NCBI GenBank assembly: GCA_938091905.1
Contig: CALKOM010000014.1
Coordinates: forward strand, 1 to 64,000
Direction: 5' to 3'
DNA length: 64,000 nucleotides
Source of the DNA: an uncultured Verrucomicrobiales bacterium
GTDB taxonomy: Bacteria > Verrucomicrobiota > Verrucomicrobiia > Verrucomicrobiales > DEV007
The position numbers and the translations under genes were made by a program. Positions 1-64,000 of the stretch are shown here, piece after piece (positions within the stretch are counted from its first letter, which is position 1; each line of letters starts with the position of its first letter). A model generated the notes under the pieces. That model ran no database searches, was not told the origin of the DNA, and was given only the letters and a program-made list of their open reading frames with translations.

Positions 1-533
1 TGCATGCTGTTCTGGGTGTCTTCCTGCAAGAGAATGGTCGTCCAGCGGTAATGCAGGAACGGCTTGTTATTGTCGAATGAGAATTGCTGCGTCTGAAAAC
101 GATCATCGCCTGGAAACGTCTCTACCCAGCTAGGAATGGCAGCATTCTCATAGATCGTCTCCCAATTTCCCGTGTCCCATGTGGGCGCCTCATCGTTAGA
201 GCCTTCCAAGGTGATGGACAAAGGATCACGGCCGACTGCATCATTCGCCGACTGCATGGTGAGGCCGGTCACCAGCGTCGCCCCGACAGATGGCGTGACT
301 ACGAATCCGGAAGGCGTCGTATTATTCGCCGTATCAAAGTTGAGGTATTTGGTAGGTTGACCATCGATCGCGTTGGCGACCCCTTCTGAACCAGGACTGT
401 TATCCGAACTCGCAATCAAAGGATCACCGGGTTGGGTAACGTCGCTCTGGGCGTATGTTGTTGATATCGGCAGGGCTAAGAGAAGGCCGCAGAGGGCCAA
501 CGCGTAGCTCCAAGCGCTTAGGTTAGTTTTCAT
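1..533 (-). CDS. Secreted protein (5' part only; runs off window) with a discoidin/F5-8-like 'AIDG..TKYLNF' domain
   Basis: Manual translation from ATG at 533: MKTNLSAWSYALALCGLLLALPISTTYAQSDVTQPGDPLIASSDNSPGSEGVANAIDGQPTKYLNFD...SANDAVGRDPLSITLEGSND. Signal peptide present and frame open to base 1. Absent from the ORF track because it has no stop in the window. Confidence 0.8.
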   Translation of the reverse strand, partial: MKTNLSAWSYALALCGLLLALPISTTYAQSDVTQPGDPLIASSDNSPGSEGVANAIDGQPTKYLNFDTANNTTPSGFVVTPSVGATLVTGLTMQSANDAVGRDPLSITLEGSNDEAPTWDTGNWETIYENAAIPSWVETFPGDDRFQTQQFSFDNNKPFLHYRWTTILLQEDTQNSM

Positions 534-755
534 GTATTTGGAGTTTATTTGAGCCCTCAGAAATTGAGGGCTAACGCCAGCGATTACAGAAATCCCCCTA
601 AAAACAAGACCAAAGTTCACCGATATTAATCAATAGCGCCTAGGCAAAAACAGGTTGGGAAAACCACCGTCCTGTCTGGATTGCCCACGCCCCTTCGGGT
701 CTCGCCGTCTACTCCACTCCACTCCAGGGAGATCCGCTTAATAATTCTTCGCTTC

Positions 756-1269
756 CTACTCCGGAGGAATGTCTCTTGGCTGGAAGATCTCCAGCTCGCC
801 CATGTGATCAAATTTGGTGTCACACGTCGCAAGTTGGCGAATGCCCAACCGTGACATGACCGCGAGATTGAGCGAGTCATTCGTCATCATTCCGAAACGC
901 TCTTGAACAGTCAGTGAAGCAAAGATGTCATCCTTCTCGACCGTGACAACCTCTACCCCGCCATGCAGCCAGTGCTGCACAGGCATTCGATACTCACCAA
1001 GGCAACGAACGAGGGAATTCCGCTTCGCAAGGAAACTCGCAGGATTGTTGTTCGAAAGAATACCCTTCCGCCGGGCTTCCAACACCATGGCATGATGGCA
1101 GAATTCGCCGACAACGATGGTTGTGATGTAAGCTTGGATGGCCCCTTCGTTACACCGCGCTCCTAAACGCACACACTCGGGAGAGTTGCCCGTAAAGAGG
1201 TAGAGCCAAACGTCTGTATCGATGAGAATCCGCCCCCCCATCGGGAACGGCGTCTAGGGACAAGCTCAT
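756..1269 (-). CDS. PIN-domain (VapC-like) toxin; probable natural start at 1269 is out of frame by +1 in a G7 tract
   Basis: ILIDTDV...VVGEFCH...MMTNDSLNLAVM..LGIRQLATCDTKFDHM PIN motifs. The track ORF starts at 1241. The upstream ATG at 1269 gives MSLSLDAVPDGGRILID only if the G run is 6 rather than 7. Confidence 0.8.
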
Positions 1270-1286
1270 ACTCAGTAGGCATTCTC

Positions 1287-1619
1287 TTACAGCACTGTTC
1301 GAATCTCAGTTAACGATGCTTCTAAGCTGGATGTTTCGACAGCTTTGGGCATCTTGTGGGACGCTCGTCCTCCGCTTGCCGGCGGGCAAGATGCTGGTAA
1401 TACTGGGCACATAATGTTATCGGGTGTTCGTTCGTCCTCCGCTTGCCGGCGGGCAAGATACTGCTCGATGGCATCTGAAATCACATCAGCTATAGGACGG
1501 TTCTCTTCGACGGCTTGAAGCTTGAGGCTCTTAAGGAGAGACTCGTTTAGAGTAGTACCCACCTTCCGTTTCTTGGCGATTGACATACCAACTTTTACCA
1601 TATTTAGTAAAATATGCAA
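1287..1619 (-). CDS. Ribbon-helix-helix/CopG-like antitoxin, probably damaged (internal duplication, premature stops)
   Basis: KRKVGTTLNESLLKSLKLQAVEENRPIADVISDAIEQYL is RHH-like, and the gene lies immediately upstream of the PIN gene. True start is probably MSIAKKRK. Confidence 0.65.
   Translation of the reverse strand: MHILLNMVKVGMSIAKKRKVGTTLNESLLKSLKLQAVEENRPIADVISDAIEQYLARRQAEDERTPDNIMCPVLPASCPPASGGRASHKMPKAVETSSLEASLTEIRTVL
1365..1459. repeat. 28-bp exact direct repeat (TCGTCCTCCGCTTGCCGGCGGGCAAGAT) at 1365-1392 and 1432-1459
   Basis: Read directly. Period is 67 bp. Each copy contains the hairpin CTTGCC-GGCG-GGCAAG. Confidence 0.9.
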
Positions 1620-1789
1620 AAGTGATTTTTATGGTTTATCATAAATGATATACGCAATTTCATGAAAGCGCTTTGTCTCAGAACTGCCTCCCATTCCTGG
1701 GTTTCTCGCCGAGATCGCCCACTTGCGGGCTAATCTCCCTCTTGCGTTTACGCTTGGACTCGACACTTTCCCACAACCTTAAAAACCTG

Positions 1790-2365
1790 ATGACTCAAGC
1801 TACCGCCAGCCACACCGATTACCGTAATTATGTCGAAGAGCGCCTGATGAAGACGCGCACCATCATGATCTACGGCGGCATCAATCAAGCTGTGGCTCAG
1901 GATGTTTCAGAAAAACTGATCATCCTCTCAGAAGAGTCAAACGAAGACATCACGATCTACCTGAATTCCCAAGGCGGGCACGTGGAAGCGGGCGATACAA
2001 TTTATGACATGATTCAGCATGTCACCCCGACCATCCGCGTTGTCGGCACAGGTTGGGTCGCTAGCGCAGGGGCGCTCATCTACTCGGCACCAAAGAAAGA
2101 ATGCCGCTTCGCCCTTCCTAACACACGCTTCATGCTCCACCAGCCTAGTGGTGGTGTCGGCGGCACGGCCTCAGATGTGAAGATCGAGGTGGAAGAACTC
2201 ATCAAGATGCGCAAGCGCTTGAACCAGATCTTTGCTGACCAAACCGGTCAACCGTTGGAGCGCGTGACTGAAGACAGTGATCGTAACTTTTGGATGTCAG
2301 CGCAAGAAGCCGTCGACTATGGTCTCGCCGGATCCATCGTGAAGAGCGCTTCGGAGCTGAGCTAG
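1790..2365 (+). CDS. clpP: ATP-dependent Clp protease proteolytic subunit
   Basis: YLNSQGG, VASAG (catalytic Ser), MLHQP (His), DRNFWMSAQEAVDYGL. Start at ATG 1790. Confidence 0.95.
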   Translation: MTQATASHTDYRNYVEERLMKTRTIMIYGGINQAVAQDVSEKLIILSEESNEDITIYLNSQGGHVEAGDTIYDMIQHVTPTIRVVGTGWVASAGALIYSAPKKECRFALPNTRFMLHQPSGGVGGTASDVKIEVEELIKMRKRLNQIFADQTGQPLERVTEDSDRNFWMSAQEAVDYGLAGSIVKSASELS

Positions 2366-2367
2366 TC

Positions 2368-3027
2368 ATGAACTTCCTCGCTCCCGGGAGCGATGGCCAG
2401 GTCCGCACTAAGATCTGTGGGCTTCGCAGAATCGGAGACCTGGCATTCTGTCAGGAGCAAAGCATTGATGCGGTTGGTCTCAATTTCTGGCCCAAGTCCA
2501 AACGCTATCTTGAGCCCGCACTAGCAGCGACCTGGCTTGGGCAAATGCCAAAGACACCCACTCGGGTTGGTGTCTTTGTCAACGAGCCGACAAGCAGCAT
2601 TCAACGTCTGTTGGAAAAGGGCATCATTGAGATCGCTCAACTTCATGGCGATGAAACCCCTGAAGACTGCGCTAAACTAAAAATGGCAGGCTTTCCTGTC
2701 ATCAAGGCCATCGGGGTAAAAGACTCCTCGTCCTTGGCTCAACTCAGTGCGTTCGACGTGGGCGGCATTGTGCTAGATGCTTTCTGCCCTGGCGACTACG
2801 GCGGCTCTGGCAAGACCTTCAATTGGGAACTCGCTCTTGAAGCTCGCGAGATCCTCGGAGATACGCCACTCATTCTTTCAGGCGGGCTTGTGTCTGCAAA
2901 CGTGGCCGAAGCCATCCAGAAAGTCAGACCCCATGCAGTCGATGTGGCAAGCGGCGTCGAAAGCGCCCCTGGCGTGAAATCTAAGGAGATGATCGCCGAC
3001 TTTCTTCAAACGGTGCGCTCGGCTTGA
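2368..3027 (+). CDS. trpF: Phosphoribosylanthranilate isomerase
   Basis: TKICGL, VGVFVN, QLHGDE, GGSGKTFNW, SGGL, VDVASGVESAPG.K. Confidence 0.95.
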   Translation: MNFLAPGSDGQVRTKICGLRRIGDLAFCQEQSIDAVGLNFWPKSKRYLEPALAATWLGQMPKTPTRVGVFVNEPTSSIQRLLEKGIIEIAQLHGDETPEDCAKLKMAGFPVIKAIGVKDSSSLAQLSAFDVGGIVLDAFCPGDYGGSGKTFNWELALEAREILGDTPLILSGGLVSANVAEAIQKVRPHAVDVASGVESAPGVKSKEMIADFLQTVRSA

Positions 3028-4277
3028 GCATCGCCATAGTCATCTTCCGGCCTAAAAAACAAGGCTAGTAGGATCACGGCAATAGCAGCTAGGCCCGCTC
3101 CACAGGCGAAGAGAAGCCTGAGATCCACCTCGGCAATGCGGCCACCGATCACGCCGCTGACAATCCGAGAACCACCGATCACGACCATGGTGTAGACGCC
3201 TTGGATAGAATTTCGAAAGCGATCTGAAGCCAACTGATTCAAGTACATCACTGGCAGGACAAAGACGGCGCAAATCTCAAGACCATGAAGTAGCTGTGTC
3301 GCTACTGCCGTGAACACCGAAGGGAACGTCGCTAACAATGCTAGTCGCACAACCATCGCACTCAATCCCGCAATCATGATTGCTCGCATCCCGAACCGCT
3401 TACGAAGTCGCCCAAGTGCTAGGATATAGAAGATTTCAAGGAAGACGCCGACGTTGATGATAAGACCGATGACCGAAGCCTCCACGCCCACCATTGATCG
3501 CAGATAGACAGGGAAGAATGTGTGATAGGCCGTCGAAGCGGCGTAGGCAAGGCCCATACATATGAGAAAGTAGCGCCCTTTCGGACTCAGCAATGCCGCA
3601 AAAGCTTCCGCCGAGGGCAAGCGCCGTTTGACCTCGAAACCCGCTCCTTCTCCGTCTAGATTCGTGGGCAACTTGGGCAACAGCTGAGCATGCAAAGCGC
3701 TCAGGACCCCAAAGGCAATTGCACACCAAAGCACCATCGTTAAGGGCGGATCGCGATCGAGCAGAAAGTAGAGCACCACCTTTGAAATTAAGTTCGGATC
3801 GGGCTCGAGAAGAAAGTAGAGCACCACACTTGGAACGATGAAGCCAATCGTCCCCCAGACCCGGATACGATGGTATCGAGTGGCTCTGACATCGTCAGAG
3901 CGTTTCGCGAGCGAGAAATAGTAGCCGTCTTGGAGGGCCACCGTTGGCATGAATGCCAGGCTATGCAAGGTGTAGAAGATCAGCGACGGAATCACGCCTG
4001 CGGAAATCGAAATGAGATAGAACGCCAGCGCACTGATCAGAAAGGACGCTCCGAGGATGCGCCGAGGGTCGATCTTCATGTCTGCTAGCAGAGTGATCAA
4101 GATCGGCGAAAGCACGGTGGCAATACTCGTCAACGCCTGATTGTAGCCGAGCTCCGTCTCGGTGAACCCTTTCACCTCCATTAAATACACCGGCAAGAGA
4201 GGCCCAATGCAGCCGAAGATCGCATAGGAAACGAAGAACTGAGTCTGAAGGCGCCGCATGAGACAGGGTGAAGGCAT
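3006..4277 (-). CDS. MFS transporter (MFS_1-like; HcaT/nucleoside:H+ symporter group)
   Basis: About 12 hydrophobic segments; YHRIRVWGTIGFI and QLLHGL motifs. Confidence 0.85.
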   Translation of the reverse strand: MPSPCLMRRLQTQFFVSYAIFGCIGPLLPVYLMEVKGFTETELGYNQALTSIATVLSPILITLLADMKIDPRRILGASFLISALAFYLISISAGVIPSLIFYTLHSLAFMPTVALQDGYYFSLAKRSDDVRATRYHRIRVWGTIGFIVPSVVLYFLLEPDPNLISKVVLYFLLDRDPPLTMVLWCAIAFGVLSALHAQLLPKLPTNLDGEGAGFEVKRRLPSAEAFAALLSPKGRYFLICMGLAYAASTAYHTFFPVYLRSMVGVEASVIGLIINVGVFLEIFYILALGRLRKRFGMRAIMIAGLSAMVVRLALLATFPSVFTAVATQLLHGLEICAVFVLPVMYLNQLASDRFRNSIQGVYTMVVIGGSRIVSGVIGGRIAEVDLRLLFACGAGLAAIAVILLALFFRPEDDYGDAQAERTV

Positions 4278-4364
4278 GCCCTAAGCGCTGCGGGACACAG
4301 ATCAACAGGAAAGGAACGTGCTTCCCGCCTTGCTGATCTTCCAATAACTTCCTAGGGTTCCTCC

Positions 4365-5573
4365 ATGCGCCCCCTCCTTCTCATTCTTTCCGCTCTCAGC
4401 TGCACCTTCGCTCAGGAGAATGCAGATCGCCAATGGTACAAGGGCAACACCCACACCCACACCCTCTGGAGCGATGGAAACGATTTTCCTGATAGCGTGG
4501 TCGATTGGTACGCCACCCACGACTATCATTTCCTAGCACTGTCTGATCATAATATCCTCAGTCGAGGTGAGCGTTGGATGGCGATGAAGGCGATTCAGAA
4601 ACGGCGCGTGACGTTGGGAAAGAGCACACTCGCTAAGTACCGCCAGCGCTTTGGCACTGATTGGGTAGAGACACGAGGGGAAGGCGATCAGCTAGAAGTT
4701 CGGTTGAAGCCTCTAGCAGAACTTAAAAAGCGTTTTGAGAAGCCGGGTGAGTTTCTTCTCATCGAGGCAGAGGAAATCACCGACAGCTTCGAGAAAGTCC
4801 AGATCCACATCAATGCGATCAATGTCAGTGACGTGATCAAACCACAGAAAGGACGCTCGCCTCGGGAGACGATGCGAAACAACCTCCGGGCTGTGCAGGC
4901 GCAAGAAGCGGCCACTGGCCAACCCATCCTCGCCCACCTCAATCACCCCAATTTCCAGTGGTCCCTTTCGCCCGAAGACCTCGCACAGGTCGTCGAGGAA
5001 CAGTTCTTTGAAGTCTACAATGGTCATCCCTCGATCAATCACCTCGGTAAACCAAACCGGCCCGGCGACGAGAATCTCTGGGACATCGCCAACACCATCA
5101 GGTTGGTGGAACTTCAAGCAGAGCCCCTTTACGGACTCGCCACGGACGACTCTCACAACTATCACGGCGGTGATGCCTCCCCCGGCCGGGGCTGGGTCAT
5201 GGTTCATGCGGCCAGCCTTGAGCCTGCAGCGCTCATCATGGCCATGCGGGAAGGCGCCTTCTACGCCTCCACAGGCGTCACCTTGAACCATTTGGATTAC
5301 GGAATGGCTTCCAAGGCCATCCGATTCGAAATCGAGCCTGAACCTTGCGTGACTTACAAGACAGAGATCTTTGGCACCAGGCGGAAATCACCAAATCTCC
5401 CAGGCGAGAGCCTCGGCGTGATCGAGGGCCTGAAAGTCCATTTCCCAATGACGGATGAGTTCCACTACATTCGCGCCACCGTGACGGCCTCCAAACCTCA
5501 CCCAAACCCTTCGTTTCAAGGCCAATTGAGCCAAGCTTGGACCCAGCCCATTGGCTGGAAAGTGAGCCCTTAG
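4365..5573 (+). CDS. Exported PHP-domain metallohydrolase (histidinol-phosphatase-like)
   Basis: Signal peptide; WYKGNTHTHTLWSDG, LSDHN, LNHPN, EVYNG, ATDDSH. Confidence 0.85.
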   Translation: MRPLLLILSALSCTFAQENADRQWYKGNTHTHTLWSDGNDFPDSVVDWYATHDYHFLALSDHNILSRGERWMAMKAIQKRRVTLGKSTLAKYRQRFGTDWVETRGEGDQLEVRLKPLAELKKRFEKPGEFLLIEAEEITDSFEKVQIHINAINVSDVIKPQKGRSPRETMRNNLRAVQAQEAATGQPILAHLNHPNFQWSLSPEDLAQVVEEQFFEVYNGHPSINHLGKPNRPGDENLWDIANTIRLVELQAEPLYGLATDDSHNYHGGDASPGRGWVMVHAASLEPAALIMAMREGAFYASTGVTLNHLDYGMASKAIRFEIEPEPCVTYKTEIFGTRRKSPNLPGESLGVIEGLKVHFPMTDEFHYIRATVTASKPHPNPSFQGQLSQAWTQPIGWKVSP

Positions 5574-5656
5574 GCCATGCCTTGAGTCGTTCGTTTGTCA
5601 GAATTCATTGGACATCGTGCTAAGCGTTGATTGGATGGACCCACAATCAATTTCCC

Positions 5657-6436
5657 ATGAGCGAAGACTCTAGCGCTGAAGCGCCAACTCCAAAAAAATC
5701 TCCGAGCCGCAAGCGTTCGAGCGGCCCTCGCAAGAAGGCCCGCAAGAAGGCTGACGAGACTCCACAAACCGCAGGTGAAGCCCCCAAAGCGTCGACCAGT
5801 GAAACACCGAACCCTGCTGCTGAACCCGCCGCCGCCCGAGAGACGAAGATCGAGGCTCCCAGCAAAGCGGCCGCTGGCAGCGGTGAAGACAAAGGCCGCT
5901 CACGTGGCGGTCGCAATCGCCGAGGTCGCCAACGCGGCGGCAACGGTGAAGGACGTCAGCAGCAATCTGGCCAACATCGCCATAGCAAGCCGATCGATGT
6001 GAAGAAGTTGGGCAAGAAAGCCTGGCATATTTACTCAACCGAAGTCTGCGAAGAAGGTCTTCGCTACATTGACGAAACAGATGCAAACAAGTTGGTGCGC
6101 CGCAGTTTCCGAATGGCAGAGATCTTCCTGCGCTATCAACAAGAGCAGGCAGAGACCGTGAATACTCCGCCTCCACCGCCACGGCAAAGCCTCCCAGCAA
6201 AGTCGGAGGAGGCTCTATCATCAGCCGCTGCTCCAGAGCCGAAGGAAGAGGCCCCTGGAGAAGCAGAGAAGGCTGAACCTTCTACGACCGAAAAGGTCGA
6301 GACTCCAACTGAAGGAGTCGAGGCAGCAAAGCCGATCAACGATGATACGGCGACACCGGAACCGGTATTAGAGACTGCCGAGAAGAAAGCGGACCACGAT
6401 GAAGTCATCGAGCCTCCAACAATCGACGTCGACTAA
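5657..6436 (+). CDS. Hypothetical protein: low-complexity Lys/Arg/Gly-rich N-terminus, short helical core, acidic Pro/Glu-rich tail
   Basis: Long ORF with plausible codon usage followed by a terminator hairpin. Core is KKAWHIYSTEVCEEGLRYID...SFRMAEIFL. Confidence 0.7.
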   Translation: MSEDSSAEAPTPKKSPSRKRSSGPRKKARKKADETPQTAGEAPKASTSETPNPAAEPAAARETKIEAPSKAAAGSGEDKGRSRGGRNRRGRQRGGNGEGRQQQSGQHRHSKPIDVKKLGKKAWHIYSTEVCEEGLRYIDETDANKLVRRSFRMAEIFLRYQQEQAETVNTPPPPPRQSLPAKSEEALSSAAAPEPKEEAPGEAEKAEPSTTEKVETPTEGVEAAKPINDDTATPEPVLETAEKKADHDEVIEPPTIDVD

Positions 6437-6453
6437 TAAACATTCTCACAAAG

Positions 6454-6495
6454 ACACAGGAAGGGCTAGGGATTTCTCCCTTGCCCTTCTTGTGT
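6454..6495. terminator. Probable bidirectional terminator hairpin between convergent genes
   Basis: ACACAGGAAGGGCTAGGGA-TTTC-TCCCTTGCCCTTCTTGTGT inverted repeat. Confidence 0.7.
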
Positions 6496-6516
6496 AAGTT
6501 GTCCGAGTATTGACAG

Positions 6517-7032
6517 TTACTTGACCGTCATGACACCATTCATGAGCGCATAATGGCCTGGGAAGGTGCAGATGTAATCATAGAGGCCAGGGGCTGGAGC
6601 AGTGAAAACCACACTAACTTCCTCACCAGGACCTAACATCTTCGTTGCCACAAGAACATCCTTCTTGTTCGCCGCAGGCATGTAGTCAGCGGCTGGTCCG
6701 GCAGTGATCGCAGCAGTCGCATAGGCCACCTTGTTGGTTCCCTTCTTCAGAATGACGACGTTGTGCCCCATGGCCGCCTTCGGCAGCTTGCCAACGTTTT
6801 TAAAGGTCAGCTTGACCTTTTCACCAGTCTCGATGGTGAATGCCTTCTTATCGTACTGCATGGTGTCATTGCCAGTAATCGTCACTTCGATATCGGCAGC
6901 TTCTTCTTTCTCTTTCGATTCGGCAGCCGGCTTCTCGATTGCATTCACACCCTTCTCGGGTTCGTTTGCAGTAGCAGCCTTCAAGGCGAAAGCTACACTG
7001 AGGCAAGTGATCAGTTGAATAGGTCGTTTCAT
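6517..7032 (-). CDS. Azurin/plastocyanin-family blue copper protein
   Basis: Signal peptide; GNDTMQYDK, MGHNVVI, YICTFPGHYALMNG (His/Cys/His/Met type-1 Cu ligands). Confidence 0.93.
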   Translation of the reverse strand: MKRPIQLITCLSVAFALKAATANEPEKGVNAIEKPAAESKEKEEAADIEVTITGNDTMQYDKKAFTIETGEKVKLTFKNVGKLPKAAMGHNVVILKKGTNKVAYATAAITAGPAADYMPAANKKDVLVATKMLGPGEEVSVVFTAPAPGLYDYICTFPGHYALMNGVMTVK

Positions 7033-7109
7033 ATAGAATCTAGAAGTAGAACTTGTAGGGTTAAAGGTAATGTTGTTGGCCTCGTAGCCTTGTCAACTCT
7101 CCACGAAAG

Positions 7110-8924
7110 TCACGGCGCAGAAGTGGCAATCTCAGAAACCTGATCTTCACGAGGTTCGACCCATCTATCGTGCTCTTTAATCAACTCAATGAGCCGATTT
7201 ACCGCTTCACCCTGGGGAATATTGAATTTCACCGCCTCTTTGCCCACGTACAGATTAATCTTGCCTGGCGCACCTCCCACGTAACCGAAATCTGCATCCG
7301 CCATCTCGCCTGGGCCGTTCACGATACATCCCATAATGGCAATGCGCACTCCCTTCAGGTGCCCCGTAGCCGCGCGAATCTTACCTGTAGTTTCCTGGAG
7401 ATTAAAAAGGGTCCGACCACAAGATGGACAAGCCACGTAATCCGTCTTGAAAATACGCGCGCCTACCGATTGCAAGATATTGTAGGAGAGCCGCAAAGAT
7501 TGTCCTGGCGCTTCTTCTCCCTGAACAAGAATCGCATCGCCAATCCCATCTGCGAGCAACGCACCTAAAACCGCGCTTGCCCCCAAAAGAGTCTTTTCAA
7601 AACTCGACTTAGCATCTTGTGAGGGTTGCAACGTGTCCTTTAGAAGAATCGAATGCCTAGACTCAAGTTTCGCTGCCAAATACCGATACGCAGAAACCGG
7701 AGCCATACCCAAGCCATCAGCAACCGTCACGAGCTGGGAAGATCTACTAGCATTAACCTCATCAACAGCAGCGCGATCGCGTGGATCAATGGCGATGACA
7801 TCAGAAGAATCCACCACAAATTCCGGTTTAAAGTCACCTAACTGATCAATCTTGTGCGCGAGTTGATCCCATTTCTTCTGCGACGTGAAGACGCGGAATG
7901 CTTCGCTACCTCCCAAGCCTAAATCATCTGACATCGCGAGTGCCTCCGTGGCTCGACGGCGATAGTCGAAGAGATCGTATTTGGGTGCGGGCTCCTCCGA
8001 AAACACTTCTCGGGGAACCCTCATTCCCTGACACACGTCAATCAAGGCATGCGCAACGGGAATTTCATGAACTGCGTCCTCCGTGAGAGAGACACGGATC
8101 GTGTCTCCCACCCCATCCAAGAGAAGCGAGCCGATTCCGATAGCGCTCTTAATGCGCCCGTCCTCACCATCACCAGCTTCTGTCACACCCAAGTGTATGG
8201 GATAGTTCCATTCATCACCCAACTGACTCAAACGGGCGACGAGCAAACGGTAGGCCCCGATCATTACCTTGGGGTTACTCGCCTTCATCGAGAAGATGAA
8301 CTGGTGATAGCCTTCGTCTCGGGCAATGCGAGCAAACTCAAAAGCGCTCTCCACCATTCCAAGCGGAGTATCCCCATAGCGGTTCATGATGCGATCACTG
8401 AGCGAACCGTGATTCGTTCCAATACGCATAGCTACTCCACGATCCTGACAAATCTTCACCAGCGGCACAAAGCGTTCTCGAATACGCTCTAACTCTTCCT
8501 CATACTGGCTATCCGTGTACTCGCGAATCGCGAACTTCTTACTGTCCGCGTAATTGCCGGGATTCACCCGCACCTTCTCCACCCACTTGGCCGCCTCAAG
8601 CGCTGCATCCGGCTTGAAATGAATGTCTGCTACCAACGGCACCTGACACCCTCGATCCAGTAGGCCTCGTCTGATGTGCTCAAGGTTCTCGGCATACTTT
8701 CGCGTCTGTGCCGTCACACGAACAATCTCGCAACCAGCCTCCGCCAATCCTAAGGCTTCATTGACGCAAGACTCGGTATCCCGCGTATCTGAGGTTAGCA
8801 TGGATTGCACCCGAATTGGATTCCCTCCACCAATCCCGACATCACCCACCCGCACCTCACGGGTTTCCCGACGTGCGTAGCGGTAGAGGCTTTCGCAATA
8901 CTGAAGAGATGCTGGGTCAGCCAT
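7110..8924 (-). CDS. ispG: (E)-4-hydroxy-3-methylbut-2-enyl-diphosphate synthase, long (insert-containing) form
   Basis: PIRVQSM, PLVADIHF, RIGTNHGSLS, HLGVTEAG, ACPSCGR, MGCIVNGPGE. Start at ATG 8924 after GGGGAAGAG. Confidence 0.96.
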   Translation of the reverse strand: MADPASLQYCESLYRYARRETREVRVGDVGIGGGNPIRVQSMLTSDTRDTESCVNEALGLAEAGCEIVRVTAQTRKYAENLEHIRRGLLDRGCQVPLVADIHFKPDAALEAAKWVEKVRVNPGNYADSKKFAIREYTDSQYEEELERIRERFVPLVKICQDRGVAMRIGTNHGSLSDRIMNRYGDTPLGMVESAFEFARIARDEGYHQFIFSMKASNPKVMIGAYRLLVARLSQLGDEWNYPIHLGVTEAGDGEDGRIKSAIGIGSLLLDGVGDTIRVSLTEDAVHEIPVAHALIDVCQGMRVPREVFSEEPAPKYDLFDYRRRATEALAMSDDLGLGGSEAFRVFTSQKKWDQLAHKIDQLGDFKPEFVVDSSDVIAIDPRDRAAVDEVNASRSSQLVTVADGLGMAPVSAYRYLAAKLESRHSILLKDTLQPSQDAKSSFEKTLLGASAVLGALLADGIGDAILVQGEEAPGQSLRLSYNILQSVGARIFKTDYVACPSCGRTLFNLQETTGKIRAATGHLKGVRIAIMGCIVNGPGEMADADFGYVGGAPGKINLYVGKEAVKFNIPQGEAVNRLIELIKEHDRWVEPREDQVSEIATSAP

Positions 8925-9068
8925 AATCTCTTCCCCCATACACAGAACACCGCGAAACGCCAGTGATACTGGAGTATCAAGACCGCGCGAGCCGGGCATT
9001 CTTTCGTAGACAGGTCGGCGAAGCTTTTCCAGGGTGGCAGTGGCGACCGACGGTGGCCTCAGCATGAT

Positions 9069-10424
9069 ATGAAGATCCATCTTATCGGGGCAGGCGAAGT
9101 CGGGCGACACATGGCATTCCGGCTCAGTGGTGATGGGCACGATATCGTCCTGATTGAAAAGGATGAGTCCCGAGCGCGTGAGCTGGAAGACCAGCTGGAT
9201 GCCAAGGTCATGGTCGGTGACGGTTGTTCGCCACATTTCCTAGCCGAGTCTGGCGTGGGCGAATGCGAACTCTTTCTTGCCCTAACGAGCTGCAACAACG
9301 CCAATCTCGTTAGCAGCTCGATGGCGAAACAGTTAGGGGCACGTAAGACGATCTGTCGTCTTCACCCAGGTTTGCAACGGGAAGCCTGGATGTTCGATTT
9401 CAAGAAAGAATTCCACGTCGACTATCTGTTCAGCTCAGAACGCCTCTCAGCAATCGAGTTAGCAAAGTTTATCTGCAACCCCGCTAGTGTGGTCGTCGAG
9501 GAGATCGCACGTGGCAAGATCGAGCTGCAACAGCTCGAAGTGGACCCGAAGAGTCAAAACGTGGGCAAGACCCTGCTCGATCTACAGGCTCCAAATCGGG
9601 TCCGTATCGCTGCAATCACCCGTGATGGGCAGAGTTTCGTGCCGAATGCCGAGTCCCTAATTCAAGTGAACGATAGGCTTACCATCTTTGGAGATCCTCG
9701 AAAGCTTCGCTCCCTAACAAGTCAGCTACAACCCGATCGCGTAGAACCCAGCGAGCAGAATGTGGTCATCTTTGGAGGTGGCGAGTATGGCTATTCCTTG
9801 GCACAGATGCTAGAAAGCTGGAACACCCGTACGAGAATCTTGGAGAGAGACAGAGCCCGCGCCCAAGTTCTGGCAGAAAGCCTAGAAAAGACAAAGGTGA
9901 TCAATGTAGACGCCACCTCCATCCTCGAACTTCGTGAGGAACAGGTTGGTGAAGCCGATTTCTTTGTAGCCGCCAGCGGCAATGACGAAGACAACGTCAT
10001 GACGTGCCTCCAAGCGCACAACCTGGGCGCAAAGCACTGCCTCACCCTAATTCATCGAGCCGACTATGCCGATGCCATCAGCGCCAACGGTGAGCACCTC
10101 GGCATCATGGCCGCGGTAAGCCCCCGCGAAGCCACCAGAATCGACCTCATGAGGTTTGTGACGTCTGACCGGTTCCATCTCTTTAAACAGCTTGATGAAG
10201 GGGAGATCATCGAAATGGCTATTCCCGAGAATGCCTTCGTCGTGGGCAAGCGGGTACAGGAAATCAGTTGGCCAGCCAGCGCTGTTCTCGTCGCTCTGAT
10301 CAATGGGGACAGAGCCATTGTCCCTGGTGCAGAAGACGTGCTCGAAGCCGGGCAGAACCTTTACGCCATGGTGGCACCTGAGTCCCGGAAACAGCTCATC
10401 AAGTTGATTACCAAGAAAGCTTAA
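9069..10424 (+). CDS. trkA: Trk potassium uptake NAD-binding subunit
   Basis: Two RCK_N (IGAGEVG; FGGGEYG) and RCK_C pairs, 451 aa. Confidence 0.92.
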   Translation: MKIHLIGAGEVGRHMAFRLSGDGHDIVLIEKDESRARELEDQLDAKVMVGDGCSPHFLAESGVGECELFLALTSCNNANLVSSSMAKQLGARKTICRLHPGLQREAWMFDFKKEFHVDYLFSSERLSAIELAKFICNPASVVVEEIARGKIELQQLEVDPKSQNVGKTLLDLQAPNRVRIAAITRDGQSFVPNAESLIQVNDRLTIFGDPRKLRSLTSQLQPDRVEPSEQNVVIFGGGEYGYSLAQMLESWNTRTRILERDRARAQVLAESLEKTKVINVDATSILELREEQVGEADFFVAASGNDEDNVMTCLQAHNLGAKHCLTLIHRADYADAISANGEHLGIMAAVSPREATRIDLMRFVTSDRFHLFKQLDEGEIIEMAIPENAFVVGKRVQEISWPASAVLVALINGDRAIVPGAEDVLEAGQNLYAMVAPESRKQLIKLITKKA

Positions 10425-10711
10425 ATATCGAAATCGAGCGCCTTCCGATCCGTCGTGAAGGGTTTGATGACCGAATCCAGGTAAGCAACGTGCAGCGGAT
10501 CCACCCGATAAGCTTCGAGTGCCTCCATGGATTCGAGTTCTACCGACAGGAAGAATGACCACTCTTCATCGGGCACCACATTTCTCCCTGCCTGAACACG
10601 ACTGACGTGGGAAATGGCGCCGAGCTGGCTACGGGTCGTTTCGATAATCTCGCCTAGCTTGGCATCATCGACCTCTGGATTCAGCTTGAAGAAGACAAGA
10701 TGGAGAATCAT
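10421..10711 (-). CDS. Dabb family (stress-responsive A/B barrel) protein
   Basis: MILHLVFFKL...LEAYRVDPLHV...ALDF pattern. Confidence 0.85.
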   Translation of the reverse strand: MILHLVFFKLNPEVDDAKLGEIIETTRSQLGAISHVSRVQAGRNVVPDEEWSFFLSVELESMEALEAYRVDPLHVAYLDSVIKPFTTDRKALDFDI

Positions 10712-10743
10712 AATTTAAGCTTGGTCTGCCCCACAATCGCCGC

Positions 10744-11121
10744 CTAATCACTCCACCGCAGAGCGCCTTTCTTCAGCGCATAAAGATAAGCGACAAAGAG
10801 AATGCCAACGAAACTGAGCGCACTCCAGAAGGCAATCGTCACGCCGTCACGAACGACGAGTTCCTGAAAGGTGACCGCCCAGGGGTACATAAAGACCACC
10901 TCAATATCAAAGATGACGAATAGCATCGCCACGAGGTAGAACTTGACGCTGAATCGAGGCTGGGTCTCGCCAATCGGAAGCATGCCGCACTCGTAGGCGG
11001 AATCTTTCACCTCCGAGCGCTGGGCGCTCTTTCCAAGAACGACACTGATCAGCAGGGTGACGGCAGCAAAGCCACCCGCGATGAGGATCTGAATGAGAAT
11101 GGGCAAGTAATCGGAACTCAT
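10744..11121 (-). CDS. nuoA: NADH-quinone oxidoreductase subunit A
   Basis: AYECGM, RFSVKFYLVAMLFVIFDIEVVFMYPWA, KKGALRW. Confidence 0.95.
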   Translation of the reverse strand: MSSDYLPILIQILIAGGFAAVTLLISVVLGKSAQRSEVKDSAYECGMLPIGETQPRFSVKFYLVAMLFVIFDIEVVFMYPWAVTFQELVVRDGVTIAFWSALSFVGILFVAYLYALKKGALRWSD

Positions 11122-11135
11122 GGCCTGAAATGGAA

Positions 11136-11185
11136 AGCACTTAATCCCGGGATTTCCGTTACCGGAGATCTCGAGATTAAGTGCT
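11136..11185. promoter_or_regulatory. 23-bp imperfect inverted repeat just upstream of nuoA (terminator/attenuator or operator)
   Basis: AGCACTTAATCCCGGGATTTCCG-TTAC-CGGAGATCTCGAGATTAAGTGCT, with 3 non-Watson-Crick positions. Confidence 0.55.
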
Positions 11186-11300
11186 GTTAAGAGGTAATCA
11201 CCTTTCCGTCAACCAACGAAGGTCGACAGATCAGCGGCTGCGAGTCGCGATGGAGGGAGGAACGAATCGGAGCGTTGTTTGGGGAAGGAAGAAGGGACGC

Positions 11301-11651
11301 TTAGGAAGCGGCCTTCTGCTGCGCAGCTGCCTGCTCTGCTTGCATCTTCTCAGCTTGCGCTGCTAAGTACTCACTAGAAGCTTCATGAATCCGGTCTGTA
11401 CCACGGTACTTTCGACCTTCCTTCTCAACGAGGCCACGGGTGACCAAGTTTTGAAGCTTTTCATATGCTCGCAGGCGCAGCATTTCTTCGCCTCCGCTGA
11501 CGGCGTTCTTCTCTTTGAGGTTCTCATACACGGACTCAAAGAGCCCGTTGAATGGCAGAAACTCCTTCTCGACCTTCATCACATTGACGATTTCATCAGT
11601 AACGTGGTCAGGAATGCGGCGAGAGAAACGTGTTCTTCGTGTTGTAGCCAT
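11301..11651 (-). CDS. Small basic hypothetical protein, possibly winged-helix-like
   Basis: MATTRRTRFSRRIPDHVTDE...GGEEMLRLRAYEKLQNLVTRGLVEKEGRKYRG; strongly biased codon usage. Confidence 0.75.
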   Translation of the reverse strand: MATTRRTRFSRRIPDHVTDEIVNVMKVEKEFLPFNGLFESVYENLKEKNAVSGGEEMLRLRAYEKLQNLVTRGLVEKEGRKYRGTDRIHEASSEYLAAQAEKMQAEQAAAQQKAAS

Positions 11652-12398
11652 AGGACCGTCAGTATACCACGTCTTAAGACTTAAAGCGAATGGTTTTAGC
11701 CCCTCGCCCCCCCGAGAGACGTTTCAGTTTCTCAAAAATTCGCACATCCGCGAATCATATGTGGGTCTCTCGCCAAGCCCCTCAGCAAACACTGTATACC
11801 CTGAAATCTCAATCCGCCCCTCGTCTAGGCGGGATCCCGATGACCCTGAGCCAGAGGTTGGCCCCCATTCAGGGCTAATCCACAGCCGACAGAACCGCTT
11901 GGGCTAAGCATGGTTATCAGCGCTCGTATCCTGAAACTCAGCGCCCCCAATCATCACAGGTCACTTAAGAATCGAGAAACACTTAGATAAATCCTGGCCA
12001 ATCAGTTATTTAAGATAAATAAATATTTTAAAACTTCTAAGTTTTCCCTTAACTGTCTGGAGCGCTCTTAATGGAGATATCCCACGAATAGTAAACCAAT
12101 CAAAACCAACCTTCGGCAGAACACCTAATATTTTAAGCTTGATTTATCGTTGATTTAACATATTTATTAAAAATAACCATAATCACCAAATCGAGAACAT
12201 CACTTCACTCCTGATTTCTTCTCAATTTAGACTAGACCAAATCAAAAGTGAGACGCAGAATAAAAACGCCATCGGATAGAAAAGATTTACAAATTATCAA
12301 TCATCTCAATCATAACCATTACTAAAAACTTAGTTGAAATAAGTTATGCACATGGCTTATGACAAACGTTGAATTTTAGAGGCTGAATCAAATACAGT

Positions 12399-12875
12399 AT
12401 GTCTACACAGGTCCTCACAGACGAGCAAGAAGCCGTGCGCCGCGACGCAGGCAAGCTTGCCGATTTCATTATGTTCACCCAGCGTTCCTTCCTGCTCAAT
12501 CTTTCGAAGGAACTCAACAAGGGGAGCGTTTCTTTCGCTCAGTTCTTCCTCCTCGGCTATCTTGCCAACGAGGACTACCTGACGATGACAAGCATCTCCA
12601 AGAAGATGGGTCACTCCACCGCAGCAGCCACAGGCTTGGTGGATCGCCTTGAAAAGCTTGGCTATGTCCAACGCCTCCACGCCTCTGATGACCGTCGTAA
12701 GGTCATGGTCCAGATCACCCGCAAGGGCATCGATCTCGTTGAGCGGATGCGAGAAGACATCGTCGGTAATCTTGTCGACTTGATGTCCGGGCTCGACCAG
12801 ACTGAAAAGCGCAGCTTCATCGACACCTACGGAAAGCTCTCAGATTCGTTTGCCGGCCTCGGCGCCGCACGCTAG
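12399..12875 (+). CDS. MarR family transcriptional regulator
   Basis: ATGLVDRLEKLGYVQR...DDRRKVMVQITRKG. Confidence 0.92.
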   Translation: MSTQVLTDEQEAVRRDAGKLADFIMFTQRSFLLNLSKELNKGSVSFAQFFLLGYLANEDYLTMTSISKKMGHSTAAATGLVDRLEKLGYVQRLHASDDRRKVMVQITRKGIDLVERMREDIVGNLVDLMSGLDQTEKRSFIDTYGKLSDSFAGLGAAR

Positions 12876-12889
12876 TTGAGCGTGTCCGC

Positions 12890-13573
12890 ATGCAACCAGG
12901 TCAGTCGCAAACTTATCTAAAACACGAATCACTGAGCGCATGTGCCGATCTGGCACATGCGTTTTTGTGTCGGGACACCACGGTCGATGTAGACGTCCCC
13001 AAGGACGAAGCCGTTCAGCGACTTGCCCCTTTCTACCAACACGAGGTCGAGCGTCAGGGATTCTCGTGGACCCAACTCCAGACTGCCGAGCAAACCCATG
13101 GCAGTGCCCTGGCGATCGTCGAACGGTCTTTAGGTGGTCTCCGGCCATTACCCACCGTCGACGGGCTGCTGACAAACCATCCTGGCGTGCTCCTCGGCAT
13201 CATGACAGCCGACTGCTGCGCTGTCTCTATCGTGGACCCCGTCAAACGCGCCATTGCGCTCGTACATTCGGGCAAGCGTGGAACAGAAAGCAACATCTCC
13301 AGCCGAGCGATCACTCAGCTCCGCGACGCATTTGGCTCCTCTGCCGCAGATCTCGTCGTTCAACTCAGCCCCTGCATTCGACCACCCCATTACGAGGTCG
13401 ACATCGCAAAAACGATTCGTGAGCAGGCAGCTGCGGCGGGCGTGCCGGAAGGGCAGATTCATGATGAGGGCTACTGCACGGCGAGCGATGAAGAGAGATT
13501 CTACTCGTATCGGCGCGAGAAAGGCTTCACAGGACGCCACCTCGCTCTGCTAGGCTACCCTGCGCACGCATGA
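12890..13573 (+). CDS. YfiH/PgeF (polyphenol oxidase-like, purine nucleoside phosphorylase) family protein
   Basis: EQTHG, DGLLT, TADCC, VHSGKRG, FYSYRRE. Confidence 0.9.
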   Translation: MQPGQSQTYLKHESLSACADLAHAFLCRDTTVDVDVPKDEAVQRLAPFYQHEVERQGFSWTQLQTAEQTHGSALAIVERSLGGLRPLPTVDGLLTNHPGVLLGIMTADCCAVSIVDPVKRAIALVHSGKRGTESNISSRAITQLRDAFGSSAADLVVQLSPCIRPPHYEVDIAKTIREQAAAAGVPEGQIHDEGYCTASDEERFYSYRREKGFTGRHLALLGYPAHA

Positions 13574-14379
13574 TCGAACTTTCCGCTACCGCCAAGATTA
13601 ACCTCAACCTACGCATTCTAGGAAAGCGTAAAGACGGCTTCCATGATTTGGAAACACTCATGACGTGTGTGGATCTAGCGGACACTCTAACCGTCTCCAA
13701 GGCCGGCACCTTACGGTTCACCTGCTCGCGCCCGGACCTGGAAACGGAGGACAACCTTGTCATACAGGCTGTGCGTTTACTAGAAAAAGAGGTAACTAGC
13801 GACTTACCGGTAAGCATTCACCTTGAGAAACGCACACCCTCCGGCGCTGGACTCGGCGGCGGAAGTAGTGATGCTGCCGCCACCTTCAAAGCAGTGCGAG
13901 AACTCTACCAACTGGACGTCTCCAACCAACGCCTAGAGGCGCTCGCCGCAGACCTGGGATCGGACATCCCCTTCTTCATTACAGGAGGCACCGCCTTGTG
14001 TCGGGGACGCGGAGAACGACTCGAACCAATTGAGTTTCCCTGGAAACTCAATCTCATGCTCTTGAGGCACCCCTTAGAAATCCCAACTCCGTGGGCTTAC
14101 AAACACTGGGCGAGTTCCAAAGAAATACCCGGACTTCCATATAGGGCTCAAACGATGCCCTGGGGTGAGATCATCAATGATTTGGAACGTCCCGCTTTCG
14201 CCAAGTACCTCATTCTGGGTGACACCAAACGCTGGCTGCTCGATCAGCCTGAAGTCGAAGCCGCTGCCATGACCGGCTCGGGCTCGGCTCTCTTCGCCAT
14301 TCTTAAGGACGGTGTTGATCGCCAGGAACTCGCTAAAAGAGCAAAGGAACACTACGGGGAAAGCCTTTGGACATTCTAA
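13570..14379 (+). CDS. ispE: 4-diphosphocytidyl-2-C-methyl-D-erythritol kinase
   Basis: AKINLNL, GAGLGGGSSDAA, LGSDIPFF, NDLE, MTGSGS. Confidence 0.95.
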   Translation: MIELSATAKINLNLRILGKRKDGFHDLETLMTCVDLADTLTVSKAGTLRFTCSRPDLETEDNLVIQAVRLLEKEVTSDLPVSIHLEKRTPSGAGLGGGSSDAAATFKAVRELYQLDVSNQRLEALAADLGSDIPFFITGGTALCRGRGERLEPIEFPWKLNLMLLRHPLEIPTPWAYKHWASSKEIPGLPYRAQTMPWGEIINDLERPAFAKYLILGDTKRWLLDQPEVEAAAMTGSGSALFAILKDGVDRQELAKRAKEHYGESLWTF

Positions 14380-14380
14380 C

Positions 14381-16384
14381 ATGTCTGCGATAGCAACACA
14401 GCGCCCCGCTCACTATCGTCCAGACATCGACGGGCTCCGGGCCTTGGCCGTCATTCCTGTCCTTCTATTTCACCTCGGCCTGAGCTGCCCTGGTGGTTAC
14501 GTCGGCGTCGACATCTTCTTCGTCATCTCGGGCTTTCTCATTACGAGTATCATCCTGCGAGAGATCGCTGCAGGCACGTTCACTCTCTCTGCATTCTGGG
14601 TAAGACGCATCCGGCGTATCTTGCCAGCCTTGTTCGTCGTGATCTTGGCAACCATGATCGGCGCTGGGTTCGTCCTCTATCCAGAAGACTACCGCCTCTT
14701 CGGCAAGGAAGTCATTTCTCAAGCAGCTCTTGTCGCGAACTTCTACTTTTGGCAACAAAATGGCTACTTCGATGCCCCAGCCGAGAAACTAGCACTTCTT
14801 CATACGTGGTCACTTGCAGTCGAAGAGCAATTCTATCTCCTCTTTCCTTTCGTCTTGGGACTACTTCATCGATATGGACGATCTCTTCTAAAATGGACGG
14901 CGGCATTCGCCATCCTCTCCTTTGCTTGGAGCGCCGTCGGCATCTACGCGTTCCCCCGGGCCTCCTTCTACCTGCTTCCCGCCCGTGCCTGGGAACTCCT
15001 GCTTGGTAGCCTTCTCGCACTCTGGCAAGTGTCCAGCAAGCGGCCTCTTCCAAAAACCCTATCAGAGATCGGCAGCTGGGGTGGACTGGGCTTGATTCTC
15101 TATGCCATCGCCACCTACAGCACGTCGACGCGTTTCCCCGGATCTGCAGCACTCGCTCCCTGCCTCGGAGCCGGCCTTCTCATCGCCTCAAATGACAAAA
15201 CGCGCACCGTGGTCGGTCGCCTCCTATCGCTGAGCCCCTTTGTCCTTGTTGGAAAGATCTCTTACTCGCTTTATCTCTGGCACTGGCCCTTGATTGTTCT
15301 CTACAAGGCTAGTTCGATTCAAAGCCTAACGCTCAACGAACAGTTAGGGATCTTATTCGCCTCCTTTGTTCTAGCTTGGCTCTCCTGGCGCTTTGTCGAG
15401 ACTCCCTTCCGCAAGCCTTCCGAATCTTCTAAAATACCTTCAAAGCGCGTCTTCCAAGCATTCGCAGCAGTGACCGTGGTCTCCATCCTCCTCGGCACCA
15501 TCATCTATAAAAACGATGGCTTCGAGTCCCGATTCTCACCTGCAGTCATTCGCTACATGAATGCCGAGCTAGCGCGCGAACCTGGAGACAAGATTGACCT
15601 GCTCGAGAATGGCGCTCCGCCTTTGCTCATCAGAGCAAAGGCCGCCCCCGATGCCCCAGTTCTTCCCGTCCTCATCTGGGGTGATAGCCACGCTCGCTCC
15701 ATCCTCCATCTCTGCCGCGAAGCCTGCCGTGAATCTGGCACGAACATCTACGCATCAGCCTTCGCCGGAACACCACCTCTACTTGGCACCGTCCATCCGC
15801 CCAGAATGACGTCGCGAGACTACAACGACGCCGTCCTGGCATTCATCAAAGCTAAGCAAATTGAAACCGTCATTCTCGTAGGAAGATGGACGCATCATGC
15901 CATTGGAGCCCCTGAGACGAACACCCCACCTGCCCTTCGTGCCAGCGACGCCCCCAAGATGTCTTCCAAAAAAGCCTTTCGTTCCAGCTTCACTCGCACC
16001 ATCCGGTCACTAACAGAATCCGACGTCTCCGTTTGGGTCATGAAGCAGGTGCCCAATCACCGCGTTGACCTACCGAGTGCCCTTGCCACCGCTACTCGAT
16101 TTCCCTCCCAAGCTCCCAACGGCATCGAATCCCTTGGCGTCAGCGTCACAGAGCACCTTGAGTTTCAGAAATTCACCAACGAGATCATCGATGCCCATGC
16201 CAGCGATTCCGTGACGGTTCTAGATCCTCTATCAACCTTCACAACCGCCTCAGATCGTTGCCGACTTGAACGCGGTGGGCATTCACTCTATCACGACGAC
16301 AACCATCTCTCCGATCGGGGCTCCCTTGAGCTCCGCCCGCTGTTCGAACCTCTGTTTCGAACATGGCATGTTAGCCAAAAGTAA
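14381..16384 (+). CDS. Acyltransferase-3 (OafA-like) membrane O-acetyltransferase with C-terminal SGNH domain
   Basis: YRPDIDGLRALA, GGYVGVDIFFVISGFLIT, HTWSLAVEEQFY, ISYSLYLWHWP; GDSHA and DDNHL. Confidence 0.93.
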   Translation: MSAIATQRPAHYRPDIDGLRALAVIPVLLFHLGLSCPGGYVGVDIFFVISGFLITSIILREIAAGTFTLSAFWVRRIRRILPALFVVILATMIGAGFVLYPEDYRLFGKEVISQAALVANFYFWQQNGYFDAPAEKLALLHTWSLAVEEQFYLLFPFVLGLLHRYGRSLLKWTAAFAILSFAWSAVGIYAFPRASFYLLPARAWELLLGSLLALWQVSSKRPLPKTLSEIGSWGGLGLILYAIATYSTSTRFPGSAALAPCLGAGLLIASNDKTRTVVGRLLSLSPFVLVGKISYSLYLWHWPLIVLYKASSIQSLTLNEQLGILFASFVLAWLSWRFVETPFRKPSESSKIPSKRVFQAFAAVTVVSILLGTIIYKNDGFESRFSPAVIRYMNAELAREPGDKIDLLENGAPPLLIRAKAAPDAPVLPVLIWGDSHARSILHLCREACRESGTNIYASAFAGTPPLLGTVHPPRMTSRDYNDAVLAFIKAKQIETVILVGRWTHHAIGAPETNTPPALRASDAPKMSSKKAFRSSFTRTIRSLTESDVSVWVMKQVPNHRVDLPSALATATRFPSQAPNGIESLGVSVTEHLEFQKFTNEIIDAHASDSVTVLDPLSTFTTASDRCRLERGGHSLYHDDNHLSDRGSLELRPLFEPLFRTWHVSQK

Positions 16385-16389
16385 CTTGA

Positions 16390-17154
16390 TAATAGGAATT
16401 ACTCTCCTTCGCCGATCAATCGATCAGATCATATTCTTAGGGCCTGATGCGTTCAGCGCTCCCGCACCTTGTTCCCGTTTCACTTTCAGTCACTCCCTAT
16501 TCCTAGCAACCCACTTTCAAACTCCCATGGGATAGCTATGGAGTGGAGTATGAGCGCTAAATTCCTATACTTGCTTTCGCTGGCAGCACTGAGCTCGGCG
16601 TAGCCGGGATTCTCGCTAGGACCACAAAGCTTCTCACTTCCGCCCTTACAAATCATCGTAAACGGCACATCGCGCAGGACGCCGAGCGCGTAGACTTCCG
16701 CCATCTCCACAGCGAGTTCGCATGAGGCTGGTGCCATGCCAAAAGCGCCAGAGTCCAAACCTTGGAGCTCATAGACATGACCGGCGCACGGACTTTCCCA
16801 ACCGCGCCATTTGACTTCTTTATTCTAGCCATCGCAGCCCACTTCATTGCCACAATGTTCGTCTACACCTTCAGCAGTAGGCACATGCTTTGCAAACAAG
16901 TTGCTATCCCTTGAATTGATCGCCTAGACGAAACATCGGTAATCCGCTGGGCTTTTAATCACTCCATAACAATCACGCAACAAGCTCATGGTGAAGTTCG
17001 CCAGGTAATTGTCGTGATCGAACTCTTCACAGATTGTTTGTGGCTTCGCCTGGGGATGGGGCCTTGAAATCTCCATTGCCAGGTCGCGATAACGCTTGGC
17101 TTCCTTCGCCCTTTCCGATCCTGCTGGATCTGGTTCTGCATAGGGTAGTTTCAT
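16390..17154 (-). pseudogene. Remnant of a vanadium-dependent haloperoxidase (N-terminal half only)
   Basis: One frame reads NYLANFTMSL...DYRCFV*AINS...DG*NKEVKWRGWESPCAGHVYELQGLDSGAFGMAPA..ELAVEMAEVYALGVLRDVPF, with TAG at 16924-26 and 16825-27. The catalytic C-terminal half is absent. Confidence 0.75.
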
Positions 17155-17546
17155 CCTTTGATACCCTCTCTATTTCCTTATTTTAATCTAGTTGACGAGT
17201 GACTATGACCTCCCTGGCAATGCCAACAGCTTGAGTATAGGAGACCAAGCTACCGCCCGAACAATTCGGATACCTGCTCGACAACCGAGTAGATGCGCAC
17301 ACCCTACCATTGATGCAGGGCAAGCAAATTGTGGCGGATGCTCAAGCATAGCACTCAAGGCAACAGCGGCGAAAGTCATTTCAATTCCGCATACCATGCC
17401 GCTTTGCTCAATGATTCTGACAACCCTTGAGGTCGGGAGCGTAGGCGAATTCGTCGGCAGAAGGAAGCACTGACCCACCTAACCAAAAGCGCCATGATAG
17501 CATGTCGCAAGATTGTTCAAGTTCACTGAAGCTGCAAATGCGACAG

Positions 17547-19259
17547 CTAATCGTCCTCAGCCTCGAGCGCCAAGGCTTTCGACGACTTCCGACCAAGCAG
17601 GATAAGTTCACTCCGCAACATCTCAGGAAACTTCCCCGCGTCCTCCAACTCGGCTTCAGCCGCAGCCCAAGTCTGCGGAGAGCCACCTGGCTGACCGCCC
17701 AGCTCCTGACAAAGCAAGAGTGACAGGTAAGCGGAGGACAGCGAATCCTCAGAGCCATAACGCCGCCCCGCAACGAAGTCATCGACAAGTGCTTGGGCCT
17801 TCGCTAGGCCATTCTCAAAGTCTTCTAGCATTAGGCAAGCCCGGATGATGTAGTACTGACAGGACGCGTAATCCAAGTGCATCCTACGCTCACTGTAGGC
17901 ACGTTCGCCAACGCTATTGTAGGCAATGATTTCAGCTTGAACCATGTCCGGCATATCCTCACCCATGACCACTGGATCGGGATGCCCGCGCATGACCAAG
18001 CCTTTGAAATAGATCCCCATTGCTCGCAGGTTGAGAGGATATTGATACAAGACATCTTTGACCAAGTTCTGTTCCTCTCGCCAAACAGGGGAACGAGACC
18101 AAGACAAGGTCGCAAACGAGACGACGAGTATTCCGAGCACCGGCCGTGCGATCCAACGGAGACTAGGAAAGCGGAAATCCGTGAGTTCACGGACGCCATA
18201 GGCGAAGAGAAGTCCAATCCACGGCATAGACGGGTAAGTTCGATACTCCACCATGGGTTCATCTAACGTGTAGGCGAATCGCAACAAGAGATGGAAGAAG
18301 CACAAGCCAAGCAACGCAGCGAGCCAGCGCTTACAGCGAATGTACCTTTCTAAGATCACAGCCGCCGCCGCAAAGATCACCACAAGCTTGGTCACCGCTT
18401 CGCCGTCTGACCAGGCAATGGTCCATGGAATATGATGATCACTCGACAACCCTATAGGCGCAAACATTCTGCTCACATACTCGCCCATCACCCGTGCTTG
18501 CGTCAGCCAGTGATGCCCCAATTCCGCGAAATTCCCGAGCTTGGAAAGCACCAATCCAAACCAAGCCGCCGTGAACACAATCGCACAGAGCCCTATCCCT
18601 GCGATCATCAGTAATCTACTCTTCGGCTCAAGCTGAATTCCTTTGTCCTCACCCAGCCGCGCGGTAAAGAAGATCAAGATCGTCGCGTGAAAGAACCCTG
18701 GCTCTTTCGCCATGCCCGCAAGCAACACTAGCCCTACAGAGATCACACCCCAGAGAAGTCTTCGCCCGTCACGCCATTTTAGAAAAGCAACGCACGCGAG
18801 CATCGAGAGCAACGTCGCCAGTAGAATCGTGGTCTGCGCGGCATAGTGAACGGGCTCCACACAAAGCGGGTGCACGGCAAAGAGAAGCGCTCCCCAGAAA
18901 GCGAGGGATTCCGCGTGACTACAAATCGATTCTGGCCCCAGCCTAACAAAGGAACGCAGCAAGCCCAAACTCGTGAAGGCAACCAGACCATGAAGGAACC
19001 AATTAAAGCCATGGAAGGCAACTGGGCTCGGCCCGAAGAGAAGATAGATTCCGCGCCAACAAGCGTGGGTGAGAAATCGACCAATCCAATCAAACTCCAG
19101 AGGCTTCGTCCCGATCACCTCCGCCCGCATGACGATGTGGTGAAAGTCGTCCATGTAGAAGGCAGCCTGCCAGGCTCCGATCTGTGAAAGGAGCGCTGCG
19201 GCAAGCACCAAGAGCCAGGGCCAAAGGGTCCGCGCCCAAGGGCAACTCAGTAGCTTCAT
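17547..19259 (-). CDS. Polytopic membrane protein, TMTC/GT-C-like glycosyltransferase family
   Basis: FYMDDFHHI, FHGFNWFLH, LLFAVHPLCVEPV, AKE, PIGLSSDH, EYRTYPS, RSPVWREE. Confidence 0.75.
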   Translation of the reverse strand: MKLLSCPWARTLWPWLLVLAAALLSQIGAWQAAFYMDDFHHIVMRAEVIGTKPLEFDWIGRFLTHACWRGIYLLFGPSPVAFHGFNWFLHGLVAFTSLGLLRSFVRLGPESICSHAESLAFWGALLFAVHPLCVEPVHYAAQTTILLATLLSMLACVAFLKWRDGRRLLWGVISVGLVLLAGMAKEPGFFHATILIFFTARLGEDKGIQLEPKSRLLMIAGIGLCAIVFTAAWFGLVLSKLGNFAELGHHWLTQARVMGEYVSRMFAPIGLSSDHHIPWTIAWSDGEAVTKLVVIFAAAAVILERYIRCKRWLAALLGLCFFHLLLRFAYTLDEPMVEYRTYPSMPWIGLLFAYGVRELTDFRFPSLRWIARPVLGILVVSFATLSWSRSPVWREEQNLVKDVLYQYPLNLRAMGIYFKGLVMRGHPDPVVMGEDMPDMVQAEIIAYNSVGERAYSERRMHLDYASCQYYIIRACLMLEDFENGLAKAQALVDDFVAGRRYGSEDSLSSAYLSLLLCQELGGQPGGSPQTWAAAEAELEDAGKFPEMLRSELILLGRKSSKALALEAEDD

Positions 19260-19364
19260 TTAGCCCAGAATCGATGATTTTTACGGTTTATCAACCAATC
19301 TCCGACCACCTTTTGAAAGATTATCCCTGGAAGTAGCGAGGCCCTCCGGTATAGGAGCAGACAC

Positions 19365-20000
19365 ATGCCATTGACCGACACCCAGACGCAAGAGTCTCCA
19401 CCAAAGACTGGTCTCGAAGACGAGCCGCGCACCGCGCAAGAAGCACGCTGGGATGAGAACTTCGCCAAACTAGCATTACGCTATGCCGGAGGAGAACACG
19501 CCGATGTCCTTTACGCTCCTTGCGGGAGTACCGGACAATTCTACGAACTCCTGGCAAGCCGCGCGAAGCATCTGCATCTCGTCGAAGACAATCCCGCCAA
19601 ACTCGAATCCCTTCTCGCCACTCATCCGGATGCCAAACGCTGGGAGCCCCAGGTTGGCGAAGTCGCAAACCTTCCTCTAACAGACCAAAGCGTAGACCTC
19701 GCGTTCTGCATGCATCATTTCTACGACCTGCAGGATTCGGAGTCTCGTCTTGCGGCGCTCAAGGAACTCGCCCGCGTGAGCCGCCGTTACGTCGCCATCA
19801 GCGTGCATGACCGCGCGACCCTGAGCTATATTCGCAAACGCATTCGCAGCGAGAAGTCGTTCCCGGACTCTCTCAGAATGGCGACCATCCTCAAAGAGGC
19901 TGCCCACGCTGATCTAGGATTGGTGCTCAAGCACCCAACACTATCACTGTTCGCTTATCAGCGCTCGCTACTCTTCGAGAAAACTTCAGCGCGAGGTTAA
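19365..20000 (+). CDS. Class I SAM-dependent methyltransferase (divergent motif I)
   Basis: VLYAPCGSTG, LPLTDQSVDLAFC, ALKELARVSRRYV. Confidence 0.75.
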   Translation: MPLTDTQTQESPPKTGLEDEPRTAQEARWDENFAKLALRYAGGEHADVLYAPCGSTGQFYELLASRAKHLHLVEDNPAKLESLLATHPDAKRWEPQVGEVANLPLTDQSVDLAFCMHHFYDLQDSESRLAALKELARVSRRYVAISVHDRATLSYIRKRIRSEKSFPDSLRMATILKEAAHADLGLVLKHPTLSLFAYQRSLLFEKTSARG

Positions 20001-21007
20001 AGCATGCCCCGAGCAACCAGGTTGTTGAGACGGTGCGCCACATTCTCAACCCCGTCCAACACGGTATCGCTGTAGCTACGACCATCGGTCGTATCAATGC
20101 CATGCCCGGAGTCCAGCTTGCGAAGCCCTTCCAACGCAGGGTCCTCATGGTGAAAGAGTTCGACGAAAACATACTCCAGCTTACCTGTCTTCGCACAAGC
20201 AGCCATGAGTGCGCCAATCCACCCATCATCCGTGGTTAGGCAGCCGCGCGTGGTCTTGCTAGAAGCATGGAACATCCCGAGCTCTCCCGCTTTGGCCATG
20301 TCACGAATCACGGCCTCATTCTCGGGAATGGTTAGGCTGGAATCTCCACAGTGAGCAGCATCTACCATCACCTTGAAGAAGGCCTTACCTAGAGCCTTGT
20401 TCGTGGCTTTGACGATTGACCACGCCTTGCCTACATCCGTGAAGGTCTGAAACTCGCCACCCCGCAGAAACTCCATGTGCCATGCTTTAATACCACTGTT
20501 AGCAAGATCAGCCTCAGCATAGGCTCGCACATGCACTTTCACATTCTGAGCAACAGCGGCATCAAAATCAGCGCCCACTTTGGGAGTTGCCCCTGGCTTC
20601 ATCCATTCTTCGATCGATGTAGAAGCCACTTGGGTAATCTCATGTTGTTTAGCCAGGGTCAACCCATCCACCAGCATGCCAACGACCGCATCTTCGTCGT
20701 CGGGATTCATCGGATCAGCTCCACCGACCATGAGAATGAGGTGCACGGCCAGCCCCAGCGCCTTGAGACCCTCTATCATCTCATCATTATCTCCGGGCTC
20801 GACTCCTGGAAACACCGAAATCTGCACACAGTTAAATTTGACCGACGATTTCTGCACCAAGTGGGCCATTTCTGTAACAACCAAAAGCTTGCCATCCTCG
20901 CCGCGAGGCAGTCGGCCCTCTTCCGGAACCAGCCCGCCCACAAACTTGATGTGCGTAGGCACGATCCCGAGTTCCACCGATGTTCTGAGTGTGATGCTTT
21001 CAGCCAT
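19997..21007 (-). CDS. TIM-barrel sugar isomerase/epimerase-like protein (xylose isomerase-like fold)
   Basis: HMEFLRGGE, MVDAAH, FHAS...RG, VELF metal-site pattern as in ketose 3-epimerases. Confidence 0.7.
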   Translation of the reverse strand: MAESITLRTSVELGIVPTHIKFVGGLVPEEGRLPRGEDGKLLVVTEMAHLVQKSSVKFNCVQISVFPGVEPGDNDEMIEGLKALGLAVHLILMVGGADPMNPDDEDAVVGMLVDGLTLAKQHEITQVASTSIEEWMKPGATPKVGADFDAAVAQNVKVHVRAYAEADLANSGIKAWHMEFLRGGEFQTFTDVGKAWSIVKATNKALGKAFFKVMVDAAHCGDSSLTIPENEAVIRDMAKAGELGMFHASSKTTRGCLTTDDGWIGALMAACAKTGKLEYVFVELFHHEDPALEGLRKLDSGHGIDTTDGRSYSDTVLDGVENVAHRLNNLVARGML

Positions 21008-21105
21008 GCGCTGTGTTCGCGTAAATCAGATAGGGCGTCAAGCTTGGAGACTTAACCCCATGAAAGAGAGTGCAGCCCGACGGATCATGGACGAAACTCG
21101 AAACC

Positions 21106-22770
21106 ATGATCCGTCCTCTCGCGATCGTTTTGGCCTCTATGATGGTGAGTCCTATCTCCCTAATCGCCGACTCAGTGTGGGTTGAAGGAGAAACCGGTCA
21201 AACCACCAACCTGCGCAAGAACGGCTGGTATTCGTCCGTTCGAGCACAAGATTTGTCCGGAGCGGACTGGCTTGCCACGTATGGAAGTGATGTTCCCGTC
21301 GTCGCCACCTTTCCTCTTACGTTCACAAAAGCTGGGAACTACACGTTGTGGGTTCGAGCAAATCCTATCAACGCAACACTTCACGCTGCAATTGGTGCTT
21401 CAGAAAAATGGTTAGAAGTTCCTATTTCCTCAGATCGCCATGAAATAATTAACATTGCCTCTGATGGCAAACCAGACCTGCGCTTCCTCGCATGGAGCAA
21501 AGTTGGGCCGATATCGCTAGTAGAAGGCGAAACAAGACTTCGCTTTCGAATGTCTTCCAAGAATCGCAACCATGGTGCCATCGATTGTTTCTGCCTCACC
21601 ACCGACTCCGAGTGGAAACCAATTGGTATCTTAAAACCTAACGAATCTTCCAGTTGGCCCGCGCCAAAACTAACAGACACCAATCTCAGCCACTGGAGCG
21701 AATTCATTCGCCCGTCCGAAAAAGATCTCTCCTGGCGTGGCGTTCGTTGGCACCGCCATCTCGATGAAGCCGCGGCGGAAGCCAGCGACCTTGGGCGCCC
21801 CGTTCTCCTTTGGGCGATGAATGGGCATCCATGTGGTGAGACATGAAACAATGACGTCAAAGGACGCGACGAGATCTGGTCAGATCTCAACCTACAAAAG
21901 CTTTCCAAGGAATTTGTCTGTGTCATCGAGGAAACCTTTCATCTCCACCCGCCAAACTGGCTCAAGGATCCTCCGAGACCAAAGAGCACTGCGCTCTATC
22001 GCACCTATGTGAAGAATGCACCCAAGCTCTGGCCTAAAAACACCAGCACCTATCAAGGGTTCTATCTTATGAGCCCCACCGGTGACTACCTAGGTGGAAA
22101 CTTCGGCATTGTTCGTGAAGAAGAAGCGCGCAACTTGATGACAACAGCGTTAGAAAAATGGAAAGCGACGGGTGCGGCCATGCGCACCGTTTCAACGAAC
22201 CCTCCCGCCCTCTATGGTGGGAATGAGCCCCAACCTGGTTCTCTGAAACTGCAGCTCGCCTACCGTGACCTCCCACGCGGTGACGTTGAAAGACCAACCA
22301 CGGTCTACGTTCAGAATCCCTACAACCTCGGATGGTTTGATTTCTCAAAAGAGGAGGCGCGTGCGCTTCTCACAAAATCAGAAGAGCCGGTCACAATCCC
22401 GCACTCACTCTTTGCTAAGATGGCCACTCGAACACTAAAGGACGCTGTTCGGGGCCAGATGTCACGGTGGGATAGCTCGGCACTCCACTCTGGCTCCCTC
22501 ACTACGCAGCGAATCTTGAAAGCCGGTTCGCGGAGCTCCTATCGCCTAAAAGGATCCGTCAATCTGTCAGAGAATGAACGCCGCTATGAAGTTCAGTTGC
22601 TCGGCAAAGCCGTTTACGATGAACGCCTGCAGGCCTTTTTTGAATTTGAGCTCGTCGCCGTAGGCCAACGTAGTGGCAAAGGTGGTGCCAATGGCCGCGA
22701 AAACGATCTCGGACCTGCACCAATGGGAGTAGCTTTCAAGCTCTATCGATCACCCAAAACGAGCCGCTAA
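21106..22770 (+). CDS. Probable exported selenoprotein (~554 aa, Sec at codon 247): beta-sandwich domain plus thioredoxin-like domain
   Basis: Single frame with only TGA 21844-46 interrupting: ...RPVLLWAMNGHPCGET-U-NNDVKGRDEIWSDLNLQKLSKEFVCV..., continuing in frame into the 22009 ORF. SECIS-like hairpin downstream. Confidence 0.8.
21871..21888 (+). promoter_or_regulatory. Candidate bacterial SECIS element
   Basis: GAGATCT-GGTC-AGATCTC perfect 7-bp stem. The G-initiated loop begins 31 nt after the TGA. Confidence 0.7.
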
Positions 22771-22923
22771 CCAAGACTTCTTACATTGAGCATGTAGGTG
22801 AGATCTGCCGGATCAGACTCTAGCCTCTACCTTAGCGAAGCGATGAAGTTGTCCACTGTGCACGTGGTTGGATACGCATGGTATTCCCACACCACACCCA
22901 AGAAGTGCTCGCGCGACACGGGC

Positions 22924-23277
22924 TCACCCCGATGCTCGGCGGAAAAGCGCTCGCACCCGAGCAATGAGCTCTTTCATGCTGATGGGCTTCACCAAATAAT
23001 CATCTGCGTCCGTCTCCAGTCCAGCCACGCGATCATCTACCATGCCTTTGGCTGTCAACATCAGAATGGAGGGCTTACAACTACGACGCCGCAACTTCAG
23101 ACACACTCTGTAGCAATCCACCCCGGGCATCATCACGTCGAATAGAATCAGATTACAAGCGCGCTCCAAGCCAAGTTGACCATCTTCAGCTGTGGCCACA
23201 CGAGAACCATGCCCCCGCAAGGCCTCTGCTAGAGCCATCCTTATGGCCAGTTCGTCATCGATGATGAGTAGACTAGT
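22924..23277 (-). pseudogene. OmpR-family response regulator remnant (receiver only; start codon and DNA-binding domain lost)
   Basis: LLIIDDELAIRMALAEAL...LILFDVMMPG..ILMLTAKG..DRVAGL...ADDYLVKP..MKELIARVRALFRR, then stop. Confidence 0.8.
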
Positions 23278-23470
23278 CTAGGTACCGGACTTGGGTCGTG
23301 GAAACCGCAAGGTGAAGGTACTGGCTTTACCAGAAGCGCTATCAAGCATGACCTTGCCGCCGTAAGCCATAAGTAGCATTGACGCCACAGGTGCTCGCAA
23401 TTCATGCAACACGCGCGCCACAAACCGGCTCTCGATATCACTCGCGACGCAATGCATGCTGTGTCAACGC
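23278..23470 (-). pseudogene. Sensor histidine kinase remnant with large internal deletion
   Basis: Manual translation: SRFVARVLHELRAPVASMLLMA joined directly to YGGKVMLDSASGKASTFTLRFP*. Confidence 0.7.
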
Positions 23471-23619
23471 CAAGTGGTGCGTCTTTCAATCCACGACAGC
23501 AATTACGGTGATAACGCTTGTAGGGTTAAGAAGACGTTCAAAAATATTGTCATAACACCACGACCACGCCGAATGCAGCGTTCGACCATCATTCTTCTCC
23601 CACTGCGATGTCGTAAATT

Positions 23620-25193
23620 CTATAACACCGCCCCACTCAAGTATGGGCAGCGGGAATGACCCACTGAAGACGACATCGATGATCTCCTTCCGGGTGGTGC
23701 GACAGATTCTCGCACGTTGCCAGTCGACACTCTAATTATTCGGTCGTTGTGTCTTAGGAGTATTGGCCCAATCAGCAAGATGGCAGCCAAGCTGGGTGTC
23801 TCGCCAGAACCTGTCGCCAACAGTGTTTGATAGAGTATCTGCGGAAGGCATAGTGTGCTCGCTCCCTGCTTCTTCCATTCAAGATAACGCAATCGCATCG
23901 TATGGGCGCGCATAGGTCTACCCTGAACTTCGGCCCCAGGATCGGCCCCACGTGCGATCAGCTCCTGAGCCTCATCCCACTTCTTATCTTGCAGAGCATG
24001 GAACATGCGGTGTCTTCTCCTGATTATCACCGGCATCGATTTCTGCAACGGCCTCTATCAATGCTGGCACTAACTCGAAAGCCCCACCACGAACAGCTGC
24101 ATGTAGAACAGTCCCGCAAAACCGGTCCGTCATGGTTAGATCTGTTCGCGAAACAAGCTGGATGGAAAACTTGAAACGCTCACTGTCTGCAAGCGCTTAA
24201 TGAAATGCTGAGGGATATTGTCCCACAACAGCACTTACATCCGCGCCTTGCAGTGAGAGCAAAGCAAAGATCTCGTTTTGATCGCGGTCGATAGCCCAGA
24301 TTAGCGGTGTCGGTTCTCCTTCCGCAGCGACGAGATTCAGATTAGCATCCCGCTCATGCAACAGCTTCACAAAGGGATGTCCATCGCGAAGGACGGCAGG
24401 ATCTAACATCATTATTCTCCTTTCGCGTTTCTTGCCGTCAAAGCGAAACAAATCGTTCTTGATCTCGTATATGCCATTTGGAGTAGAATTCCTGTTCAAC
24501 AACAGCCTACCGACACTCTGGAACCCACTCACAATCGCCTCTCCTAGAGGAGAGCCGCACTCGATATCCACGCCTGACGTTATTAGATATTCACATGCTT
24601 TTAGGCGCCCATACTGCGCAGCGATCGAGAGAGCTGTTTCGTGATCGATATCCACGCCATTCTTGAGAAGAAACTCTAGAACCCGCAAGTGTCCGTTCCT
24701 AGCAGCTCGATGGACGGGAGCGTAACCTTCTTCCACGGCAGAAATCAGAACTGGGCTGTCTGAGATGATCTTGCTCAGACGCTCACTCTCCCTCGCTTCT
24801 CCCTCGCTTCTTCATCAAGCAAATCGAGCGCCGTTTCTACTGAAGAAGCTTTCTCTCACAAGGCGAGTAGATTCTCTCGCCTGAGCCGGGCAAGCGAATC
24901 ATGCGCGGGAAATTCGGCAAGCTACTGCAGATAAAGCTTCACTGCCTCCTTAGGGCGGTTCTGCTTACGCCGGACTTCGACGAGCCAGAAGAGCGCTGTA
25001 GCGGCGAACTGGCGATGGGAGTGGTAAGTCTCCAACAGCTTCTCATAGCCCGGGGCCGGTTGCGTCAGGCCTTGAGAGGCTTCCTCCTCAATTAGAGCCT
25101 CACGAAGAAGTTTCTCCAAGTCATCTCTGCGAGATTCTTGAGCAGAAAGGCTAAAGTAACAAGAACCGAAAGAATGAGGATCGATGGCTTCAT
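23620..25193 (-). pseudogene. Fragmented secreted TPR/ankyrin-repeat protein
   Basis: ATG 25193 gives MKPSILILSVLVTLA, then a frameshift to LLREALIEEEA...AATALF..., an in-frame stop, and ankyrin pieces (GYAPVHRAARNGHLRVLEFLL; TPLIWAI; ELIARGADP) in different frames. Confidence 0.75.
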
Positions 25194-25279
25194 TATACCA
25201 AGATAGCACCTGCCGCTCCCGCATTGCGTCATGGATGCGGCATATCGACATCTGTCAATCTTGTGCTAGTTCTGGTCCC

Positions 25280-26161
25280 TTGAAAAGATTCGTTCTCCCC
25301 GCTATCATCGTCACGCTCGTCCCCCTGCTCTTTGTCGAACCTCACGTCGCCCGTTGGCTTGAGTCGAACCGGACGACAAAGCGCCATGGTGAGATCATTC
25401 ACGAGATCACATCGACATACTCTCACATCAGGGTACGCGAACGAGGCAATGTACGTTGCCTGACATTCGTCGATCCAAATGGCCGCGAAGAACGCCAATC
25501 GGCAATCGACATAAAGAATCCTCATGCCATGCAGTTGGGCTACACCACCTCATTCTTTGCCTCGCTGCTATTTCGAGAACCTCAAGAGCGCGTGCTCATC
25601 GTTGGTCTGGGAGGAGGCGGCATGGTTCGCTTTCTGAACCATGCTTTTCCCGAAACGATGGTCGAAGCAGTGGAGATTGACCGCGTGGTCGTCGGCGTCG
25701 CCAAGAACTACTTTGGTACTATGGAAGGCCCCATGACAAAAATTCATGTGGCGGACGCCTTTGATTATCTCAAAGAACCTCACGGCCCCTTTGATGCTCT
25801 TTACATGGATGCCTTCCTCAAGCCATCAGTCGCTTCAGGTCTGGAGAATGTCACCCAGCGACTGAAAACCCTAGAGTTCCTTCAGAGCCTGCGCAGGCAA
25901 CTAAATCCTGGAGGCATCGTTGCATTTAATCTACACCAATACGCCTCCGCTACCCAGGACGATCTCGACGCCCTTAAGACGGCGTTCCCGCAGGTCTATC
26001 TCTTTGGCGTACCACGGACAGGTAATCTGATAGCCATCTGTACTATTGACCGCCAACGACTTACTACAGAGACTTTGGCAGAGCGAGCAACCAATCTAGA
26101 AACAAAGCTAGATGTCGACCTACCCTGGCAAAGCTTCGTCAATGAGCTACACCACCTTTAA
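25280..26161 (+). CDS. Spermidine-synthase-like SAM-dependent methyltransferase with N-terminal membrane anchor
   Basis: RVLIVGLGGG, VEAVEID, IHVADAFDYL, FDALYMDAF, LNPGGIVAFN. Probable TTG start at 25280. Confidence 0.85.
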   Translation: MKRFVLPAIIVTLVPLLFVEPHVARWLESNRTTKRHGEIIHEITSTYSHIRVRERGNVRCLTFVDPNGREERQSAIDIKNPHAMQLGYTTSFFASLLFREPQERVLIVGLGGGGMVRFLNHAFPETMVEAVEIDRVVVGVAKNYFGTMEGPMTKIHVADAFDYLKEPHGPFDALYMDAFLKPSVASGLENVTQRLKTLEFLQSLRRQLNPGGIVAFNLHQYASATQDDLDALKTAFPQVYLFGVPRTGNLIAICTIDRQRLTTETLAERATNLETKLDVDLPWQSFVNELHHL

Positions 26162-26334
26162 CGAAAGATTTCCGTTGATCCCGTCAATGCCCCCTTCTAG
26201 CATTCCACAGTGGCCTAGGGAGGTGATTGTAAAATTACTTGGGAGGGGGGGAATACTCCACTTAATGTGCGGTCGCCCCTCAGCTCACACTTTCCTGTCC
26301 CGGCATTGGGGCTACGAGGGTGTAAACCTACCTC

Positions 26335-27330
26335 ATGAATCGCCGAATTCTTCTAGCTTGCCCTTACCCCCTAGATTCTCCCCGCGGAAACAGTGTCTCC
26401 GCCAATCGCATCATTGGGATCCTCGAAGGGCTTGGCCACACTGTCATTCCGATATCTGGCCGAACTTCCTCTGAAGGCTCAGGAGATATTCTTATCGCGC
26501 TGCACGCAAGAAAGAGCGCTACGGCCATCGAAAGCTTTCACGCGAGGCATCCGCAACGCCCTGTCATCATCTTGCTCACAGGCTCCGATCTCTATGCCGA
26601 TCTAGAAGGTCCTCCAGAGAACCGCACAACCGTGCAGCAAACCCTTGCGCTCGCAACCCGACTGGTCGTTGCGCAAGGCGCCTCGATCACAGACATCCCA
26701 GAAACCTTTCGTGACAAAGCCCAGGTAGTTCCCAAGTCACCGCTAACTAATGTTCCCACTCGCATGAAGAACCGGTCACCAGGGCTCCTGAACGTCGTCC
26801 TTTCCAGTCACCTGCGCCCAGCCAAAGCACCGCTTCTTGTGCTTGAATCGCTAGCTCTTTTACCGGAGAGCATCGCCGTTCAGGTTGACCACTATGGACA
26901 TGCAGAGGATCCGGATCTAGGCCGCTATGCCCTCAATGCTTCTAAAGTCCCCAGAACTAAGTACTACTGGCATGGCAACAAGCCCCACAAAGAGATGTTA
27001 GCCACCTTTGCTCAAGCAGATCTCCTGTTAAACACATCTCGAGTCGAGGGCGGCGCCAATACCCTATGCGAGGCCATTCAAATGGGCCTACCCTGCCTTG
27101 CAACATCCATCCCACCCAACGCTGGCATGCTAGGTGAAGACTACCCTGGGCTCTTTCCAATGGATGATGCTCAGGCTCTAGCAATGTTGATAGAACGAAG
27201 CACTTCAGATGCCGATTTCCTCAACCAACTCACCTTAAAGGTTGAAATGAGGGCCCCTTTCTTTACAAGGCAGGCTGAAGCGGAAGCTTGGCAGAAAGTG
27301 ATCGAGGAAGCATCGTCCCTGTCTACGTAG
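26335..27330 (+). CDS. senB: SenB-like selenosugar synthase (TIGR04348-type glycosyltransferase)
   Basis: RGNSVSA.R, IALHARKSA, ILLTGSDLY, RLVV.Q, HLRPAKAP, SRVEGGAN..CEA, NAGMLGEDYPGLF match the SenB family signature. Confidence 0.8.
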   Translation: MNRRILLACPYPLDSPRGNSVSANRIIGILEGLGHTVIPISGRTSSEGSGDILIALHARKSATAIESFHARHPQRPVIILLTGSDLYADLEGPPENRTTVQQTLALATRLVVAQGASITDIPETFRDKAQVVPKSPLTNVPTRMKNRSPGLLNVVLSSHLRPAKAPLLVLESLALLPESIAVQVDHYGHAEDPDLGRYALNASKVPRTKYYWHGNKPHKEMLATFAQADLLLNTSRVEGGANTLCEAIQMGLPCLATSIPPNAGMLGEDYPGLFPMDDAQALAMLIERSTSDADFLNQLTLKVEMRAPFFTRQAEAEAWQKVIEEASSLST

Positions 27331-27453
27331 CATCGCTATTCTTGGCCGTCCTCAAAGGCGGCACACTTCTGCTAGAAATACATCATCGCCTGCTACACAG
27401 CCAATGCCTTGGACCAAAATTACTAACACTATATTTCGTAATAGTGCGTGTTT

Positions 27454-28239
27454 CTATCGCCTCACCCGGACCTCATCCGCGCTCGCCAGTACGCACCTCT
27501 TTCCTCCGCCAACGTCCAAGACGAGCTCACCTTCCGACCCAAGGTCAATCGCAGTGCCCTCAATAATCTTCACGCCAAGGCGGGCTCGTACCGGTTTGCC
27601 TAACAAGTAATGAGCCTTCTTCAACTCCGCCAATTGCTTTGCAAACGCCTCAGCTGGCGAACTCAGGATATCCGAGAGGCGATCAAGAATCCCGGCAGCA
27701 AAACCTACGCGGTCAATCCAGGTTCCCGTCACCTCCCGCAGCGACGTGGCAAGGTCTCGAATCTCCTCGGGCAATTCATCCTGTTGGACATTCACATTTA
27801 CCCCAACACCAATCACGGCAGAAGCTTCTCCACCACCTTGCATCTTCGTTTCAGCAAGTATTCCTGACACCTTACGATCCCCCAGATACAGGTCATTGGG
27901 CCACTTCACGAGGGGAGACGCTGGCGGATAGCCCTCAAGCGCTCGCTTCAAAGCCAACGCCGTCAGGTGCGTCAGCCTTCCCCAGTCACGTAGCGGCCAA
28001 GCTGGCCGAACCCGGCAAGAGAAGAGGAGATTGCTCTCGGGCGGCCCTCCAAACCAAACGTTTCCGCGTCGCCCACGACCCGCCGTTTGCCGTTCAGCAA
28101 ACAGCACCGTGCCAACAGTTTCTGAACCAACTGGCAAGTCGAGCACCGCATCGTTCGTCGAGGCCACCTCATCCGTCACGTGAATACTCCAGGCATCTTC
28201 ACGCTCCAGAGCAGCACCAACACTTTCCGCATCAAGCAC
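27454..28239 (-). CDS. birA: Biotin--protein ligase
   Basis: [35 protein letters not shown]. Probable GTG start overlapping the trpG stop. Confidence 0.93.
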
Positions 28240-28813
28240 TGCCTGGACTTGGTAAGTCGAGGAAGTTCTGCAAAAGCTGCTTCCCATTCTCAGTCAGAAT
28301 AGACTCTGGATGAAACTGCAAACCATGAATCGGATACTCACGATGCTGCAAACCCATGATCTCATTCTCAGCCGTTTCCGCCGTGATCTTGAGCACCTCC
28401 GGAAAGGTCTCTCGTTTCACAATAAGAGAGTGATAACGGGTCGCCTCAAATGAGTCAGGCAGACCCTCAAAGATACTCTGCCCTTTATGGAGAATGGGGG
28501 ACGTCTTGCCATGCATGAGACGCTCGGCGCGAATGACATCCCCGCCAAAGACCTGACCGATGCATTGATGTCCAAGACAGACACCGAGAATCGGAATCGT
28601 CTTTCCAAAGGCACGCACCACTTCACAACTAATACCGGCTTCTGCTGGTGTGCAGGGACCAGGGGAAATACAGATCTTGTCTGGTGCAAGCTCACGGATT
28701 TCATCGATGGTGATCTCGTCATTCCGATAGACTTTGAGATCGGCACCGAGCTCACCAAAGTACTGCACCAAGTTGTAGGTGAACGAATCGTAATTATCGA
28801 TTACTAACAACAT
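28232..28813 (-). CDS. trpG: Anthranilate synthase component II (glutamine amidotransferase)
   Basis: [36 protein letters not shown]; adjacent to trpE. Confidence 0.93.
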
Positions 28814-28819
28814 CTTTGA

Positions 28820-30376
28820 TTAGACTCCTTTAGAAAGGTTCTTGGCATACTCGATCGCACGGATCATGCCCATGGCTTTGTTCACGGTCTCTTCGTACTC
28901 ATTCTCAGGCACCGAATCTGCCACCACACCTGCACCCGCTTGGACGTAGGCTTTGCCATTCTTGAGAACACACGTGCGAAGGGCAATGCACGAGTCGAGG
29001 TTCCCATCGAAACCGAAATAACCCACGGCCCCGGAGTATGCACAACGTTTGTTCTTCTCTAGCTCATTGATGATCTGCATGGCACGCACCTTCGGCGAAC
29101 CAGAAACAGTACCCGCAGGGAAAGTCGCCGCCATGACATCATAGACGGTCTTGTCTTCGTGAAGTTGACCAACCACGTTTGAGACGATGTGCATGACGTG
29201 GCTGTAACGCTCAATGACCATGAGATCCGTCACGTTCACCGTGTCATAGTTCGCCACACGCCCCACATCATTTCGCGCAAGGTCCACGAGCATCACGTGT
29301 TCCGCACACTCTTTGGGATCCCCTAACAAATCCTGCTCCAAAGCGCAGTCCTCTTCTTCAGACTTGCCACGCCAACGCGTGCCAGCAAGAGGACGAATTT
29401 CAATCTTGCGGTCGATGGATCTCACATGCACTTCAGGAGAACTTCCAACCAAGGAGAAGCCATCTGGAAACTGAAGGCAGAACATGTAGGGCGAGGGATT
29501 CACATGTCGCAGTGCCCGGTAAAGATCGATCGGAGGTTCTGTGAAATCGACGGAGAATCTCTGTGACGGCACCACCTGAAAGATATCACCCGCACGAATG
29601 TATTCCTTCGCCTTCTCCACCATTGCACAATACTCCTCCTTAGTCGTGTTGCTAGACGGTTCCACTCGGTCCGGCTTGGCATAAGTGATGACCGGCTTTG
29701 CATGGATAGGCTGTGACAACTTATCAATTAACTTATCGATCCGTTGCCGAGCAGCAGCATAGGCTTCTTCAGCGTTGGCAAATTCGTCAGTGACTACGTT
29801 GGCCACGACTTGGATCCGCCGATACTTGTGATCAAAGATGAGCACATCATTCGCCACCATAAAGAGCATGTCAGGGACACCGAGAATATCCTCAGGTGGG
29901 TCGGGCACCGTCGGCTCAAAGTAACGGACCGCATCATAACTCAAGTAGCCAACTGCCCCACCGTAGAACACCGGCAAGCCGTTAGAATCGGCCGGGCGAT
30001 AAGCGGCCATCAACACCTCCAGCTCACGCAAGGGATCCCCTTCCGCTTGGTGCGTTTCCACGGTGCCAGTCTGCACGTTCGTCAGCGTCACCTCGAGTCC
30101 GCGACACTCGAAGATCTGACGCGGCTCGCTCCCAAGAAAGGAATAGCGTCCCGCGTCTTCACGAGTTTCCGCAGATTCAAAGAGGAACGCGTAGTCCCCA
30201 TCGTTGATCTTTCGAAACGCCGAAAGAGGCGTTTCATAATCGGCTGCCAATTCAGTGTACGTGGGCACAAGATTCCCGGCAGCGAATTGCGCAGCAAAGG
30301 TCTCGAAATCAGGCTTGAGAGGCGTCTCGGGCACAGTGAATTCAGTTTGGAGAGCGAAACTCGTTTCGCAAGCCAT
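28820..30376 (-). CDS. trpE: Anthranilate synthase component I
   Basis: FLFES, GDIFQVV, NPSPYM, SSPE, AGT, EHVMLVDLARND, PAGTVSGSPK, QAGAG. Start approximate. Confidence 0.95.
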   Translation of the reverse strand: MACETSFALQTEFTVPETPLKPDFETFAAQFAAGNLVPTYTELAADYETPLSAFRKINDGDYAFLFESAETREDAGRYSFLGSEPRQIFECRGLEVTLTNVQTGTVETHQAEGDPLRELEVLMAAYRPADSNGLPVFYGGAVGYLSYDAVRYFEPTVPDPPEDILGVPDMLFMVANDVLIFDHKYRRIQVVANVVTDEFANAEEAYAAARQRIDKLIDKLSQPIHAKPVITYAKPDRVEPSSNTTKEEYCAMVEKAKEYIRAGDIFQVVPSQRFSVDFTEPPIDLYRALRHVNPSPYMFCLQFPDGFSLVGSSPEVHVRSIDRKIEIRPLAGTRWRGKSEEEDCALEQDLLGDPKECAEHVMLVDLARNDVGRVANYDTVNVTDLMVIERYSHVMHIVSNVVGQLHEDKTVYDVMAATFPAGTVSGSPKVRAMQIINELEKNKRCAYSGAVGYFGFDGNLDSCIALRTCVLKNGKAYVQAGAGVVADSVPENEYEETVNKAMGMIRAIEYAKNLSKGV

Positions 30377-30416
30377 CACTTGGCAATCTTCCGAGCCGAC
30401 ACTACCCTTTGCTGCC

Positions 30417-31277
30417 ATGTCGGACGAGGCTGATTCCGCTCCTACCCACCCACCGGCTAACACAGCGTTAGCCGCTCGCTACGGATCTGCTCGAGAAGCT
30501 TTTGATCATGCGCTGGTCATCCTCGCCATGAATTTGCCTTACTGGCATGTCCACCAATCTGGCAGCCACGAACTCTACGTTGAGGAAGAGCGACTCGGAC
30601 AAGTCGCAGATGAATTGCGTGCCTATCGCCAAGAACAGGCCTCCTGGCGGCCCGTAGATCCAGACGCTGGAGTGGCCGACTATCCAGCTAGCTTCTACGT
30701 TCCCTATGTCGCGACCCTAATCCTGACGTTATCCTTCATTCTGCAGAACGCCTACGCGCCATACTATGCCACTATTGGAAGGATGGACACCCTGGGGTTC
30801 CTCTCTCGAAACGAGTGGTGGCGCCCGCTCACCGCGCTGTTCCTTCATGCAGATGTTCCTCATGTTCTTGGAAACATCGTCTTCGGCCTGTGGTACGGCA
30901 CGTTGGTCAATCGCACCTATGGCACTCTGCTCGGCTGGAGCCTCATGTTGGCCAGTGGAATCTTGGGAAACACGCTCGTCGCTCTGCATCGGTTTCCGGC
31001 ATCCCATTTCTCGATTGGAGCTTCCACAGCTGTCTTTGGAGCTTTGGGTCTTCTCGTCGCAGAGGGGTTCGCTCATCGCTGGCGACAGCGTTTCAGTATG
31101 CAGGTAGGCCAGCTCCTCATTCCGATGGTTGCTGGGGGGCTCCTCCTGGGCTGGACCGGCGGGTTTCACGATCCCCAGATCGACGGCCTGGCTCATGTGG
31201 GAGGATTTCTCTCAGGTTTCATGTTAGGTCTGGCCGCTTCTTTCCTTCCGAGGAAAGAAGCAGGAGTTAGCAAGTGA
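30417..31277 (+). CDS. Rhomboid family intramembrane serine protease
   Basis: WWRPLTALFLH, HVLGN, GAS (catalytic Ser), AHVGG (His). Confidence 0.9.
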   Translation: MSDEADSAPTHPPANTALAARYGSAREAFDHALVILAMNLPYWHVHQSGSHELYVEEERLGQVADELRAYRQEQASWRPVDPDAGVADYPASFYVPYVATLILTLSFILQNAYAPYYATIGRMDTLGFLSRNEWWRPLTALFLHADVPHVLGNIVFGLWYGTLVNRTYGTLLGWSLMLASGILGNTLVALHRFPASHFSIGASTAVFGALGLLVAEGFAHRWRQRFSMQVGQLLIPMVAGGLLLGWTGGFHDPQIDGLAHVGGFLSGFMLGLAASFLPRKEAGVSK

Positions 31278-31308
31278 CGCCGGGCTCGGAGAGTGGCAGG
31301 CTGTTGAC

Positions 31309-32169
31309 ATGTTAAAACAAATCATCACTCACCCTGGGAGTGCGCATAAAGACGATTTCCTCGCCTGTAGCGTGCTCGTGCACCTCCATGAGGTGCCAAT
31401 TCTGCGGCGAGAACCAACGGAAGAGGATCTCAACGATCCGGGCATCTGTGTGGTGGATGTAGGTGGCCGGCACGAGCCCGAGCTAAAGAACTTCGATCAC
31501 CATCAGTTCCCTCAAGATGAACCGCCTGTCTGTGCGCTTTCGCTAGTGCTAAAAGACCTTGGGATTTACGACGATGCAAAGAAGTTCTGTGATTGGCTAG
31601 AACCTGCCGAGTGGCTCGATTGCTTGGGCCCCGTGGACACCGCAAAGAAGCTTGGCGCCCCTCGGGCAGTCATCAGCCAGTTGCTCTCGCCGATCGATGT
31701 GACTATGCTGAAGCGCTTCGCTTCCGAAACTCAACTCACGTTCCGGTGTCCGATCTGGCAGCTAATGCGCATGGTTGGTGAAGATCTTGTCGCCTACCTG
31801 CGCAGCTTGCGCAATCGGCTCGATTTCATTCACGACCGTGCCGAGTGGTGGACGATTGACACCAAACAAGGAGCCTTCGAAGCCCTCTTCATGCCCCGGA
31901 TCGAACCGATCAACGGTGAGCCTTCCTTTGGGTTGAATCGCTATATCGAGGAAGTAGGCAAGCAGGATGAGGTCATCGCGCTTGTTTATCCAGATCGCCG
32001 GGGCGGTGGCTATGGGCTAGGGCGTTTCAATGACAATCGACGCATGGACTTCACCCGAGTGGGCGAGGAAGAAGACGTCCACTTTGCCCACGGGCGTGGC
32101 TTCGTCGCAAAGACGTCAGCCACCGATCCAGATCGGCTGAAAGAGTTGCTGGCCCAGGCCTATCATTAA
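31309..32169 (+). CDS. MYG1 family protein
   Basis: ITHPGSAHKDD, VVDVGG, FDHHQ, FAH..GF. Confidence 0.85.
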   Translation: MLKQIITHPGSAHKDDFLACSVLVHLHEVPILRREPTEEDLNDPGICVVDVGGRHEPELKNFDHHQFPQDEPPVCALSLVLKDLGIYDDAKKFCDWLEPAEWLDCLGPVDTAKKLGAPRAVISQLLSPIDVTMLKRFASETQLTFRCPIWQLMRMVGEDLVAYLRSLRNRLDFIHDRAEWWTIDTKQGAFEALFMPRIEPINGEPSFGLNRYIEEVGKQDEVIALVYPDRRGGGYGLGRFNDNRRMDFTRVGEEEDVHFAHGRGFVAKTSATDPDRLKELLAQAYH

Positions 32170-32182
32170 CAGGGAGAACAAA

Positions 32183-33205
32183 CTACCGCACGTGGAACGT
32201 GGAATTGCGGGTCTTCGTGCCGACAAACTCGTAACGGTTCCAGGCACTCATGTCATTGAGTGAAACCCAACGGCGCTCTTCCTGCCGATAGTGCCAGTCC
32301 TTATCGTTTTGATAGGTGAATTGCATTCCACGACCTTCGATAATGGTTTGCACTTCATTATCGTGATAATTCTTCTCATCATAGTCGGTGAGCGCACGTT
32401 GTCCCATCTCGGAATAGAAAGCATTGATTTCAAAGAGGAGATCATCGAGATCTTCGTCCATCTCCTGGACCTTGAGCCCAATGCGCTTGGCTTCGCGTAA
32501 GGTAATAGGATAACTGTGAGAGGGATAATCGGCATTCAGCACACGACTAATGCGCGACCGTTCCTTGGCGCTCGATACATGATAGGAAAGAATTTCCTCA
32601 CAAAGCTTTAGAGAAAGCGAGCTCGCTCGATCAATCGCTCCAAAAACGAGGGGGTGCACATGCTCGTAGAGTTTCGCATACGGATTCGACTGAGCTTTTG
32701 GGTCAGGAAGCTCGGCATCGGCATCGTGCCAGAGATTGGTCACGCGGTTCAGCTCATCTTGGCTCACACTGATGAGATAATTGTTCCGGTCGACCGGAGA
32801 CAGATCGTGGGTAAGTGACGTATCCACCGCTGTGAGATAAGCGAGTGGCCCCATGTGAATCTCGTCGGCGCCAAGGGAAATCATCGTTGCTGCAGAGGCA
32901 CACTCCAATGGGATCAAGGCAATCACGCGCTTGCCGTGCTGCCGAAGAAGATTAACCAGGCGAAGAGCTGCTTGCCCGTTCCCTCCCGTGGACTTCATGA
33001 AGAGGTAGATCTTGTCGTGCTTGCCTATGTGTTTCAGCACTTCGGCAAGAGGTGGCACGTCGGTGTGACAGATGGAGCCACTGCCAGCCGACCAATAAGT
33101 GAGAAACGCTCCGTCGATCGTCGACTCAATCTTCTTAATCATCTGTTGCGTCTTTCGAAACAGATTCGGCGGCTCAACGATTTTGATAGCTTTCTTCTTC
33201 TCCAT
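32183..33205 (-). CDS. SDH family Clp-fold serine proteinase
   Basis: LFMKSTGG, ASAATMISLGADEIHMGP, YPSHSYPIT.REA. Confidence 0.8.
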   Translation of the reverse strand: MEKKKAIKIVEPPNLFRKTQQMIKKIESTIDGAFLTYWSAGSGSICHTDVPPLAEVLKHIGKHDKIYLFMKSTGGNGQAALRLVNLLRQHGKRVIALIPLECASAATMISLGADEIHMGPLAYLTAVDTSLTHDLSPVDRNNYLISVSQDELNRVTNLWHDADAELPDPKAQSNPYAKLYEHVHPLVFGAIDRASSLSLKLCEEILSYHVSSAKERSRISRVLNADYPSHSYPITLREAKRIGLKVQEMDEDLDDLLFEINAFYSEMGQRALTDYDEKNYHDNEVQTIIEGRGMQFTYQNDKDWHYRQEERRWVSLNDMSAWNRYEFVGTKTRNSTFHVR

Positions 33206-33218
33206 AGTGGGGCGGTAG

Positions 33219-34415
33219 TTAGGTGAAAAGCCGATTCACAGCCTCTACTGACTGCGGTGAGCAGACACGTTCAATGCACTCTCTCCACGTCTCTTGTCCA
33301 GACAGAATCTCAATCTCTACTCGTAAGTAGTAGATTGGCACGTCCCTCGAATCGATCTCCGGTAGGCGCACGGCATCCTTCTCCGTCGTCACAATCATCG
33401 CCAAGTCGCGGTCCACACAGTGATTGATGAATGTGAGAACCTCTTGCTCGGTGTATCGATGATGATCCGTGTAGCGCCGCCGAGCCTCGACATTGGCTCC
33501 CAAGCGCGTGAGTGAATTCTCAAATGTTTCCGGGGTGGCAATCCCGCTAATAGTGCCGACGTAGATATCCTTGAGCGCCTCCAAGGGTAGTCGCTCGTCG
33601 GAGTGCACGTTATGAAGATAACAAGGCGCATGCCGACAAGCGATGATTTCCGCCGTGCGATTGTATTTTCTTATCTGTTCGATCAAGGCGTCGTTCGATT
33701 CCCCCAGGCGGCATTTCGTGAGGAAGATGTAGTGTGCTCGCTTGAGACTCGTCGCTGGCTCACGAAGAGTGCCACGAGGCAATAGTCGCCCCGTCCCAAA
33801 CGGTGCCATGCTGTCGACCAGAATAATGTCGAGCCGATGGCGGAGCCTCATATACTGCAACCCATCGTCGAGAAGGATGGTATCGATGCCATGCTCTCGA
33901 ATCGCATAACCGCCAGACTTTACCCTATCCTTGTCCACGAGCACCACCACCCCATCGAGATTGGAAGCCAACATGTAAGGTTCATCACCCGAAAGCTCTG
34001 AATCTAACAACACCTCATTTCCATCGGAAACAACACGCGGAGGATCTTGCACGGTCCTCCCAGTGACACGATTTTTTAATCGCTCTTTGAACGGCGGCTT
34101 CTTACTCTTGTAACCTCGACTGAGAACAGCCACATGCCGTCCGGCATCACGTAAAGCTCGGGCAAACAATTCGACTACAGGAGTCTTACCCGTGCCACCT
34201 ACCGTGATGTTCCCGATGCTAATAACAAGACAACCCAAATTATGTTCCCGCAACACACGTTCGCGATACAAGTAGAGCCGGAGACGAACAAGCCCTCCCC
34301 AGACGCCAGAGAGTAACCTGAGAAAGACGCGGAGCACCCCAGCGCCGAAGCCCTTCTTGCGGTCATAAATGACCTCTGTCGCAAACTCTTCTAGGCTCTC
34401 AAGAGTCTCTTTCAT
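33219..34415 (-). CDS. lpxK: Tetraacyldisaccharide 4'-kinase
   Basis: [46 protein letters not shown]. Confidence 0.96.
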
Positions 34416-35296
34416 CAGCTTACCGTAAGCGTCTGAGCGCCTTCGTTGTCTGCCCCTAAGACAAGCAGACGCGAGGAGCCAACCACTGCGTAGGCTTTCT
34501 GCATGGCTTCAGCGATACGGCGCAATGGCACGCCTTCTTCCGCCAAGCAGGCGATACTTGATCCCGAACCGCTTAGGAATCCACCGAGTGCTCCCGCAGA
34601 TTCAGCTGCTGCGATCACTTCCGTCAGTCCGGGATTAGTCACCTGACGATAAGGCTGATGCAAATGATCCAGGAAGCTTCCACGTAAGGCTTCGTACTGT
34701 TGTGTAGCAAAGGCAGAGGTGATGACACAGGCATTCCCAAGACTAACCACGGCATCTTTATGCAGCAATTTCTCGGGCAACACTTGGCGCGCCACATCCG
34801 TAAGCAGTTCGCGTTCCGGTACGAGCACCAAGAACTTAAGACGAGAATCCACCGGATGATAGAGACAGATCCCAGTAGCGTTCGTGCAGGTGAAGCCTCC
34901 ATAGACGCCAGCTGAAGCATTGTCAGGATGCCCTTCCAATTCACTTCCCAACTGAAAGAGCACATTCTTAGCTAGAGGCTCGCCCAAGAGGGCATTGAGC
35001 CCCTGGAGAATCCCTTGTCGCAACGTGACACTACTGCCTAATCCACGGGAAATCGGAACGTCTCCTTCGATCGTCCAACTAAAGGAGAAGCTTTCAGCAT
35101 CAGCTTGGGCAAAGAAGCGTTTCGCCGTCGCCGCTACCATCGGATGGTCTGGGCTGATACCACCGCCTTCGCGCCGAGTCACTCCAATCTGGTTGTAGAC
35201 CTGAAGTGCGATCCCCATACAGTCGAATCCCGGACCGATGTTAGAGGTCGAACCGGGCACCTGAACGAGCGCGTGACTGAAACCTGAGTCTGGCAT
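34415..35296 (-). CDS. thrB: Homoserine kinase
   Basis: PGSTSNIGPGFD, PISRGLGSS, EGHPDN, HQPYR, LSGSG. Confidence 0.94.
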   Translation of the reverse strand: MPDSGFSHALVQVPGSTSNIGPGFDCMGIALQVYNQIGVTRREGGGISPDHPMVAATAKRFFAQADAESFSFSWTIEGDVPISRGLGSSVTLRQGILQGLNALLGEPLAKNVLFQLGSELEGHPDNASAGVYGGFTCTNATGICLYHPVDSRLKFLVLVPERELLTDVARQVLPEKLLHKDAVVSLGNACVITSAFATQQYEALRGSFLDHLHQPYRQVTNPGLTEVIAAAESAGALGGFLSGSGSSIACLAEEGVPLRRIAEAMQKAYAVVGSSRLLVLGADNEGAQTLTVS

Positions 35297-35368
35297 GAGT
35301 GGTATTCGGGAAAAAGGTTGAGGGATAGACGAGCCGACTGCAATACTCTGCCCAGCAGAAATTACAAT

Positions 35369-36154
35369 ATGGAACGTCCCGATAAGCGCGCTTGCGATCA
35401 ACTCCGCCCCATCTCCTTCATCCCTAACGTGGCCCCACACGCCACAGGCTCCTGTTTAGTCAGTTTTGGAAATACCAGCGTCATCTGTGCCGCCACCATC
35501 GAAGATGGTGTCCCTGGCTGGATGAAATATCAGAAAGTCGAGGGCGGCTGGCTCACCGCCGAGTACAGCATGCTCCCCTACTCAACTCTTTCAAGGAAGC
35601 CTCGTGATATCAATCGGGGCAAACTCGATGGACGTAGTTCCGAAATTCAGCGTCTGATCGGTCGCTCGCTTCGAGCGATCGTCGACCTCAAAGCTCTGGG
35701 CCCCCGCACGCTCTGGATCGATTGCGACGTCCTCCGAGCCGATGGAGGCACCCGCACCGCCTCGATCACTGGCGCCTGTGTTGCCGTTGGCATTGCTATA
35801 AATGCGCTCATCGCCAAGGCCAAGTTCACAAGCTCACCCATGAAAAAGAAGGTCGCGGCGGTAAGTGCCGGCATCTACAAAGACACAGCCTGCCTTGACC
35901 TCAACTACATCGAAGATCGCGATGCCTCGGTCGACTCGAACGTAGTCATGACAGAAGATCTTGATTTCGTCGAAGTACAGAGCGCGGGCGAAGAGGCTGT
36001 TTACTCTCACGACCAGCTGCAGAGCCTTCTTGAGCTGTGTAAGAAAGGGGTGCAGGAGATATCAATTCTTCAAGATGAAGCTATCCTAGCAGCCGAAACT
36101 CAGGCCAATGAAGATCAGTTAGCCAATCTCGCAAACCACTTCGGCAGTCGTTGA
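35369..36154 (+). CDS. rph: Ribonuclease PH
   Basis: GWLTAEYSMLP, GRSSEIQRLIGRSLR, DCDVLRADGGTRTASITG. Confidence 0.96.
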   Translation: MERPDKRACDQLRPISFIPNVAPHATGSCLVSFGNTSVICAATIEDGVPGWMKYQKVEGGWLTAEYSMLPYSTLSRKPRDINRGKLDGRSSEIQRLIGRSLRAIVDLKALGPRTLWIDCDVLRADGGTRTASITGACVAVGIAINALIAKAKFTSSPMKKKVAAVSAGIYKDTACLDLNYIEDRDASVDSNVVMTEDLDFVEVQSAGEEAVYSHDQLQSLLELCKKGVQEISILQDEAILAAETQANEDQLANLANHFGSR

Positions 36155-36155
36155 A

Positions 36156-36905
36156 TTGAAAGGCGAACGCATCGCCAATCGCACGGATTTCACCGTTCTC
36201 GAGGACACGGAAGACTACATCGTCGTCGACAAACCAGCGCCCATGCTCGTCCACCCGAGCAAACCCAGTCCTGTGCCCACGTTATGGGATGAATTACGTG
36301 CGTTGTTAGCTTATGACATCACCAATGGCGCGCACCTCTCCATCATCAATCGGCTGGATCGGGAAACAAGTGGCGTTGTCCTAATCACTAAACACACCGA
36401 AGCTGCACGCCGTTTCTCCATTGCCATGCAGCGGCGCCGCACAGAGAAGATCTACCAAACACTCGTCCATGGCTGGCCGAGTGAAGACACCTTTACCATA
36501 AACGCACCATTACTTCGACGGGGAGAAGTCGAACACTCTCCAATCTGGCTAAAACGCATGGTCCACAAAGATGGCCAATCAGCGGTCACTCGCACCAGGG
36601 TGCTAGAGCGCATTCAGCACAGCGGTGAGCAATACAGCTTCTTGGAGGTCACACCAGTGACAGGTCGCACCCACCAAATTCGCGTGCATCTCAGCCACAT
36701 CGGCCACCCCATTGTCGGGGACAAGATCTATCAAGACGAAACCTGCTACCTCCGCTTCATCGAAGACGGCTGGACGAGTGAGCTTGAAAAACAGCTCTTG
36801 TTTCCTCGCCAGGCCTTGCACGCCAGCAAACTGACCTTTCACTTCGAGGAAGGTGATCTTAGCTGGGCCGCACCCTTTCCCGAAGGACTAAAGCTATCTT
36901 GTTAG
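36156..36905 (+). CDS. RluA family pseudouridine synthase
   Basis: VDKPA, NRLDRETSG, TGRTHQIRVH, HPIVGDKIY, RQALHA. Confidence 0.92.
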   Translation: MKGERIANRTDFTVLEDTEDYIVVDKPAPMLVHPSKPSPVPTLWDELRALLAYDITNGAHLSIINRLDRETSGVVLITKHTEAARRFSIAMQRRRTEKIYQTLVHGWPSEDTFTINAPLLRRGEVEHSPIWLKRMVHKDGQSAVTRTRVLERIQHSGEQYSFLEVTPVTGRTHQIRVHLSHIGHPIVGDKIYQDETCYLRFIEDGWTSELEKQLLFPRQALHASKLTFHFEEGDLSWAAPFPEGLKLSC

Positions 36906-36924
36906 ATAGACGATTCTCACCACC

Positions 36925-37539
36925 TCACGATACCGCCCGATTCGGCAGTCGGATATTCCAGCGAAGCGCAATCAACCGGATCAACACGATGATCGCGATA
37001 CCGCTCAGCACACGAGTTGGCTCAGGCAGAGGCACGTAGTGGAGCAGTAAGAAAACCCAGTTTCCGACAAAGGCGCAAGTCGCGTAGAGAGGCGCAAAGC
37101 TGAAGAGGCTAGGGATTTCATTGCAAATGACTTCGCCCATGACACCACCGAAAGATCCCGCAACAACGCCTAACAGTGACGCCACAAACCAAGTGGCACC
37201 GTAGTCGAGAGCAAACTGCGTACCGAGGACGCTGAACAGCCCCAAGCCCAGCGCATCAGGCACATGGAGGAATTTCGTTAGGGCCCTAGGCAGCTTCCTA
37301 AAAAACGACGACAGCAACGCCAAGGCAAACACGGTTAGCGGATAGATCTCGTGCTCGATCCAAAACAGTGGATGACGGTCCAGGAAGAGATCACGCAGGG
37401 TGCCACCACCGAACGCAACAATAAACGCCAGCGAGAAGCCCCCCACAAAGTCCATGCCCTTGCTTCGCGCCAGGAGAATCCCATAAAGCGCTCCTGCCGT
37501 GACGGCAGTGAACTCAATAATTCTGAAGAAAGGCTCCAT
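36925..37539 (-). CDS. TRIC/UPF0126 family membrane protein
   Basis: MDFVG, GGGTLRD, DALGLG, GGVMGE duplicated halves. Confidence 0.88.
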   Translation of the reverse strand: MEPFFRIIEFTAVTAGALYGILLARSKGMDFVGGFSLAFIVAFGGGTLRDLFLDRHPLFWIEHEIYPLTVFALALLSSFFRKLPRALTKFLHVPDALGLGLFSVLGTQFALDYGATWFVASLLGVVAGSFGGVMGEVICNEIPSLFSFAPLYATCAFVGNWVFLLLHYVPLPEPTRVLSGIAIIVLIRLIALRWNIRLPNRAVS

Positions 37540-37578
37540 GATGAGAGCGTGATAGACGCTCCCAGCGGAAGCGACCCA

Positions 37579-38478
37579 CTACTTCGCGGAAACGATGGAA
37601 ACCTTCTCCTTTGTCGGGAAGTTATCAGGGATCGAAATGGTGACTGCTTTGCCAGCCGCATACTGCAAGGAGCGACCAAGAATCGTGTGGAATCCCACAC
37701 AACGAAGTCCATCCAGCTCCTTCTGCCCTTTCCAAAGATGACCTAGCACCGTAGTGACCACACGTCCTTTACCATACGGAATGAACCAAGTCATGGGCTC
37801 GTGTTTCCCCGAACCGCCTTTCTCCTTATCCGCGTAGGCACTGCTGAGAATCGTCATGTTCTTCGCCGGCCCACGCTGGCCATGATAAAGCTCGTCAAAA
37901 GCATGAAGCCACTCGTTAGGCACACCATTCATGATCGGATGATTTGGGTCACGAACCTTCACCACAAAGGGATGCTTGGAACCATGGCCAGCACCGATAC
38001 CCTCGCCGCGAGGCTCACGGATCAACTTGCCATCGTCGTTATAGTAGAGTCGATCTCCACCCATCGGATTCCGCCAAAGTAGGCCCGTGATCTGATTGAA
38101 TTCTGCCCAATTAGGAAAGGCATTGTTCGCAGCATGGACATTGACCAGACCACCACCTTTCGCAATAAATGCTAACAGACCATCACCGATAGACTTGGGC
38201 CATGGATCTCCATAGTAGTTATTTAGAACAACGTCGAACTTAGAGAAATCAATCTTCCAGCTATCCCAATTCTCTTTCGTGGGGCTCGTGGATACCGTCA
38301 CGTCAAAGAGCTTCGCGGACGCGAGAGCCTCCAACAACTGCTCAGTCGTCCGCTCCCAGTCGTGATTGTTCTGGCCGTCTATGAGTAGGACTTGCAACGG
38401 CTTAGCGTCGTCTTGCGCCAAAAGATTCACAGGCAACAACGCGAAAACGAGAAGAAGGACATGGACGAAGTTTTTCAT
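37579..38478 (-). CDS. Exported ThuA-like domain protein
   Basis: IDGQNNHDW, GGGLVNVHAA, HPI, DELY, YGKGRV..TVLGH. Confidence 0.85.
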   Translation of the reverse strand: MKNFVHVLLLVFALLPVNLLAQDDAKPLQVLLIDGQNNHDWERTTEQLLEALASAKLFDVTVSTSPTKENWDSWKIDFSKFDVVLNNYYGDPWPKSIGDGLLAFIAKGGGLVNVHAANNAFPNWAEFNQITGLLWRNPMGGDRLYYNDDGKLIREPRGEGIGAGHGSKHPFVVKVRDPNHPIMNGVPNEWLHAFDELYHGQRGPAKNMTILSSAYADKEKGGSGKHEPMTWFIPYGKGRVVTTVLGHLWKGQKELDGLRCVGFHTILGRSLQYAAGKAVTISIPDNFPTKEKVSIVSAK

Positions 38479-38487
38479 AGCAATTTG

Positions 38488-40182
38488 TTATTTAGTTGGC
38501 ACGTAACGATCGAAGAGCTGGTTCAAGCGTTCCAAGTAGATATCTGTCGCACCATTACGCAAAGCCTGCGGGCGTTGGAAAGTAGTAGTGCGACGATGCT
38601 CGCGGGGATTGTAATCGCCACGGTAATGCGCATCGAACAACCGATCGAGATTATCAGTGGGCGCCTCCAAACTTCCAGTCACGTCAAAGGTGGTCCATCC
38701 GAAGGGATTGTCAGGCTTCGACTTGAAGAAAGCAGGCCGCCCCTTCGTGATCCCATTTCTCGTCGCCCGAGCCAAGGTGTCATCCGGCAAACCAATCTCA
38801 AATTTCCCGCTGATGCTATGATTCGGCTGGACGGTAAATTCGCCTAACAAACTTGCAGCTCTGGGATTCGAACCATAGATATCGTAGAGTCGGATGATGC
38901 CACCCTTCTGATGAATCGTGGCTGAAAACTCGTCAAACGCCAGCCGACTGAGTTCAGCCGTCCCAAAGTTTAGCGAGAGACTAGAAAGGATTTCCAAGCC
39001 TTTGACCGAGAGACCAGGAATCTTCACCTTCCCCTTCAGCTCCGGAAGGTCATCCATGGACAGCCCCCCCTGAAGGGTTAGATCACCCTCAAGACGCCCT
39101 AGCAGACGCTCGCTCCAATCATCGTGGACCATGTCGCTTACTTTGACGTTCTTGACTGCGATCGCGAGATCAACACGCGGCTCGCTTCCAAGAAAGATCT
39201 CTCCAGTTATAGAGCACGTACCTCCATCTTCCGACGTGAGGTTGGCACGGTGGATCGAGAGCATTCCGTCCGCCCCCCAGGTGAAGTCAGCTGCCTCGAT
39301 CCGAAATTGCGGCCAATAGAAGTAGTCGAGTGTTCCCCTACCCGCCGTAACGAAATAGCCAGGGTTCGTCTTGTTCATGGTCAGGTGGAGGCCATCAAGC
39401 CGATGCGGGTTGTCAGGATTGACACCAAACTCTGCACTAAAATGGCGACAGCTCACGCGCTCCGCGTCGTAAGAATTGGGCACACCGCTGAATCCTAACC
39501 CTGCCGCGAGCACCTTGATAGCTTCATCTAACAGAGGCACCTGTGTCGTTCCCTCCACTTGTGGAGGCAATGGCCGGAGCTGCAACTCCGCCCGGTCAGC
39601 GATGAGGTGAGAGATAAGCCAGTCTTTCGAAAGAAACGACCCAAAGCGCAATCGTGCCTCCATGTTGGTCAGGGTGAATCCCGCAAGCACAGAATCATCA
39701 GGACCAGCTGCGCTGAACTTGCGGTTCTTTACGGCCAACTTGGAGACTTTGAAGGGGTCCTCAAATTCCCCTTGGTAACCAATCGACTCACTCACAGACT
39801 CACTCATCTCCTTACGAAATTTCTCACCTCCATAGGCAAGATAGGAAAAGAGGAAGCTACCAGCCACGAAGGCCAGGATTGGAAGTAGAATAAGGAGGCC
39901 CAGCCCCATCATCATGTAACGACGCCGACGTTTGGCCCGAATCGGCTGATTGCTGCGGCGTCGCCGCTTTTTCTTAGACTTCAGTCCCTGGTCGCTAGAA
40001 GAAGATCGCACCTTTCGTAGGTGGTCGACCATCTCTTGGTAAGTATAGTGATCAGGAGTCGCGTCAGAGCCACCTGAGGCCCCAGACGACTCCGAACTTG
40101 GCTCTCCGGAGCCCTTGGCAGGAGGTGGGGACTGCGATTCTCTGGCACCACTAGGGGCGCGGCGGCGTCTGGATGGAGGCAT
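38488..40182 (-). CDS. Membrane-anchored AsmA-like beta-rich protein
   Basis: Basic disordered N-terminus, single TM, long beta-rich region ending VTGSLEAPTDNL. Confidence 0.6.
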   Translation of the reverse strand: MPPSRRRRAPSGARESQSPPPAKGSGEPSSESSGASGGSDATPDHYTYQEMVDHLRKVRSSSSDQGLKSKKKRRRRSNQPIRAKRRRRYMMMGLGLLILLPILAFVAGSFLFSYLAYGGEKFRKEMSESVSESIGYQGEFEDPFKVSKLAVKNRKFSAAGPDDSVLAGFTLTNMEARLRFGSFLSKDWLISHLIADRAELQLRPLPPQVEGTTQVPLLDEAIKVLAAGLGFSGVPNSYDAERVSCRHFSAEFGVNPDNPHRLDGLHLTMNKTNPGYFVTAGRGTLDYFYWPQFRIEAADFTWGADGMLSIHRANLTSEDGGTCSITGEIFLGSEPRVDLAIAVKNVKVSDMVHDDWSERLLGRLEGDLTLQGGLSMDDLPELKGKVKIPGLSVKGLEILSSLSLNFGTAELSRLAFDEFSATIHQKGGIIRLYDIYGSNPRAASLLGEFTVQPNHSISGKFEIGLPDDTLARATRNGITKGRPAFFKSKPDNPFGWTTFDVTGSLEAPTDNLDRLFDAHYRGDYNPREHRRTTTFQRPQALRNGATDIYLERLNQLFDRYVPTK

Positions 40183-40250
40183 GAGGCTTGGCGTGGAAGG
40201 TTCGAGGATCCGTCCGACTCAAGCACAAGCAGGCTCGAGCGCAAGGAACG

Positions 40251-42710
40251 CTACTCGACGTCAATGATACTGCTAGGGCTAGAGGGACCGTTTATAAGAG
40301 TGCCCTGAGCATCAATGATCGAAACGGTGACAAAGATGACCACAGCGCGTGTCTTTGTTCTACCAACGTCACCTCGGAAGAGACGCCCCACGAAGGGAAG
40401 GTCACCCACGATGGGAACTTTATCTGCAATGGTGTCGCGGCGTTCCTCCGAAAGGCCACCGATGACCAGAGTGGAGCCGTCGTATACCGACGCGTTCACT
40501 TGGTTTCGAATACTACTGAAGACCGGCAGTAGAATCTGATTATCCGTGACCAGCACATTGGTAGGGTTACCTAACGCATCCGTTCCCGCAGCCGTGATGG
40601 GTGAGCCATAGTTCACAAAGCCAATGAACTCGACAAACTCGGGGCTCAATGCCAGATCGACCATCTGACCGTCCGGACTAATCGCAGGCTCCACTTCAAG
40701 CGTGAATCCAAGAGGGCGCATTTCAAAAGTCGTCGGGTGAGCTGGCGTCACCGGGAAGATGCCCGCATCGACACCTACACTCACCTCTTGTGGCAGCTCT
40801 GGTGGATCAAATTCCACTGGATAGATCAATTCTAGACCGGACTCAATTCGAGCACGGTTGCCAGGTTTCACCGTGACCGTTGGCGACGTAACAATGTCAG
40901 AGTTCGTATGCTGATTCAGCCCCCGCATCACCACTTGAAACTGTGGGTCGGTCATTTGACCAAATGCGGAGAAGATTCCTGATGCTAGGTTTGTAGAAAG
41001 CGCCGTTTCCCGATCGACCCCAATAATCTGCTCTAAGGCATCCACACCGATCGCGCTGGGACCACTGCGAATGCCACTAGTGACTCGATCGCCACCTAAG
41101 ACCTGTCCAGTGATCGGATCAGTAAAAGCAAAGTCGGAGTTTGGATTGGTCGCGTTGGGCAGCACTCCCGTTGTCTCGACAGCTGGAACGGTAGAACCAC
41201 CGCCACCGAGCACTTGGTTGCCACTCTGAAGTCTAAAAGGTCCGACGAGCCAATCGAATCCTAACTCTTCAAGATTCTCCTGTCGGACATCCATCGTCGT
41301 GACCTTGATCACGATCTGACGTTGCGGACCACCGGATGCAGACGAAACCAAATTCTCAATTAAATCGAGATTAGAAAGCGTGTTGCGAACCGTTAGCTTA
41401 TTCGACAAAGGCAAATACTGAGCATTCGCCCCCTCCGGGAAAGACACGCCATTCTGCTCCAGAAACGCCGTCTCTGAAACCACATTGACCTGAGCCGAAT
41501 CACCAAACGGATCATCACTAGCACCACCACCATCGGAAGTGAAGAAATCCGGCCGCACCGTGAAAGAACGCGAAATCATCGTCGTGTCCTGCTCGTCCTG
41601 CGGGACGATCTCGACCGCAAATTGATCAATGCGGAATTTCGCCCCCACAAACTCGGTCACATACTGCACGAGTACTAGCAATGGCACCGTCTTCATGGTC
41701 ATCGTGATGGGACGGGCCCGATCAATTCCTGCCGCCGACGAGAGCACGAAATTCACTCCGGCGCCGGAAGGATCATTGACCTTACTGAGTTGCTCAAGGT
41801 AACGAACGACTGGCTCAATCGTCATTCCTTGTAGATTCACTTCAGGTATCGTGATCGATGCGAGCTTTCGCGCGATACTCTCAGAGAGAGGAGCATCTTG
41901 CAACGATCCCAGCTCAGGAGTCTCCTTTGGCCGCATCGCGCTTTCCCCATTGCTAGGGTCGGTATACTCCCACTTGGCAGCCAAATCATCGAGCAACTTA
42001 GCGCGAGCTTGGTCATACGCTGCATCACGATAGTTGCGAGACATGTGAGAGGCCTTGATCAATCCCTCACGAGCCGCCGTGTTCGTCTCGTCCGTATTGA
42101 GAACTTCCGCGAACTTAGTCGTCGCCTCGTCAAACTCGCCCATTTCCAGCAATGAGTGGCCCTCCCCAAGGGCACGAGTCACATCATCCACCTTTCTCAT
42201 GTGAGCAGCAGTCTTTCCAGGTGGCACCCACTCAGGATCAGCCAAGCGATTCTGCATCTCCTTCGCACCTTCATGATCGGGCACGCGCTGCACATCCAGC
42301 ACTTCGTCAATAATCAACCGCGCCTCCTTCTGACGGTGCATGTCGACCAACTTTTCAGCATAAGCGACCGTGGCATCACCATAGCGTTGTTTGGCCGTCA
42401 CCCGAAATGGATCGCCACTATCACCGACAGGAACGAGCTCGAAGGCCTTCCGAAAATTCGTAAATGCCCGGGCCAAATCACCTTCTTCAAGGTAGTTGTC
42501 CCCCTCGGAGAGGTAGTGATTCACCTGTAGAAGCGACATCTCGCGTTTCCCAATGTCTCCAGCCACGGCATTCTCGAAATCTTGGGCAGCGGCACGTTGT
42601 GGCGTTAAAAACATAGCCACGCTTACGGCCAGGCCGCCTCCAAGGATTCCGAGGGGTGACAAAGGGCGACTATTGCTACGAGAATGGGTCGTCATACGGG
42701 CGTAAGTCAT
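40251..42710 (-). CDS. Secretin (Amuc_1098-like type II/type IV pilus outer-membrane pore) with TPR N-terminus
   Basis: LEELGFDW, SPTVT, ELIYPVEFDPPELP, GFTLEVEP, EFIGFVNYGSPI, DGSTLVIGGL, DKVPIVGDLPFVGRLF. Confidence 0.9.
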   Translation of the reverse strand: MTYARMTTHSRSNSRPLSPLGILGGGLAVSVAMFLTPQRAAAQDFENAVAGDIGKREMSLLQVNHYLSEGDNYLEEGDLARAFTNFRKAFELVPVGDSGDPFRVTAKQRYGDATVAYAEKLVDMHRQKEARLIIDEVLDVQRVPDHEGAKEMQNRLADPEWVPPGKTAAHMRKVDDVTRALGEGHSLLEMGEFDEATTKFAEVLNTDETNTAAREGLIKASHMSRNYRDAAYDQARAKLLDDLAAKWEYTDPSNGESAMRPKETPELGSLQDAPLSESIARKLASITIPEVNLQGMTIEPVVRYLEQLSKVNDPSGAGVNFVLSSAAGIDRARPITMTMKTVPLLVLVQYVTEFVGAKFRIDQFAVEIVPQDEQDTTMISRSFTVRPDFFTSDGGGASDDPFGDSAQVNVVSETAFLEQNGVSFPEGANAQYLPLSNKLTVRNTLSNLDLIENLVSSASGGPQRQIVIKVTTMDVRQENLEELGFDWLVGPFRLQSGNQVLGGGGSTVPAVETTGVLPNATNPNSDFAFTDPITGQVLGGDRVTSGIRSGPSAIGVDALEQIIGVDRETALSTNLASGIFSAFGQMTDPQFQVVMRGLNQHTNSDIVTSPTVTVKPGNRARIESGLELIYPVEFDPPELPQEVSVGVDAGIFPVTPAHPTTFEMRPLGFTLEVEPAISPDGQMVDLALSPEFVEFIGFVNYGSPITAAGTDALGNPTNVLVTDNQILLPVFSSIRNQVNASVYDGSTLVIGGLSEERRDTIADKVPIVGDLPFVGRLFRGDVGRTKTRAVVIFVTVSIIDAQGTLINGPSSPSSIIDVE

Positions 42711-42802
42711 GCCAGAATACTCTGGATTGTAACGTCTAAATTTAAAAAATTCACCCCTTTTTGAGAGCCGGATTCGATCAGTGCTCCTGCAAACGAGAAT
42801 AG

Positions 42803-43975
42803 TCAGCGCGTTTCACCGTAGAGACACGCCACCAAGCTAAGTGCCTTCTCCGTGGGAAACACGCTCCGCTCCATCTGGTTCATCACATAAGCAAATCCAA
42901 TTCCCATGCTCGGATCCGCAAAAGCCAAGCTACCTCCTGCCCCAGGATGACCAAAGGCCCGCTTGCTCGGCCCAAAGAGCGCACGAGTCTTGCCACCAGC
43001 CGCATCCACCGGGTCCTTCATGAAGCCCGCTGCGAAGGCCGTTTCTCGGAGAAAGACCTGATCCTGCCCTTGCGCTAACGGCGATTCCATAGCGCGCAGA
43101 CTGGATTGATTAAACAACGCCGTCCCCGCGCATCGTCCACCCTGGGCCAGCATGCCATAAAATGCCGCCAGCCCGCGAGCGGACGCCACTCCGCCAAAGG
43201 CCGGGTAACCTATCCGCCAAACTTTTGGATCATTCAGAGCCCCCACCGAGTCGAGCCCTCGGGGAGACCCAAAGGCCTGCGCCGTGAGCCCATCGCGATC
43301 ACCCAGGGACCTGTAGAAACGAGCCTCCTCGTCGTTCTCAGCCCCAAATCGGCCGGGCACCAACTCTGCCACCCGGTCATCCTCGCTCTCGGGAAGGCCA
43401 ATCCAGGCATCCAGCCCAAGTGGCTCGGCCAGAGCTTCTCGCCAGAACCCGCCCAACGACGCCGCTCCCGTCACCCGCCGGACAATCTCCTCCAGGAGAA
43501 AGCCAAAGGTCCTCACATGATAGCCATGCCCCGTTGTCCAGCGAGGGGCCTCTTCCTCCAACGCCTTGATCACGGCAGCATAATCATCAACGGCAGGAGG
43601 ATGGGACAGGGCAGCGAGCCCCGCCCGGTGACTCAGCACCTCGGCCAACGTGACCTGTTCTTTCACGGCCTGCCCAAATGACTCCCAAATAGCCGCCACA
43701 GGCGTGTCCAACCCGATCCCAGCGTCTTCCAACGCCGCTAAAGTCGTCGCAGCCGCCAACCCTTTCGTACACGACCATACGGGCACCAGCGACTCAGGCG
43801 TCCAGGCACGCGTCCGATTGCGATCCATAAAGCCACCTGCGACGTGCAGCAGTTCCCGCTCCCCTTGCCACACAGAAACGGCCGCCCCCAAGTCTGCTCC
43901 ATTTACAAGATTCGCCTGAAACTGTCGCTCCAAACACTGCAAACGCGCCTCAGATACGGTGGGGAAACTTGCCAT
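42803..43975 (-). CDS. Serine hydrolase, beta-lactamase/esterase family
   Basis: SCTK (SxxK), LSHRAGL, GYH, FGHPGAGGS. Confidence 0.9.
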   Translation of the reverse strand: MASFPTVSEARLQCLERQFQANLVNGADLGAAVSVWQGERELLHVAGGFMDRNRTRAWTPESLVPVWSCTKGLAAATTLAALEDAGIGLDTPVAAIWESFGQAVKEQVTLAEVLSHRAGLAALSHPPAVDDYAAVIKALEEEAPRWTTGHGYHVRTFGFLLEEIVRRVTGAASLGGFWREALAEPLGLDAWIGLPESEDDRVAELVPGRFGAENDEEARFYRSLGDRDGLTAQAFGSPRGLDSVGALNDPKVWRIGYPAFGGVASARGLAAFYGMLAQGGRCAGTALFNQSSLRAMESPLAQGQDQVFLRETAFAAGFMKDPVDAAGGKTRALFGPSKRAFGHPGAGGSLAFADPSMGIGFAYVMNQMERSVFPTEKALSLVACLYGETR

Positions 43976-44071
43976 TATAAAAGTAGTTGCGGCTCAGATT
44001 GATTGCGTCCATGCTCCGCCTCCACCCCTAGAACCCCTCGGGGAAACCGCTATTTATCAACGAATTTCGTC

Positions 44072-44275
44072 ATGCAAGTAAGAGCTTCCGTCAAGAGATT
44101 GAGTGCCGACTGCCAAATCGTGAAGCGTCGCGGTGTCCTCTATGTGATCTGCAAGAAGAACCCACGGTTGAAGCAGAAGCAGAAGTGCAGCCCTCGCAAT
44201 AAGACGAGTATGCGCCGGCAGAACTGGCGCAAACGCCGTTGCGGCGCTCCTTACAAGTCCTGGAAACAGCGTTAA
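44072..44275 (+). CDS. rpmJ: 50S ribosomal protein L36 (zinc-ligand-deficient type) with C-terminal extension
   Basis: [37 protein letters not shown] plus 30 extra residues. Confidence 0.9.
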
Positions 44276-44280
44276 GCTGC

Positions 44281-44302
44281 TGGCTGCGCTTCGACGCAGC
44301 CA
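44281..44302. terminator. Hairpin between convergent rpmJ and phoD-like genes
   Basis: TGGCTGCG-CTTCGA-CGCAGCCA. Confidence 0.55.
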
Positions 44303-44308
44303 TGATTC

Positions 44309-46258
44309 CTATTCTAGCGCTTTCACGTAAAGATTACGCCAAGACACCTCGAACGGGCCTGTCCCGCTCTTGATACCGTGTACTTGGAGCCCAATGAATC
44401 CTGATTGCGAAGATTCAGCATCCGTCACATCGGCGAGGGCGACACTGTTGACCCAAGTCTGAATCCGTTCCCCGTGCGCTCGGATATAATAGTGGTTCCA
44501 CGCGCCATTCTTGAACGGCGACGTCTTCGACCGATCTTGACTTATCCATCCTCGATCGGTGCCTTCCGAATACACATAACCCGCTTGACCCGGCACTACT
44601 GCGATTTCCACTTGGGGTCCATGAACCCTACCATTCTTATAATCAGGAAGACTCTGTGAGCGAATCTGCACACCGGAATTGAGGGCATCATCGACCTTTA
44701 CTTCGAATCTCAGCTCAAAGTCACCGTAGTCTTTCTCTGTACAAAGAAACGAGTTCGGGCTGCCTTCTCTGGTCTTCCCGATAATGGTTCCCTCATGAAC
44801 TCGAAAGGTAGCCGTGCCATTCCTTGGCAGCCAGCCGTCCAGATCCGTTCCATTGAAGAGGGGCGTCCACGTCTGAGGCACCTCGCCACGATCAGTCACG
44901 CCATAGTTCAATTGCGAGAGATCCCATTTGGTTAGGCAAGGCACACCAGCGGCCACATGCACTTCATTGTTCTCATCACGCGTCTCGAAGGTGATCGTTC
45001 CTTTGTTAGCGCCCGCAATATCGACGGTTAGCAACCCATAGTTGTTTCCACGCATGCCCCAAAGCTGGTTGCGATGGTAACGATCCAGAATCGAGACCTT
45101 CTGATCCTGCTGCAATGGCGAACTCGTCGCCTCCACCAAGAGTGTGCCATCGGGCTGAGCCTGCTGCATGGCCTCACTGTGATGGCGATCCCCACTTAGA
45201 AACACCACGCCGCCAATCTTCTCACGCTCCAACGTCTCCGCCAAAGTCTGGAATTCGCCACGCGCCTCCATGTAATGGCCTTCCCCGCGCTCATCCGCAC
45301 AAATCACCTGCGTGCCATTGGCGATCACTTTCACCGTAGCCGTCGATCTCTTCAAACCGTCTAACAACCATGCTAGCTGAGCTTTCCCCCAAATCTCACC
45401 CGTCTCTCGCGTCACCTCCTTGTGCCGGTCCGGAGAAAATTTGTAGTAGCGGTCGTCCAAGAGAAACACCTCCACCGGCCCACACCGATACTTGCTAAAA
45501 ATGCCCGGAGCCTCTGGCAATCCCCACCCCGGGTTGGCCCACATTTGCTTGAAGACGCGAAGCGCTTCCTCCTTCAACGGAAACGTCCGATCCGCATTGT
45601 TCGGCCCATAGTCGTGATCATCCCAAATCCCGTAGTTCGGCACGCTCCGTAACAAGACCTGCAAATCCGGATGTACCCGCGTTAGCAAATGACGCGCTCG
45701 CATCGAACCTGGAAAGTTCCAATCCCCCACAGGCCCCGTCGTCGAGAAATGCTTATCACTACCATCAGCAACGATGAAGTAGGCGTTGTCGCCAAGAAAG
45801 ATCATTGCATGAGGTTCCTCCTTGGCAATCGCTCCATAGATCGGCCCTCTTGGATACTGGGAAATCTTGCTACACGAACCGAACGCCAACTGCACCTTCC
45901 CCGTCGAACTCGGCTTCGGATACGTCCGAAAAATCACGGACAATTTCTCGGACTCATTCCCATCACGAGTCGCTGTTAGAGTCACCTCAGTCTTCGCATC
46001 CGCCAGCAATCCCGAGAACCCCAGCACATGGCAATCCGCACCACGATCCTCCCAATGCGTCACTTTATGAGTCACATCACCTTGCCTCGCCTCCCCCGTT
46101 ACCCGAGTCCCTTTCTTGATCCGGATCCACACACTCCCCGTCGTGTCCGACACGTGCCCCACCATGGGCCCAGCCGGGATCAACGTCGACGGTGCGGCAA
46201 ATCCAGTGGAGACCAAGCCCAACAAGGAAAGCGCAACAACAAATCCGAATCTAATCAT
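44309..46258 (-). CDS. Exported PhoD-like alkaline phosphatase fused to C-terminal DUF1080 (3-keto-disaccharide hydrolase-like) domain
   Basis: AFGSC, FLGDN.Y, IWDDHD, LSGDRH; then LFNGTDLDGW, NSGVQIRS, GPQVEI, WNHY, IGLQVH. Confidence 0.88.
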   Translation of the reverse strand: MIRFGFVVALSLLGLVSTGFAAPSTLIPAGPMVGHVSDTTGSVWIRIKKGTRVTGEARQGDVTHKVTHWEDRGADCHVLGFSGLLADAKTEVTLTATRDGNESEKLSVIFRTYPKPSSTGKVQLAFGSCSKISQYPRGPIYGAIAKEEPHAMIFLGDNAYFIVADGSDKHFSTTGPVGDWNFPGSMRARHLLTRVHPDLQVLLRSVPNYGIWDDHDYGPNNADRTFPLKEEALRVFKQMWANPGWGLPEAPGIFSKYRCGPVEVFLLDDRYYKFSPDRHKEVTRETGEIWGKAQLAWLLDGLKRSTATVKVIANGTQVICADERGEGHYMEARGEFQTLAETLEREKIGGVVFLSGDRHHSEAMQQAQPDGTLLVEATSSPLQQDQKVSILDRYHRNQLWGMRGNNYGLLTVDIAGANKGTITFETRDENNEVHVAAGVPCLTKWDLSQLNYGVTDRGEVPQTWTPLFNGTDLDGWLPRNGTATFRVHEGTIIGKTREGSPNSFLCTEKDYGDFELRFEVKVDDALNSGVQIRSQSLPDYKNGRVHGPQVEIAVVPGQAGYVYSEGTDRGWISQDRSKTSPFKNGAWNHYYIRAHGERIQTWVNSVALADVTDAESSQSGFIGLQVHGIKSGTGPFEVSWRNLYVKALE

Positions 46259-46436
46259 CCAACCATCCTAGGCAAACAGCCACGCACCCGACAACCCCCA
46301 ACCAAACTTTCGAAGAACGTCATCAGAGTCGATCCTACTCCTTGAGGGTGACAAATGTTTGACTCGATCGATCGCGTTTCCCTCGTAGATAGTCTATCTC
46401 CTTTGTAGTTCGTCTACAATTGCAAGAAGCCTGAAA

Positions 46437-47828
46437 ATGAAACCTATAAACACCCCCGAGCACTTTGACTACATCGTAATTGGCGGCGGTAGCGGCGGCT
46501 ATGCAGCTGCCCGAACCGCCCGAGAAGTTCTCGAACGCGTGGCCATCGTTGATGGCAGCGAGCAACTTGGTGGCTTGTGCATCCTTCGCGGGTGCATGCC
46601 TTCTAAGACTCTGATCTATTCGGCCGAAGTACTCCACTTAGCCCAACAGGGAAACTTGTTCGGGCTCAATGTCCCTGAGGCGACACCGGACATGCAGGCT
46701 CTTCACCGGCGCAAGATCGAGGTTATTAAGGAATTCTCCAACTACAGAGAACAACAGCTGACCGGCGAGCGTTTTACGCTCTTTCGTGCAAAGGCGAAGT
46801 TCATCGATGAGCGAACCATAGAGCTGGACAATGGGACGCGACTAACGGCTGACCACTTCATGATTGCAACGGGATCAGTCGTGTCTGTGCCGCCGGTTCC
46901 AGGCCTAACAGAGGCCCCATACTGGACGAGTGATGATGTGCTCGAGTTGGATTTCAAACCTGAGCAAGTCATTGTTCTGGGCGGAGGCATCGTGGCGTGT
47001 GAGTTGACGCAGTTTCTGCGTAGAATCGGCAGCGAGGTCACTCAAATCCAACGCTCCGAGCACATCCTCAAGGAGGAATCACCTGAGGCTTCCAGCGTTG
47101 TCGAACAGCAGTTTCGCAAAGAAGGCATCGCGCTTCATACAGGAACCACACTGAAATCTGTCGACTACGACGGAAGTATGTTCACGGCAACGTTTCTACA
47201 GGATGAAAAGGAGGTCACTGTAAAGGCCGCTCATCTACTCAATGCGCTTGGGCGACGCCCCGCAACAGATGGGCTGGGCCTTGCCGCAGCGGGAATCCAC
47301 ACGTTACCTAGCGGCCACATCGATTGCAACGCCATGCAGCAAACGAGCAACCCTATCATTTACGCTAGCGGCGATGTTGCAGGGCCGCATGAAATTGTAC
47401 ATGTGGCAATCATGCAGGGGGAAACTGCTGCGCGACATGCGACGTCTCGCCAGGCCGAACCGGTCGATTACGGTAGTCTTTGCCGCGTCGTTTTCACAGA
47501 CCCTCAAGTGGCCGCAGTGGGTGCCATTGAGAAGCAGCTCAAGGAGCGCGGCATCGAGTTTCTCTCCGCCAACTACCCTTTTGATGATCATGGGAAATCG
47601 ATCCTCATGGAGGCCAAGTCTGGCTACGTCAAGGTGTTTGCCGACCGTGAGGGAGTGGTGCTCGGGGCGGAATGTGTGGGCAAAGATGCAGGGGAACTCA
47701 TTCATTCGATGGCCGTTGCGGTTCAGCTCAAAGCCAATGTCAGCGACTTGCTGAAAGTGCATTGGTATCATCCCACACTTTCTGAGATCTGGAGCTACCC
47801 ACTGGAGGACATTCACGAGGATGTTTGA
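46437..47828 (+). CDS. Pyridine nucleotide-disulfide oxidoreductase (dihydrolipoyl dehydrogenase/MerA-like family)
   Basis: IGGGSGG, GGLCILRGCMPSK, GGGIVACE, GDV, HPTLSE. Confidence 0.9.
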   Translation: MKPINTPEHFDYIVIGGGSGGYAAARTAREVLERVAIVDGSEQLGGLCILRGCMPSKTLIYSAEVLHLAQQGNLFGLNVPEATPDMQALHRRKIEVIKEFSNYREQQLTGERFTLFRAKAKFIDERTIELDNGTRLTADHFMIATGSVVSVPPVPGLTEAPYWTSDDVLELDFKPEQVIVLGGGIVACELTQFLRRIGSEVTQIQRSEHILKEESPEASSVVEQQFRKEGIALHTGTTLKSVDYDGSMFTATFLQDEKEVTVKAAHLLNALGRRPATDGLGLAAAGIHTLPSGHIDCNAMQQTSNPIIYASGDVAGPHEIVHVAIMQGETAARHATSRQAEPVDYGSLCRVVFTDPQVAAVGAIEKQLKERGIEFLSANYPFDDHGKSILMEAKSGYVKVFADREGVVLGAECVGKDAGELIHSMAVAVQLKANVSDLLKVHWYHPTLSEIWSYPLEDIHEDV

Positions 47829-48064
47829 TAACTTCGCACTACCGTTGTGGCTGGAGAATTGAAAGTAGGCCGGGAACGTTGAGGAATTTGGCGGTGAGGA
47901 TGGGCGGTTACACTTTGCGATGACAGGGAAGTTTATGAGGGACTTATGGGCTCAAGATCGCAAGCGAGTCGCCGGTGGCGTTGGAGGCAGCTAAGGAGCA
48001 AAAGACAGTTGCTCGGCAGAGCACGATGAGATTTCTCAACTAGGAATGATGCTGATAGAAATCG

Positions 48065-49614
48065 TTAGTATGAGTCCCCAACAACGTGACCGACCAAATC
48101 ATCGACCAGGCCAGATCCATCCCAATCCAACGAGGCCAATGTGAATGACTGCTCTCGCCTGCCATAGGCGGGTGGCTTCCCAGGCACATAGCCGTGGGGA
48201 AGGTTCTTCATAAACTCACCCGTGACCAACGTGTCAAGGTCCTCCGAAAAGCCAGCGTGTTTCAGGCGATAGCGCTGCAATGCACACACGACGCGAAGCA
48301 AATCCCATTGTGTTTGAGACTCCGCATATTCCGGCCAAAGTTCGCGATCTGCGTCACGATCAGATTGGCCAAGAAATTGTATGGGGTTAGATCCGCCTTG
48401 GCTATCTCGCTTGAATCTGGCTCGCGTGTCCGGTCAATCAGCTGATTCTGTGAATCGTAAATAGAGAAGATGTTCTTGTCCCAACAATCTATTTTCACCG
48501 CCATATTCTAGCCATGCCATCCACGAGGCATCACATCGGGAAGGTACGCATAGCAGCGATTTCGAAGTCCTCTAAAAACAGCTCTGAACCACTGCCCACA
48601 ACTAGCTTCAGGTCCCCAATCCACCCGTCCCAGACTCCACTGGCCTTGAGTCCACGCTTCCCCATTCATGGCTGCCATTCCAAAGCTAACACCTCCAGCC
48701 AGTTCAGCGTGCATCGCATGATCGAAATGCCCAAGCAAATCAATAGGAGCCATTGCTTCTTGCAGTTTGAGCAACGAGGCATCACTCCAGTTCGAGTGCA
48801 TTAGGAGCCGATGCAGTTCGGTCTGGAGCACTACTTGGCTCATACTCGCCCTGACTAAAGCTCCAACCAACGATCCGCTTTCAAAGCGTGCAATCTCACC
48901 AAATTTGATCACTCTCACTATGTCACGAGCTGCACTGTTAGGGTCCCCATCGTTTAGAAAGGCTTCGGCTCGGGTGAAGAGTAGGACGGCCAGCTTCTTC
49001 GACGTCTCCGTTATGTTGCTGATCTGCGGCACGGGTGCCATGTCCATACTGCTGTAGTCGAGCCGCATCCATTGGCACTCGTCAAATTGCAGCGCGTCAT
49101 GCAGTTCCTCTATTTGCGGCTCAAGATGAAACGTTGCCTGAAGAACACGCTGCGCGGCTCGGTTTGGATCCCCTTCTGGGTCCAAGCGGTCCGCCCAATC
49201 TCTCAGCTCACCGATTCTACCTATCAACAATTCCTGCGGTAATCCCCTGAAGAACGGCTTCACAGCCAACCCAATGTCGACAAAGTAACTGCTTCCTCCT
49301 GGCGTAACAGTGATGGCATCGAAGGGCGGTTAGGCCGCTTGGTTTCTTTCAGGCGGCACCGCTGGCTTCTGATGGAAGTCCCGCCAGTCCCAAGACGTCA
49401 TTTCTTCAGCTAGGCGTGCCTTTGCCAAATTGAGCGCCCGAGTTCCACGATAATTCTCAATCTTCCAAGCAGTGATGCCCAGTGCTGTCAGGATGCAGAT
49501 GCCCCCAATGAGCCCACCAACAGCAGAGGTGCTCGAAAGCCATGCCAAGGCAGGATTCAAAAATCCTCCTTCAAAGTGCATGCTGCACTTTGAATATAAT
49601 CTCCATATTCTCAA
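48065..49614 (-). pseudogene. Decayed membrane-anchored hypothetical protein
   Basis: Four consecutive fragments: in-frame TAA at 49330 and TAG at 48508, and a frameshift near 48300. C-terminal ALQRYRLKHAGF..DLDTLV motif. Confidence 0.7.
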
Positions 49615-49647
49615 TCAACGTTCCTGCTGCCAGTGAAATAATTTCGG

Positions 49648-49674
49648 TGATGCCTGATGATGCCTGATGATGCC
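49648..49674. repeat. Short tandem repeat TGATGCCTGA x2.7
   Basis: TGATGCCTGATGATGCCTGATGATGCC read directly. Confidence 0.8.
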
Positions 49675-49733
49675 ATTCGAAATGAGTTCTCGAAAGGCGG
49701 CGTGAGATCAGATCAGTTGATACTGCGCCATAT

Positions 49734-50732
49734 TCACACGATCGACCGCAATCGTATCCACCGTGTCGCGCCTACCTCATGCAGGTGACCATACAGATCT
49801 TCGTGCACGAGAAGCGGCTCTTCATGCGCCCGGTCCACACCGATTGGATAGACAAGCACTCCTAACTGATCGCCAAGAAACTGGGTCGCATGCACCTGGA
49901 CTTCTAGCGTTCCAGGTGCCTCATTTTCGAGGAGCTCCAATTCACGCGGGCGTATCCACGGACGCCCTTTCCCTACAGCCACTCCAGACCAGGCTTCTGG
50001 CAACGCATTGGCAGGTCCAAAGAGCCTGGCGCAATAGGCATCGTTCGGCGTATGATAGACGTCACGACTAGGTCCATGTTGGACGAGCTGGCCGTCGCGC
50101 AAGATAGCCAAACGATCAGAAATCACTAGCGCATCCTGGGTGTCATGCGTCACGACGAGAGCGGTGGCATTCACTTTGCGAATGATCGCTAGCAACTGAT
50201 CCCGCAAGTAGGTCCGTAAATTCGGATCCAGATTGGAGAACGGCTCATCGAGTAATACCATCTTCGGATTTGGCGCCAATGCCCGCGCCAACGCGATGCG
50301 TTGCCGTTCCCCACCAGAAAGCTCATGCGGATACCTCAACGCAGCCGCTCGCAAGTTTACCATAGCTAACAAATAATGTAAGCGCGCCATCCGCTCCTCT
50401 TTCGAAAGCCCTCGGAGGCCATAAGCAACATTTGCCTCCACCGTCATGTGAGGAAAGAGCGCGCCCTCTTGAAAAACAAGTCCCACTCCACGCTTCTCCG
50501 GTGGCACCCAGGCGCCCCCGCCGGCAACTTTGAGACCACCAATGCGAAGTTCGCCCGTGGTGGGAGATTCCAAACCTGCCACCAGCCGCAATAACGTCGT
50601 CTTACCACTACCACTAGCCCCAACAACACCGAGAATCTCACCTTCTTCGATCTCCAGATCTAAGGCATGCAAGGCGTCCTGCACCGCGCCGTCATAGCGC
50701 TTACTCACGCCCTTCAATTCAAGGCACGTCAT
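49734..50732 (-). CDS. Fe3+ ABC transporter ATP-binding protein (FbpC/FutC-like)
   Basis: GASGSGKT, PPEKRGVGLVFQ, LSGGERQR, LLDEPFSNLD. Confidence 0.92.
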   Translation of the reverse strand: MTCLELKGVSKRYDGAVQDALHALDLEIEEGEILGVVGASGSGKTTLLRLVAGLESPTTGELRIGGLKVAGGGAWVPPEKRGVGLVFQEGALFPHMTVEANVAYGLRGLSKEERMARLHYLLAMVNLRAAALRYPHELSGGERQRIALARALAPNPKMVLLDEPFSNLDPNLRTYLRDQLLAIIRKVNATALVVTHDTQDALVISDRLAILRDGQLVQHGPSRDVYHTPNDAYCARLFGPANALPEAWSGVAVGKGRPWIRPRELELLENEAPGTLEVQVHATQFLGDQLGVLVYPIGVDRAHEEPLLVHEDLYGHLHEVGATRWIRLRSIV

Positions 50733-52342
50733 GCTTGCTCTCCTCCTCCGCGAAGCGATCGATTCAATGGTATCAACACCACAATCCCCACCATCACGAT
50801 GGCCAGTGACGGCAAGGCCCCCTCGTGAATCCGCCCTTCCTTGGCCAAGCCAAACGCCTTCGTAGCCAAGGTTTCGAAATTTGCCGGACGTAAGATCATC
50901 GTGAGCGGAAGCTCCTTCAAGACATCAACAAAGACAAGCATTCCCGCCGCCAGCATTGGACGTCGCATCAACGGCAAGATGACTCTCCCAAACGTGCGCC
51001 CACGCCGGTCTCCCAGCAATTGTGACGCTTCATCCAAACGCCCGCACAGCCGGTCCATACCCGCACTGATCGGCTGATATGCCACCGCAAGAAACCGCGT
51101 GAGATAGCCGAAAAGCACCGCTAAAAGCGTACCGCTCAAGAGGACGTTGGAATCCAACCATTGGTCAAAGTTACCAAACACCATCATCACACCCACCGCA
51201 ACAACCGCGCCCGGCATAGCATAGCCAAGCGTCGCAGCTCGCAACAGGCCTTTCCATGATCGCGACTGGCATCCACGCGCCGTGAACGCTAACAGAAAGC
51301 CTACACTCACGATCATCAGCGACGCTGAAGCTGCCAGAGCCAGGCTCCGTCCCAACATCGGCAGAAAGTGACTCGGAACGGAGTCCCGTAAATTGAGCAG
51401 GCTCCATTGCCCCAGCTTCCAAGCCGGGTAAAGGAAGCCTGCTGTTAACGGAAGTCCACAGCAGATCACAGCGAATATCCCACCAATCCGTCCCAAGCGA
51501 CAACGTTCGATCGGACGTTCCTCCGTTCGCGCATCGGCAAAGCTTCGCTTTCCCCGTTGGGCGTATTCCAAACCAATCAGAACAAGGACGATCAAAGTGA
51601 CTAAACCCGCCAAGCGGATCGCCGACACGCGATCTTCCAAACCGAACCAGGTCCGAAAGACCCCGTCAGCTAAGGTCGGCACACCTAACAAATTCACAGC
51701 ACCATAGTCGTTGAGTACCTCCATCACGACCAAACTCAGGCCCGCAATGATGGCCGGACGCGACAGCGGCAAGGCAATCCTAAAGAATGTTGCCCTTCCT
51801 GATTGCCCCAACATCTGCGAGGCTTCAATCAGCGCGCGATTGTGATGGGCAAAGGATGTTCGGGCAGAAAGGTAAATGTAGGGAAAGAGCACACTGGCCA
51901 ACACTACTGACAATAACCCATAGCGAAGCAACGTTTGCGCCAGCATGAACGCATCCACGCCGAACTGCTCTCGAACCCACACCAACGTCGGAATCAACAT
52001 TTCAGGGATCTGCAGATATGCCAGAGCCGCAACGTAAGTCGGAAAAGCCAGCGGCAAAACCAAGGCCCATTCAAAAACCCGCCGCCCAGGAAACTCATGC
52101 GTCACCACAAGCCACGCTGCCGGTAACGCCATGAGCAGCGCAAGCAAACTTACCACAATCGCCAAGATCGCGGTGTTCTTCAAGTAATCGCCCAACAACG
52201 TGGACGCCACATGCCCCCACTCAGGACCCGTTTGTCCGAGACCAAAGAGGACCGCCACCAAGGGGGCGACCACGACGAGACAAAGAAGCCCGGCGCCAAT
52301 CAGCCACCGATCCCAGCGCCATTCTGCCCGGCCTACTCCCAC
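50729..52342 (-). CDS. Fe3+ ABC transporter permease (FbpB/FutB-like)
   Basis: Two EAA loops; MEVLNDYG, KELPLT..LRP.NFETLA. Confidence 0.92.
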   Translation of the reverse strand: MGVGRAEWRWDRWLIGAGLLCLVVVAPLVAVLFGLGQTGPEWGHVASTLLGDYLKNTAILAIVVSLLALLMALPAAWLVVTHEFPGRRVFEWALVLPLAFPTYVAALAYLQIPEMLIPTLVWVREQFGVDAFMLAQTLLRYGLLSVVLASVLFPYIYLSARTSFAHHNRALIEASQMLGQSGRATFFRIALPLSRPAIIAGLSLVVMEVLNDYGAVNLLGVPTLADGVFRTWFGLEDRVSAIRLAGLVTLIVLVLIGLEYAQRGKRSFADARTEERPIERCRLGRIGGIFAVICCGLPLTAGFLYPAWKLGQWSLLNLRDSVPSHFLPMLGRSLALAASASLMIVSVGFLLAFTARGCQSRSWKGLLRAATLGYAMPGAVVAVGVMMVFGNFDQWLDSNVLLSGTLLAVLFGYLTRFLAVAYQPISAGMDRLCGRLDEASQLLGDRRGRTFGRVILPLMRRPMLAAGMLVFVDVLKELPLTMILRPANFETLATKAFGLAKEGRIHEGALPSLAIVMVGIVVLIPLNRSLRGGGEQA

Positions 52343-53343
52343 CCAGCACGGTTGAAGACCTTGACCGCCGCCTTGTTCAGCTCACCGAGCCGAGCCAACG
52401 AAAGAGAATCTGGTTTGAATGTGCCCCAGGACTTCAGCAGATCAGACCAAGCCACGTCTTTCGAAACGGGATACTCATAAGTCGTCACGGGAAAGCTCGC
52501 CTGAGCTTCCTTTGAAGCGAGAAACTCTAGCAGCTTTACCGCATTCCCCTTATGTTTCGCCGCCTTGACGACTCCAGCACCGCTGACATTGATGTGCGTC
52601 CCGCGATCGCTTTGGTTAGGAAAGAACACCCCAATCTTCGAAGCCACGTCCCGATCCTTAGCATCGGCAGAATTCTGTAAGAGCCCAACATAGTAGGTAT
52701 TTACAATCGCGACATCTGCCAAACCAGCCGCCACGGCACGCATCTGATCACGGTCACTCCCTTGTGGCGCCCTCGCCATGTTCTTCCTTACCGCACTCGC
52801 CCACTGCGAAGCCTTTGCTTCCCCATGAGCTGCAATGAGCGAAGCTAACAGCGATTGATTGTAAATGTTAGAAGATGATCGTGCCAGGACCCGCCCTCGC
52901 CACTCCTTACCAGCCAGCGCCTCATAGGTTGAAAGCTCCGACGGCTTCACCCGATCCTTGGCATACACAATCACCCGCGCTCGACTCGTAAACCCAAACC
53001 AATACCCTTCGGGATCCCGCAGCGCCTCAGGGATGCTCGCACGCAAATTCTCTGAGGTCACCGGCTGAAGCAAATCCATCGACTTGGCCCGATGCAAACG
53101 CCCTGCATCCGCCGTCATCAAAAGATCCGCAGGCGTGCGATCGCCTTCTTGCTTCAACCGCTCCATCAACTGATCCGCCCCCGACTTCACCACGTTCACC
53201 TGTATCCCAGTCTTCTTCGTAAACTCGGCAAAAAGCGCAACATCCGCCTCGTAATGCCGATGCGTGTACAACATCACCTCCTCAGCCGCAGCCAATGCCG
53301 AACTCACGAAGGAAATAACCAGAATCAGAAGAATCACTTTCAT
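52333..53343 (-). CDS. Fe3+ ABC transporter substrate-binding protein (FutA/FbpA-like)
   Basis: YTHRHY, TADAGRL, SSNIYNQSL, NTYY, GTHINVSG. Confidence 0.93.
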   Translation of the reverse strand: MKVILLILVISFVSSALAAAEEVMLYTHRHYEADVALFAEFTKKTGIQVNVVKSGADQLMERLKQEGDRTPADLLMTADAGRLHRAKSMDLLQPVTSENLRASIPEALRDPEGYWFGFTSRARVIVYAKDRVKPSELSTYEALAGKEWRGRVLARSSSNIYNQSLLASLIAAHGEAKASQWASAVRKNMARAPQGSDRDQMRAVAAGLADVAIVNTYYVGLLQNSADAKDRDVASKIGVFFPNQSDRGTHINVSGAGVVKAAKHKGNAVKLLEFLASKEAQASFPVTTYEYPVSKDVAWSDLLKSWGTFKPDSLSLARLGELNKAAVKVFNRAGWE

Positions 53344-53359
53344 TCCGCCATCTAATGCA

Positions 53360-53378
53360 ATTGAGACTCAATCTCAAC
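53360..53378. promoter_or_regulatory. Fur-box-like operator upstream of the iron transporter operon
   Basis: ATTGAGACTCAATCTCAAC: TTGAGA-N5-TCTCAA palindrome about 17 nt upstream of the start codon. Confidence 0.65.
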
Positions 53379-53472
53379 AAGGAAATTGACGAATTCCTAA
53401 TAAAGGAACTTCAAATATCATTTATACGCTAATTTTTTCTTTTTACGATCTAAAATCCACCAATGTTACCGT

Positions 53473-53800
53473 ATGAGGCTCCCAACTCGAATCATGGTTG
53501 TTGCTGGATTGGTAGGTCTGGCCGCCGCTATTGCTGCCATCCAAATTCAACCTTCATCATCTGAGGCTACTGTGGCGGATGCCAGTGAGAGTAGGATTGA
53601 TTCGAAGAAGGCTCGAGATGTGAACGCGACCGAACGCTGATACACGATCGATTTGAACTTGGAACCAGAGATTATCGAATTCGAAGGACTCGTCAATCAC
53701 GGCTCGCCTATTACACAGACAGTCACTGATGCCGAAGGCCAGCCGCACAAAGTCCATTTCAAGGACTGAAGAATCGATATACCGGAGTGCTCCACCCGTC
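53473..53800 (+). pseudogene. Short decayed gene carrying a secretin C-terminal fragment
   Basis: MRLPTRIMVVAGLVGLAAA...ER*YTIDLNLEPEIIEFEGLVNHGSPITQTVTDAEGQP...D*RIDIPECSTRR resembles VDLALSPEFVEFIGFVNYGSPITAAGTDALGNP in the 40251-42710 secretin. Confidence 0.65.
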
Positions 53801-53995
53801 GCTCTCAGTTAGAGAAGCACTCGCAAGCCCGAACTCACACTCCTCAAACAGGACGTCGTCATCACACATGTTTTGTTTCTAGATTTTCTAGCCTCCACTT
53901 CGTAACGACAGCATTTCTGCCGGTGCCGGAAGCGGCACCAAGCACGCCAAGAATGAAGGCGATACCTGGTCCGCAGGAAAAGAGGACGATTAGAG

Positions 53996-54250
53996 TCAGA
54001 GTTCTGACTCCTCCTCCAGCTGACGTTTCCGATCTCGTGAAAGTATGATGCAACACTCTCCCAGAACAGCATCGCCCAGCGCGTAGAGACGCATGCGATG
54101 TATTTTGACCATACCCTTCGAAACGAGTTCTCGATAGGCGATGGGGGCACCGCTCTGTCTCAGATCCTCTGCCGTATGCACTCCGACTGCTGCAAGCCAA
54201 TCCTGACAACGAGGACCAGGGGTGGGAAGGCTGCTGACACGGTTACTCAT
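53996..54250 (-). CDS. TfoX/Sxy C-terminal domain protein (possibly degenerate)
   Basis: LPTPGPRCQDWLAAVGVHTAEDLRQSGAPIAY...LYALGDA. Confidence 0.7.
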   Translation of the reverse strand: MSNRVSSLPTPGPRCQDWLAAVGVHTAEDLRQSGAPIAYRELVSKGMVKIHRMRLYALGDAVLGECCIILSRDRKRQLEEESEL

Positions 54251-54315
54251 GGGAAACGGAAAAAAGGTCGCGAAACACCGTTGCCAGTGCCCAAGCAATT
54301 CTCAATGCTGGCAAT

Positions 54316-55203
54316 ATGGGTAATCGCTTTCTTTCTCTTCTCACCACGACTACGCTATCATTAGCACACACCCAAGCAATCGAAGTCATCCCGGTATGGC
54401 CAGACCTAGCTCCCGGCGAATCCGATAAGCATACTGGGACCGCCCAACCGCCAAAAGTAGCCGATCCGACTATTACCCGTGTCGAAGCCATCACCTTCCC
54501 GACCTTGCAAGTCATGCGCCCAAAAAGGACGGCAAATGGAACTGCCATCGTCATCTTGCCTGGAGGTGGCTTTCGCTATGTGGTCCCGAATCTGGAAGGC
54601 TCAGAGGCAGGGGAAATTTTTAATACGTTAGGGATCACCGCTTTCGTATTGAACTACCGGACGACTAATACGGGTCCTTCTGGTGCTTGGCTTCGTCCTT
54701 TGCAAGATTCCCAAAGAGCGATCCGCTTGGTTCGTGCTCGCGCTGCTGAATGGGACCTCGATCCGAAGAAGATTGGCCTGCTGGCATTCTCGGCCGGTGG
54801 CCAGGTTGGAGCCATTCATATTGGCAACCAAGGCGATGCTTACAATCCGATCGACTCAACCGACGAACAAAGTGCTCGTCCTGACTTCGCCATGCTCATC
54901 TATCCTTGGCGATTGGCAGACGCCAAAACTGGCGACCTCATGCCGGCAATTCAGTTGTCTCAAAATTCCCCTCCAACGTTCATCGTGCACACCCATGACG
55001 ATCAGTCGTCATCTCTGGGAGCCGCCGGAGTCTACATTGCCTTAAAAAAGCACAACGTGCCTGCGGAAATCCATATCTACGAGACCGGTGGTCACGGCTA
55101 TGGCACGCGAGACCGACCCAAGTCTAACATCGGCACGTGGTCAGATCGCGCATTAGACTGGTTGGTCAATCGTCAGCTAGGCGACCGAACAGAGTACAAG
55201 TAA
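54316..55203 (+). CDS. Exported alpha/beta hydrolase (acetyl/xylan esterase-like)
   Basis: LPGGGF, LNYR, FSAGG nucleophile elbow, RPDFAMLIYP, PPTFIVH..DD, GGHGYG. Confidence 0.9.
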   Translation: MGNRFLSLLTTTTLSLAHTQAIEVIPVWPDLAPGESDKHTGTAQPPKVADPTITRVEAITFPTLQVMRPKRTANGTAIVILPGGGFRYVVPNLEGSEAGEIFNTLGITAFVLNYRTTNTGPSGAWLRPLQDSQRAIRLVRARAAEWDLDPKKIGLLAFSAGGQVGAIHIGNQGDAYNPIDSTDEQSARPDFAMLIYPWRLADAKTGDLMPAIQLSQNSPPTFIVHTHDDQSSSLGAAGVYIALKKHNVPAEIHIYETGGHGYGTRDRPKSNIGTWSDRALDWLVNRQLGDRTEYK

Positions 55204-55206
55204 ATG

Positions 55207-58200
55207 CTAAATGTCGGAAGCTGCCTCTTCACTGGAAACTACTCGTCCCAGGTAACGACTGGCGGCAAAGCGAAGCTGCGCCGGATTGAGCCGCATGAGG
55301 CAGGCCTGTTTCTTTCCAAGAGAAGAGACCTGCTCATCTGTGAGCTGAACGATCTGCTCAAACTGGCAGATTCCCATATCTTTCAACAGAGCCGATCCCA
55401 CACCACTCACTCCAGGCAATAGACTCAGCGGGTCTCCTCGCTGCTGCTCCCTATCAGCGACAGCACCCGAGTCAGATTTCGATGTTAAATCATGCGCTTC
55501 TGGAGGATCCCATGACCGCCACCGCCAGTGACTTCCTACCGCGACTCGGGCACCAGAATGCCAGCGATGCAACGTTTCACGAAAGCCTTGGAAGCGCCCG
55601 TCACGGACGCGCAACGCCGCACACTGACGACTACGCAAGAAGGAAAGCTGTCGGAATGTCCAAATCCCATAGTCGTTCAAGAGACGTTCCATGTTCTCGT
55701 CAATCCCATCGATTTCCGAGAGTGAGTCTACTTCGCGTGGCTTGAATTGATACAGTGTGCCTAGCTCAGCATCTTGATAGACTTGATTTTCATCAGCAAA
55801 TTCCAACGGCACGCCTTGACGTAACCGGGCAAGCGACGTCGCCGCCTCTACGCTATGGATGCTTAAAAGGGCACGCCAGAGATTCCACCCCATGTTCTTG
55901 AACTCAGGCGCTTCGGCACGCAGCGCATCGATCTGCGAATCCGTTAAGTTTTCAATCTGCTTGAAACGGTAGAATCCCAATTCATGGAGTTGCTTCTCAC
56001 TTTGCGCTGTGACGCCATTCATAAGCGCAAGTTGGTCCGGTTCCTCGAGAGCCTCGGGGTAAACCACACCAAAGCACGGTGACAACTGTACCACTTCACC
56101 CGCAAAGGCTGGTGGTATTGACATCGCGAAGCCTTCCTCAGAGAATCGACGTCGCCATTCTGCCCAACGAATGCCTGCTAATTCAGGGTGACGGCTCACC
56201 AACTCCTGAATTGCGGCATCATCCCAATGAGCGATCTGTACGAAACGATATATTCCCAGGCGACGAAGGAGACTCGCCTTCATTTCGTCCACACCTTGTA
56301 AAAGCGTTAGCTGATCTACTTTCCCAGGAACACGATCATAAACCACTCCAAGATGAGGACAGTGTTGTATAGACTCACCAGCGAATGCCGTCGGTGTCAT
56401 CAAGCGTTGTCCATTACGGAAATAAGCACGCCAGTGCCCCCAAGCGAACCCATCAAAGCGATCATCCATCTTACGCCAAGCCTCGAGTTGGGTGTCAGAA
56501 AGCTGGGCAATTTGCTCATAGCGATAAAGGCCCATGGCATTCATCGCCTGACCGGAAGCTGAATCGATTCCTTTCAATCGGCAGAGATTATCTGACTGCG
56601 CTGGCGCCTCGCCATAGACAAAGCCAAGCTTTAGAGAAAGTTTGAGAGTCTCTCCAGTCAGCGTCTCTGGCATCTCGATTGCTCCGCGATGGGTTCGGAA
56701 ATACGCCCGCCACGACTTCCAATCGACCGCCCTCAAACGATCGTCCAGCTCACCAAGCTGATTCACTTCGGCATCGCCAAAGCAAGCAAGTTGGCTATAA
56801 CGATAGATACCTAATTGATACAAACACTCAGCGGCCTGAGTGCTAACACCTTGAAGTTGCGTGAAATCATCAGACTCACAAGGAGTACTAACATAGACAA
56901 CTCCGAGTTGCGGAGAGATCTGAACAGGCTCGCCTTCGAATTCGGAGGGCACTTCAATCGTCTCATCCGAAGATCTCAAACGCTCTCTCCACGCCCTCCA
57001 ATCAACCTCCCCGGCAGCAGGAGCAGCTTTCTTCCAATGTTCAATCTGATCATCGCTTAAATGCACCACTTGGCGATAGCGATAGAGCCCCTCACGATTC
57101 AACTGCTCAGCCGCACTCGCGCTAACACCATACAACAAAGACAAGTCATCGACTTCATTCGGCGCCCTTCCATAAACAACACCAAGATTAGGTGACACTT
57201 GAACTGGCTCACCTTCAAATTCAGTAGGCACTTCGATCTTTGCTCCTGAAGAAGCGAGCTGATCACGCCAACCCTTCCAATCAAATCCTGGCACAGACGC
57301 TGTCTGTTTCTGCCAGTTCCCAATCTGATGATCACTTAGCTGAGCAATTTGCTCATAGCGATAGAGCCCGCTACCATTCCATTTCCGAACCGCAGACGAA
57401 TCCGCACCTTGCAACAAGGAAAGATCGTCCTGGTTCGCCGGCTTACGCGTGTATATTAGGCCGAGCTTTGGCGAAAGGGCCACTTCCGCACCTTCGAAGC
57501 CACCCGGCAATTCCAAGCGCCCTCCAGATTTCTTGATCTCGTGACGCCAATAGCTCCAGTCGATTTCCTGCAGCAACGGTGCTTCATTCTCCAACGCGGC
57601 AATCTCTTCATCCGACCATTCTGCAATCTGGCCAAACTGATAGATGCCCAGCCCGTGGAGTGCTGAAACTTGTTCCGCCCCCAATCCCTCAATGAGCGTA
57701 AGTCGATCAGTTTTCTTTGGGCGCGAAGCGAAGACCCATCCAAGGTAAGGAGACCATTTCACAGCCTCGCCTTTCAAGGTGGCGGGCGGCGTGAGGCTCT
57801 CAGAGCCTTGGAAACGCTTGCGCCAAGCATGCCAAGGTAGTTTCGCGAACGCGGGATCCTGCTTTTCCCATGCACCAATCTGAGCATCGTTTAGCTGAGC
57901 GACCTGAGCATAGCGATAGATCCCGCTTCGGTTCAAACTCTTGCCAAGAGAAGGATAGACTCCGTGAAGTTGTGATAGGTCGTCTGCCTTAGTAGGGGGC
58001 TCACGGAATAGAGGCCCCAACGTGGGCGATACCTCCACCGGTTGACCTTGAAGCGCTTCCGGAATCCTAGGAATACCATCTGAGGACTTAAAATAGGTAC
58101 GCCACTGTGACCACTCAGGCCCTTCAAGCTTCAGATCATGAGCCTGCAAGGCATTCAGTTCTTCATCCTTAAGATGCGCAATCTGTTTGAACTTGTGTAT

Positions 58201-59262
58201 CCCAAGTTTGCCCAACAACTCCCCGCCCTCCGGCGTCAGACCTGCAAGCGTAGAGAAATCGTCTGCATCCTTTGGCTTTCGATTGTAGACCCAACCGAAC
58301 TTAGAACTAAGTGTCATATCTTCCCCCACAAAGTGGGACGGCAAGACCGGAGCGGGGATCGCTCTCGGTTTCACTAGCATCGGAACGTTCTCCTTTGGCG
58401 ATGCAGGAGCAATCTCCATATCCCCCCACTCGGGTTTAAGGCGAGCCACCTTCCTTGGCTTTAGAGCCAGAGGCCTCTCGTCAAGAACTAGCTCCTGATC
58501 CAACACAGACTCTACTTCCGCCAGCGGTTTTGAAGCCAACGACTGCTTCTCGGGAACCTGATTCTTCTCTATCACCGGATTAACCTCAGCCAGTTTAGCT
58601 TTTGAACTGGGCTGCTCATCAGCTTTCTCTCGCGCTGCCTCCTCACCATCAGACCCGCCAACCTCAGTAACTTCCACCAACCGACTCTGGCGGGCTCGCA
58701 GGCGATCACGCCAGAATGTCCAATGGACCTCTCTAAGCTTAGGATCCTCACTCTGCAAAGCGCGGATATTCCCGTCAGACAACTCACTGATCTGAGCAAA
58801 CTGATAAATCCCTAAAGCATTCAACTTCCTCTGTAGGTTGTCGTCCACGCCGCGCAATGTCGTGAGGTCGTCTCGGTGTTCAGGAGGAAAGCGATACCCT
58901 TTTCCGAATGGCTCTTCATCCGGGATGGCCAGCTCTTCAAGTTGATCCTTTAGAAGCGAAGCAGCCTCGAGACCAGACTCTCCTTCCTGCTTGATCGGTT
59001 CATTCGCAGCGGGAGCGCCGCTACGAGCAGGCATCGGAACTGCTCGTTCCAGATCGCGGAGCCCTTCTCTCACCTGGCGCTGCAAGGCCACCACTTCCAA
59101 CAAGAGGTTGCGCTCACGAAGAATGCCTTTCCGGAAACGCCTTACCCAAGGTCCCCAGAGAAGCCAAGCAAACCAAAGACCAAGCAGAAATGACAGCAGC
59201 GCAAGCCAAACCTTCCAAGGCAAGCAGATCGTTTCCCAAAGATACGTGAGCGTCTTCCACAT
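55207..59262 (-). CDS. 1351-aa membrane-anchored protein with 12 H3TH/HhH-like (COG3743/DUF4332-like) repeats
   Basis: N-terminal TM plus short coiled coil. Twelve copies of D(D/Q)L..L.G......L...G(I/L)Y.(F/Y).Q(I/V)..(L/W) counted by eye. Confidence 0.85.
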   Translation of the reverse strand: MWKTLTYLWETICLPWKVWLALLSFLLGLWFAWLLWGPWVRRFRKGILRERNLLLEVVALQRQVREGLRDLERAVPMPARSGAPAANEPIKQEGESGLEAASLLKDQLEELAIPDEEPFGKGYRFPPEHRDDLTTLRGVDDNLQRKLNALGIYQFAQISELSDGNIRALQSEDPKLREVHWTFWRDRLRARQSRLVEVTEVGGSDGEEAAREKADEQPSSKAKLAEVNPVIEKNQVPEKQSLASKPLAEVESVLDQELVLDERPLALKPRKVARLKPEWGDMEIAPASPKENVPMLVKPRAIPAPVLPSHFVGEDMTLSSKFGWVYNRKPKDADDFSTLAGLTPEGGELLGKLGIHKFKQIAHLKDEELNALQAHDLKLEGPEWSQWRTYFKSSDGIPRIPEALQGQPVEVSPTLGPLFREPPTKADDLSQLHGVYPSLGKSLNRSGIYRYAQVAQLNDAQIGAWEKQDPAFAKLPWHAWRKRFQGSESLTPPATLKGEAVKWSPYLGWVFASRPKKTDRLTLIEGLGAEQVSALHGLGIYQFGQIAEWSDEEIAALENEAPLLQEIDWSYWRHEIKKSGGRLELPGGFEGAEVALSPKLGLIYTRKPANQDDLSLLQGADSSAVRKWNGSGLYRYEQIAQLSDHQIGNWQKQTASVPGFDWKGWRDQLASSGAKIEVPTEFEGEPVQVSPNLGVVYGRAPNEVDDLSLLYGVSASAAEQLNREGLYRYRQVVHLSDDQIEHWKKAAPAAGEVDWRAWRERLRSSDETIEVPSEFEGEPVQISPQLGVVYVSTPCESDDFTQLQGVSTQAAECLYQLGIYRYSQLACFGDAEVNQLGELDDRLRAVDWKSWRAYFRTHRGAIEMPETLTGETLKLSLKLGFVYGEAPAQSDNLCRLKGIDSASGQAMNAMGLYRYEQIAQLSDTQLEAWRKMDDRFDGFAWGHWRAYFRNGQRLMTPTAFAGESIQHCPHLGVVYDRVPGKVDQLTLLQGVDEMKASLLRRLGIYRFVQIAHWDDAAIQELVSRHPELAGIRWAEWRRRFSEEGFAMSIPPAFAGEVVQLSPCFGVVYPEALEEPDQLALMNGVTAQSEKQLHELGFYRFKQIENLTDSQIDALRAEAPEFKNMGWNLWRALLSIHSVEAATSLARLRQGVPLEFADENQVYQDAELGTLYQFKPREVDSLSEIDGIDENMERLLNDYGIWTFRQLSFLRSRQCAALRVRDGRFQGFRETLHRWHSGARVAVGSHWRWRSWDPPEAHDLTSKSDSGAVADREQQRGDPLSLLPGVSGVGSALLKDMGICQFEQIVQLTDEQVSSLGKKQACLMRLNPAQLRFAASRYLGRVVSSEEAASDI

Positions 59263-59266
59263 AACT

Positions 59267-59470
59267 CTAGACGCTCTTCTTCAGCAGAGCTCGCTCTTTT
59301 TCTAACAATTCAACAGCATACTCTACACGCATTGCCTTCGCTCTCCGGGATCTCCAGAGGAATCCTCCAACGATTAGCCCGAGGATAAAAAAGAGCACCC
59401 CCCAGAACAGCGCTAAGGAAAAAGCATGTGTCAGGTAGTAATACATACCGCCACTATATAAAGCATCCAT
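59267..59470 (-). CDS. Small single-pass membrane protein (ArfB-like position)
   Basis: Hydrophobic helix FSLALFWGVLFFILGLIVGGFLW followed by a basic tail. Tightly packed between its neighbours. Confidence 0.7.
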   Translation of the reverse strand: MDALYSGGMYYYLTHAFSLALFWGVLFFILGLIVGGFLWRSRRAKAMRVEYAVELLEKERALLKKSV

Positions 59471-59500
59471 TATTATCGTTGTAGTGTTAGCCTGATACCA

Positions 59501-60925
59501 TTAATCCCTCAAATGAATCTCAACACCTCGTTCACTTCCTAAATCTTGGTCTGGCCTCACCTCATTGGCGGCGTCGAGACTATCCACCTCGATACGATTC
59601 GCCGTTACACCTAGCTTAACTAGCTCTCTCTTAATACTTTCAGCGCGGCGAAGACTCAAACTCTTGTTATCGGCCGCGTTTCTTCCAGATTCAGCGTAGC
59701 CCGCAACGACAATCACGCCTTCATAGTCAGCATCGGTTAGAAGACCATGAACTTGAGTTACCTTCCGAAGCTCCTCGAAATTCGCAATCTCCTGGTTCGT
59801 CCCGAAGTAAACCGACAATCGAGCTAAACTAGCCTTGAGCTGTGCCTCTCTTTCCTCCTCCATACCAACCTCCTCTTGTTGATCAGCCCGTTCAGATTCG
59901 ACTGACTCTAGAGAGCTAAGAAGAACCCCTTCCAAATGGGCCCGAATCAATGGGTTCGATATGCCAAGAACGACGATGCCAGCAGGCCCTTCAGAGAAGC
60001 CGCCCTCTTCACCTTCTCTCATTGACAGAAAAGCCCGAATGCGGCTTGGAAACGCATCCGATGTGTAACTTGCAAGCTCTGGCACCACGCCAAGCTCGTT
60101 ATTCCAAACAACTTCCGGTGCCGCCTGCCGGGCAGCCAGCATCGCCTGGGCACGGATCTCAGCACTTCCAACACTGCCCCGCAAAAAGCCCTCCTCGCGT
60201 TTACCCCCATGTTTCGTGACCACACAATGCACTCCTTCTAAGGCAGTTGAGCTTATCGTCAGATGGTTCTCAAGTGTCCGACCATGAAGGAGGAGCTCGA
60301 CTTGTTCCTCAATTCGATCCTTAATTGCTGACGATGAAACCTCGCCTCGCATGACAAACTTCTCCATAGACCACTCGAAGAATCCTTGCTCCGCTTCCTT
60401 GATAAACAACGCACCAAAGCTTGCGATCAATCGAGCATCCGGCACTGGGCAAGAACGCTCTGACACTTCCAGATCATTGACAACTGTGCGAACCACAGGC
60501 ATTTGATAGACAATCTCAGAGACTCGCTTCTTTAAAACATCGTTAGCCACTCGCCCTCTCAATAGCACCTCACTCCCTTTTCGTTCAAAGAAGACCGTGG
60601 ATGGCAAGGATGGAAGCACTGGCTCTACTTCTTCAAGGAAGTCGATCACACGTCCAGCCCTAAGCCTACCTGAAATCTCTCGAACGATCTGACGCTTGCG
60701 TCCCTTCTCCACATTACCCGAGAGCACGAGATCGAGATGATCAACCCGAGTGGACAAATTCGACATGTACTTCTGTGATATCTCAGCTGTATTAAGATCC
60801 GCTAACAACTCTCGCTCGATCCTGAGGTCGCCATCACAGCACGTTCGCGAAACCCAAGCGAAGATTCCGACGATGGCGATAAAGAGAAGAACAACAACGG
60901 CTTTCATGACAACAGGCCCTATCAT
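59501..60925 (-). CDS. BON-domain plus OmpA-like C-terminal domain membrane protein (ArfA-like architecture)
   Basis: N-terminal TM; repeated VLLRGRV...V.N.L.V BON-like units; VYFG...VAGYAE...NKSLSLRRAESIK..LV..GV...RI. Confidence 0.8.
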   Translation of the reverse strand: MIGPVVMKAVVVLLFIAIVGIFAWVSRTCCDGDLRIERELLADLNTAEISQKYMSNLSTRVDHLDLVLSGNVEKGRKRQIVREISGRLRAGRVIDFLEEVEPVLPSLPSTVFFERKGSEVLLRGRVANDVLKKRVSEIVYQMPVVRTVVNDLEVSERSCPVPDARLIASFGALFIKEAEQGFFEWSMEKFVMRGEVSSSAIKDRIEEQVELLLHGRTLENHLTISSTALEGVHCVVTKHGGKREEGFLRGSVGSAEIRAQAMLAARQAAPEVVWNNELGVVPELASYTSDAFPSRIRAFLSMREGEEGGFSEGPAGIVVLGISNPLIRAHLEGVLLSSLESVESERADQQEEVGMEEEREAQLKASLARLSVYFGTNQEIANFEELRKVTQVHGLLTDADYEGVIVVAGYAESGRNAADNKSLSLRRAESIKRELVKLGVTANRIEVDSLDAANEVRPDQDLGSERGVEIHLRD

Positions 60926-61099
60926 CGGTGCTTACCAGATTCTAGAGACGGTCGAAATTATGGGACCAATCGGAGAACGCACAAGAACACATCCAGAAAG
61001 AGTATTTAGTATCCTCAAACTGTCTTCGAGGCTTTAACAGTTCCCAAAGCGCAAGGAATTGGGCCCCTGGTTAGACGTGCCAATAGTGGGCCTAGCTGG

Positions 61100-61139
61100 T
61101 CGACGCCCGAGCACGCTTGCAACCGTGCTCGGGCGTCGA
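61100..61139. repeat. Perfect 16-bp GC-rich inverted repeat
   Basis: TCGACGCCCGAGCACG-CTTGCAAC-CGTGCTCGGGCGTCGA. Confidence 0.85.
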
Positions 61140-61148
61140 ACCTGAAGC

Positions 61149-63407
61149 ATGGTCAGAGCGGCCCTCCTGCTTCTCTTGCTCCACGCAACGGTGCTCTCAA
61201 TAGTGAGTGGTGCTTCCGCTTGGAAAGCAGACGTCCTCCCTTTCTTTGAGAACTATTGCTACGACTGCCACGGTGACGGCACGGAGAAAGGCGACCTTTC
61301 CCTGAATGGCTACCTCACGGAAGCCTCCGTTCTTAAGGACATCAAGGTCTGGGATACGATCAAGTATCAGGTGGAGAACTGGGTGATGCCGCCACCGAAT
61401 AAAGCACAGCCAACACCGACAGAGCGTAAGATGGTCGCCACCTACTTGGAGAATCTGCTCTACCCCTGCGACTGCGACATTCCTGATCCTGGCCGCACTA
61501 CCATCAATCGACTCAATCGCGAACAATACGATGCGCGACCTCGTCGGCATCGATGTCAGACCCACAGACATTTTCCCAGCAGATGATTCAGGCTATGGCT
61601 TTGACAACATCGGCGACGTGCTCACGATTCCGCCCATCCTCATGGAACGGTATCTTATCGGAGCTGATAAGGTCCTCGATGAAGCGATCTTCACGGGGCC
61701 ACCAGAGTCAATCACTAGGATCCACGATGCTTTAGTCATGATGGGAGGTAAACGCTCCGAACAAACCGCACGTGTGTTAGATAAGCTAGGAACAGTAAAA
61801 GTGAGGCACCAGTTTAGACATCAGGGCGACTATAAGATCCGGGTGCGCTTGGGAATGGATAGATCGTCGAACGAGGGACTGAAAACGACGCTCTCCCTCG
61901 ACAAGAAGGTCGTCCACACGGCATCCGTGACCGCTAGCAAGCTTCGCCCAGAAGCGATTGAGACCACCGTGACGGCAAAAAAGGGAGTTCGGAGGTGATC
62001 ATAACTCTCAAAGGGAATCCCGGTAGGAATCGGCTCTTTGTGACGCCAATCGAGATAGAAGGACCATTCCAACCAAAGGCCGATCGGCTACCGCCGTCGC
62101 ACACCGCCATCTTTGGCTAAGTTCCTGGCAACCGTGATCTCAGAACAGCGGAACGTACCATTCGGAGATTCGGTCATCGCGCATTCCGTCGCCCTATCAA
62201 GCCTGATGAAGTCAAGCGGTTGGTAAAGTTCGTTCAGCTCAGTCTGAACCGCGGCGACGGCTTCGAGATGGGAATCAAACAAGCACTCAGAGCTATGCTC
62301 GTTTCGCCACACTTTCTGTTTCGAATCGAATGGCTGCCCGAGCCTAACAATCCCAAACGTGTTGAAGCCGTCACTGAATACGCTCTCGCTTCCCGTCTGT
62401 CTTACTTTCTATGGAGCAGCATGCCGGACAACGAGTTGCTGTCGCTCGCTTTCAAAGGTGAACTCCGCAAGCAACTCAAGCCACAAATCATGCGCATGCT
62501 GGCTGATCCAAAAGCGAACGAGCTTGCACGCAACTTCGGCGGTCAGTGGCTTGAGCCCCGCAACCTACAGGTTCACGAAGCAAATGGGGAGAAGTTTCCT
62601 GAATTTACCCCCAAATTGCGAGACGCCATGGCTCACGAGACGGAGGAGTTCTTTCTACACGTCATGCGTAAGAATCGGCCAGTGACCGAGTTTTTGACTG
62701 CAGACCACACCTTCGTCAACGAACCACTGGAAAAATATTACGATTTGAAGGGAGTCTCCGGACAGGATTTCCAACGTGTTTCTCTAGCAGGCACTCCGAG
62801 GCGCGGCGTGCTCACTCACGCCAGCGTACTCACGGTGACCTCCGATCCCACGCGCACGTCACCGGTGAAACGCGGCAAGTGGATACTAAACAATCCGTTA
62901 GTCACCTCACCACCACCTCCTCCACCGAACGTCCCCGAGCTAGAAGAGAATGACTAAGCCGAACTTAAGGGCAGCTTGCAAGCACGAATGGAGAAATACA
63001 GAGATATTCCTGGGTGCGCGTCATGCCATCGCTTAATAGATCCGTTAGGCTTTGGCCTTGAGCACTTCGGCCCACTCGGCGCCTGGCGAGACAAAGATGG
63101 CGCCTATTCCATCGAGGCAACGGGCGAGCTTGTTTCTGGGCAGCAGTTCGAGGGTTCAGATGAACTCATTGGCATCCTCGATACCAAGAAGCGTGATCTC
63201 TATTACAAATGCCTGGCTCACAAACTACTCACCTACGCTCTTGCACGAGGCCTCGAATACTACGATCGCTGCGCAGTCGATGAAATTCAGGGTAAATTGG
63301 GGAAAGACAGCCGCTTCAACACCGTGGTAATGGCGATTGTAGAGAGCATCCCGTTTCAGAAACGTCGGGGCGATGGATATGTCGAGCCAGATCGAAGCAA
63401 GCGGTAG
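61149..63407 (+). pseudogene. Fragmented planctomycete-type cytochrome c / DUF1587-1595-1592-1588-1585 protein
   Basis: CYDCH, RLNREQY, FPADDSGYGFDN, LVSPHFLFR, LASRLSYFLWSSMPD, TSPVKRGKW, CASCH spread over several frames. In-frame TAA at 62955. Confidence 0.88.
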
Positions 63408-63445
63408 CCCTTGTCATCATTTCGAACCTGAACGGTCCTAAGACC

Positions 63446-64000
63446 ATGAGAAAGACTTCCCTAGACCGTCGCCGATTCCTCCGCGGGCTCGGCTCAACCT
63501 TCCCTTGAATCCCTCGGCGCAGGCCCCAGGGCGGCCACCGGAGCCCGCCCGGTGCGACTCGGGTTCGTCTACCTTCTTAACGGCGTGAATGTGGATCAGT
63601 GGGAGCCGAAAGGCGGTTGCTCCAATCTTAAGCTATCTCAGACACTGGAACCACTGGCACCAGTTCAGGATTACATTCAAGTGCTCAGCGGCCTTAAGCA
63701 CGACAAAGCCCGCGCCAATAGCGATGGGGGGAGGCGATCATGCTAGAGCTAATGCAACCTTCCTCACCGGCGCTCAAGCACGCAAGACTGCTGGAGCGAA
63801 TGTCGAAGTCGGGATCTCCGTCGATCAGATCGCCGCTGATCACGCAGGCAACCTAACAAGGCTGCCATCGTTAGAGTTGACTTGCGACAAACCGCGACGG
63901 GCAGGCAGCTGCGATTCGGGCTATAGCTGTACCTATCAATACAATATTTCCTGGAAATCGGAAACCACGCCAATGACACCGGAGCGCAATCCGCGTGAGG
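63446..64000 (+). pseudogene. Fragmented DUF1552 family protein (runs off window)
   Basis: MRKTSLDRRRFLRGLG then stop; RLGFVYLLNGV..W.P, LEPL, SGL; frameshift to FLTGA...SVDQIAA....TRLPSLEL...CDSGYSC.YQYNISW. Confidence 0.85.

Follow-up and report, generated by a model that had tools for sequence, protein, structure and literature searches.

An in-frame UGA codon joins two reading frames in a widespread family of probable bacterial selenoproteins

Two neighbouring reading frames of an uncultured Verrucomicrobiales bacterium are one gene, and the UGA codon inside this gene almost certainly encodes selenocysteine (Sec). The gene belongs to a widespread bacterial family whose members are cut in two and labelled hypothetical in databases. 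It was found in a stretch of 64,000 nucleotides (hereafter the window), where it occupies positions 21106-22770. We put the probability that this region encodes, as one gene, an exported selenoprotein of ~554 residues at roughly 0.9, a reading for which we infer export, the use of SelB and redox chemistry. An earlier note on this DNA had proposed such a selenoprotein, and its proposal was supported by the presence of a single gene, a conserved UGA, homologues with Cys, the fold around the UGA and a hairpin under selection at the RNA level.

A single gene annotated as two open reading frames

The gene and the parts of its product are the following:

21106..22770, + strand: whole gene, with ATG at 21106, a single in-frame TGA and a terminal TAA at 22768-22770; 554 residues with read-through
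21106..21171, + strand: probable signal peptide (residues 1-22, MIRPLAIVLASMMVSPISLIAD), predicted from the hydrophobic N-terminus
21169..21600, + strand: CBM6/CBM35-like beta-sandwich (residues ~22-165), all-beta over 23-165 in the AlphaFold model, with pLDDT blocks of ~75-92
21670..22164, + strand: thioredoxin-like domain with the Sec codon (residues ~189-353), from the AlphaFold model and Foldseek
21832..21834, + strand: TGT codon of Cys243, the likely resolving partner of Sec (C-x3-U), from the sequence and the conserved motif
21844..21846, + strand: in-frame TGA, read as U247 from the conservation of the TGA column, the Cys homologues and the position in the model
22237..22749, + strand: C-terminal beta-rich domain (residues ~378-548), with invariant RDLPR, D-VRGQ and N-R--D-GPAPMG

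The open reading frames 21106-21846 and 22009-22770 share one frame, as the earlier note had stated, with a distance of 903 nt (301 codons) from start to start. The 162 nt that separate them (21847-22008) are indeed free of stop codons and translate as NNDVKGRDEIWSDLNLQKLSKEFVCV..., and the upstream frame closes, where the note had placed it, with the TGA at 21844-21846, preceded by the residues ...GRPVLLWAMNGHPCGET. We took ATG 21106 as the start because N-terminal database fragments of close relatives open with MIRPLAL... or MNRPLAL.... All six of the N-terminal fragments that were fetched terminate in ...LLWAMNGHPCGET. The pieces of 260 and 307 codons joined by this TGA are the sole long pair of this kind in the 64 kb. 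Seven TGA-joined segments were flagged in the window, and the pieces of the other six do not exceed 160 codons, except for one pair of 127 and 279 codons (27457-28800, - strand), which corresponds to two adjoining Pfam-annotated genes lying in one frame. Broken genes are present nearby, at 22924-24133.

In databases, the gene is stored as two separate ORFs, and all the source names seen read 'hypothetical protein'. The 359-aa piece has 142 homologues, with a coverage that never exceeds 83% among the 120 listed. A profile search of 1.84 billion representatives returned 3073 matches (1765 at E<=1e-10); among the best 150 of the 3073, 135 begin past the Sec column and 15 cross it.

Conservation of the UGA codon

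We identified 64 related loci, of which 62 cover the UGA site and two match only the C-terminal 35-61 residues; the covering loci and the window together form a set of 63 sequences. The Sec column is TGA in all 62 covering loci (63 of 63 sequences), which span at least seven phyla (Verrucomicrobiota, Planctomycetota, Kiritimatiellia, Omnitrophota, Armatimonadota, Chloroflexota and Myxococcota). At this column, 21 database proteins that span the site carry Cys (9), Ser (5), Ala (2), Asp (2), Arg (1), Gly (1) or Trp (1). The Cys forms adjoin Sec forms of the same motif, e.g., GSTC beside GSTU and CTC beside CTU. Cys and Sec are both missing from the column in 12 of these 21 proteins, and therefore the fold also has non-redox uses. 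In the tBLASTn search with the read-through piece, query residues 1-353 were matched across the stop in the fetched loci. The earlier note had anticipated TGA or Cys at this column, with similarity on each side of it, and both were found; separation of the halves by other stop codons, which it had named as a refutation, was not encountered, since they are never divided by TAA or TAG.

No gene for selA, selB, selD or tRNA-Sec was found among the 49 ORFs scanned in the 64-kb window, and the tRNA scan of the window returned no genes at all, hence no tRNA-Sec there. If the TGA were a true stop, the region would encode a 246-residue protein followed by a second one (starting, e.g., at GTG 22009), or would be a dead gene. 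The separate storage of the halves in databases, the broken genes adjacent to the locus (22924-24133) and the lack of Sec machinery within the window would agree with such a stop, but we consider it very improbable. TGA occupies the internal position in 63 of 63 sequences, while these 63 genes end in a mixture of stops (17 TAA, 22 TAG and 24 TGA). The peptide immediately past the UGA (NNGV-GR--VWSD) ranks among the most conserved stretches, uninterrupted Cys forms exist, and the predicted downstream starts scatter from profile position 63 to 135. Furthermore, a stop would separate strand 1 of the thioredoxin fold from helix 1 (model pLDDT 93), and a nonsense lesion would not be expected to persist over seven phyla. 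A pseudogene like its neighbours was rejected on the same TGA in 62 of 62 covering loci.

The TGA could also be read as an amino acid other than Sec, through a reassigned code (Trp or Gly) or near-cognate read-through. The database entry of one homologue (P0340) shows Trp at the column, and a diverged homologue (P0318) has Gly. Against this stand the many genes of the window and of the loci that terminate in TGA and the standard code used by the carrier phyla; a general reassignment was rejected because the window has just one such two-piece frame in 64 kb. Cys is moreover the commonest sense residue at the column (9 of 21), and P0340 has the exact context of the Sec forms (ACV-W-NNGV), so that its Trp is more simply explained as a W written by the gene caller for TGA. 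We regard a non-Sec reading as scarcely credible, and Sec remains the preferred assignment.

Domain architecture and active site

The protein is composed of a signal peptide, a CBM6/35-like beta-sandwich, a Sec-containing thioredoxin-like domain and an unmatched beta domain. The predicted signal peptide is modelled as a lone helix (4-13) of low confidence, and core-family homologues likewise open with hydrophobic leaders. For the N-terminal domain, the carbohydrate-binding-like beta-sandwich suspected in the earlier note was recovered as a CBM6/CBM35-like fold: Foldseek returned 87 PDB matches at E<=0.001, with CBM6/CBM35 modules making up most of the top-listed ones (e.g., 2cdp_A, E 1.2e-6, TMt 0.64; 2w1w_B, TMt 0.72). 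No Pfam CBM model matches this domain (E<=1). The same beta-sandwich heads proteins of ~890 aa that some sources name GH5 or GH42. For the C-terminal beta domain, Foldseek gave only weak LolA/OmpA-like rows (prob 0.04-0.30), and the best PDB match by sequence had an E-value of 0.26.

The domain around the TGA is thioredoxin-like, in agreement with the earlier note. An AlphaFold model of this single domain across the UGA site (m0801ed5d329c) reached a pLDDT of 93.2 and a pTM of 0.90, and Foldseek aligned it with thioredoxin-like chains at TMt 0.53-0.68, with E-values of only 4.5e-3 and worse. Among PDB folds, proteins of the DsbD-gamma/DsbH type matched best (3f9u_B, E 4.5e-3, TMt 0.63; 1vrs_E, TMt 0.68). 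In the model, Sec lies at the N-terminus of helix 60-68, straight after strand 45-50; this confident prediction places the Sec column at the nucleophile position, where helix 1 of the thioredoxin-like fold begins. The full-length model is weak at the Sec loop (residues 240-252, pLDDT <50).

Cys243 precedes position 247 by four residues, which gives the C-x3-U spacing reported in the earlier note. The corresponding motif HPCGETU is kept in the first 23 loci (L001-L023); other clades have GCTU or ACTU (C-x-U), or G/A-S-T-U without Cys. Where CxxC has its second Cys, most relatives carry Gly (U-N-N-G) and the window Asp (U-N-N-D).

A candidate SECIS element downstream of the UGA

In bacteria, Sec insertion proceeds by the established mechanism in which SelB binds the SECIS element. 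Two hairpins follow the TGA:

21855..21866, + strand: first, weak hairpin, in the window 4 bp (CGTC/GACG) with the loop AAAG
21871..21888, + strand: SECIS-like hairpin with a 7-bp stem, GAGATCT (21871-21877) and AGATCTC (21882-21888), and the loop GGTC (21878-21881), 31 nt past the TGA

The second hairpin has precisely the sequence described in the earlier note, with a gap of exactly 31 nt between TGA and loop. The geometry published for bacterial SECIS (bSECIS) elements comprises a loop of 3-9 nt, an upper stem of 4-16 bp, a G in the first two loop positions and a distance of 16-37 nt from the UGA (PMC13188914). The GGUC hairpin lies within these limits, with a 4-nt loop, a 7-bp stem, G first in the loop and the spacing of 31 nt. 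Perfect hairpins with a stem of 7 bp or more, a loop of 3-9 nt and a G in the first two loop positions number 49 over both strands of the window (128,000 positions), so that the chance expectation is 0.008 in the 22 allowed positions past one given UGA.

The GGUC hairpin is under selection at the RNA level. A GGUC loop closed by at least five pairs occurs at the same position in 41 of the 63 sequences, and its helix has five pairs changed on both sides, against one in the first hairpin. For instance, pair columns 43-54 are GC in 30 sequences, AU in 20, GU in 10 and unpaired in 2, and pair columns 42-55 are GC in 46, CG in 6, AU, GU and UA in one each and unpaired in 7. Synonymous codon choice is strongly biased in this hairpin: Ser is TCA in 43 of 50 cases, against 7.6% of 1072 Ser codons, and Val is GTC in 28 of 29, against a background of 39.5%. 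The SECIS-like character claimed for this hairpin in the earlier note thus gains from both its geometry and its conservation with compensatory changes. The conserved peptide I/V-W-S-D also forces much of the sequence of the GGUC hairpin.

A plain 86-nt fold around the site shows no unusual stability (z = -0.28, matched by 67 of 200 shuffles), and the GGUC hairpin is missing from its minimum-energy structure. RNAalifold over all 63 sequences produced an empty consensus structure, and Rfam had no match in the whole window. The GGUC hairpin alone has an energy of -7.2 kcal/mol and a 70-nt fold holding both hairpins one of -12.9, for a bSECIS threshold of <= -7.5. A strict bSECIS filter (perfect stems only, energy of the hairpin by itself <= -7.5 kcal/mol) was passed by 7 of the 63 sequences and by 59 of 1260 codon-shuffled controls; this filter is too crude to discriminate, and we therefore relied on covariation and codon bias.

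The GGUC hairpin is absent in 22 of the 63 sequences. They belong to the Chloroflexota-type clade or to a portion of the Planctomycetota clade with G/A-S-T-U, and another element must serve in them. This absence leaves some room, which we consider small, for a Sec gene whose working SECIS is the first hairpin or a composite of both. The first hairpin has 6 bp in most relatives (GGCGUC NNNG GACGCC), 75.5% of its cells are paired, and it has a synonymous bias of its own (Gly GGA 34 of 47 against a background of 16.9%; Val GTC 48 of 62 against 39.5%); many bSECIS elements, in addition, fall outside any single model (PMC13188914). However, its loop begins just 12 nt past the UGA, outside the range of 16-37 nt, merely four pairs form in the window, and covariation is slight, with the single both-side-changed pair set against the five of the GGUC helix. 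The GGUC hairpin is thus the more probable SECIS.

The fdhF-type SECIS of Escherichia coli is likewise a stem-loop of the coding sequence just past the UGA, and its small apical loop starts with G-G/U. In fdhF, too, the loop reads GGUC; it lies closer to the UGA than the 31 nt observed here. Unlike fdhF, the hairpin of the window has no evident bulged U, and a second conserved hairpin is present between the UGA and the GGUC hairpin.

Genomic neighbourhood and relation to known families

When 1298 neighbouring ORFs from 63 regions were clustered, synteny was confined to single clades, without a neighbour common to different phyla, and none of these ORFs stood out as a sel gene.

No Pfam or NCBIfam model reaches threshold for the protein, and none of the entries in the 119-family table of a 2026 selenoprotein review fits the family. 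The earlier note did not recognise the architecture among described selenoproteins, and its absence from these three collections agrees with that. The family is also undescribed in the literature searched on bacterial selenoproteins; it may be among the unvalidated candidates reported from groundwater MAGs or in published metagenomic selenoproteomes.

The closest structural relatives are of the Thioredoxin_7/DsbD-gamma/DsbH type (PF13899; 3f9u, 3ira, 7tkv, 1vrs, 2ju5), which have in common with the family the fold, a reactive residue placed where helix 1 begins and an extracytoplasmic setting. The helix-1 pattern of the family past the active site scores weakly on the PF13899 profile: the window protein is unmatched, four of ten read-through homologues give sub-threshold matches at E<=0.061, and the best of the ten reaches 20.8 bits (E 4.1e-4) against a gathering cut-off of 27. 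In contrast to these proteins, the family has the motif C-x(1 or 3)-U-x-x-G rather than C-x-x-C and, ahead of the active site, an inserted loop (NGHPxGxT). They also lack the conserved beta domain of ~190 residues found at the C-terminus of the family.

The sole selenoprotein models with any signal, located around Sec, are VPGUxxT types 1 and 2 (NF041382 and NF041383; 'OS_HP5' in the 2026 review), at 11.8-14.5 bits against cut-offs of 350 and 275, respectively. Both these proteins and the family are thioredoxin-like with Sec, but the family is devoid of the VPGU motif (having HPCGETU or GCTU instead) and differs in length and in the remaining sequence. CBM6/CBM35 modules share their beta-sandwich fold with the N-terminal domain (Foldseek E 1e-7 to 1e-4, TMt 0.60-0.72), but no CBM module fused to a selenoprotein is listed in the 2026 catalogue.

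Likeness to selenoprotein N

A protein-language-model search ranked a selenoprotein N (SelN) cluster second for P0193 (0.91, 194 of 256 features) and first for P0264 (0.89, 183 features), with scores level with those of the family's own bacterial clusters. On these feature vectors, we tentatively consider that the family might be a bacterial counterpart of eukaryotic selenoprotein N (SELENON/SEPN1), although we find this doubtful. Two SelN reviews describe the eukaryotic protein with Sec in a thioredoxin-like domain, Cys directly before it (SCUG) and a luminal, i.e., topologically extracytoplasmic, location; their passages on it make no mention of bacteria. If the two were counterparts, both would be extracytoplasmic thioredoxin-like selenoenzymes with Sec in place of the first CxxC cysteine and with the partner Cys shifted upstream, giving C-U in SelN and C-x-U or C-x3-U in the bacterial family. 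The membrane anchor and EF-hand belong to SelN, and its domain order differs from that of the family, since its Sec is near residue 458-462 of ~590. A word-indexed search with a 29-sequence profile gave 8000 candidates and 190 matches, which were filled by the family, with no SelN name among the 120 listed. Should the likeness be real, the bacterial family would be tied to a human myopathy protein and, with its Sec forms, Cys forms and Ser/Thr-kinase sensor domains, would offer a tractable model for SelN chemistry.

A model for the synthesis and function of the protein

We propose that the mRNA just past the UGA (21844-21846) folds as the ribosome arrives. The 7-bp GGUC hairpin would most likely be the bacterial SECIS, to which SelB carrying Sec-tRNA(Sec) would bind, favouring the insertion of Sec over termination. 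Sec247 would stand at the position of the attacking cysteine in the CxxC motif of thioredoxins, with the upstream Cys as its putative redox partner, at C-x3-U spacing in the window and C-x-U in most other clades. By analogy with thioredoxin-like proteins, the protein may function as an extracytoplasmic selenol/thiol oxidoreductase that would cycle via a selenenylsulfide. Its substrate site could be formed by the beta domain, with its many invariant Arg, Asp and Asn residues, and the CBM-like domain of the verrucomicrobial clade could hold the enzyme on a glycan.

Significance

The family is cut in two in databases, with 3073 representative matches, and is therefore missing from selenoproteome counts. 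It would rank among the largest selenoprotein families not yet recognised, with far more Sec than Cys forms among close relatives, and selenoproteomes would be undercounted in Verrucomicrobiota, Planctomycetota, Armatimonadota, Chloroflexota and other phyla. A model of the family would mend thousands of records and provide a marker of Sec use in phyla with few listed selenoproteins. The active site is unusual (U-x-x-G, with U-N-N-D in the window, and an upstream Cys or none), and the combination of the thioredoxin-like Sec domain and the conserved beta domain is new. In marine Verrucomicrobia, the fusion to a module of glycan-binding type points to redox chemistry that may take place at the cell surface or on polysaccharides.

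A single gene interrupted by a conserved UGA

The coding sequence at 21106-22770 (+) consists of two open parts in one frame, laid out as the earlier note had described them, with a hairpin downstream of the junction:

21106-21846 (+): upstream part of the ORF, from ATG 21106 to TGA 21844-21846
22009-22770 (+): downstream part in the same frame, preceded by 162 nt open after the TGA and ending at TAA 22768-22770
21871-21888 (+): SECIS-like hairpin, stem GAGATCT 21871-21877 / AGATCTC 21882-21888, loop GGTC 21878-21881

The sequence around the TGA reads ...LLWAMNGHPCGET-U-NNDVKGRDEIWSDL..., and the read-through product has 554 residues, with the TGA at position 247 and Cys243 four residues ahead of it, as in the C-x3-U motif proposed before. 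A six-frame scan of the window flagged seven segments with TGA-interrupted long frames, among which only 21106-22770 connects two long stretches of a single coding frame (260 + 307 codons). Of the rest, just one pair includes a long piece, 27457-28800 (-; 127 + 279 codons), and it consists of two adjacent Pfam-annotated genes that share a frame by chance.

In protein databases this gene appears in halves. In a word-indexed search of 5.8 billion proteins, the whole read-through protein had 73 matches, none spanning both halves, and a 359-residue piece around the TGA had 142, none of the 120 listed covering more than 83% of the piece. The latter split into C-terminal fragments that start a few residues past the TGA column (e.g., MGRREIWSD...) and N-terminal fragments of 231-247 residues; all six of the N-terminal fragments fetched terminate at ...LLWAMNGHPCGET.

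Genomic sequences identify window 21106-22770 as one gene with a conserved UGA. The earlier note had expected homologues to be similar on both sides of the site and to have TGA or Cys there. GTDB genomes, scanned at one per species, yielded 64 loci; the tblastn alignment crosses the stop in 62, and the codon aligned to the window TGA is TGA in all 62, within the motif MNG[HN]P-x-G/A-x-T-U-NNGV-x-GR; the two loci left out of this count, L060 and L064, align over no more than the last 35-61 residues. According to their record titles, the carriers belong to Verrucomicrobiota, Planctomycetota, Kiritimatiellia, Omnitrophota, Armatimonadota, Chloroflexota and Myxococcota. The internal TGA is not merely the preferred stop, because the terminal stops of the same 63 genes are mixed (17 TAA, 22 TAG and 24 TGA). 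In one Fimbriimonadaceae locus (L059), another TGA ends the frame just 229 codons past the Sec codon, where the other 62 have 300-350; the locus may be truncated or misassembled, or this TGA may be recoded as well.

Residues at the Sec column in continuous homologues

A HMMER profile of 32 read-through sequences, searched against 1.84 billion cluster representatives, retrieved 3073 proteins at E<=0.001, of which 1765 reach E<=1e-10 and 444 reach E<=1e-30. Among the best 150 of these 3073, 135 begin past the Sec column (profile position >=63) and 15 span it. The column was read in 21 natural proteins, these 15 plus six from a further word-indexed search, and holds Cys in nine, Ser in five, Ala and Asp in two each, and Arg, Gly and Trp in one each. 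The Cys forms parallel the Sec forms (GSTC-SNG versus GSTU-NNG; CTC or CNC versus CTU), and homologues with neither residue have degraded versions of the other invariant motifs too. The single Trp, in protein P0340, lies in a context identical to that of Sec forms (ACV-W-NNGV) and probably reflects a TGA that the source's gene-calling pipeline translated under a code in which TGA means Trp.

Four of the 21 proteins (P0197, P0296, P0298 and P0325) carry the homologous core as a C-terminal domain together with an N-terminal Pkinase domain, P0197 having Kelch repeats in addition. Cys occupies the Sec column in P0298 and is absent from it in the other three; the fold therefore also serves without a selenol, perhaps as an extracytoplasmic sensor domain.

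Predicted fold and domain architecture

The AlphaFold2 model of the core, from 58 residues before Sec to the end and built on a 32-sequence alignment, has a mean pLDDT of 93.2 and a pTM of 0.90. Its residues 1-165 form a thioredoxin-like fold, in agreement with the Trx-like Sec domain claimed earlier, and Sec (core residue 59) lies at the N-terminus of helix 60-68, right behind strand 45-50. In thioredoxins, the N-terminus of that helix is occupied by the attacking cysteine of CxxC; the model thus places the Sec column at the thioredoxin-like active-site position. Foldseek comparison of the core with the PDB gave no match at E<=0.001; the top rows are all thioredoxin-like (TMt 0.53-0.68), including 3f9u_B (E 4.5e-3), 3ira, the Thioredox_DsbH protein 7tkv, DsbD-gamma and DsbH. 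The beta-rich domain at core residues about 190-360 had no confident structural match in the PDB (best Foldseek rows LolA/OmpA-like, prob 0.04-0.30), and a PDB sequence search returned nothing under E 0.26.

The full-length model is shallower (pLDDT 81.6) and poor at the Sec loop (residues 240-252, pLDDT <50). Its residues 23-165 are all-beta and resemble CBM6 and CBM35 modules (87 Foldseek matches at E<=0.001, e.g., 2cdp_A at E 1.2e-6; TMt up to 0.72), in line with the carbohydrate-binding-like beta-sandwich that had been suspected from the sequence. This module is confined to the Verrucomicrobial clade; counted from the first ATG, about 240-260 codons precede Sec in the first 18 loci (L001, L002, L010 and L014 fall outside this range), against about 75 in most others. 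It also heads proteins of ~890 residues, for which GH5 or GH42 is the name in some sources.

Judging from sequence and model, the invariant residues (RD-PR, D-VRGQ, N-R--D-GPAPM and T-QG-Y) probably line a substrate site set between the two core domains. The upstream Cys varies by clade: the first 23 loci have C-x3-U and most others C-x-U, and a G/A-S-T-U clade lacks it. After Sec, the site reads U-x-x-G in most relatives and U-N-N-D, with Asp, in the window gene, so that the usual second Cys of CxxC is missing.

A hairpin under selection downstream of the UGA

The perfect hairpin reported by the earlier note is present, its loop exactly 31 nt from the TGA. In the bacterial SECIS model, as set out in the 2026 review PMC13188914, an apical loop of 3-9 nt with G at one of its first two positions, usually followed by G or U, caps an upper stem of 4-16 bp at a UGA-loop spacing of 16-37 nt, and the free energy must not exceed -7.5 kcal/mol. 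The window hairpin satisfies the four geometric rules; alone it folds at -7.2 kcal/mol, and the 70-nt fold that includes it and a small upstream hairpin reaches -12.9 kcal/mol. Hairpins of like quality (seven or more perfect pairs around a 3-9 nt loop that has G within its first two positions) number 49 over both strands of the window, which gives ~0.008 expected in the 22 allowed positions after one UGA.

The same GGUC loop, in the same place and closed by at least five contiguous pairs, occurs in 41 of the 63 aligned sequences. Stem columns 43-54 pair as GC in 30, AU in 20 and GU in 10 (two unpaired), and columns 42-55 as GC in 46, CG in 6, and AU, GU and UA in one each (seven unpaired). The observed covariation score of 0.196 exceeds both the 0.130 ± 0.009 of shuffles, none of 500 of which reaches it, and the 0.034-0.117 obtained with slid partners. 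Complementary codons arise from differing flanking residues (GAG...CUC, UUC...GAA, GUC...GAU). Since the stem encodes a conserved peptide, I/V-W-S-D, synonymous sites were tested. Of 50 W-S sequences, 43 use TCA for Ser, a codon that makes up 7.6% of the 1072 Ser codons in the remainder of these genes; for Val, GTC is used in 28 of 29 (background 39.5%), and in the upstream hairpin the Gly codon is GGA in 34 of 47 (background 16.9%). This bias implies selection acting on RNA rather than on protein, and the GGUC hairpin at SECIS distance is under such selection.

The hairpin is absent from 22 of the 63 sequences, mainly a Chloroflexota-type clade with A-F-S-D, so another element must serve there. 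RNAalifold found no consensus structure across all 63 sequences and Rfam gave no match; a strict bSECIS filter, passed by 7/63 real and 59/1260 shuffled sequences, did not separate the two. The small hairpin upstream of the GGUC stem, which carries the strong Gly GGA bias and reads GGCGUC-NNNG-GACGCC in most relatives (alignment columns 22-37; window 21853-21868), follows the UGA too closely for the SECIS model.

Genomic surroundings

No operon partner conserved across phyla was found, and none of the 49 ORFs scanned in the window is a selenium-metabolism gene. For the divergently transcribed upstream neighbour (19997-21007, -; 336 aa), Pfam gave nothing at 1e-5, and this neighbour is not conserved beside the gene in other phyla. 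Directly downstream, 22924-23489 (-) holds two-component gene remnants, probably the nearby pseudogenes of the earlier note: a 104-aa ORF whose match to a response-regulator receiver domain starts only at profile position 13, and a 59-aa ORF, without a Pfam match at 1e-5, that by eye resembles a histidine-kinase phospho-acceptor box fused to the end of an ATPase domain. An ankyrin-repeat coding sequence lies in pieces at 23620-24736 (-), with Ank repeats matched at 24197-24736 and apparent additional fragments in the short ORFs 23984-24133 and 23620-24048 (-), and may be one broken gene. DUF1587 (PSD3), DUF1595, DUF1592 and DUF1588 usually occur within one large Planctomycetes/Verrucomicrobia protein; here the first is encoded at 61531-61998 (+) and the other three at 62220-62957 (+), a split that may represent a frameshifted or broken gene.

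Proposed decoding and function

The conserved UGA, the Cys homologues, the thioredoxin-like site and the hairpin under RNA-level selection support the selenoprotein reading first advanced from the sequence, and we put the probability that TGA 21844-21846 encodes Sec at about 0.9. Bacterial Sec insertion by the SelB mechanism, with a downstream stem-loop, is established; the GGUC hairpin would recruit SelB with Sec-tRNA(Sec), leading to Sec insertion. The protein is predicted to be exported, because a hydrophobic leader is present, as it is in the core-family members inspected. Sequence and model suggest that Sec247 would be the nucleophile and would form a selenenylsulfide with Cys243, an upstream partner in place of the second Cys of CxxC. 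A thiol/selenol oxidoreductase acting on an extracytoplasmic substrate has about even odds as the function, with metal binding the main alternative.

Relation to known selenoprotein families

The window protein matched no Pfam model, nor did ten read-through homologues at threshold, their best Thioredoxin_7 score being 20.8 bits against a cut-off of 27. In NCBIfam (June 2026), which includes curated selenoprotein models, read-through proteins score only 11.8-14.5 bits with the VPGUxxT families, against cut-offs of 275-350. Table 1 of PMC13188914 gives model accessions and motifs for 119 prokaryotic selenoprotein families; within that table, no Pfam or NCBIfam accession matched, no family has the motif and architecture of the window gene, and the families with cd or PTHR identifiers only are set apart by their motifs alone (UxxC, UGC, UxxS, UGH). 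The architecture, which the earlier note had not recognised, is thus absent from these resources. Every member seen is named 'hypothetical protein' by its source, and the literature searched holds no description of the family, although the unvalidated-candidate tables of a groundwater-MAG study, or supplements, could list it.

For two natural Cys-form members (31% mutual identity), the ESM Atlas ranks a eukaryotic 'Selenoprotein N' cluster second (0.91) and first (0.89), on a par with Planctomycetota clusters that evidently belong to the family itself; this likeness is one of feature vectors alone, and a word-indexed homology search filled up with members of the bacterial family. Reviews place the Sec of SelN (selenoprotein N), residue 458/462, within an SCUG motif of a luminal thioredoxin-like domain, and the relevant passages of two of them make no mention of bacteria. 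The domain order must differ from that of the bacterial family, because the SelN Sec sits near the C-terminus.

The evidence places the window gene, hitherto unannotated, in a large family of selenoproteins that appears not to have been described. It belongs with the bacterial selenoproteins of thioredoxin fold whose decoding relies on a stem-loop downstream, and it is unusual in having its partner Cys upstream of Sec, a new beta domain and, in the clade of the window gene, a CBM-like module.

Follow-up and report, generated by a model that had tools for sequence, protein, structure and literature searches.

A putative exported three-domain selenoprotein from an uncultured Verrucomicrobiales bacterium and its apparently uncatalogued family

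The window analyzed in this study is a stretch of 64,000 nucleotides from the genome of an uncultured Verrucomicrobiales bacterium (GenBank assembly GCA_938091905.1, contig CALKOM010000014.1, positions 1 to 64,000 of the forward strand). Two of its open reading frames (translation table 11), one closing at 21846 with a TGA and the other spanning 22009-22770, lie in the same frame, and the 162 nt between them (21847-22008) contain no stop codon. When TGA is read as selenocysteine (Sec, U), the frame from 21106 to 22770 yields a protein of 554 residues, in which codon 247 (21844-21846) is the sole TGA. The two open frames and the stop-free segment between them, from which the original prediction of a hidden selenoprotein had started, are thus both present. 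The features of the locus are:

21106..22770, + strand: read-through gene (P0001), 554 aa, with a single in-frame TGA; full-length fused homologues share its start context
21106..21168, + strand: probable signal peptide, residues 1-21, with a basic N-terminus, a hydrophobic stretch and a small residue before the mature start
21169..21651, + strand: CBM6/CBM35-like beta-sandwich spanning residues ~22-182, with counterparts at the N-terminus of ~890-aa proteins
21718..22176, + strand: predicted thioredoxin-fold domain, residues ~205-357, AlphaFold2 model with pLDDT 87.9
21832..21834, + strand: Cys243 (TGT), candidate resolving thiol at -4, a clade-specific position
21844..21846, + strand: Sec247 (TGA), in the model at the N-terminal end of the helix following the central strand
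21853..21868, + strand: possible small helix between the UGA and the SECIS (weak), with 77% of cells paired and a two-sided change in 1 of 6 pairs
21871..21888, + strand: SECIS-like hairpin GAGATCT-GGTC-AGATCTC, with a 7-bp stem and a GGUC loop (21878-21881) that lies 31 nt after the UGA
22219..22767, + strand: C-terminal antiparallel beta-sheet domain, residues ~372-554, modelled with pLDDT 91.7

The TGA at codon 247 is not an assembly error, because two further DNA assemblies from seawater and one contig of an RNA library contain it unaltered. RNA-library contigs from two studies flank the UGA on both sides with 99+% identity; since contigs cannot demonstrate transcription, we do not count them as evidence of expression. 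At least half of the sampled words occur in 14 sequencing runs, all of them metagenomes that are labelled marine, seawater or ballast-water or have no label, and six of these runs may be the DNA's own source. The claim that the gene carries no other lesion needs one small qualification: at position 21854 the window has an A (Asp250), and all three runs that cover the site have a G, which restores the Gly found at this column (+3 relative to the UGA) in 76 of 77 distinct homologous loci. This A is either a rare allele or a consensus error of this assembly.

The column of codon 247 is strikingly uniform among homologues. A search of the 401 genomes of the class with the core of the protein gave matches in 10 genomes, and all 12 matches that span the column (the window included) carry a TGA there. 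In a scan of species-representative genomes, at least 585 loci were confirmed from 599 candidate stretches, and the best 80 were retained; in these best 80, the column is TGA in 79 and Ala in one, as recovered with two scan patterns of which one was able to catch Cys forms. The 80 loci belong to Verrucomicrobiota, Planctomycetota and Armatimonadota, together with single Myxococcota, Marinimicrobia and Paracoccaceae bins. A cultured organism, Roseibacillus persicicus KCTC 12988, carries an unfused homologue (L052). Downstream of the UGA the frame is kept open: none of the 79 genes has an in-frame stop within 54 codons, compared with 56 and 51 genes in the other two frames, and the supposed gap between the two ORFs is 59% identical to its counterpart in 14 fused homologues, compared with 41-47% for the called second ORF. 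At the protein level, 3471 clusters match the family at E <= 0.001, and the named matches are all labelled 'hypothetical protein'. Among the best 150 representatives, 29 span the column without a stop, and their commonest residue at this position is Cys (10), followed by Asp (6), Ser (4), Ala (3), Gly (2) and one each of Glu, Asn, Arg and Tyr. The similarity extends to both sides of the column, as had been predicted for homologues with TGA or Cys, and a TGA form aligned with a Cys form shows 49% identity across 378 columns. As 19 of the 29 stop-free forms carry a residue other than Cys, the fold appears to serve some role without the redox residue.

The mechanism of Sec recoding in bacteria is textbook knowledge. 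In the published bSECIS model, the element has a loop of 3-9 nt with a G in the first two places, a stem of 4-16 bp and a spacing of 16-37 nt (PMC13188914); the hairpin of the window gene falls inside all three limits, with its loop near the far end of the spacing range. Its energy is -8.7 kcal/mol in a 41-nt fold and -7.2 for the bare stem, next to a published limit of -7.5. By folding alone, the hairpin is weak: against shuffled sequences, it scores z -1.57 in a 60-nt window and -1.61 in a 41-nt window, with 13 and 16 of 200 shuffles equally stable, and a 100-nt window around it gives z 0.10. Taken singly, it is within chance, and its support comes from conservation. Over the set of 77 distinct TGA loci, the loop is closed by the Ser codon at +12, and this codon is TCA 51 times out of 70; among the other Ser codons of these genes, TCA accounts for 81 of 1180. 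In an alignment of 73 downstream segments, which omits the four loci with a spacing shorter by one codon (L057, L059, L062 and L083), column pair 31-42 is GC in 39, AU in 18, GU in 14 and unpaired in 2. The covariation score was reached by none of 500 shuffles, a measure that is inflated by relatedness; the outer stem pairs are poorly kept, and most stem pairs are also constrained by the encoded residues. RNAalifold found no consensus structure in the 73 segments, and an Rfam search of 20500-23500 returned no match. Under a loose SECIS test, 51 of 79 homologues pass, as do 405 of 2370 control positions and 16 of 78 terminal stops.

A genome-wide scan for stop codons followed by a hairpin with a GGT loop found 8 such sites among 5265 TGA codons and 3 among 6536 TAA/TAG codons, and the longest stem is that of the window gene. 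The second-longest belongs to a TlpA/peroxiredoxin-like UxxC selenoprotein gene (G000:C159, TGA at 10627, + strand), whose 6-bp hairpin has a GGTC loop and likewise a spacing of 31 nt. The SECIS loop of E. coli fdhF is also GGUC. In other clades of the family, a G-led loop lies ~21-24 nt from the UGA. The conserved GGUC-loop hairpin, its one covarying pair and the strong bias towards TCA uphold the SECIS claim of the original prediction. Between the UGA and this hairpin, four pairs of the small helix at 21853-21868 form in the window; with little covariation among homologues, we do not claim it as a conserved element.

The genome of the organism, which is 95% complete, contains selA, selB, selD and a tRNA-Sec with the anticodon TCA, all above curated cut-offs, and with them the whole machinery that Sec insertion calls for. 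Its selD (G000:C162:416-2809, - strand, L021) forms the C-terminal part of a frame of ~750 aa with a long oxidoreductase-like N-terminal region, and has Cys, not Sec, at the catalytic site. Across the class, the family profile matches 12 of 401 genomes, and selA is found in all 12 of these, compared with 55 of the 401 overall; the 12 carriers represent 12 genera in 8 families, and kin among them are not independent data points.

The predicted protein is built of three domains behind a signal peptide. Homologues show the same signal-like pattern ahead of a conserved WVEGE, and the protein is, as far as can be judged from sequence, very likely exported from the cytoplasm through this peptide, as originally proposed. 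The sandwich that follows is 31-44% identical to the N-terminus of ~890-aa proteins of Planctomycetota and Verrucomicrobiota, a few of which are named GH5 or GH42 at their source. Its profile gave weak matches to the CBM regions of 3wnl and 2cdo (E ~0.07), and Pfam searches with 15 sandwich members gave matches that all lie below curated cut-offs, to CBM_6 in two (E 5.6e-4), to CBM_35 in one (E 5.8e-4) and to DUF5077 in five; the window's own copy matched none of CBM_6, CBM_35 and DUF5077. The matches to CBM6 and CBM35 cover most of the domain, including an N-terminal ExE motif, and the module differs from these relatives in that it is joined to a redox domain, not to a glycoside hydrolase. 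Among the best 80 of the at least 585 homologues, 16 possess the sandwich, and 15 of these fall together with the window protein in one clade of 21 rows with an SH-aLRT support of 100, in a quick tree that was used for the fused clade only. The sandwich is therefore best described, on the sequences compared, as an accessory fusion of one clade. The original prediction of a carbohydrate-binding-like sandwich holds up for the sandwich itself, while its carbohydrate-binding nature is suggested by the weak profile matches and the fusion is limited to this clade.

For the two-domain core, AlphaFold2 gave a model with a pTM of 0.86. Residues ~205-357 are predicted to adopt a thioredoxin fold of the DsbD-gamma/DUF255 class, in line with the expectation of a thioredoxin-like Sec domain: the closest structural matches are 3f9u_B (Z 13.2, rmsd 2.1 over 110 residues) and 3ira (DUF255, Z 10.4). 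The ~175-aa C-terminal domain, which was overlooked when the protein was taken for a fusion of the sandwich and the thioredoxin domain, belongs to the family core. It carries conserved RDLP, DxVRGQ and GxRxGxxxxNxR motifs with invariant Asn, Asp, Arg and Gly residues. Its best structural matches are outer-membrane barrels and other generic sheets with Z up to 6.7, and Foldseek found none at E <= 0.001; matches of so generic a kind demonstrate neither a new fold nor a membrane barrel.

In thioredoxins, the attacking thiol immediately precedes the helix that comes after the central strand. In the model, Sec247 occupies this very position, and the loop ahead of it is lengthened. The canonical dithiol motif (U/C)xxC is not found, as no second Cys stands at +3, where Gly prevails. 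Instead, most of the 79 TGA homologues have a Cys upstream of the UGA, at -2 in 53 and at -4 in 21, with neither in 5. A C-x3-U pattern had been predicted for the window gene, and Cys243 indeed lies four residues before the UGA, within the motif CGETUNND; the pattern is not that of the family, in which C-x-U predominates and the overall motif reads GHPxGxxUNNG. A His at -6 is present in 77 of 77 distinct TGA loci and replaced by Asn in some relatives.

The source genome encodes four members of the family, each with one TGA. One of them (L117, G000:C2:220-1383, - strand) is a paralogue without the N-terminal sandwich, with the motif C-T-U and a different candidate SECIS loop ~21 nt past the TGA. 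Two more (L119, G000:C114:49033-50922, - strand; L120, G000:C77:5909-7579, + strand) are distant paralogues with a helical N-terminal domain, a C-U motif and one in-frame TGA each, and the copy on C114 lies ~10 kb from selB. Genomes with selA also contain other thioredoxin-like genes that bear a TGA and a C-U motif and vary in their C-termini (L139, L140, L142 and L143). In one member (L144, G400:C80), the TGA at the column is followed by a TAA nine codons on, and this is a probable decayed or mis-assembled copy. The neighbourhoods of the 80 loci share no gene beyond those of close kin or common domain families, and no conserved electron donor was found among them. On the strand of the gene, no promoter- or terminator-like site exceeded shuffled sequences. 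The divergent gene upstream in the window (19997-21007, - strand, 336 aa) has no Pfam match at E <= 0.01, and we presume from its appearance that it is akin to the sugar-phosphate isomerase/epimerase barrels. Downstream, a response-regulator receiver ORF (22924-23238, - strand) is missing ~12 positions from the start of the model, and pieces of ankyrin repeats (23620-25251, - strand) are spread across several short ORFs; both look broken.

Given the TGA in 79 of 80 retained homologues, the Cys in 10 of 29 stop-free ones and the selA in 12 of 12 carriers, the apparent stop is almost certainly a selenocysteine codon, and the gene would encode one exported three-domain protein of a large bacterial family. 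We have little doubt that SelB and Sec-tRNA(UCA) would bind the GGUC-loop hairpin 31 nt downstream and insert Sec at codon 247, and the signal peptide would, with high probability, then carry the protein out of the cytoplasm. There, the protein would probably work as a thiol-disulfide-type oxidoreductase with the selenolate as its nucleophile, and its most likely reaction is the reduction or rearrangement of oxidised cysteines in a substrate of the periplasm or cell surface; Cys243, which lies in the lengthened loop and is dispensable in the family, could resolve a selenenylsulfide. The Sec247 adduct would be resolved either by Cys243 or by an outside thiol. The conserved C-terminal sheet may well pack on the thioredoxin domain and provide a substrate-binding surface, and we propose tentatively that in this clade the CBM6/35-like module, borrowed from glycoside-hydrolase-like proteins, could tether the enzyme to a glycan. 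Overall, we consider an exported extracytoplasmic selenol oxidoreductase, here perhaps glycan-tethered, a likely explanation for the gene.

Among the alternatives, one accepts the insertion of Sec and differs in its consequence: the protein might be a ligand- or metal-binding sensor or carrier, in which Sec, the Cys close to it and the conserved His at -6 serve as ligands. We judge this unlikely, and yet it is the main rival, because the module of thioredoxin and sheet domains also stands behind kinases and FecR domains, mostly without the redox residue. Such fusions were seen with Ser/Thr kinases (P0080, P0081, P0090, P0125 and P0182) and with FecR domains (P0128, P0169, P0195 and P0218), which is the usual place of extracytoplasmic sensor domains; in them the module, mostly with a residue other than Cys at the Sec column, looks as if it were such a sensor. 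The invariance of the His in the TGA loci and the lack of a canonical CxxC fit this alternative as well. By contrast, the placement of Sec at the attacking position of thioredoxins argues for catalysis, as does the neighbouring Cys, which is retained in 74 of 79 homologues despite shifting between -2 and -4; moreover, the His gives way to Asn in some relatives, and metal-resistance genes were not found as neighbours among the 80 loci.

That the TGA is a genuine stop, separating two genes or breaking a pseudogene, appears very improbable. It is true that databases store the family in split pieces, since 121 of the best 150 protein representatives begin past the column and three database proteins end exactly at it, and that genes of broken appearance follow shortly downstream in the window. 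However, the break would fall inside a single folded domain, and the stop at the column is never TAA or TAG, while the terminal stops of the same 79 genes are TGA in 37, TAG in 31 and TAA in 11. Nor is there a conserved restart, as 36 of the 79 genes have no in-frame ATG within 60 codons after the UGA, and neither the strict co-occurrence with selA nor the existence of stop-free Cys forms agrees with this alternative. Still harder to credit is a reassignment of TGA to Trp or Gly in this organism (code 4 or 25), or leakage through the codon; this alternative has the open frame alone in its favour and is opposed by the selA, selB and selD matches without internal stops, by a gene with one TGA in 554 codons and TGG for every Trp, by the absence of Trp from the column in all 29 stop-free homologues and by the tRNA-Sec with its TCA anticodon. 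None of the outcomes named beforehand as speaking against recoding, namely homologues marked by Trp, Arg or Gly at the column, separate genes with other stop codons, or missing Sec machinery, was encountered.

While selenocysteine insertion here resembles the known bacterial SelB/bSECIS system of the E. coli formate dehydrogenase type in its in-frame UGA, its small G-led apical loop and the presence of selA, selB, selC and selD in the genome (PMC13188914), the protein itself fits no catalogued family that we compared. Searches of Pfam and NCBIfam with the window protein and 12 family members gave nothing above cut-off, a PDB sequence search with the window protein gave no match, and profiles gave weak matches only. 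The nearest NCBIfam model is that of the VPGUxxT type 2 proteins (NF041383), which are likewise exported-type thioredoxin-like selenoproteins; six of the 12 family members give weak matches to it around the strand and the motif, with a best E of 0.0019 and 11.8-12.7 bits where the cut-off is 275, but they have the motif GHPxGxxUNNG in place of VPGUxxT, and a different C-terminal domain. Despite the common PxGxxU pattern, the model of TsoC (NF045708, NEPxGxxU) found no match at E <= 1 in the genome and none in the 12 family members. With the Thioredoxin_7, DUF255, DsbD-gamma and DsbH domains (3f9u, 3ira, 2ju5 and 1vrs), the family shares its fold class, N-terminal helix included (Z 9-13), and it has weak matches below cut-off to PF13899 and PF03190, yet it differs from them by the Sec in place of the first Cys, the lack of a Cys at +3, the longer preceding loop and the attached beta-sheet domain.

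Table 1 of a 2026 review, with 119 families, holds no entry with the motif or architecture of the family (PMC13188914), and this review, together with NCBIfam, was also the route by which the families of Haft and Tolstoy (2025) were compared. The new families described for deep-Sep are different (PMC12013277), and the comparison with BSepDB covered its abstract and passages (PMC13326102). Table S9 of PMC4807772 gives planctomycete candidates by their IMG ids alone, under the names 'hypothetical' and 'thiol-disulfide isomerase-like thioredoxin', and one of them could be a family member. Literature searches, chiefly of open-access papers, yielded no description of the family. The selenoprotein family is real and, as far as the catalogues were compared, uncatalogued, though the recoding system itself is known, and the original impression that its architecture matches no described selenoprotein family agrees with this.

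A comparison of a different kind leads to eukaryotes. Human selenoprotein N (SELENON) is a lumenal thioredoxin-domain selenoprotein with an SCUG motif (PMC12839072, PMC8967691). Both it and the window protein would be extracytoplasmic thioredoxin-domain selenoproteins, and the distant family members L119, L120 and L140 have C-U after acidic residues. The segment around this C-U presumably resembles SELENON, most of all in L140. The window protein, on the other hand, does not have the SCUG motif but C-x3-U, and C-U is confined to distant members; neither a transmembrane anchor nor an EF-hand is seen in it (none in Pfam at E <= 1 for the latter), and its first residues look like a signal that would be cleaved off. 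When the member most similar to SelN was used as the seed of a search, close bacterial relatives alone were recovered (31 of 251 candidates). A thesis is said to report a SelN-like protein in Poribacteria. In the literature searched, we found no published description of a bacterial SelN, and the passages of PMC7539508 that were consulted are silent on bacterial forms. A possible kinship to human selenoprotein N is a lead. A more far-reaching reading, which we consider possible but rather doubtful, would make the family a large bacterial branch, dominated by Sec, of the superfamily that gave rise to eukaryotic SELENON: an extracytoplasmic selenol redox module of thioredoxin fold and beta-sheet domain that was aimed at glycans by CBM fusion in marine PVC bacteria and reused without its redox residue as a kinase or anti-sigma sensor.

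Given its size, with at least 585 loci in species-representative genomes and 3471 protein clusters at E <= 0.001, this is a big family, which has been stored as split 'hypothetical proteins' and whose unfused and CBM-fused forms are nearly always Sec-encoded. It offers a C-terminal domain without a solved relative and a natural series of SECIS spacings (~22 and 31 nt) inside one family. If the SelN link is true, its members would provide soluble, tractable bacterial models for a human disease protein whose chemistry is uncertain (SEPN1 myopathy). For the organisms themselves, the family draws attention to selenium use in PVC and Armatimonadota bacteria, and it adds to a marine polysaccharide-degrading lineage a putative selenoenzyme coupled to a probable carbohydrate-binding module.

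Follow-up and report, generated by a model that had tools for sequence, protein, structure and literature searches.

A new clan of SenB-related, putative Se-glycosyltransferases, with named members from Verrucomicrobiota and a putatively altered sugar specificity

The non-Q131 (mostly K131) genes form a clan that is sister to the Se-glycosyltransferase SenB and has not been described before; its named members are all Verrucomicrobiota. One member lies in the 64-kb window (the whole stretch of DNA that was analysed), and its sequence points to a UDP-sugar:selenophosphate glycosyltransferase whose specificity for the sugar has changed, a tentative reading to which we assign a probability of about 0.45. 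To our knowledge, selenium-specific pathways to small molecules are limited to two, those of selenoneine and ovoselenol, both of which start with SenB, and all SenB biochemistry and structures come from canonical, mostly proteobacterial enzymes. The open-access literature that was searched held no paper on the K131-type clan or on SenB in Verrucomicrobia.

The features discussed below are as follows.

25235..26161, + strand: SAM-binding-type transferase ("MTase") with the spermidine-synthase fold, 308 aa, ATG start
25289..25339, + strand: hydrophobic N-terminal segment of the MTase, residues 19-35 as counted from the ATG at 25235, Kyte-Doolittle average 2.41
26162..26334, + strand: spacer between the MTase and the SenB-like ATG, 173 nt
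26335..27330, + strand: SenB-like GT-B glycosyltransferase, 331 aa, member of the non-Q131 (mostly K131) clan

Results

Family and fold of the SenB-like protein

The 331-aa protein aligns with positions 1-309 of the 310 in the NCBIfam SenB model TIGR04348 (E 1e-80). The original prediction had proposed this comparison and named failure against the SenB HMM as grounds for refutation. The match is full-length, but its 271.1 bits lie under the curated equivalog cutoff of 300 bits, which applies to the whole-protein score; formally, therefore, that failure has occurred. A sequence search of the PDB returned SenB entries as its sole matches (4/4, E 9e-45 to 3.7e-42). SenB structures were also the best structural matches of the AlphaFold model (pLDDT 94.1; TM 0.83-0.92), with other glycosyltransferases next (E 1e-13), and superposition on 8jjn, 8jjt, 8rz3 and 8jjq (TM 0.89-0.92, rmsd 2.0-2.3 A) confirmed the GT-B fold. 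The end-to-end profile match, the exclusively SenB matches in the PDB and the close superposition thus bear out the claim that the gene encodes a SenB relative.

The known structures used for comparison were those of Variovorax paradoxus SenB (VpSenB; 8jjn, 8jjq, 8jjt, 8rz3 and 8fbx) and RsSenB (8k5u), enzymes of selenoneine biosynthesis. The window protein is 33-34% identical to VpSenB and RsSenB, equal to them in length and likewise free of extra domains; it differs from them in a 4-residue insertion after the D86 helix and in that senA and selD are not nearby in the 64-kb window. NCBI names its closest relatives merely "glycosyltransferase". A pseudogene or chance ORF at 26335..27330 was ruled out, because the reading frame is intact, is conserved at 45-95% identity across 10 clusters and is modelled with high confidence.

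A separate clan

All 12 near relatives were monophyletic (SH-aLRT 97) on a stem of 0.62, and a larger tree placed 42 of 43 non-Q131 rows in one clan (support 98). TIGR04348 scores divide along the same line: the 12 clan proteins reached 222.6-283.1 bits, 15 others 346-430 and canonical SenB overall 340-441, and 22 of the 24 non-Q131 representatives scored below 300, with all 11 Q131 representatives at 302.5 or above. Every clan member with an organism name (6/6) is from Verrucomicrobiota. The nearest canonical relatives in the first tree were three loci without SenA (L077, L013 and L054; support 86). Two remote GT4 proteins from locus L051 served as outgroup; they put the clan inside canonical SenB in one tree and beside SenB in another, the latter with a long-branch warning, and only the unrooted split was used since the roots conflict. 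A lookup in the ESM Atlas added family names only.

Conserved catalysis and an altered sugar pocket

Residues are numbered as in VpSenB, followed by the window protein.

Kept (VpSenB=window): N20=N19, H58=H57, T83=T82, D86=D85, R155=R161, K158=K164, E231=E238, E239=E246
Replaced (VpSenB to window): T23 to S22, T85 to S84, Q131 to K134, V157 to A163, H235 to N242

According to PMC10891094 and PMC11237966, K158 cleaves the Se-P bond, and mutating K158 or E239 nearly abolishes VpSenB activity. The same papers assign N20, H58, T83, D86, R155 and E231 to the pocket for UDP, phosphate and selenophosphate, Q131 and T23 to sugar contacts on the C4'-C6' side, and T85 to the acceptor pocket. In our alignment, N20, D86, R155, K158, E231 and E239, whose importance these papers established by mutagenesis, were invariant in 12/12 clan rows and 87/87 canonical rows, and the window protein has all six. 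The sugar contacts T23 and Q131 are not retained in the window protein, which carries S22 and K134. Position 131 is Q in 87/87 canonical rows and K in 11/12 clan rows; position 23 is T in 86/87 and S in 11/12; position 85 is T in 87/87 and S in 11/12. K occupies position 131 in 28 of the 151 sequences compared, which were 150 representatives and the window protein.

Given these three substitutions (Q131 to K, T23 to S and T85 to S), the difference from SenB most likely concerns the choice of UDP-sugar and not the chalcogen chemistry, an idea built on just these few replacements (two or three) and on the contacts known from VpSenB. The SenB-like enzyme would join a UDP-sugar to selenophosphate and release a 1-seleno-sugar. 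What would have changed is the UDP-sugar chosen, perhaps to a sugar whose C4-C6 edge is acidic or differs in some other way, and the chalcogen chemistry would be the same.

Some of these observations could also mean that the clan has left selenium chemistry altogether, as a GT-B enzyme that passes a sugar to another small anion or forms a selenium-free product, its resemblance to SenB being one of ancestry only. The sub-cutoff scores of nearly the whole clan, its long stem branch (0.62), the replacement of a Q131 that is universal in canonical SenB, the absence of selenium genes from the 64 kb and the SenA-less loci of its nearest canonical relatives are all in keeping with such a departure. 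We nevertheless consider it unlikely: K158, the residue of Se-P cleavage, is invariant in the clan, and the selenophosphate pocket (N20, H58, T83 and D86) is kept. We also know of no alternative phospho-chalcogen donor in cells, which counts against a non-selenium reading. SenC did not make thiophosphate in the work of Kayrouz et al.

Selenium genes in the window and at canonical loci

No Pfam domain of SenA, SelD or EgtD was found among the 58 ORFs of the 64-kb window, and tblastn for the three proteins gave nothing at E<=1e-6 and only chance-level matches (<=25 bits) at E<=5. The earlier statement that neither an EgtB-like SenA nor a selenophosphate synthetase is encoded in the 64 kb therefore holds. 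Homologs of ovsA or NHISS were likewise absent from the window; searching it with Rfam returned 0 matches and searching it for tRNAs 0 genes, hence no clue from a tRNA-Sec or a riboswitch.

For comparison, we used a canonical set of 80 SenB loci among the matches listed in a contig profile search (alignment A1, 10 kb flank, 34-42% identity), which include no member of the window's clan. SenA was present in the flanks of 54 of these loci, SelD in 17 and neither in 25; of the 43 loci whose flanks extend 5 kb or more in each direction, 15 had neither. The 25 solitary canonical senB genes among the 80 listed include 13 from Thiobacillaceae/Hydrogenophilaceae and several from Planctomycetota, with heterogeneous neighbours. 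Kayrouz et al. count 827 complete triads among 2,353 TIGR04348 genes, and ovs genes are described as "separated chromosomally in some cases" in PMC11030361.

Because canonical loci so often have neither gene, the absence of senA and selD is uninformative, and the original prediction's use of it as a signal of a different product does not stand. Linkage to selD (senC) and senA is not seen in the 64 kb, but such linkage is a weak marker, often missing from canonical loci too. Genes of the senB type that lack a neighbouring senA or selD are common, and their solitary position alone is no ground for reading a new pathway. A product different from those already known is still plausible, but for a different reason, namely the separate clan, the sub-cutoff score and the altered sugar contacts. 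Under altered sugar specificity, selD and any consumer enzyme would be encoded outside the 64 kb, as is common for canonical senB.

The same comparison bears on whether the gene is an ordinary SenB ortholog that has drifted, serving a scattered selenoneine or ovoselenol pathway with senA or ovsA, senC and egtD elsewhere and a housekeeping gene as its neighbour. Scattered pathways are documented (PMC11030361), solitary canonical senB is frequent, as the 25/80 loci listed indicate, and the catalytic residues are intact. However, the sugar-contact changes have become fixed in the clan, which counts at least 42 representatives, at positions that are otherwise invariant (Q131 in 87/87 and T23 in 86/87 canonical rows), and they look like a change in specificity and not like drift. 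Fusion or linkage to SenA or EgtD was seen in no member of the clan, whose genomic context comes from one locus only. We therefore judge an ordinary, drifted ortholog to be improbable. The genomic context seen for the clan is that of the window locus, where no selenium-metabolism gene occurs; this counts against the altered-sugar reading too, as do the sub-cutoff score and the plain NCBI name of the closest relatives.

A spermidine-synthase-fold gene upstream

Upstream of the SenB-like gene, on the same + strand, lies the SAM-dependent, spermidine-synthase-like gene that the original prediction described, matching Pfam Spermine_synth (PF01564) with 40.5 bits against a gathering cutoff of 22.9. 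The ATG at 25235 is preferred as its start because homologs are 308 aa long; a start at 25184 would give the longest ORF (325 aa), and the TTG at 25280 (293 aa) was chosen earlier and is also used by the ESM Atlas record. The protein falls under the NCBIfam equivalog cutoffs of NF003380 (119.3 vs 304) and NF002010 (51.6 vs 260) and under those of TIGR00417 (41.8 vs 249.55) and NF037959 (31 vs 40), and it has no match to Methyltransf_33 or TIGR03438 (EgtD).

The closest solved relative is the C-terminal methyltransferase domain of human METTL13 (5wcj), the best PDB match by sequence (E 2.4e-18) and by fold (E 2.2e-14, TMt 0.77, 29% identity); this match spans the Rossmann part only, and spermidine synthases score nearly equal. 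Like spermidine synthases, the model has an N-terminal beta domain and a Rossmann domain. Unlike them, the MTase has a hydrophobic segment near its N-terminus that probably serves to anchor it in the membrane, or as a signal anchor: the N-terminal helix spans residues 16-32 in the model, and an equivalent segment occurs in the aligned homologs (25 sequences).

The glycine loop, GLGGGGM, holds no acidic residue. Relative to Arabidopsis SPDS2, the Asp of GGGDGG is replaced by Gly, and the first Asp of DSSD is kept while the second is replaced by Leu; the 25 homologs in the alignment all lack an acidic residue where the loop aligns to the GGGDGG Asp. In PfSpdS, Asp127, Asp196 and Asp199 bind the aminopropyl/putrescine amines, and Asp196 and Asp199 are called invariant (PMC4356361). 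With the GGGDGG and DSSD positions matched to these PfSpdS numbers, as we infer from sequence, the MTase would lack two of the three acidic residues of aminopropyltransferases, so that it is more likely a SAM-dependent methyltransferase than a true aminopropyltransferase.

Linkage of the two genes

The MTase gene is close upstream of the SenB-like gene, as predicted, with a gap of 173 nt and not 174. In the spacer (26162..26334), neither a terminator-like hairpin nor a sigma-70-like promoter was found, and Rfam gave no match. Across 24700..27700, no terminator-like site was found, and two promoter-like sites, at chance level, both lie outside the spacer. The pair is flanked by opposite-strand genes.

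Synteny in the clan was judged by equal-sized contigs shared between SenB-like and MTase protein clusters, with the top 120 MTase matches listed. Such contigs pair the two genes for clusters P0001, P0002, P0003, P0005 and P0006 (contig sizes 310102, 23950, 11572, 3660, 32106 and 197557), down to 48% identity for the SenB-like protein and 53% for the MTase. The 3,660-bp contig is too small for any other arrangement, so the two genes are adjacent there. For clan members outside this subclade (P0007, P0008, P0010, P0011, P0029 and others), no shared contig was seen among the 120 MTase matches listed.

The MTase family has 778 matches, most of which share their contig with no SenB-like gene, and its ESM Atlas cluster has 326 members, mostly Verrucomicrobiota. 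Among the 120 MTase homolog clusters listed, 38 sit on contigs of at least 20 kb (one of 6.4 Mb); 2 of these share an equal-sized contig with a SenB-like match among the matches listed, and 2 more pair via other cluster members, one only to within 2 bp. At canonical SenB loci, an MTase homolog was found in 0 of the 80 listed. The MTase-senB synteny is thus conserved in the window's own subclade and not seen beyond it among the matches listed, in an MTase family that is far wider. We regard the two genes as syntenic, apparently in that subclade only, and any functional coupling as conjectural.

Methyltransferases associated with SenB

An exhaustive search for long SenB forms returned fusions with EgtD, DNA_alkylation, PilZ and a SenA fragment, all of canonical SenB, and no spermidine-synthase domain among the fusions found; an earlier search for longer forms had given one weak, unrelated glycosyltransferase only (E 2e-4). 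SenB is physically joined to a methyltransferase in the SenB-EgtD fusions (P0280, P0342 and the partial P0383). This partner is the Methyltransf_33 histidine N-alpha-methyltransferase, a family to which the window's MTase does not belong. EgtD makes hercynine for SenA. The ovs cluster for ovoselenol (senB, senC, ovsA and OvsM) offers a precedent for SenB beside a SAM-dependent methyltransferase, and OvsM methylates 5-selenohistidine, not a sugar (PMC11030361). The window's MTase, for its part, has a spermidine-synthase fold.

Discussion

The original prediction suggested a module of the two genes in which a selenosugar made by the SenB-like enzyme, or a derivative of that sugar, would be methylated by the upstream MTase, for example to an Se-methyl selenosugar. 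Se-methyl selenosugars, the type of product proposed, belong to mammalian selenium excretion and are known from animals; no bacterial selenosugar methyltransferase, or gene for one, appeared in the open-access literature searched. The genes are co-oriented, 173 nt apart and bounded by opposite-strand genes, their spacer lacks a terminator-like hairpin, and equal-sized contigs pair their clusters in the subclade; the absence from the MTase of the acidic residues that select decarboxylated SAM makes methyl transfer plausible. Against the module, the MTase family extends far beyond the clan (778 matches; Atlas cluster of 326), few of the 38 listed clusters on contigs of at least 20 kb also pair with a SenB-like gene, the 80 canonical loci listed hold no MTase homolog, and SenB fusions carry EgtD, a SenA fragment, DNA_alkylation or PilZ in place of this fold. 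Furthermore, the closest characterised relatives of the MTase, the METTL13 C-terminal domain and aminopropyltransferases, act on amines; the lack of a shared contig outside the subclade among the 120 MTase matches listed is weak evidence in the same direction. We consider the module very doubtful. Nothing points to Se-methylation by the neighbour, and the methyltransferase partners seen with SenB are EgtD and OvsM, not a protein of the spermidine-synthase fold.

Altered sugar specificity in a SenB sister clan is the reading we prefer. A more far-reaching version would make the non-Q131 clan a second, Verrucomicrobiota-specific chalcogen glycosyltransferase that forms another selenosugar. K in place of Q131 and a roomier S22 would suit a UDP-sugar that is acidic or modified in another way, and in the window's lineage the product would then be modified by the membrane-anchored MTase encoded 173 nt upstream; we hold this to be quite improbable. 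If true, it would add a third route to selenium-specific small molecules, one that does not depend on enzymes of the SenA/OvsA type.

Taken together, the clan keeps the lysine that cleaves the Se-P bond, has a rebuilt sugar pocket and lies outside the model by which SenB is annotated. It may serve as a lead to a selenosugar, or to an acceptor, other than those of SenB.

The SenB-like gene and its surroundings

The SenB-like gene and the upstream spermidine-synthase-fold gene (hereafter the MTase gene) form a pair of co-oriented genes, with both neighbours on the opposite strand.

Upstream flank, opposite strand: ankyrin-repeat gene
25184, 25235 or 25280 to 26161, +: MTase gene; start at 25184 (longest ORF), 25235 (ATG, supported by 308-aa homologs) or 25280 (Atlas record and original prediction)
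26335..27330, +: SenB-like gene, 331 aa, NCBIfam TIGR04348 match
27454..28287, -: biotin-protein ligase gene, the downstream flank, convergent with the SenB-like gene
28232..30463, -: anthranilate synthase components I and II (trpE, trpG), directly upstream of the ligase gene and overlapping it by 56 nt; trpF lies far away, at 2290..3027

The resemblance of the 26335..27330 product to SenB was confirmed. A PDB sequence search returned four distinct SenB sequences as its sole matches (E 9e-45 to 3.7e-42). An AlphaFold model built from 21 input sequences (pLDDT 94.1) matched SenB crystal structures with TM 0.89-0.92 and an rmsd of about 2 Å, other GT-B enzymes following at E 1e-13. Pfam detected generic GT4 domains only, and the top protein match, at 95% identity, is annotated "glycosyltransferase [Verrucomicrobiales bacterium]". 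Assignment to SenB, as originally predicted, holds for the near-full-length match to the TIGR04348 (SenB) profile (positions 1 to 309 of 310, E 1e-80), but not for the score, which at 271.1 bits lies below the curated cutoff of 300; strictly taken, the protein falls outside the SenB equivalog.

The window, which derives from a member of Verrucomicrobiales, also contains PSCyt/PSD-domain genes. One of the planctomycete-type cytochrome family (PSCyt1/PSD3/PSD5/PSD4/PSCyt3/PSD2, 61149..63407, +) is broken into four ORFs, probably through gene decay or misassembly:

61149..61586, +: piece 1
61531..61998, +: piece 2
62220..62957, +: piece 3
62976..63407, +: piece 4

Frame changes separate pieces 1-3, and an in-frame TAA (62955..62957) precedes the last. 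A response-regulator receiver ORF (22924..23238, -) is only 104 aa long and has no output domain; its Pfam match begins at profile position 14. It may be a truncated gene or one whose start was called wrongly.

A separate clan of SenB-like proteins in Verrucomicrobiota

The window protein departs from typical SenB. Its 12 nearest relatives (cluster representatives P0001-P0011 and P0029; 37-95% identity) all scored 222.6-283.1 bits against TIGR04348, and 15 other tested matches scored 346-430 bits. In a 101-row IQ-TREE quick tree, a single group joins the window protein to all 12 (SH-aLRT 97, stem 0.62). An exhaustive search of 1.84 billion cluster representatives yielded 402 proteins at E<=1e-30. 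By our count over the best 150 of these plus the window protein, the position of Q131 (numbering of Variovorax paradoxus SenB, VpSenB) holds K in 28 and P, T, S, A, R or E in 11, the rest being Q. Scores under 300 bits were obtained for 22 of 24 non-Q representatives, and 302.5 bits or more for all 11 Q-type ones.

A 103-row tree without an outgroup placed 42 of 43 non-Q rows in one clan (support 98, branch 0.064), P0366 being the sole non-Q row outside it, and FastTree recovered the same non-Q/Q split from 179 rows (support 98). Two remote GT4 outgroups fell inside the canonical (typical Q131) group in the 101-row tree and beside a long non-Q row in the 179-row tree, which gave a warning; these positions conflict, and the division between clan and canonical SenB is an unrooted split. 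All six clan members bearing an organism name belong to Verrucomicrobiota. The portions of the SenB literature searched contain no description of such a clan.

Absence of senA and selD from the locus

SelD, SenA, EgtD and selenate-binding protein were not found in the 64-kb window by Pfam on 58 ORFs or by tblastn at E<=1e-6 and E<=5; therefore, the original observation that senA and selD are missing here was correct. Its reading as a signal did not survive comparison with canonical loci. A scan of GTDB species genomes listed 80 loci, every one a canonical SenB, 34-42% identical to the window protein and, where scored, at 340-441 bits against TIGR04348. Reference proteins drawn from canonical loci and verified against NCBIfam served as tblastn queries, with SenA counted at at least 100 bits. 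SenA lies near senB in 54 of the 80 listed loci, SelD in 17, both in 16 and neither in 25; restricting the count to the 43 loci that had 5 kb or more of sequence on each side gave 28 for SenA, 10 for SelD and 15 for neither. The literature agrees with these counts, since the preprint text of Kayrouz et al. (bioRxiv) gives 827 complete egtB-tigr04348-selD cassettes among 2,353 TIGR04348 genes. The lack of senA and selD near the window gene carries no meaning.

Solitary senB genes cluster by lineage, in 13 Thiobacillaceae/Hydrogenophilaceae loci and a number of Planctomycetota ones, and the genes around them are heterogeneous. The 13 loci (L002, L005, L019, L031, L035, L036, L047, L048, L049, L055, L057, L073 and L076) represent one clade of canonical SenB, L047 scoring 441 bits, and none has SenA or SelD in its flanks (0/13). 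An RlmB/TrmH-like RNA methyltransferase family (representative L055:9180-9956) is present in 11 loci, immediately upstream of senB in L055, and a YcaO gene follows senB in L047. In the Planctomycetota locus L077 (10001-11902), senB is followed after 22 nt by an EgtD homolog (176 bits), and SenA is absent within 10 kb of senB; L077 is among the canonical rows closest to the Verrucomicrobial clan in the 101-row tree.

Canonical SenB also occurs fused to EgtD (P0280 and P0342, 643-649 aa; P0383 is a partial form), to an N-terminal FGE-sulfatase (SenA-type) fragment (P0271), to a DNA_alkylation repair domain (P0363, 568 aa) and to PilZ (P0268, 461 aa). Locus L015 has an apparent 666-aa SenB-EgtD reading frame.

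The upstream MTase and its linkage to the SenB-like gene

The start codon of the MTase gene is ambiguous. Its product matches Pfam Spermine_synth (40.5 bits) and scores well under each NCBIfam aminopropyltransferase equivalog cutoff. The closest solved relative by sequence is the C-terminal methyltransferase domain of human METTL13 (E 2.4e-18), which the fold also matches (E 2.2e-14, 29% identity); spermidine synthases rank next and align from end to end, with the N-terminal beta domain included. Where Arabidopsis SPDS2 has the Asp of GGGDGG and the second Asp of DSSD, the MTase has Gly and Leu, respectively, and none of 25 aligned MTase homologs has an acidic residue at the GGGDGG-Asp loop position. 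The corresponding Asp residues of PfSpdS bind the aminopropyl and putrescine amines (PMC4356361), the number mapping being our inference. Because these amine-binding positions are replaced, methyl transfer appears more likely than aminopropyl transfer. A strongly hydrophobic stretch (residues 19-35) makes a membrane anchor probable.

Pairing of SenB-like and MTase homologs was judged from same-size contigs reported for their protein clusters.

Table. SenB-like/MTase cluster pairs and contig sizes
P0001/P0121: both 310,102
P0002/P0250: both 23,950
P0003/P0124: both 11,572; same clusters also 29,820 vs 29,822
P0005/P0125: both 3,660, so short that adjacency is forced
P0006/P0143: both 32,106; P0246/P0248, same two clusters, both 197,557

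Within the window's subclade of 7 rows, pairing holds for all members whose contig exceeds 2.1 kb, down to identities of 48% (SenB-like) and 53% (MTase). P0007, P0008, P0010, P0011, P0029 and ten further representatives showed no pairing, which is weak evidence because it is limited to the best 120 of 778 MTase matches. The MTase family (778 matches) is much broader than the clan, and one of its Atlas clusters has 326 members, mostly Verrucomicrobiota. By our own reading, 38 of the homolog clusters in the same best 120 come from contigs of 20 kb or longer; two share a contig size with a SenB-like match directly and two via cluster members, one within 2 bp. The 173 nt between the two genes contain no terminator-like hairpin, promoter match or Rfam match.

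Within one subclade the linkage is genuine, and inherited gene order beside a widespread housekeeping-type gene explains it as well as a shared pathway does. Synteny of the pair is conserved in the window's subclade but was not seen elsewhere among those 120 matches, nor in any of the 80 listed canonical loci. Characterised relatives of the MTase fold act on amines. The proposed route to an Se-methylated selenosugar has no specific support.

Conserved catalytic residues and a probably altered sugar pocket

In VpSenB, the K158A and E239A substitutions almost abolish activity, and K158 breaks the Se-P bond; the sugar is held by N20, T23 and E231, its C5' hydroxymethyl group by N20 and T23, C4' is contacted by Q131 and H235, and N20, T83 and T85 line the selenophosphate pocket (PMC10891094). 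Thr23 and Gln131 are independently among the listed GlcNAc contacts (PMC11237966). In an alignment with 12 clan and 87 canonical rows, N20, D86, R155, K158, E231 and E239 are present in every row, and the clan retains H58 (11/12) and T83 (12/12). With these residues kept, the clan enzymes are predicted to retain intact machinery for binding UDP and the phospho-acceptor and for cleaving the Se-P bond.

Three positions differ, each in 11 of 12 clan rows: K replaces Q131 (Q in 87/87 canonical rows), S replaces T23 (T in 86/87) and S also replaces T85 (T in 87/87). H235 does not discriminate, because most canonical sequences have N there as well. This alignment points to a rebuilt C4'-C6' edge of the sugar pocket in the clan.

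Taken together, the window protein belongs to a previously undescribed Verrucomicrobial sister clan of SenB with apparently conserved catalysis and an altered sugar pocket. We infer that the clan enzyme would keep the chemistry of SenB and prefer another UDP-sugar; a lysine beside C4'/C6' would suit an acidic substituent on the sugar.
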